13,945 bases of DNA from NCBI GenBank assembly GCA_934454585.1, contig CAKSFP010000046.1, positions 1-13,945 of the forward strand. Direction: 5' to 3'. Every line of letters begins with the position of its first letter. Position 1 is the stretch's first letter. A model generated the notes under the pieces. It was not told the DNA's origin and searched no databases. It saw nothing but the letters and a program-made list of their open reading frames with translations. Below are positions 1-13,945 of this stretch, piece after piece. Source of the stretch: an uncultured Clostridia bacterium. GTDB taxonomy: Bacteria; Bacillota; Clostridia; UMGS1810. The position numbers were made by a program, and so were the translations under genes.

Positions 1-2597
1 CGACTTCTGTTTTTGCAACCGGTGAGCCGGCATATAAAATGGGTTCGTGGTATGATTTGCGTTGGAAACAAAATATTGCAGAGCCTTATGAAGAAGGGAA
101 AACTCCCGAAGATTATCCGAATATAACGGGAACAAGAGTTGTTTCGTATATTACGCACTATTGTTGTCATACCGACGAAACAAATAAAAAAGCGCACAAA
201 AAATCGTTTTATTCAAATTTAACCGAGGATATTATCGATGAACACGCGCTAAACGAAAATGGAATATGTGCGCATTGCGGAAAAGATTTGAGAACGCCGA
301 TTTTCTTAATAGACGCACTTCCCGAAGCAAAGGCAGGAAAATCGTACAATGTGAGAGTCGGTGTAAGCGATGATCCGCCAAGCTTAAAAGATTACATAAA
401 GGCGGTTGTCAGTGAAACAGATGATACGGCATACAGCTTTACGCATGGGCTTACCGGAAAAGCGGATTATAACTGGCGTTACGGTTATTATTATGATATT
501 TCCGGAGTCCCGTCCGAAAGCGGAATGCTTGTCTTCACTCTTTGCGCGGAAAACGAAAACGGTGTAACCAAGAAGACATACACATTAAAAATAAACGAAA
601 GCGATCCGCTTGAAATTACAACGCAAAATAAGTTGGATAATGCAACGGTCGGTTCTGAATATTCGCGCAGTTTATCGGTTAATTCGGATATTGCCGCAAC
701 ATGGAGCGTTGCGGACGGTTCATCGCTTCCGGCAGGGCTTTTGCTTAACCGGGAAACGGGTACAATCGGCGGAACACCGACAGAGAGCGGCAAGTATACC
801 TTTTTTGTGAACGCCGAATGTGCAGACATGACAGCAACCAAGGAGTTTAATATAACGGTTTTGCCGGAGGGCGGCTGTTTGCATGAGGAATTGACATGTA
901 TTCCGGGTACGGCGGCAACATGCATGAAAGACGGAATTGCGGATTATTATTACTGCGGATTTTGTGACAGGTATTATAAGGACGGACAGTGCAAAAATCA
1001 GATTTGGGATATCGGGTATGCGCTGAAATCGGAACTTAAAACCGCCGTTCGGCACACAGACGAAAATAATGACGGCATTTGCGATTTTTGCAGCAAACCC
1101 ATGCCGATATTTGTAAAAGTAACAGACGAAAAGGATATCGTTTACGGCGGTACATATATATTTGTCTCCGAAATCGGCGGTAAATATTATACTCTTGAGG
1201 CGCCGCCGGAGGATGGGAAAACCGGGGAGCGGCGATACCGCAATGTTATGGGTGTTGCCGAGATAGTACCCGGCGCAAACGGCGACTTTGATTTCAACTC
1301 GCTTTGCGCAGCCGATGCTATAATGCTGAAAACGGAATTTGCCGCCGAATGCGGTCCGCTGGACGCAGGAAAACCGCGCTACGGACTGAGTACGGTTTTC
1401 GAAAATGCCCGATACGGACTTATGGGCGATTACAATGTTTACAGTATGTATCCCAACGAACCGGCAAAATACGGTTATCGAATTGCGCTTGAACCGGATA
1501 AATCCGCAAAGATTGCTTCTGTATATAACGAATGCTGGAATATTGGCTCGGACGGAAAATCGGGCGGCAAAGGCGAAGATGTATTGCCATATGGAATATT
1601 ACGCACATTCGATATGAATTATAATGCAGAGAACACAAAATTCATGACGATGCAGACAGAAAGCTATTACAACGGTGAAAAGCAGATTTACAGCGGTGCG
1701 CAAATGACTCAATATCCGGTTTATCTGTACAAAATGACCGTGAGCGGAACGGCCGGCGGAAAGAGCTATACGGTATCCGACAGTCAAAATAATGTTAACA
1801 TATCGGAACTTCCGGGGATGTTTTCCAATTATCAGGGATTGGGACTTTCAAATGTCAGCGGACTTACGAACGCGGTAAATATTGCGTTTGTCACCGATAC
1901 GGTCGCTAATGTGCAGACGGACGCAACCGCACTGGATACAAGAGCATATGCCGATATATCTGTAAACGGGTATACAACCGCAACCGATGAAAAGGGCAAT
2001 GAAATCGCTTCGTCGATTACCTATTCGGTAACTCCTCATTTAAGCATAACCGATGCGGACGGAGCGGTAATTTCAAGTTATGAAATTACCGATGAAAATC
2101 TAAACGGCGCAGAGCTGACAGTTAATTTGCATACCGTCGGCATTGAACCCCGGCAGGTCATCCATTACAAAAAAGACGAAACAAAGGAATTTTTCTATCC
2201 GGCGTACTCCGAACAGGCAACAAACGGCGCAAAAACCTTTGAATATGAATCAGACGGTCAGGGCGGCGGTTTTGTGACAATCCGCATTACAGACTTTTCG
2301 GAGATCAAAATTCTTGCACAAGCCGAGCCGGAAACGGATTATGCAATACGCTATGACGGGAAAACGCTTGCGATAGATTGTAAAGAGGACGGTGCATACA
2401 CAATTGCATTTGCAAGTTATGATACGATCGGTAAAATGACAACGGTCAAAATTGTTGCAACCGGACTTAATGCGGGAGTAAATTCGGATGTTAAAATTCC
2501 GGAGGATGTAACGCTTGAAGCCGGCGACAAAATATTTCTTTGGAAAAATCTCAAGACTCTCAGACCGCTTTGCAGTGCGTATACGGTAAATAAATAA
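1..2597 (+). CDS. Large Cys-containing surface protein with a putative Ig-like (bacterial 'putative Ig domain', PF05345-like) repeat. It is 5'-truncated: the frame is open back to the window edge and the first in-window ATG is at 39.
   Basis: An 852-aa ORF with no stop between position 3 and 39 in frame, so the N-terminus and any signal peptide lie outside the window. The motif 'LPAGLLLNRETGTIGGTPTESGKYTF' (about nt 725-800) is typical of the putative Ig / dystroglycan-type cadherin-like domain. There are repeated CxxC clusters (HYCCH..ICAHCGK; CIPGTAATC..YYCGFCDRYYKDGQC; GICDFCSK). Composition is Thr/Asn/Gly/Tyr-rich, as in extracellular proteins. A weak AT-stem hairpin plus T-tract follows. 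Confidence 0.75.
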   Translation, partial: TSVFATGEPAYKMGSWYDLRWKQNIAEPYEEGKTPEDYPNITGTRVVSYITHYCCHTDETNKKAHKKSFYSNLTEDIIDEHALNENGICAHCGKDLRTPIFLIDALPEAKAGKSYNVRVGVSDDPPSLKDYIKAVVSETDDTAYSFTHGLTGKADYNWRYGYYYDISGVPSESGMLVFTLCAENENGVTKKTYTLKINESDPLEITTQNKLDNATVGSEYSRSLSVNSDIAATWSVADGSSLPAGLLLNRETGTIGGTPTESGKYTFFVNAECADMTATKEFNITVLPEGGCLHEELTCIPGTAATCMKDGIADYYYCGFCDRYYKDGQCKNQIWDIGYALKSELKTAVRHTDENNDGICDFCSKPMPIFVKVTDEKDIVYGGTYIFVSEIGGKYYTLEAPPEDGKTGERRYRNVMGVAEIVPGANGDFDFNSLCAADAIMLKTEFAAECGPLDAGKPRYGLSTVFENARYGLMGDYNVYSMYPNEPAKYGYRIALEPDKSAKIASVYNECWNIGSDGKSGGKGEDVLPYGILRTFDMNYNAENTKFMTMQTESYYNGEKQIYSGAQMTQYPVYLYKMTVSGTAGGKSYTVSDSQNNVNISELPGMFSNYQGLGLSNVSGLTNAVNIAFVTDTVANVQTDATALDTRAYADISVNGYTTATDEKGNEIASSITYSVTPHLSITDADGAVISSYEITDENLNGAELTVNLHTVGIEPRQVIHYKKDETKEFFYPAYSEQATNGAKTFEYESDGQGGGFVTIRITDFSEIKILAQAEPETDYAIRYDGKTLAIDCKEDGAYTIAFASYDTIGKMTTVKIVATGLNAGVNSDVKIPEDVTLEAGDKIFLWKNLKTLRPLCSAYTVNK

Positions 2598-2602
2598 TCG
2601 TA

Positions 2603-2641
2603 ATATCCATTTCGAAAATGTGGATATAAATAAAATTTTTT
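2603..2641 (+). terminator. Weak intrinsic-terminator-like hairpin after the surface-protein gene.
   Basis: A 7-bp stem atatcca (2603-2609) pairs with tggatat (2621-2627) around an 11-nt loop that contains ttcgaa. It is followed by aaataaaatttttt (T-run 2635-2641). The stem is AT-rich, so termination is probably partial. The next gene's RBS follows immediately. Confidence 0.3.
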
Positions 2642-2654
2642 AAGGAGGTTTATT

Positions 2655-3050
2655 ATGAAAGGGAGAAAGTTTTTGAAGGTCACTGGTATTCTGATGATTA
2701 TCGGAGGAGCGTTCGGTATAATCGGAGGTATTATTGCAATGATCGGAGCAGGAGCTTTGGCGGCAGTTCTTGAAACGAGCGCCGGCGGACTTATGCTTGC
2801 AAGTGCTCTGATTCTGGCAAGTGCAGTATTTCAGCTGATTGCCGGAATTATGGGAGTAAAACACTGTGATAACCCCGAAAAGGCACAAAGCTGCCTGGTT
2901 ATGGGTGTCATTGTGGCGATTTTAAGCGTAGCCGGAAATATTATATCAAATGTGCTTGGCAGCGATTTCAATATTTTCAGCTATGCTACCGGCTTGGTTA
3001 TTCCTGTTCTGTACATAATCGGTGCAGTCAAGAACAAAGAGCTTGTATAA
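2655..3050 (+). CDS. Small glycine-zipper integral membrane protein with about 4 TM helices, function unknown.
   Basis: A 131-aa ORF with a strong RBS taaGGAGGtttattATG. It is highly hydrophobic, with repeated GxxxG/GG motifs (IIGGAFGIIGGIIAMIGAG) forming about four predicted TM segments. This resembles small stress-associated Gly-zipper membrane proteins; no specific family is claimed. Confidence 0.7.
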   Translation: MKGRKFLKVTGILMIIGGAFGIIGGIIAMIGAGALAAVLETSAGGLMLASALILASAVFQLIAGIMGVKHCDNPEKAQSCLVMGVIVAILSVAGNIISNVLGSDFNIFSYATGLVIPVLYIIGAVKNKELV

Positions 3051-3064
3051 GTAAATATTCGGCA

Positions 3065-3106
3065 GCTCCCGCCGTCCGGCTTTTTGAGGCGGGAGCGCAG
3101 CCGGAC
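3065..3106 (+). promoter_or_regulatory. Interleaved double stem (H-type pseudoknot topology, or two mutually exclusive hairpins) in the leader of the zinc-ribbon gene.
   Basis: Stem 1 is gctcccgcc (3065-3073) paired with ggcgggagc (3088-3096), 9 bp perfect. Stem 2 is gtccggct (3074-3081) paired with agccggac (3099-3106), 8 bp perfect. The 5' half of stem 2 lies in the loop of stem 1. A T5 run (3081-3085) is in the loop, and the RBS gaggaag plus ATG 3124 lie immediately downstream. Confidence 0.35.
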
Positions 3107-3123
3107 AAAGAGGAAGTGAGACA

Positions 3124-4203
3124 ATGGACATGGTACAGAACTATAAATGCCCTTGCTGCGGCGCTTCGCTGATTTTTCAGAATGAGTCGCTGCACTGCGA
3201 TTCTTGCGGAAATAATTTTGAAATTGACGCAATGCGGCAAATTGACGATGTCGGAGCGCAAATGCAGGGTGAGTCAAAATATGACTGGGAACATTACGAA
3301 CCGAGAAACTATGAGGCAGACGGAGACATTGAACTGGCAAGCTATACCTGCCCTTCCTGCGGTGCGGAAATAACCGGTGACGATACGATGGGGTCGACCG
3401 TCTGTCCTTACTGCGGCGATGCAACGGTGATCAAGGGACAGTTTGAGGGAACGCTGCGCCCTGATTATATCATCCCGTTCAAAATGGAAAAAAAGGCGGC
3501 AATGGAGGCGTTTGAGGCAGATTTCAAAAATGCGCCGTTTTTGCCGGACGAATTTAAGGTTAAGAAGAAAATAGAAGAAATGACAGGCGTTTATGTGCCG
3601 TTTTGGATGTTTGACTGTGACTGCAGTGCTGCAATAACTTACGGTGCACAAATGGTTACAAGTTGGAGTGATTCTAATTATAATTATACAAAAACAGACT
3701 ATTACAGACTTTTCAGAAGCGGCAGTGTGGGTTTTGCCAACATTCCTGTTGACGGTTCAAAAAAAGCGGATGACGCATATATGGAGGCGGTAGAACCTTT
3801 TTGTTATGATGATGCGGTGGAATTTAACGGTGCATATCTTTCGGGATATATGGCGGATAAATATGATGTTTCGGCACAGGAAAGTATAGAACGCGCAAAT
3901 GAGCGTGTAAAAAATTCAACGGTTTCGGTATTTAAGGAGACGACAAGCGGTTACGCTGCGGTGATTCCCGAAAGTACAAAAATCAGCTTCTCCGGCGGCA
4001 AAATACGCTATTCGCTGCTTCCTGTATGGATGCTTAACATCAAATACATGAACAATCTGTATCGGTTTGCAATTAACGGACAGACGGGCAAAGTTGTCGG
4101 TGAATATCCGATTGACAAAAGGAAAAAATGGCGGTATTTCGGAAAAATTGCAGGTTTTGCATATATTGCGGCGGCAGTCATAGCATATTTTCTGCTGCGT
4201 TAG
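3124..4203 (+). CDS. Double zinc-ribbon membrane protein (two N-terminal CPxCG...CxxCG ribbons, a central domain, and a C-terminal TM anchor). It is YdjG-like by architecture.
   Basis: A 359-aa ORF with RBS agaGGAAGtgagacaATG. The ribbons are YKCPCCGAS...HCDSCGN and YTCPSCGAE...VCPYCGD. The C-terminal hydrophobic helix is FGKIAGFAYIAAAVIAYFLL. Its stop is 3 nt before the next start, suggesting translational coupling to the TPM gene. Confidence 0.8.
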   Translation: MDMVQNYKCPCCGASLIFQNESLHCDSCGNNFEIDAMRQIDDVGAQMQGESKYDWEHYEPRNYEADGDIELASYTCPSCGAEITGDDTMGSTVCPYCGDATVIKGQFEGTLRPDYIIPFKMEKKAAMEAFEADFKNAPFLPDEFKVKKKIEEMTGVYVPFWMFDCDCSAAITYGAQMVTSWSDSNYNYTKTDYYRLFRSGSVGFANIPVDGSKKADDAYMEAVEPFCYDDAVEFNGAYLSGYMADKYDVSAQESIERANERVKNSTVSVFKETTSGYAAVIPESTKISFSGGKIRYSLLPVWMLNIKYMNNLYRFAINGQTGKVVGEYPIDKRKKWRYFGKIAGFAYIAAAVIAYFLLR

Positions 4204-4206
4204 GGG

Positions 4207-4992
4207 GTGTGGGTGATGAAAAGAATTATTGTACTTATTGTATCCGTTCTTTGCTTTTTATCAGCACTTCCTGCCTATGCGGAATTTAAGCAGTCCCCTG
4301 TTTCGGATGCGGCAGGGTATTTGACAGAGGAGCAAAATGCGGAACTGACGGAAAGACTTGATGAAATCCGCAGGAAATACAGTTTTGATGTTGCATTCGT
4401 TTCGGAGGACAGACTTTCCTCTTATGACGCACAGAGTGCAGCGGACGATATTTACGATTATGACGGCTATGGTTACGGCAAAAACTATGACGGTATTCTG
4501 TTTTATATAGCAGATTCCGAAAGAAAATATCATTTTTCCGTCTGCGGCAGCGGTGAAACGATATTTAACGAAAACGGTCTTGCCTATCTCGAAAAAAAGA
4601 CTGTTCCGTATTTGAAGAAGGACGACTATTATGCCGCAGTCAAATCATACGCCGATCACACGGAAGAACTTTTGGAGATGGCGGCAGAGGGTAAGCCGTT
4701 CAACAAAACTCAGCACAGCACGAAGTATATCCTGTGTGTGGTTGCCGGGGCGCTTCTTATTCCGCTTGTCCTTGCGTATTTTATGATGCACAAAAAACTC
4801 TGCGCAATGAAAACTGCGGTCAAAGAGGACAATGCCGGCAATTATATGAAGCCGAACAGTATGAATCTTGACTTTTCAAGGGATATATTCCTTTACAGCA
4901 CAGTGGCAAAAACGGAAAAACCGAAATCTGATTCCGGCAGCCATACATCGTCTTCGGGCAGAAGCCATGGAGGAAGGGGCGGAAGCTTTTAA
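4207..4992 (+). CDS. TPM-domain protein (TLP18.3/Psb32/MOLO-1 phosphatase-like; YgcG/YdjH-like) with a signal peptide, a C-terminal TM helix and a Gly/Ser-rich tail.
   Basis: A 261-aa ORF. The N-terminal signal peptide is MKRIIVLIVSVLCFLSALPAYA. The TPM signature reads 'VSDAAGYLTEEQNAELTERLDEIRRKYSFDVAFV...DGILFYIADSERKYHFSVCGSGETI...'. The TM segment is ILCVVAGALLIPLVLAYFMM and the C-terminus is SGRSHGGRGGSF, like the Gly-rich tails of YgcG-type TPM proteins. Confidence 0.85.
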   Translation: MWVMKRIIVLIVSVLCFLSALPAYAEFKQSPVSDAAGYLTEEQNAELTERLDEIRRKYSFDVAFVSEDRLSSYDAQSAADDIYDYDGYGYGKNYDGILFYIADSERKYHFSVCGSGETIFNENGLAYLEKKTVPYLKKDDYYAAVKSYADHTEELLEMAAEGKPFNKTQHSTKYILCVVAGALLIPLVLAYFMMHKKLCAMKTAVKEDNAGNYMKPNSMNLDFSRDIFLYSTVAKTEKPKSDSGSHTSSSGRSHGGRGGSF

Positions 4993-5018
4993 TAAAAAAT
5001 TTTAAGGAGGAGAAAATT

Positions 5019-5897
5019 ATGGGATTCGGTGATTTTTTTAAGAACATTTTTGGCAAGAAAAATTGTGCGTTATGCGGCAAGGAATGCGGCATGATGCACC
5101 GTTCAAAGATCAAGAACAAAGAATTTCTTTGTTCTGATTGCGGAAATTTGTGTTCAAAATATATCAGATTGAGCGAACTCACATTAGATGAAATCAAGGG
5201 GCATATAGAGTATATGAAGCGGCAGAACAGACTTTATGAGGAGGTTTACTCAAAAGAGGGCAAAAAAAGCACCTGCCCGTCAACTGTTAAGGAGATGGGA
5301 ATTGAGTTCTGTGACGACCTGGGAATGTTCCGCATTGTATACAGAAGCGATACGAGCAGAGGTAAGCTCAAGGAGCTTTTCCGCTACGATCAGGTGGCGG
5401 GCTATGAGGAGTACATAGAGGAAACGCCTGCAACCGAGCAGGGAAAAAATCCTGAATTTAAGGAATGCGGATTAAAAATCAAGCTTTTGGGCGGAAATAT
5501 GAGTAAGGTGAATACAGATAATAAAAAAGGACTTCGTCCGCATCCGTATATTAAACGGGAAATTAAAGTCTGCTTCAGCAAAAAAAATCGGTCTGATATG
5601 CAGTATGTACTTAATGCAAAGCGCCATTTTGATTATATTTTCGGTGTTCATGATGACGAAAGAGGCTTATTCGGCTTCGGCAGAAGCAAGGCGGAAAAAA
5701 GAGAGGATGCGGCAGCGATCGGAATGGCGGCTGCATTCGGTACGGCGTTTAAGGCGGCAACAAAGGGAGAGGACTCCATAACGGATGAGGAAAAGGAAAG
5801 ACTCAGGGAAGGCATGGATGCGTTAAACGATGCTGCAACAGGCGGCATGGCGGTTTACACAAGACGCGCAGATGAAGCGGAACAAAGAATCAAGTAA
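5019..5897 (+). CDS. Cytoplasmic N-terminal zinc-ribbon protein with an Ala/Gly/Met-rich C-terminal segment, function unknown.
   Basis: A 292-aa ORF with RBS ttaaGGAGGagaaaattATG. The single ribbon is CALCGKEC...CSDCGNLC. There is no signal peptide or TM helix. The C-terminal region AAAIGMAAAFGTAFKAATKG is amphipathic and low-complexity. Confidence 0.7.
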   Translation: MGFGDFFKNIFGKKNCALCGKECGMMHRSKIKNKEFLCSDCGNLCSKYIRLSELTLDEIKGHIEYMKRQNRLYEEVYSKEGKKSTCPSTVKEMGIEFCDDLGMFRIVYRSDTSRGKLKELFRYDQVAGYEEYIEETPATEQGKNPEFKECGLKIKLLGGNMSKVNTDNKKGLRPHPYIKREIKVCFSKKNRSDMQYVLNAKRHFDYIFGVHDDERGLFGFGRSKAEKREDAAAIGMAAAFGTAFKAATKGEDSITDEEKERLREGMDALNDAATGGMAVYTRRADEAEQRIK

Positions 5898-5912
5898 CGG
5901 GAGGTCTGACAT

Positions 5913-7097
5913 ATGAAAAGAATACTATTGTTGACTCTCATACTGCTGACATTTAGCTGTACGATTGTCTGTGCGGAATGGGAAACATTCAAATCGGCAG
6001 ACGGAGTGTATGAATATACCGGTGATGGGGTAATTACCGCTTATTATGGTGATGAAATCGCAGATTTTCCGGCGGAAATAGACGGTACAAAAATTCATGA
6101 AATAGGCGTTATGGCATGCCTTGACCTCGATATTATATTCATATCAATTGATGAGGGAATCGAAACGATCAACACAAATGCTTTTGAGGGCTGCAATGCC
6201 GAATATGCATATATTCCCGCAACCGTGAAGGATGTCGGGGAACGCGCCTTTGCAAATTGTGTAAATCTTGAGGAAGTTACAATATGCTCGGAAAACACAG
6301 TTTTTGAACATGATGCCTTTACAGGTACGGGGTATATTAAGTTTGATATACCGTGCACGGCGGACGAACAAGCGATGTACGAAAAAATATCCGCTGCAAA
6401 GGGAGACGACTATTTTGAATTTTCAACCATGCACACCGCCCTTGCTGAGAGTATGGAGGAAAAGGACATATACGGGGCAAACATGATTTACTGCAACGAC
6501 TGCGGTTTTAAGGGAAGTAAGTATATGGAAGCAACGCCGCTGCCGTTTTTCGATGTATCGGCGGATGCTTGGTATTATCCTTATGTGCAGACATCTTATG
6601 AATTCGGCATTATAAGAGGAAAAAGCGAAACTGAATTTGATCCGGATGCCGGTCTGACCTGTGCGGAAGCGGCAAAGATTGCAGCCGTAATTCATGACAA
6701 AAACCGTTATGACCGTGAGGAGCAGGGTTTTGTCCTTACCGGTGAAAACTGGTATGACGCTTATGTGAGCTATTGCTATGACAACGGAATAATCGAGGAT
6801 TATATTGTTTTTGATTGGGATAAAAACGCAACGCGTGCGCAGATGGCATATCTGTTTTCGCGGTGCGACACCGATCCGTATTTCATAAATGATGTTCCTA
6901 TAACCGATATTCCCGATGTTTATGATACAACGCCGTTTGCTTATGAAATTTTGGACCTTTACAATAAGGGAATTGCTGTGGGAAGTGATGAATTTATGGC
7001 ATACTATCCCGATTCACAGGTTAAACGGAGCGAAGCTGCAACGCTGATTTCGAGAATTCTTTGCTTTGATATGAGGATCGAATTGCCGAAAGGGTGA
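5913..7097 (+). CDS. Secreted cell-wall protein with BspA-type leucine-rich repeats followed by two SLH (S-layer homology) domains.
   Basis: A 394-aa ORF with RBS gGGAGGtctgacatATG and signal peptide MKRILLLTLILLTFSCTIVCA. The LRR_5-like repeats read 'INTNAFEGCNAEYAYIPATVKDVGERAFANCVNLEEVTI'. The SLH-like segments are 'FFDVSADAWYYPYVQTSYEFGIIRG...' and 'FINDVPITDIPDVYDTTPFAYEILDLYNKGIAVG...'. Confidence 0.8.
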   Translation: MKRILLLTLILLTFSCTIVCAEWETFKSADGVYEYTGDGVITAYYGDEIADFPAEIDGTKIHEIGVMACLDLDIIFISIDEGIETINTNAFEGCNAEYAYIPATVKDVGERAFANCVNLEEVTICSENTVFEHDAFTGTGYIKFDIPCTADEQAMYEKISAAKGDDYFEFSTMHTALAESMEEKDIYGANMIYCNDCGFKGSKYMEATPLPFFDVSADAWYYPYVQTSYEFGIIRGKSETEFDPDAGLTCAEAAKIAAVIHDKNRYDREEQGFVLTGENWYDAYVSYCYDNGIIEDYIVFDWDKNATRAQMAYLFSRCDTDPYFINDVPITDIPDVYDTTPFAYEILDLYNKGIAVGSDEFMAYYPDSQVKRSEAATLISRILCFDMRIELPKG

Positions 7098-7111
7098 TTA
7101 AGGTGAGGCTG

Positions 7112-7642
7112 ATGAAAGTAATTGCGATATTTGCGGTTATTGCCGGTCTTTTCGGATGCAGGGCTCCCGGAGAAAAACCTTTTATGCTGGACGGACCGGG
7201 CATGGTGTATGTTGACAGTGAGCATCGGACAGAATACGCAAATACTCTTGCGTTCGATGAAATTGATGATTATCCCTATTGGGCGGTTGCATATCTCGGA
7301 AATGGAGATGAGGGAAAAAGCGCGGCAACGGTATACATAGAAAAGCTTTTTTCGGAGCTTTCCGAGGAAAAACGCCGGGCAATCGGTCATATTGATTACG
7401 GCGGCGAAAAATGGTATCTTGTTATTCCGCGGTACGGGGATGAAAACGAGCTGATCCAAAACGGCGATGAGAAAAATTCGCAAAAAGTATATGACGGTAC
7501 GCCCTATATCATAAACTGCGGCGGCGATGTGCAAATTTATATCGTCATACGCGGCGGACACAAAATCACGCTTGATACGGATGAAAACGGCAGACTGATA
7601 TGTACACCTGATATATGGGATATAACAGAATATAAAGAATAA
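7112..7642 (+). CDS. Small lipoprotein, function unknown.
   Basis: The track starts at GTG 7094, but ATG 7112 is preceded by RBS aaGGTGAGGctg and gives MKVIAIFAVIAGLFGC, a signal peptide with a lipobox (LFGC). It is 177 aa from 7112 and starts 15 nt after the upstream stop. Confidence 0.7.
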   Translation: MKVIAIFAVIAGLFGCRAPGEKPFMLDGPGMVYVDSEHRTEYANTLAFDEIDDYPYWAVAYLGNGDEGKSAATVYIEKLFSELSEEKRRAIGHIDYGGEKWYLVIPRYGDENELIQNGDEKNSQKVYDGTPYIINCGGDVQIYIVIRGGHKITLDTDENGRLICTPDIWDITEYKE

Positions 7643-7662
7643 AATTTTGAGAGGAGAACATT

Positions 7663-8985
7663 ATGGGACTTTTGAAAGCAGGAGCAGGGGCGCTTGGCGG
7701 TGTTCTGGCTGATCAATGGAGAGAATTTTTCTACTGCGAAAGTTTAGATGCCGACACACTTGTGGCAAAAGGCGAAAAACGGGTCGGAAAAAGAAGCTCC
7801 AACAAAAAAGGTGATGACAACATTATTTCAAACGGCTCAATCATTTCGATAAATGAGGGTCAGAGCATGATTATCGTGGAATCGGGCAAAATTGTTGAAT
7901 TTTGCGCCGAGGCCGGGGAGTTTGTTTATGATAATTCAACAGAGCCGAGCATTTTCTGCGGCAGTCTGGGAGAAACGGTTAAGCAAAGCTTTGCGCAGGT
8001 GGGCAAGCGTTTTACTTTCGGAGGCGAACCGGGCAAGGATCAGAGGGTTTATTATTTTAACACAAAAGAAATAACGGGAAATAAATTCGGGACTTCTTCA
8101 CCTGTGCCTTTCAGGGTAACAATAGATGAGTCTATGAATTATAAGCTGTCTGTGGATTTAAGATGCAACGGCGTGTATTCCTATAAAATAGCCGATCCTG
8201 TTATGTTTTATACAAATGTAAGCGGCAATGTGGAATATGTTTACAGCCGTTCGGAAATCGACGAAATGTTAAAGAGTGAACTGTTGGATGCTCTCAGACC
8301 CGCATTTGCACAAATTTCGGCAATGAAAATAATGTATTCCGAAATACCGGCGCACACAAAGGAAGTTACAAAGGCTCTTTCCGAGGAGCTAAAAGTTGAG
8401 TGGAAGGAAAAACGCGGAATTGAGCTTTTTGCCGTAAGCATTAACGGCGTGTCTATCCCGGAGGATCAGAGAAAGAAGATTACCGAGTGGGAGGAAAACA
8501 TTATGACAACCGACCCGAACATTGCGGCGGCGCGCATTGTCGGCGGCCAGACAGACGCCATGAGGACGGCTGCGGCAAACGAGGGCGGAATGGGAGCAAT
8601 GGGTGGATTTTTCGGAATGAATATGGCGCAAAATGCAGGCGGTATGAATGCGGGCAATCTTTTTGCGATGGGTCGGCAAGAGCAGCCTCAACAACAGGCA
8701 CAGCCGCCACAAGCGTCGGGCTGGAGCTGCGAATGCGGTCAGACGGGCAATACCGGAAAATTCTGCACAAATTGCGGAAAGCCGCAGCCGGTATCGGACG
8801 GATGGACCTGTTCGTGCGGTGCAACAAACAAGGGCAAATTCTGCCAGAACTGCGGAAATCCAAAGCCGGCGGGCGCACCGTTGTATAAATGCGACAAATG
8901 CGGCTGGGAGCCGCAGGATCCGCAAAACCCGCCGAAATTCTGTCCGGAATGCGGCGACATATTTGATGATAATGATAAACAATAA
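7663..8985 (+). CDS. SPFH/band-7 (flotillin-like, COG4260 / YdjI-like) protein with a Gly/Met/Ala/Gln-rich linker and three tandem C-terminal zinc ribbons.
   Basis: A 440-aa ORF with RBS gaGAGGAGaacattATG. The N-terminal region (MGLLKAG...IVESGKIVEFCAEAGEFVYDN...YYFNTKEITGNKFGTSSPVPFRV) is the pattern of YdjI/COG4260 'virion-core-protein-like' SPFH proteins. The low-complexity linker is GGMGAMGGFFGMNMAQNAGGMNAGN...QPQQQAQPPQ. The ribbons are WSCECG...FCTNCG, WTCSCG...FCQNCG and YKCDKCG...FCPECG. Confidence 0.85.
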   Translation: MGLLKAGAGALGGVLADQWREFFYCESLDADTLVAKGEKRVGKRSSNKKGDDNIISNGSIISINEGQSMIIVESGKIVEFCAEAGEFVYDNSTEPSIFCGSLGETVKQSFAQVGKRFTFGGEPGKDQRVYYFNTKEITGNKFGTSSPVPFRVTIDESMNYKLSVDLRCNGVYSYKIADPVMFYTNVSGNVEYVYSRSEIDEMLKSELLDALRPAFAQISAMKIMYSEIPAHTKEVTKALSEELKVEWKEKRGIELFAVSINGVSIPEDQRKKITEWEENIMTTDPNIAAARIVGGQTDAMRTAAANEGGMGAMGGFFGMNMAQNAGGMNAGNLFAMGRQEQPQQQAQPPQASGWSCECGQTGNTGKFCTNCGKPQPVSDGWTCSCGATNKGKFCQNCGNPKPAGAPLYKCDKCGWEPQDPQNPPKFCPECGDIFDDNDKQ

Positions 8986-9007
8986 AAACTCGGAGGATTC
9001 AAAGATT

Positions 9008-10165
9008 ATGAAAAAATTATTGACATTGATTTTAACAATAGTAATGATATTTACACTTGCATCGTGCGGAGGGGACAAAACAGGAAGCAGCGGAGCTAAA
9101 AAGATTGACTATGCAAATATGACAGAGGATGATTTGATAAAAAAGTTTATCAAAGATGAGCAGAACATAACCTTGGATGAATTTGTAGATCTTGCTTCCA
9201 CATATTCATACACAACAATCAATGATAAGCTTGAACTTGATGAAAATATAACAGACAAAGCAATTAAAAAGCTTAAGGACAACAAGGCAACGCTCCCCGC
9301 GGCAAAGGAGTATGTCGAGCCGCTTTTGAAAAGTGATTCACCGCAGGTAAGAGGCTATGCTTTTTCAAACATCGCCACATTTTTAGGGGCAAGTGATGCT
9401 CATGTGGCTCAAGCAAAGGAGATTTTGAAAAACGAAAAGGAGCCTTATGTTATTAAATGTGCGGTAAGGGCTCTTGGCAATGAAGGCGGCAAGGATGCGG
9501 AAATCGGCAAATTCCTGCTTGACGCGGCAAAGAATGAAAACGCAGTTGTAAGAAGACAGGCGGCGGTTTCTCTCGGAAGCACATGGAACAAAACCCTTGA
9601 CGGCGCAGTGGATGCAGAAATCGAGCTGATGAAGGATTCGGATACCGAGGTTCGCAAAGCTGCATATGAGTATGCCGGCCTGCTCGGTGATGACAGGGTG
9701 GTTGCGCCTATCTCTGAAATGCTGAAAAACGAGGCTGACGCAGACCTCCATTCAAGCGGTGTAAGAGGACTTGTTTGGCTGTGGTACGATTATCCGTCGC
9801 ACGAAAATACAAGCGAAGCGGCATACAGGGCTACAATAGACTATTTCAAAACCACACCGGGCAGCAACAAGGTTCCCGCATGGGCAGCCGTGACAAGCTT
9901 TACAAACAAATCCGAGAAGAACTATGCATCATGGAGAGAAAGAGCAACATATTTCAATACGGATGAGCTTTATGAAGTTATGCTCGGACTTGTAAAGAAC
10001 GAAAACTTGAGCCACCTGGCACGCGGCTATGCCTGCAAGCCTGTTGCGGTGCACTGCACAAAAGAGCAGTTTGAGGCTTTTGGCGAGGTTGTAAACGCTC
10101 TTACCGATAAGAATGCGAAATTTATACAGGATGAGTATCAAAATCAGGCAAAAAAGCTTGAATAG
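9008..10165 (+). CDS. HEAT-repeat (PBS-lyase-type) lipoprotein.
   Basis: The track ORF is open from 8648, but that would overlap the SPFH gene. ATG 9008 has RBS cGGAGGattcaaagattATG and gives MKKLLTLILTIVMIFTLASCGG, a lipobox. It is 385 aa. Repeated HEAT-like units include 'VRGYAFSNIATFLG', 'IKCAVRALGNEGG', 'VVRRQAAVSLGS', 'EVRKAAYEYAGLLGD'. Confidence 0.75.
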   Translation: MKKLLTLILTIVMIFTLASCGGDKTGSSGAKKIDYANMTEDDLIKKFIKDEQNITLDEFVDLASTYSYTTINDKLELDENITDKAIKKLKDNKATLPAAKEYVEPLLKSDSPQVRGYAFSNIATFLGASDAHVAQAKEILKNEKEPYVIKCAVRALGNEGGKDAEIGKFLLDAAKNENAVVRRQAAVSLGSTWNKTLDGAVDAEIELMKDSDTEVRKAAYEYAGLLGDDRVVAPISEMLKNEADADLHSSGVRGLVWLWYDYPSHENTSEAAYRATIDYFKTTPGSNKVPAWAAVTSFTNKSEKNYASWRERATYFNTDELYEVMLGLVKNENLSHLARGYACKPVAVHCTKEQFEAFGEVVNALTDKNAKFIQDEYQNQAKKLE

Positions 10166-10186
10166 CCACAGAACGGAGGAATGACT

Positions 10187-11029
10187 ATGAAAAAAATAAT
10201 CGGCGTTATACTGATTATAGGAGGCATATCCTTTGCTTTGCTTGCTGTAAAAGCTCTTGTGTCAGCGCCGCAGTCCTACGAGAAAATCAGAGCTGCGGCA
10301 ACGATTGAGGACGGCAAGGTCACTCCCGAAAATGAGGGGAAGCTTGTGGTTGTTTCGGGAACTCTTAAACCGGCAGAACAGCTCCAGGACCCGATAACGG
10401 GCGTTAAGCTTCCCGGAGTAACGGCGAAAAGAACGGTTTGGACTTATAAGCAGGATACCGGCAGCGGTGATGAAAAAGTGTGGGACTGGTACCCGGAGAA
10501 TACCGACTACAGCGAAAAGGCGAATTTTGGAATAAACGCCGAGATACTTACATCAACCATGCTTGCCGCGCCTACTTTGCTCGGTGAGTTTAAGGTGGAG
10601 AGCGAGCTGCTTAATCCCCTTATAAGAAACACCGAATTTACGCAATATGACGAGCAAAGTCTTAATGCGGGCTGGAAGGTGCTTTCGGGCGGAAAAGAAA
10701 GCCGCTACTGCGTTTCGAAAGAGAATAATTTGCCAAAGAAAACAAAGGGTATGTACTCAACGACGGGATATGGATCTCAAAAAATATCCTACGGCATCGT
10801 TTCGCCCGACGATCCGCTCGAATATACGATTATCGGCGTACAAAAAGGCGATACCCTGATAAAAAGCGAAGATGTAGATTCGGTTACAACCATTAAGGGA
10901 ATTATGACGGCACAAGAGTTTGCCGAGGAGAACAAAAAAGGCGTGCGCGGTGGTTCGATTTTCGGCATAATAGCCGGTATACTGCTTGCAGTAATCGGCG
11001 TGGGTATGCTGGCATTTCGGAGGCAGTAA
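10187..11029 (+). CDS. Bitopic/hairpin membrane protein with N- and C-terminal TM helices flanking a large (probably extracytoplasmic) domain, function unknown.
   Basis: GGAGGA (10175-10180) abuts ATG 10181 with zero spacing, so ATG 10187 (MKKIIGVILIIGGISFALLAV) is the likely start. It is 280 aa. The C-terminal TM is GGSIFGIIAGILLAVIGVGMLAF. Confidence 0.7.
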   Translation: MKKIIGVILIIGGISFALLAVKALVSAPQSYEKIRAAATIEDGKVTPENEGKLVVVSGTLKPAEQLQDPITGVKLPGVTAKRTVWTYKQDTGSGDEKVWDWYPENTDYSEKANFGINAEILTSTMLAAPTLLGEFKVESELLNPLIRNTEFTQYDEQSLNAGWKVLSGGKESRYCVSKENNLPKKTKGMYSTTGYGSQKISYGIVSPDDPLEYTIIGVQKGDTLIKSEDVDSVTTIKGIMTAQEFAEENKKGVRGGSIFGIIAGILLAVIGVGMLAFRRQ

Positions 11030-11031
11030 AA

Positions 11032-11613
11032 ATGAAAATAGACAAAAAAGTATTATCGGGCGGCGGAACATATATTTCAAGAGTGGCAATTGCAAGGCTT
11101 ACATTAAAGAAACACATACAAATGATTATAGGCGGATTCTTCACGGCGGTTTTTCTGTTTGGAATTATTTCGGGGGTTACGGGGTACAACGAAAAACTTC
11201 GTGATAACCTGATTACCAATGTAGTCATGATTGTTCCGTCCGCACTCCTTTTGTTAAACGGCATTAAAAACGGCACAATGGCGGCGCGTGCATATCGCTA
11301 TAACTCGATCTTCATGTGCGATATTGACGGCACGGTGACAATCAATGAGCTTGCAAAGCAATCCGGAAAACCGCCGTTCAAGGTACTTTCAGAACTTGAT
11401 AAGCTTTTCGGAAAAGGGGTATTCTGTGGATGTACTCTGCAAAAGCAAGGATCTCCGTGTGTTATTCTTTCGGGCAGAGAAGGCAGTAAAACAAGCTTTG
11501 TTAATGTTGTGTGTGAAAAATGCAACGGAACAACAAGAATCCGTGCCGGAAGCTCCGGTAAATGCGAGTATTGCGGAAATGCAATCTCAGACCGCAATAC
11601 CGGAGGAGTGTAA
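11032..11613 (+). CDS. Membrane protein (2 TM) with a cytoplasmic C-terminal zinc ribbon.
   Basis: A 193-aa ORF starting 3 nt after the previous stop (...cagTAAaaATG). The TM helices are MIIGGFFTAVFLFGIISGV and ITNVVMIVPSALLLL. The C-terminal motifs are CEKCNGT...CEYCGNA and CGC..SPC. Confidence 0.7.
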   Translation: MKIDKKVLSGGGTYISRVAIARLTLKKHIQMIIGGFFTAVFLFGIISGVTGYNEKLRDNLITNVVMIVPSALLLLNGIKNGTMAARAYRYNSIFMCDIDGTVTINELAKQSGKPPFKVLSELDKLFGKGVFCGCTLQKQGSPCVILSGREGSKTSFVNVVCEKCNGTTRIRAGSSGKCEYCGNAISDRNTGGV

Positions 11614-11641
11614 AATATCACATCAAAAGGAGGATATAAAT

Positions 11642-12391
11642 GTGAAAAGGACAAGACAATTTTTTTCTGTTTTACTGACACTGGCAATGCTGCTTACGCT
11701 CGTGCCCGCTGCGGTAAATGCGGCAGGCACATACCCGGCTACCTCTGCGGTTTCCGTTGACGGCAAGCTTGAAAGAGAAGCAGGCGAAAATGTCGGCAAT
11801 TATAAAATTCTCCTCGGCACGCTGGCTCTTAAAGACAACGGAGCCTTCAAAGCATCAAACTATATACTAAGCCTTGATACGACCGCAGTGTACTTTGAGA
11901 TCAAAAAAGCTCCTGCTCCGTCCGCTCCCACAGGGTTAAGCGGTATGAAGGGTAAAACGCTTGCAACCGTTTCTCTCACAGGCGGCTGGGCTTGGGCTGA
12001 CGACACGACAGTTATGAACACTGCCGGAACGCAGACCTTTAAGGCAAATTACACAGATACAACAGGCAATTATGAAAATGCGACAAATGTTGATGTAACA
12101 GTAGAAGTTATTGATAAAACGAATGTCAGCGCAAGCATCACCTTCGCCGACGGCGAGCTGACATATAACGGCGCAGGGCAGGCTTATGAAACCGCAAGCA
12201 TTTCCGGCATTACGGCAGGCGCTAACCCCGGCTGGACTTATGCTTATGTACCCTCCGGCACAGGCTCGCTCTATGCTTCGGGCAAGCCGCAGAACGCAGG
12301 CACATACACCGTAACGGCAACCTATGAGGATGATGACAATTACGGTACAAAGAGCGCCGTGCCCGAAATCAAAAAGGCTGAAACAAAATAA
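11642..12391 (+). CDS. Secreted protein with MBG-like (YGX-type) adhesin repeats. It starts at GTG.
   Basis: The track ORF runs from 11345 but overlaps the upstream gene. GTG 11642 is preceded by aaaGGAGGAtataaa and gives (M)KRTRQFFSVLLTLAMLLTLVPAAVNA, a signal peptide. It is 249 aa. The segments 'TYNGAGQAYE...NAGTYTVTATYEDDDNY...' and 'AVYFEIKKA' match MBG-domain patterns. A strong terminator follows. Confidence 0.6.
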   Translation: MKRTRQFFSVLLTLAMLLTLVPAAVNAAGTYPATSAVSVDGKLEREAGENVGNYKILLGTLALKDNGAFKASNYILSLDTTAVYFEIKKAPAPSAPTGLSGMKGKTLATVSLTGGWAWADDTTVMNTAGTQTFKANYTDTTGNYENATNVDVTVEVIDKTNVSASITFADGELTYNGAGQAYETASISGITAGANPGWTYAYVPSGTGSLYASGKPQNAGTYTVTATYEDDDNYGTKSAVPEIKKAETK

Positions 12392-12437
12392 CACTAAATA
12401 AAGATTTCCGAACAGGAAATTGGTGACGGCACAGCAT

Positions 12438-12487
12438 GCCGCCCGGCACAGAGGCAAAACGCCTTTGTTGCCGGGCGGCTTTTTTTG
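12438..12487 (+). terminator. Strong rho-independent terminator closing the 12-gene cluster.
   Basis: An 11-bp perfect GC-rich stem gccgcccggca (12438-12448) pairs with tgccgggcggc (12469-12479). The inner loop holds a mini-hairpin (aggc aaaac gcct). T7 (12480-12486) follows immediately. Confidence 0.85.
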
Positions 12488-12517
12488 ACTAAAAGGACAA
12501 ACGGGCGGATATGCTTA

Positions 12518-12538
12518 CGGCGATTAACGCCTGTTGCC
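12518..12538 (+). repeat. Left copy of a roughly 19-bp direct repeat flanking the recombinase gene (cggcgatTaacgCCTgttgcc). The right copy is at 13898-13916 (tcggcgatAaacgGttgcc).
   Basis: cggcgattaacg (12518-12529) matches cggcgataaacg (13899-13910) at 11/12 positions. Both are followed by gttgcc, with 3 extra nt in the left copy. A second partial copy, gccgataacgc, is at 12536-12546. Both copies are intergenic, one on each side of the recombinase. Confidence 0.35.
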
Positions 12539-12628
12539 GATAACGCAATATATCTGAACTATGTGTTTAATCACGATGAAGAAATTTGTAAAATCCTCTA
12601 TTGATAATCAAACCCTGTTATTTGCTGT

Positions 12629-12659
12629 TTGTGAATACTTTTAGGGAATATGATAAAAT
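12629..12659 (+). promoter_or_regulatory. Candidate sigma-70-type promoter for the recombinase gene.
   Basis: A -35-like ttgtga (12629-12634) and an extended -10 tgaTAAAAT (12651-12659) with a 19-nt spacer lie in a 30% GC region. An RBS gaaagg sits 10 nt before ATG 12684. Recurring TGATAA(A)AT motifs at 12602, 12651 and 12677 complicate the assignment. Confidence 0.25.
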
Positions 12660-12683
12660 ATATTTCTGAAAGGTCGTGATAAA

Positions 12684-13529
12684 ATGCAAGAAAGAAAAAT
12701 AACAAATGAACTTATAAAGAATTTTGAACTATATCTGTATGATGAAGAACGGAGCAACAACACGACAGAAAAATATATGCGTGATATTCGATTCTTCCGT
12801 GAATGGTTGAAAAGCAAAAGCATTGATAAATCGGTTGTTATCGAATACAAAAAAGAGCTTTGCGAAAGATATGCGGTAAGAAGCGTAAATTCCATGTTAT
12901 CTTCTGTCAACGCATTTTTTGTATTTGTTGGTTGGCATGATTTGAAAGTGAAAACATTGAAAATTCAAAGGTGTATATTTTCGGATAAGTCAAGGGAATT
13001 GTCAAAGACAGAATATGAACGGCTGCTCAATGCGGCGCAGAACCGACGAAACGATCGGCTCTATTACCTCATGCAGACTATGGCGAGCACAGGCATCCGA
13101 GTGTCGGAAGTGAAATATGTCACCTGCGAGGCTGTGCGCAACGGCATAGCAATAATAAATTGCAAAGGAAAGATACGACGGGTTTTTCTGCCGAGAGAAC
13201 TCTGCAAAATGCTGAAAGGATATATATGCAGGCAAAAAATCACCGGCGGCGCAGTGTTCGTCACGCGCAGCGGCAAACCGCTCGACCGCTGTGCCATATG
13301 GCGTATGCTAAAAGATTTATGCGACGGGGCACATGTGGACAGAAAAAAAGTTTTTCCGCACAATTTTCGTCACCTGTTCGCAAGGACTTATTATTCACTG
13401 CAGAAAGATATTGTGCGCCTGGCGGACATACTGGGACATTCGAGCATAGAGACCACCCGCATCTACACTATGGAGAGCGGCAGTGAGCACATGAGACAGT
13501 TGCAAAAACTCGGCTTGCTAAGGTGCTGA
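12684..13529 (+). CDS. Tyrosine site-specific recombinase/integrase (XerC/D-like phage-integrase family). It is small and has no arm-binding domain.
   Basis: A 281-aa ORF. The N-terminal SAM-like core-binding region reads TEKYMRDIRFFREWL. The catalytic residues fit the R..H-x-x-R..H..Y pattern: ...TGIRVSEV..., HNFRHLFA, GHSSIETTRIYT. GC is about 32% over the first 300 nt and about 50% for the rest. Confidence 0.9.
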   Translation: MQERKITNELIKNFELYLYDEERSNNTTEKYMRDIRFFREWLKSKSIDKSVVIEYKKELCERYAVRSVNSMLSSVNAFFVFVGWHDLKVKTLKIQRCIFSDKSRELSKTEYERLLNAAQNRRNDRLYYLMQTMASTGIRVSEVKYVTCEAVRNGIAIINCKGKIRRVFLPRELCKMLKGYICRQKITGGAVFVTRSGKPLDRCAIWRMLKDLCDGAHVDRKKVFPHNFRHLFARTYYSLQKDIVRLADILGHSSIETTRIYTMESGSEHMRQLQKLGLLRC

Positions 13530-13544
13530 ACGGCGAAATAAAAA

Positions 13545-13584
13545 AGACGCGCACGGCGTCTGCAACATAATAAGAATTATGTTG
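13545..13584. repeat. Two adjacent hairpins right after the recombinase stop: a GC hairpin and a 9-bp AT-rich perfect inverted repeat.
   Basis: The GC hairpin agacgc-gcacg-gcgtct (13545-13561) is preceded by an A-run, which is terminator-like when read on the minus strand. The AT inverted repeat is caacataat (13563-13571) - aaga - attatgttg (13576-13584). Confidence 0.5.
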
Positions 13585-13683
13585 TGGTTAAAAACACAAT
13601 TTACATAAGTATAACACACATTTTACCGTTTGTCAATTATTTGCGACCAATTTCGTCAATTTTTTCAACTTCAAAGCATAGTA

Positions 13684-13724
13684 AAACAGACCAATGTGTT
13701 TTCTTGGCAAGCATTGGTCTGTTT
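13684..13724. repeat. 13-bp perfect inverted repeat with a 15-nt spacer.
   Basis: aaacagaccaatg (13684-13696) is the exact reverse complement of cattggtctgttt (13712-13724). GACCAAT also occurs at 13647-13653, and direct repeats (T)GTCAATT(A)TTT occur at 13631-13643 and 13654-13666 upstream. Confidence 0.6.
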
Positions 13725-13860
13725 GCGATGCAAAAATACTTTTAGTTGCCATTTGTTTATCGTTTATTTTTTCATTACCTATCCTTAAACCGATTGCAAA
13801 ATTTCCTAAAATATTAATTGTGGTTACAGCTTATGAAAAATCACTTCACGAATCCCTCCA

Positions 13861-13945
13861 CCGCCTACGGCGGTCCCGTTCTCACCTGCCGGTTCGGTCG
13901 GCGATAAACGGTTGCCACAGGCAACCATCGCCCCTTTAGCAAGGG
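13861..13945. other. GC-rich block of consecutive or nested hairpins, truncated by the window end. Its identity is unresolved.
   Basis: The hairpins are ccgcc-tac-ggcgg (13861-13873) and gccg-gttcggt-cggc (13888-13902). The outer stem ggcgat/atcgcc (13900-13905 with 13927-13932) encloses gttgcc-acag-ggcaac (13911-13926). GC is far above the surrounding AT-rich DNA. It contains the right copy of the direct repeat. Confidence 0.3.

Follow-up and report, generated by a model that had tools for sequence, protein, structure and literature searches.

Among described systems, the closest to the locus analysed here is the pspA-ydjGHI operon of Bacillus subtilis, a member of the sigma-W regulon built from the same three families (Scholz et al. 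2021, PMC8581546; Ravi et al. 2024, PMC11237479). In its interaction network YdjG pairs with YdjH and YdjH with YdjI, membrane localisation of the SPFH protein depends on these anchors, and YdjI is located where the membrane is fluid and not where it is ordered (PMC8581546). What the TPM domain does is still debated in the literature (PMC11237479). The stretch of DNA considered here (13,945 bp, hereafter the window) holds a gut Clostridia operon. Judged by sequence comparison, its genes 3124-4203, 4216-4992 and 7663-8985, all on the + strand, encode homologues of YdjG, YdjH and YdjI that share their architecture. We consider it probable that the window carries a Clostridial form of the known YdjGHI membrane-scaffold module, one that is unlinked to pspA and has been expanded in this lineage. 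The features of the trio are as follows.

3124..4203, + strand: YdjG homologue (ZnR protein), 359 aa, with two N-terminal zinc ribbons, a conserved alpha/beta domain and a C-terminal TM anchor
3148-3207 and 3349-3414, + strand: ribbons of the YdjG homologue, CxxC...CxxC motifs
4141-4197, + strand: TM anchor of the YdjG homologue (aa 340-358), a single C-terminal hydrophobic helix
4216..4992, + strand: YdjH-like TPM membrane protein, 258 aa, with signal/TM, TPM domain, TM and a Gly/Ser tail ending GGSF
4300-4665, + strand: extracytoplasmic TPM domain (PF04536)
4729-4785, + strand: second TM of the TPM protein (aa 172-190, TM prediction)
7663..8985, + strand: YdjI-like soluble SPFH (Band_7_1) protein, 440 aa, with a low-complexity linker and C-terminal zinc ribbons
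8728-8952, + strand: three zinc ribbons of the SPFH protein, six CxxC-type knuckles

The initial annotation had recognised this trio by architecture, and Pfam profiles, TM predictions and pairwise BLASTP against the B. subtilis proteins (taken from a recovered pspA-ydjGHI locus, L096) all agree with it. The ZnR protein aligns with YdjG over its full length, including the central domain (32% identity, 357 aa, E=3e-71), and belongs to a family of 6400 clusters at 50% identity. Its zinc-ribbon Pfam matches are weak; the ribbon cysteines C9, C12, C25, C28, C76, C79, C94 and C97 are invariant among 50 diverse homologues, and the AF2 model (pLDDT 90.5) places a helix at 332-358, at the anchor. The TPM protein scores 87.2 bits with PF04536 (E=1.2e-24), above the cut-off of 22.1, and aligns from end to end with YdjH at 20% identity (E=1e-6); a GSF C-terminus is common to the two. 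Its TM segments (aa 4-22 and 172-190) lie almost where those of YdjH do (8-26 and 171-189), and a G[KSR]F C-terminus ends 54 of 65 full-length (>=230 aa) neighbouring TPM homologues. The SPFH protein is 24% identical to YdjI over 344 aa (E=2e-9); it matches PF13421 Band_7_1 at 63.1 bits against a cut-off of 24 (E=3.7e-17), Band_7 reaches only E=1.6e-6, and no TM or hydrophobic segment is predicted in it.

Two details of the trio had to be revised. ATG 4216, called as the start of the TPM gene in 10/10 contigs compared, appears more likely than the alternative GTG at 4207; with this start, 12 nt separate the TPM gene from the ZnR stop codon. The two genes are close, which by itself does not make them translationally coupled, as first described. 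The three ribbons of the SPFH protein are present as described, but they are not extra: three is the commonest count in Clostridial orthologues (28/49), followed by four (15/49) and two (5/49).

Conservation was surveyed in 80 species-level Clostridia genome loci, with the ZnR protein used to locate them. ZnR and TPM form an almost invariant pair, TPM following ZnR by no more than 700 nt in 73/80 loci, and SPFH is directly adjacent in 59/80 (53 upstream, 6 downstream), with other genes between in a further 6. These frequencies place the trio far above a chance arrangement. No further gene family is conserved around it in the 80 species loci. More distant Clostridia have the order SPFH-ZnR-TPM, while the window's closest bare relatives have ZnR-TPM-SPFH; four of its closest relatives carry the trio without accessory genes, as do most Clostridial cassettes. 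Across species the cassette is found in varied chromosomal housekeeping contexts. Clostridia thus share the trio as a conserved cassette of three genes.

The same survey bears on pspA. As first noted, no PspA is encoded in the window: none of its proteins contains PF04012, and a phmmer search was null. Nor does a pspA gene lie within 10 kb upstream or downstream. A phmmer search with B. subtilis PspA through six-frame ORFs from 1.1 Mb, which covered the 80 species loci as well as the window, gave E=6.8 for its best match; in the positive control, E. coli PspA scored E=1.3e-15. In a further 93 loci (1.15 Mb) only the Bacillus-type L182/L183 scored, and PF04012 is absent from the Pfam-annotated neighbourhoods L001, L011, L098 and L184-L190. 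The cassette is therefore not linked to pspA in Clostridia, where the lack of a nearby pspA is normal. The sigma-W consensus of B. subtilis is TGAAAC-N16/17-CGTA. It has no match in the window; Clostridial ECF motifs may differ from this B. subtilis consensus, and the promoter of the array lies upstream of the window. Neither the trio, nor the missing pspA, nor the three-ribbon SPFH protein is peculiar to the window.

The proposal that the module works independently of PspA does not follow from these data: the missing pspA is common to all 80 Clostridial loci and thus says nothing about independence, and since pspA may lie elsewhere in the genome, its absence from the neighbourhood is uninformative on PspA-free working. 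Conversely, the module could work as in B. subtilis, recruiting PspA from a pspA gene located elsewhere in the chromosome and depending on it. B. subtilis PspA foci need YdjI and YdjG/H, a terminator already splits pspA from the downstream ydj genes there (both PMC8581546), other abbreviated band-7 operons have been suggested to work with PspA encoded elsewhere (Ravi et al., PMC11237479), and a MAG labelled Epulopiscium (L182) contains a Bacillus-type pspA-ZnR-TPM-Band_7_1 operon. We nevertheless regard PspA dependence as unlikely. None of the 80 species-level Clostridial loci keeps pspA within ~10 kb, and the C-terminus of Clostridial SPFH proteins differs, with 3-4 ribbons against one. Moreover, wall synthesis is defective in B. 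subtilis ydjG/H mutants but not in pspA or ydjI mutants (PMC8581546), which gives the anchors a role beyond PspA.

The lineage-specific part of the preferred reading, an expanded YdjGHI-type module, rests on the genes inserted into and flanking the trio.

39..2597, + strand: He_PIG surface protein (PF05345), C-terminal 852 aa of 1314 aa; lineage-specific, not core
2655..3050, + strand: Gly-rich four-TM protein (TM prediction), 131 aa, directly upstream of ZnR; lineage-specific neighbour
5019..5897, + strand: DUF4428 protein with N-terminal zinc ribbon, PH-like beta-sandwich core and C-terminal helical bundle, no TM
5913..7097, + strand: secreted LRR_5 (BspA-type) and SLH cell-wall-binding protein (PF13306 E=4e-13, PF00395 E=2e-13)
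7112..7642, + strand: small lipoprotein, LFGC lipobox; alternative GTG start at 7094
9008..10165, + strand: HEAT-repeat lipoprotein, LASC lipobox (PF13646 E=9e-17); in the extended array of the lineage
10187..11029, + strand: TMEM43-like bitopic membrane protein (PF07787 E=2e-6), N- and C-terminal TM
11032..11613, + strand: two-TM protein (TM prediction) with a C-terminal zinc ribbon (CxxC...CxxC in translation)
11642..12391, + strand: MBG-like secreted repeat protein, last gene of the run, probably starting at 11642; MBG_3/MBG_2 matches below threshold
12460..12479, + strand: terminator-like hairpin then T-run at the end of the co-directional run (sequence scan)

Three genes, encoding the DUF4428 zinc-ribbon protein, the LRR_5-SLH protein and the lipoprotein, do separate the TPM and SPFH genes, as originally reported. 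The DUF4428 protein is a recurrent accessory of the cassette. It adjoins ZnR in 6/80 species loci, and the 84 loci anchored on DUF4428, which represent ~3 lineages, contain SPFH in 74, ZnR in 69 and TPM in 68. Gene order varies: L098 has SPFH-DUF4428-X-ZnR-TPM, L184 has two SLH proteins and DUF4428 between TPM and SPFH, and in L186 TPM is followed by DUF4428, HEAT and SLH. L185 repeats the window's array (DZR, DZR, large protein, ZnR, TPM ... 191 aa) in different flanks, with the HEAT gene after SPFH (inside the cassette in L186) and co-located 280-aa and 191-aa counterparts of the 10187-11029 and 11032-11613 genes. For these two genes, tblastn revealed 84-91% and 82-94% homologues, respectively, in metagenome loci of the window group. 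The L017 cassette contains both LRR-SLH and lipoprotein. An LRR-SLH gene also lies between TPM and SPFH in L016, L017 and L185, and the lipoprotein, which has no Pfam or NCBIfam match, is kept in the same three loci and missing from strain variant L109. The 131-aa four-TM protein was found outside the window's species group in 2/80 species loci only, and the He_PIG gene is cut by the window edge (full-length copies in L001 and L003).

Genes 3124-12391 are spaced by 2-28 nt, each preceded by a ribosome-binding site, and are operon-like; 12460-12479 is the only +-strand terminator-like site in any intergenic gap. Among close relatives (84-92% nt identity), ZnR and most of TPM are missing in L104, L105 and L124, and ZnR, TPM and SPFH are all missing in L121, with the flanking genes kept in every case. 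Thus, the 12-kb run is not one obligatory unit, the module is dispensable and its coupling to the neighbours is loose.

Such variation brings up a second reading, in which inserted and flanking envelope genes belong to a variable surface-protein island with shuffled genes, have no functional link to the trio and merely surround it. In strain variants ZnR-TPM, the lipoprotein or all three trio genes have been deleted or replaced, and relative to L001, L002, L005 and L007 a copy-number indel of 380 bp (11770-12148) affects the gene that ends the run. Just downstream there are a tyrosine recombinase and a candidate invertible element. He_PIG and MBG genes do not accompany the trio elsewhere, and the majority of Clostridial cassettes are bare. 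This reading, too, seems doubtful to us. At least five separate lineages have DUF4428, SLH and HEAT genes within the cassette or next to it, in varied orders, for which chance insertion is a poor explanation, and the trio is near-constant at DUF4428-anchored loci, although only ~3 lineages are represented there. The inserted genes are only partly incidental, as DUF4428, SLH and HEAT recur in several related lineages. The proposed link to wall-anchored partners is supported to some extent by the SLH, DUF4428 and HEAT genes, which recur in the cassettes of L185, L184, L186 and L017, but not by the outer He_PIG and MBG genes; the supposed MBG adhesin is an MBG-like repeat protein whose Pfam match is below threshold (E=0.002).

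A role as an anti-phage defence system or mobile-element cargo using the SPFH protein is very improbable: a tyrosine recombinase does lie downstream and DUF4428 is reported as an N-terminal domain in some SNIPE defence nuclease homologues (bioRxiv 10.1101/2025.11.03.685801), but PADLOC gave just one sub-significant match (E=0.009; ten proteins from 39-11613, with HEAT, MBG-like and recombinase proteins not included), effector domains such as a nuclease or ATPase are absent from the cluster, and cassette contexts are of the housekeeping kind, the flanks here holding a polysaccharide biosynthesis locus and the gene of an ABC-transporter binding protein.

For the pspA-unlinked, expanded scaffold module, a working model may be drawn by analogy with B. 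subtilis (PMC8581546). The bitopic TPM protein would have its TPM domain on the outer side of the membrane and its Gly/Ser tail on the inner side, with the tail-anchored two-ribbon protein on the cytoplasmic face. Together they would bring the soluble SPFH protein of the Band_7_1 type to the membrane. There it may oligomerise, and the resulting scaffold would organise or protect a membrane patch and influence nearby wall synthesis. This mechanism is transferred from one organism, and the TPM and SPFH proteins are just 20-24% identical to YdjH and YdjI. In the window's lineage the ancestral ZnR-TPM-SPFH order has been opened to take in genes for a cytoplasmic DUF4428/PH-like zinc-ribbon protein, an LRR protein bound to the wall by SLH, and lipoproteins. 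The module probably forms a trans-envelope assembly with partners anchored in the cell wall.

Compared with the B. subtilis operon, the window shows the same parts in a changed setting. Its proteins repeat the two ribbons, YpeB/PepSY-like domain and TM anchor of YdjG, the TPM domain, two hydrophobic segments and Gly-rich tail ending GSF of YdjH, and the soluble Band_7_1 SPFH domain, low-complexity linker and C-terminal ribbon of YdjI; the ZnR-TPM-SPFH order of ydjGHI is kept in the window's closest bare relatives. Unlike that operon, the window has no pspA within 10 kb and no sigma-W-type motif match, its SPFH protein has three ribbons (3-4 in Clostridia) instead of the one of YdjI, and three genes separate TPM from SPFH. 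The flotillins FloT/FloA (YuaG/YqfA) and YqiK/YuaF-type operons likewise provide an SPFH membrane scaffold with a proposed part in membrane organisation and stress protection. However, FloT/FloA need no partner to bind the membrane, having a TM helix or hairpin for this, and combine Band_7 with a flotillin domain. The window protein lacks any hydrophobic segment and fits Band_7_1 better than Band_7, so we rejected a classical flotillin identity for it; its membrane binding would be expected to require TPM and ZnR as anchors. Finally, E. coli YgcG, plant TLP18.3/Psb32 and mycobacterial Rv2345 (PF04536) have the same extracytoplasmic TPM fold, TM helix and Gly-rich tail, but they are stand-alone or occur in other gene contexts, whereas the Clostridial TPM gene is the regular neighbour of a YdjG-type gene.

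With 99.98% identity, the window matched part of a human-gut metagenome contig of 105 kb (L003, positions 2969–16913), and the named genomes nearest to it are MAGs of uncultured Clostridia, Oscillospiraceae and Monoglobaceae. Every real gene of the window lies on the + strand:

39–2597, +: He_PIG protein, C-terminal 852 aa of 1314 aa (5′ part cut off by the window edge)
2655–3050, +: 131-aa four-TM protein
3124–4203, +: zinc-ribbon (ZnR) protein
4216–4992, +: TPM protein (start probably ATG 4216)
5019–5897, +: DUF4428 protein
5913–7097, +: LRR_5+SLH protein
7112–7642, +: lipoprotein
7663–8985, +: Band_7_1 SPFH protein
9008–10165, +: HEAT lipoprotein
10187–11029, +: TMEM43-like protein
11032–11613, +: TM-ZnR protein
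11642–12391, +: MBG-like protein (MBG match under the Pfam threshold)
12684–13529, +: tyrosine recombinase, 281 aa

Within the run that begins with ZnR and ends with the MBG-like gene, intergenic gaps are 2–28 nt long with a Shine-Dalgarno-like sequence at each, and the sole intergenic terminator-like site on the + strand of the window lies 3′ of 12391. The ZnR and TPM genes, initially described as translationally coupled, are indeed close to each other; the probable TPM start leaves a 12-nt gap, so the coupling itself is only plausible.

Three of the encoded proteins had been likened in the initial annotation to YdjG, YdjH and YdjI of B. subtilis, and the architecture given for each of them proved correct as judged by Pfam, ribbon cysteines and hydrophobic segments. 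The ZnR protein contains two four-Cys ribbons, with all eight cysteines invariant among 50 diverse homologues, and a hydrophobic helix at the C-terminus. The TPM protein (PF04536, E=1.2e-24) has a signal/TM segment, a second TM segment and a Gly/Ser tail, while the SPFH protein (PF13421, E=3.7e-17) has no TM segment and carries three ribbons at its C-terminus. A YdjI sequence was used as bait only; it retrieved a true Bacillus protein cluster (P0272, 98% identical to the bait) and, through it, the chromosomal locus L096 annotated as PspA_IM30 - Zn_Ribbon_TF - TPM_phosphatase - Band_7_1. Pairwise BLASTP of the window proteins against translations of this locus aligned ZnR with YdjG (E=3e-71, 32% identity, 357 aa aligned), TPM with YdjH over the full length (E=1e-6, 20% identity, with a ...GSF terminus common to both) and SPFH with YdjI (E=2e-9, 24% identity over 344 aa), the last alignment spanning the SPFH domain, the Gly/Met/Gln-rich linker and the ribbon. 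Hydrophobic segments occupy the same positions in TPM and YdjH. We therefore assign the window proteins to the same three families. In an AF2 model of the ZnR protein (m3dd34d1d86cf), the central domain is confident and has very long beta-strands of 24–30 residues; a comparison of this domain with the PDB gave zero significant matches.

YdjG-type proteins form a large family, with 6400 clusters (50% identity) at E<=0.001. A profile scan with one genome per species yielded 80 Clostridia loci with ZnR identity of 41–90%, and the TPM gene followed ZnR within 700 nt in 73 of them. The SPFH gene was located directly upstream of ZnR in 53/80 loci, directly downstream of TPM in 6/80, was parted from the ZnR-TPM pair by other genes in 6/80 and was missing in 5/80 with adequate flanks; its position was not called in 10/80 loci where the contig end was too near. 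Clustering of all ORFs neighbouring the trio revealed zero further conserved families, and a Pfam census of 140 neighbouring ORFs returned only ABC, sigma-70, DUF4428 and DUF6935 as recurrent families. The three SPFH ribbons were first taken as special against one or two; YdjI has a single ribbon, and three or four are the norm in Clostridial orthologues (three in 28/49, four in 15/49). Among the closest relatives (ZnR identity >=57%) a bare ZnR-TPM-SPFH cassette is common (L019–L022, L187–L190). This is the gene order of B. subtilis ydjGHI, and in the window it is opened up by inserted genes.

A probe with an E. coli PspA sequence gave zero matches, and the true B. subtilis PspA (from L096) was used instead against six-frame ORFs of at least 60 aa with filters off. 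Across the window, 15 loci of its lineage and the 80 species loci (1.1 Mb) the best match had E=6.8, with the E. coli PspA scoring 1.3e-15 in the same run as a positive control. When 93 further loci (1.15 Mb) were searched, the only match was L182/L183, where a MAG labelled Epulopiscium carries a Bacillus-type pspA-ZnR-TPM-Band_7_1 operon; this locus doubled as an internal positive control. Likewise, Pfam annotation of the 10 kb flanking the window array on each side contained no PF04012, nor did that of the neighbourhoods of the cassette loci L098 and L184–L190. Thus, the reported lack of pspA in the window is real and extends 10 kb both upstream and downstream, yet it is no peculiarity of this locus: as a rule, the Clostridial cassette has no linked pspA.

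The insertions in the window cassette are not unique to the window. At L185 (ZnR identity 79%, other flanks) the same array runs from two DZR genes through a 191-aa TM-ZnR gene. L017 and L184 also carry genes between TPM and SPFH: in L017 for an LRR-SLH protein and a lipoprotein, and in L184 for two SLH proteins, DUF4428, DUF3298 and others; at L186, TPM is followed by DUF4428, HEAT and SLH genes. In more distant lineages a DUF4428 gene either immediately precedes ZnR or sits between it and SPFH (6/80 species loci and L098). Loci anchored on DUF4428 homologues contain SPFH in 74/84 cases, ZnR in 69/84 and TPM in 68/84, with only about three lineages represented. A fold search with the DUF4428 protein gave weak matches only, of PH/PTB-like and helical-bundle type.

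Comparison of window 3096–9078 with loci of 84–92% nucleotide identity revealed deletion or replacement variants that keep the flanking genes: ZnR and most of TPM are absent from L104, L105 and L124, ZnR, TPM, lipoprotein and SPFH from L121, and the lipoprotein from L109. Such losses between retained flanks count against a tight functional unit. In L121 and L124, ~500–800 bp of unrelated sequence stand in place of ZnR-TPM.

Other genes accompany the cassette elsewhere. Directly upstream of ZnR, L184 encodes one 330-aa protein with HisKA_7TM and GerE-type domains (L184:8413-9405), and L186 a 772-aa HisKA_7TM protein and a separate 215-aa Response_reg+GerE regulator (L186:5633-9869); these may regulate the cassette in their lineages. 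A DUF6935 protein (PF22043, E=1e-52) is encoded 1–3 genes downstream of TPM in L035, L047, L059, L066, L070 and L098, with a sixth cluster member ~5 kb upstream on the opposite strand in L034, and is a candidate for another unstudied accessory.

According to Pfam annotation, the 10 kb upstream of the window array encode an ABC binding protein, two small DZR proteins and a 1298-aa protein, and the 10 kb downstream a helicase followed by a polysaccharide biosynthesis locus. The extended array opens with two double-zinc-ribbon proteins (127 and 100 aa) and a 1298–1387-aa protein without a Pfam match (L001:896-5473, L185:4926-9863). A 415-bp intergenic region precedes the double-zinc-ribbon genes and is probably the promoter site of the extended array. 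The sigma-W promoter motif had no match in the window, the consensus used being that of B. subtilis, which may not be the Clostridial one. An Rfam scan of the window for riboswitch or leader RNAs returned zero families, and NCBIfam gave nothing informative for any of ten scanned window proteins. A stable hairpin (3058–3105, dG -28.7 kcal/mol, z = -2.3) lies in the 73 nt that separate the 131-aa gene from ZnR and has no U-tract after it; it might serve in transcript processing or stabilisation, or act as a partial attenuator. Within the MBG-like gene, the window, L003 and L013 have a 380-bp segment (11770–12148) that L001, L002, L005 and L007 lack; a repeat domain of this gene, the last of the run, varies in copy number.

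Just 3′ of the tyrosine recombinase gene and 5′ of the helicase and polysaccharide biosynthesis locus, a 519-bp segment lies between the arms of a perfect inverted repeat of 22 nt, ACATAATAAGAATTATGTTGTG (left arm at window 13565–13586, right arm beyond the window end at L011:11423-11444). Contig L001 ends precisely at the left arm and L005 at the right arm, a pattern as at invertible segments; all contigs spanning the segment have it in one orientation. The 519-bp segment is a candidate phase-variable promoter.

What the data show directly for the trio is its homology, its architecture, the hydrophobic segments relevant to topology, and the conserved linkage of its genes. By analogy with two-hybrid and genetic results from B. 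subtilis (PMC8581546), TPM and the tail-anchored ZnR protein would form a membrane receptor, and this receptor would draw soluble SPFH protein into membrane-associated assemblies. In B. subtilis, mutation of ydjG or ydjH impairs wall synthesis and shape, defects not seen in pspA or ydjI mutants (PMC8581546), which fits an anchor role beyond PspA recruitment. The cytoplasmic tail of TPM is conserved and nearly always ends with SSSGxxHGGxGG[KS]F-COOH (window 4900–4992; TPM homologues, L016–L095), and 43/47 full-length SPFH neighbours keep the final ribbon and the acidic tail that follows, LYKCDKCGWEPEDPxNPPKFCPECGDxFDDND (window 8860–8985; L016–L095). Zinc-ribbon proteins are numerous in the array (two DZR proteins, ZnR, DUF4428, SPFH and TM-ZnR). 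The TPM tail and the final SPFH ribbon both resemble conserved docking motifs, and we infer that they and the zinc-ribbon proteins may provide cytoplasmic interaction elements.

The widespread, pspA-unlinked Clostridial cassette with its usual gene order and ribbon number, together with the ydjG/ydjH wall defects that have no pspA counterpart, suggests that the trio may be a membrane/envelope module in its own right, of which the B. subtilis form would be a derived, PspA-coupled version. A more elaborate scheme, which as a whole we regard as improbable, is that in one gut Clostridia clade the scaffold operates without PspA and is the core of a trans-envelope assembly tethering membrane microdomains to the wall or S-layer. 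The YdjGHI-type SPFH/TPM scaffold would then be its cytoplasmic and membrane core, with a DUF4428/PH-like adaptor and several zinc-ribbon proteins inside and SLH-anchored wall proteins, HEAT-repeat lipoproteins and small lipoproteins outside. A defence-system reading was rejected: for the ten window proteins scanned, encoded between 39 and 11613, PADLOC returned nothing significant.

In the literature consulted, the trio is coupled with pspA in Firmicutes, with no account of a pspA-free Clostridial form or of a DUF4428/SLH association; a search for Band_7_1/COG4260 proteins in Clostridia found no paper. Work on the YdjGHI module has so far been confined to B. subtilis, where it was treated purely as a PspA accessory. 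Clostridia widely share this three-gene cassette (thousands of sequence clusters), consistently unlinked from pspA and usually with SPFH-ZnR-TPM order and three or four SPFH ribbons, and the recurrent DUF4428, SLH and HEAT partners are concrete candidates for its connections. The finding is a sound, testable lead for envelope-stress and SPFH specialists, the mechanism itself being unsurprising. The closest known system, pspA-ydjGHI (PMC8581546, PMC11237479, PMC9239133), has three families in common with the window cassette, whereas the Clostridial cassette differs in the lack of pspA linkage, in SPFH ribbon number, in gene order in most Clostridia and in its lineage-specific accessory genes.
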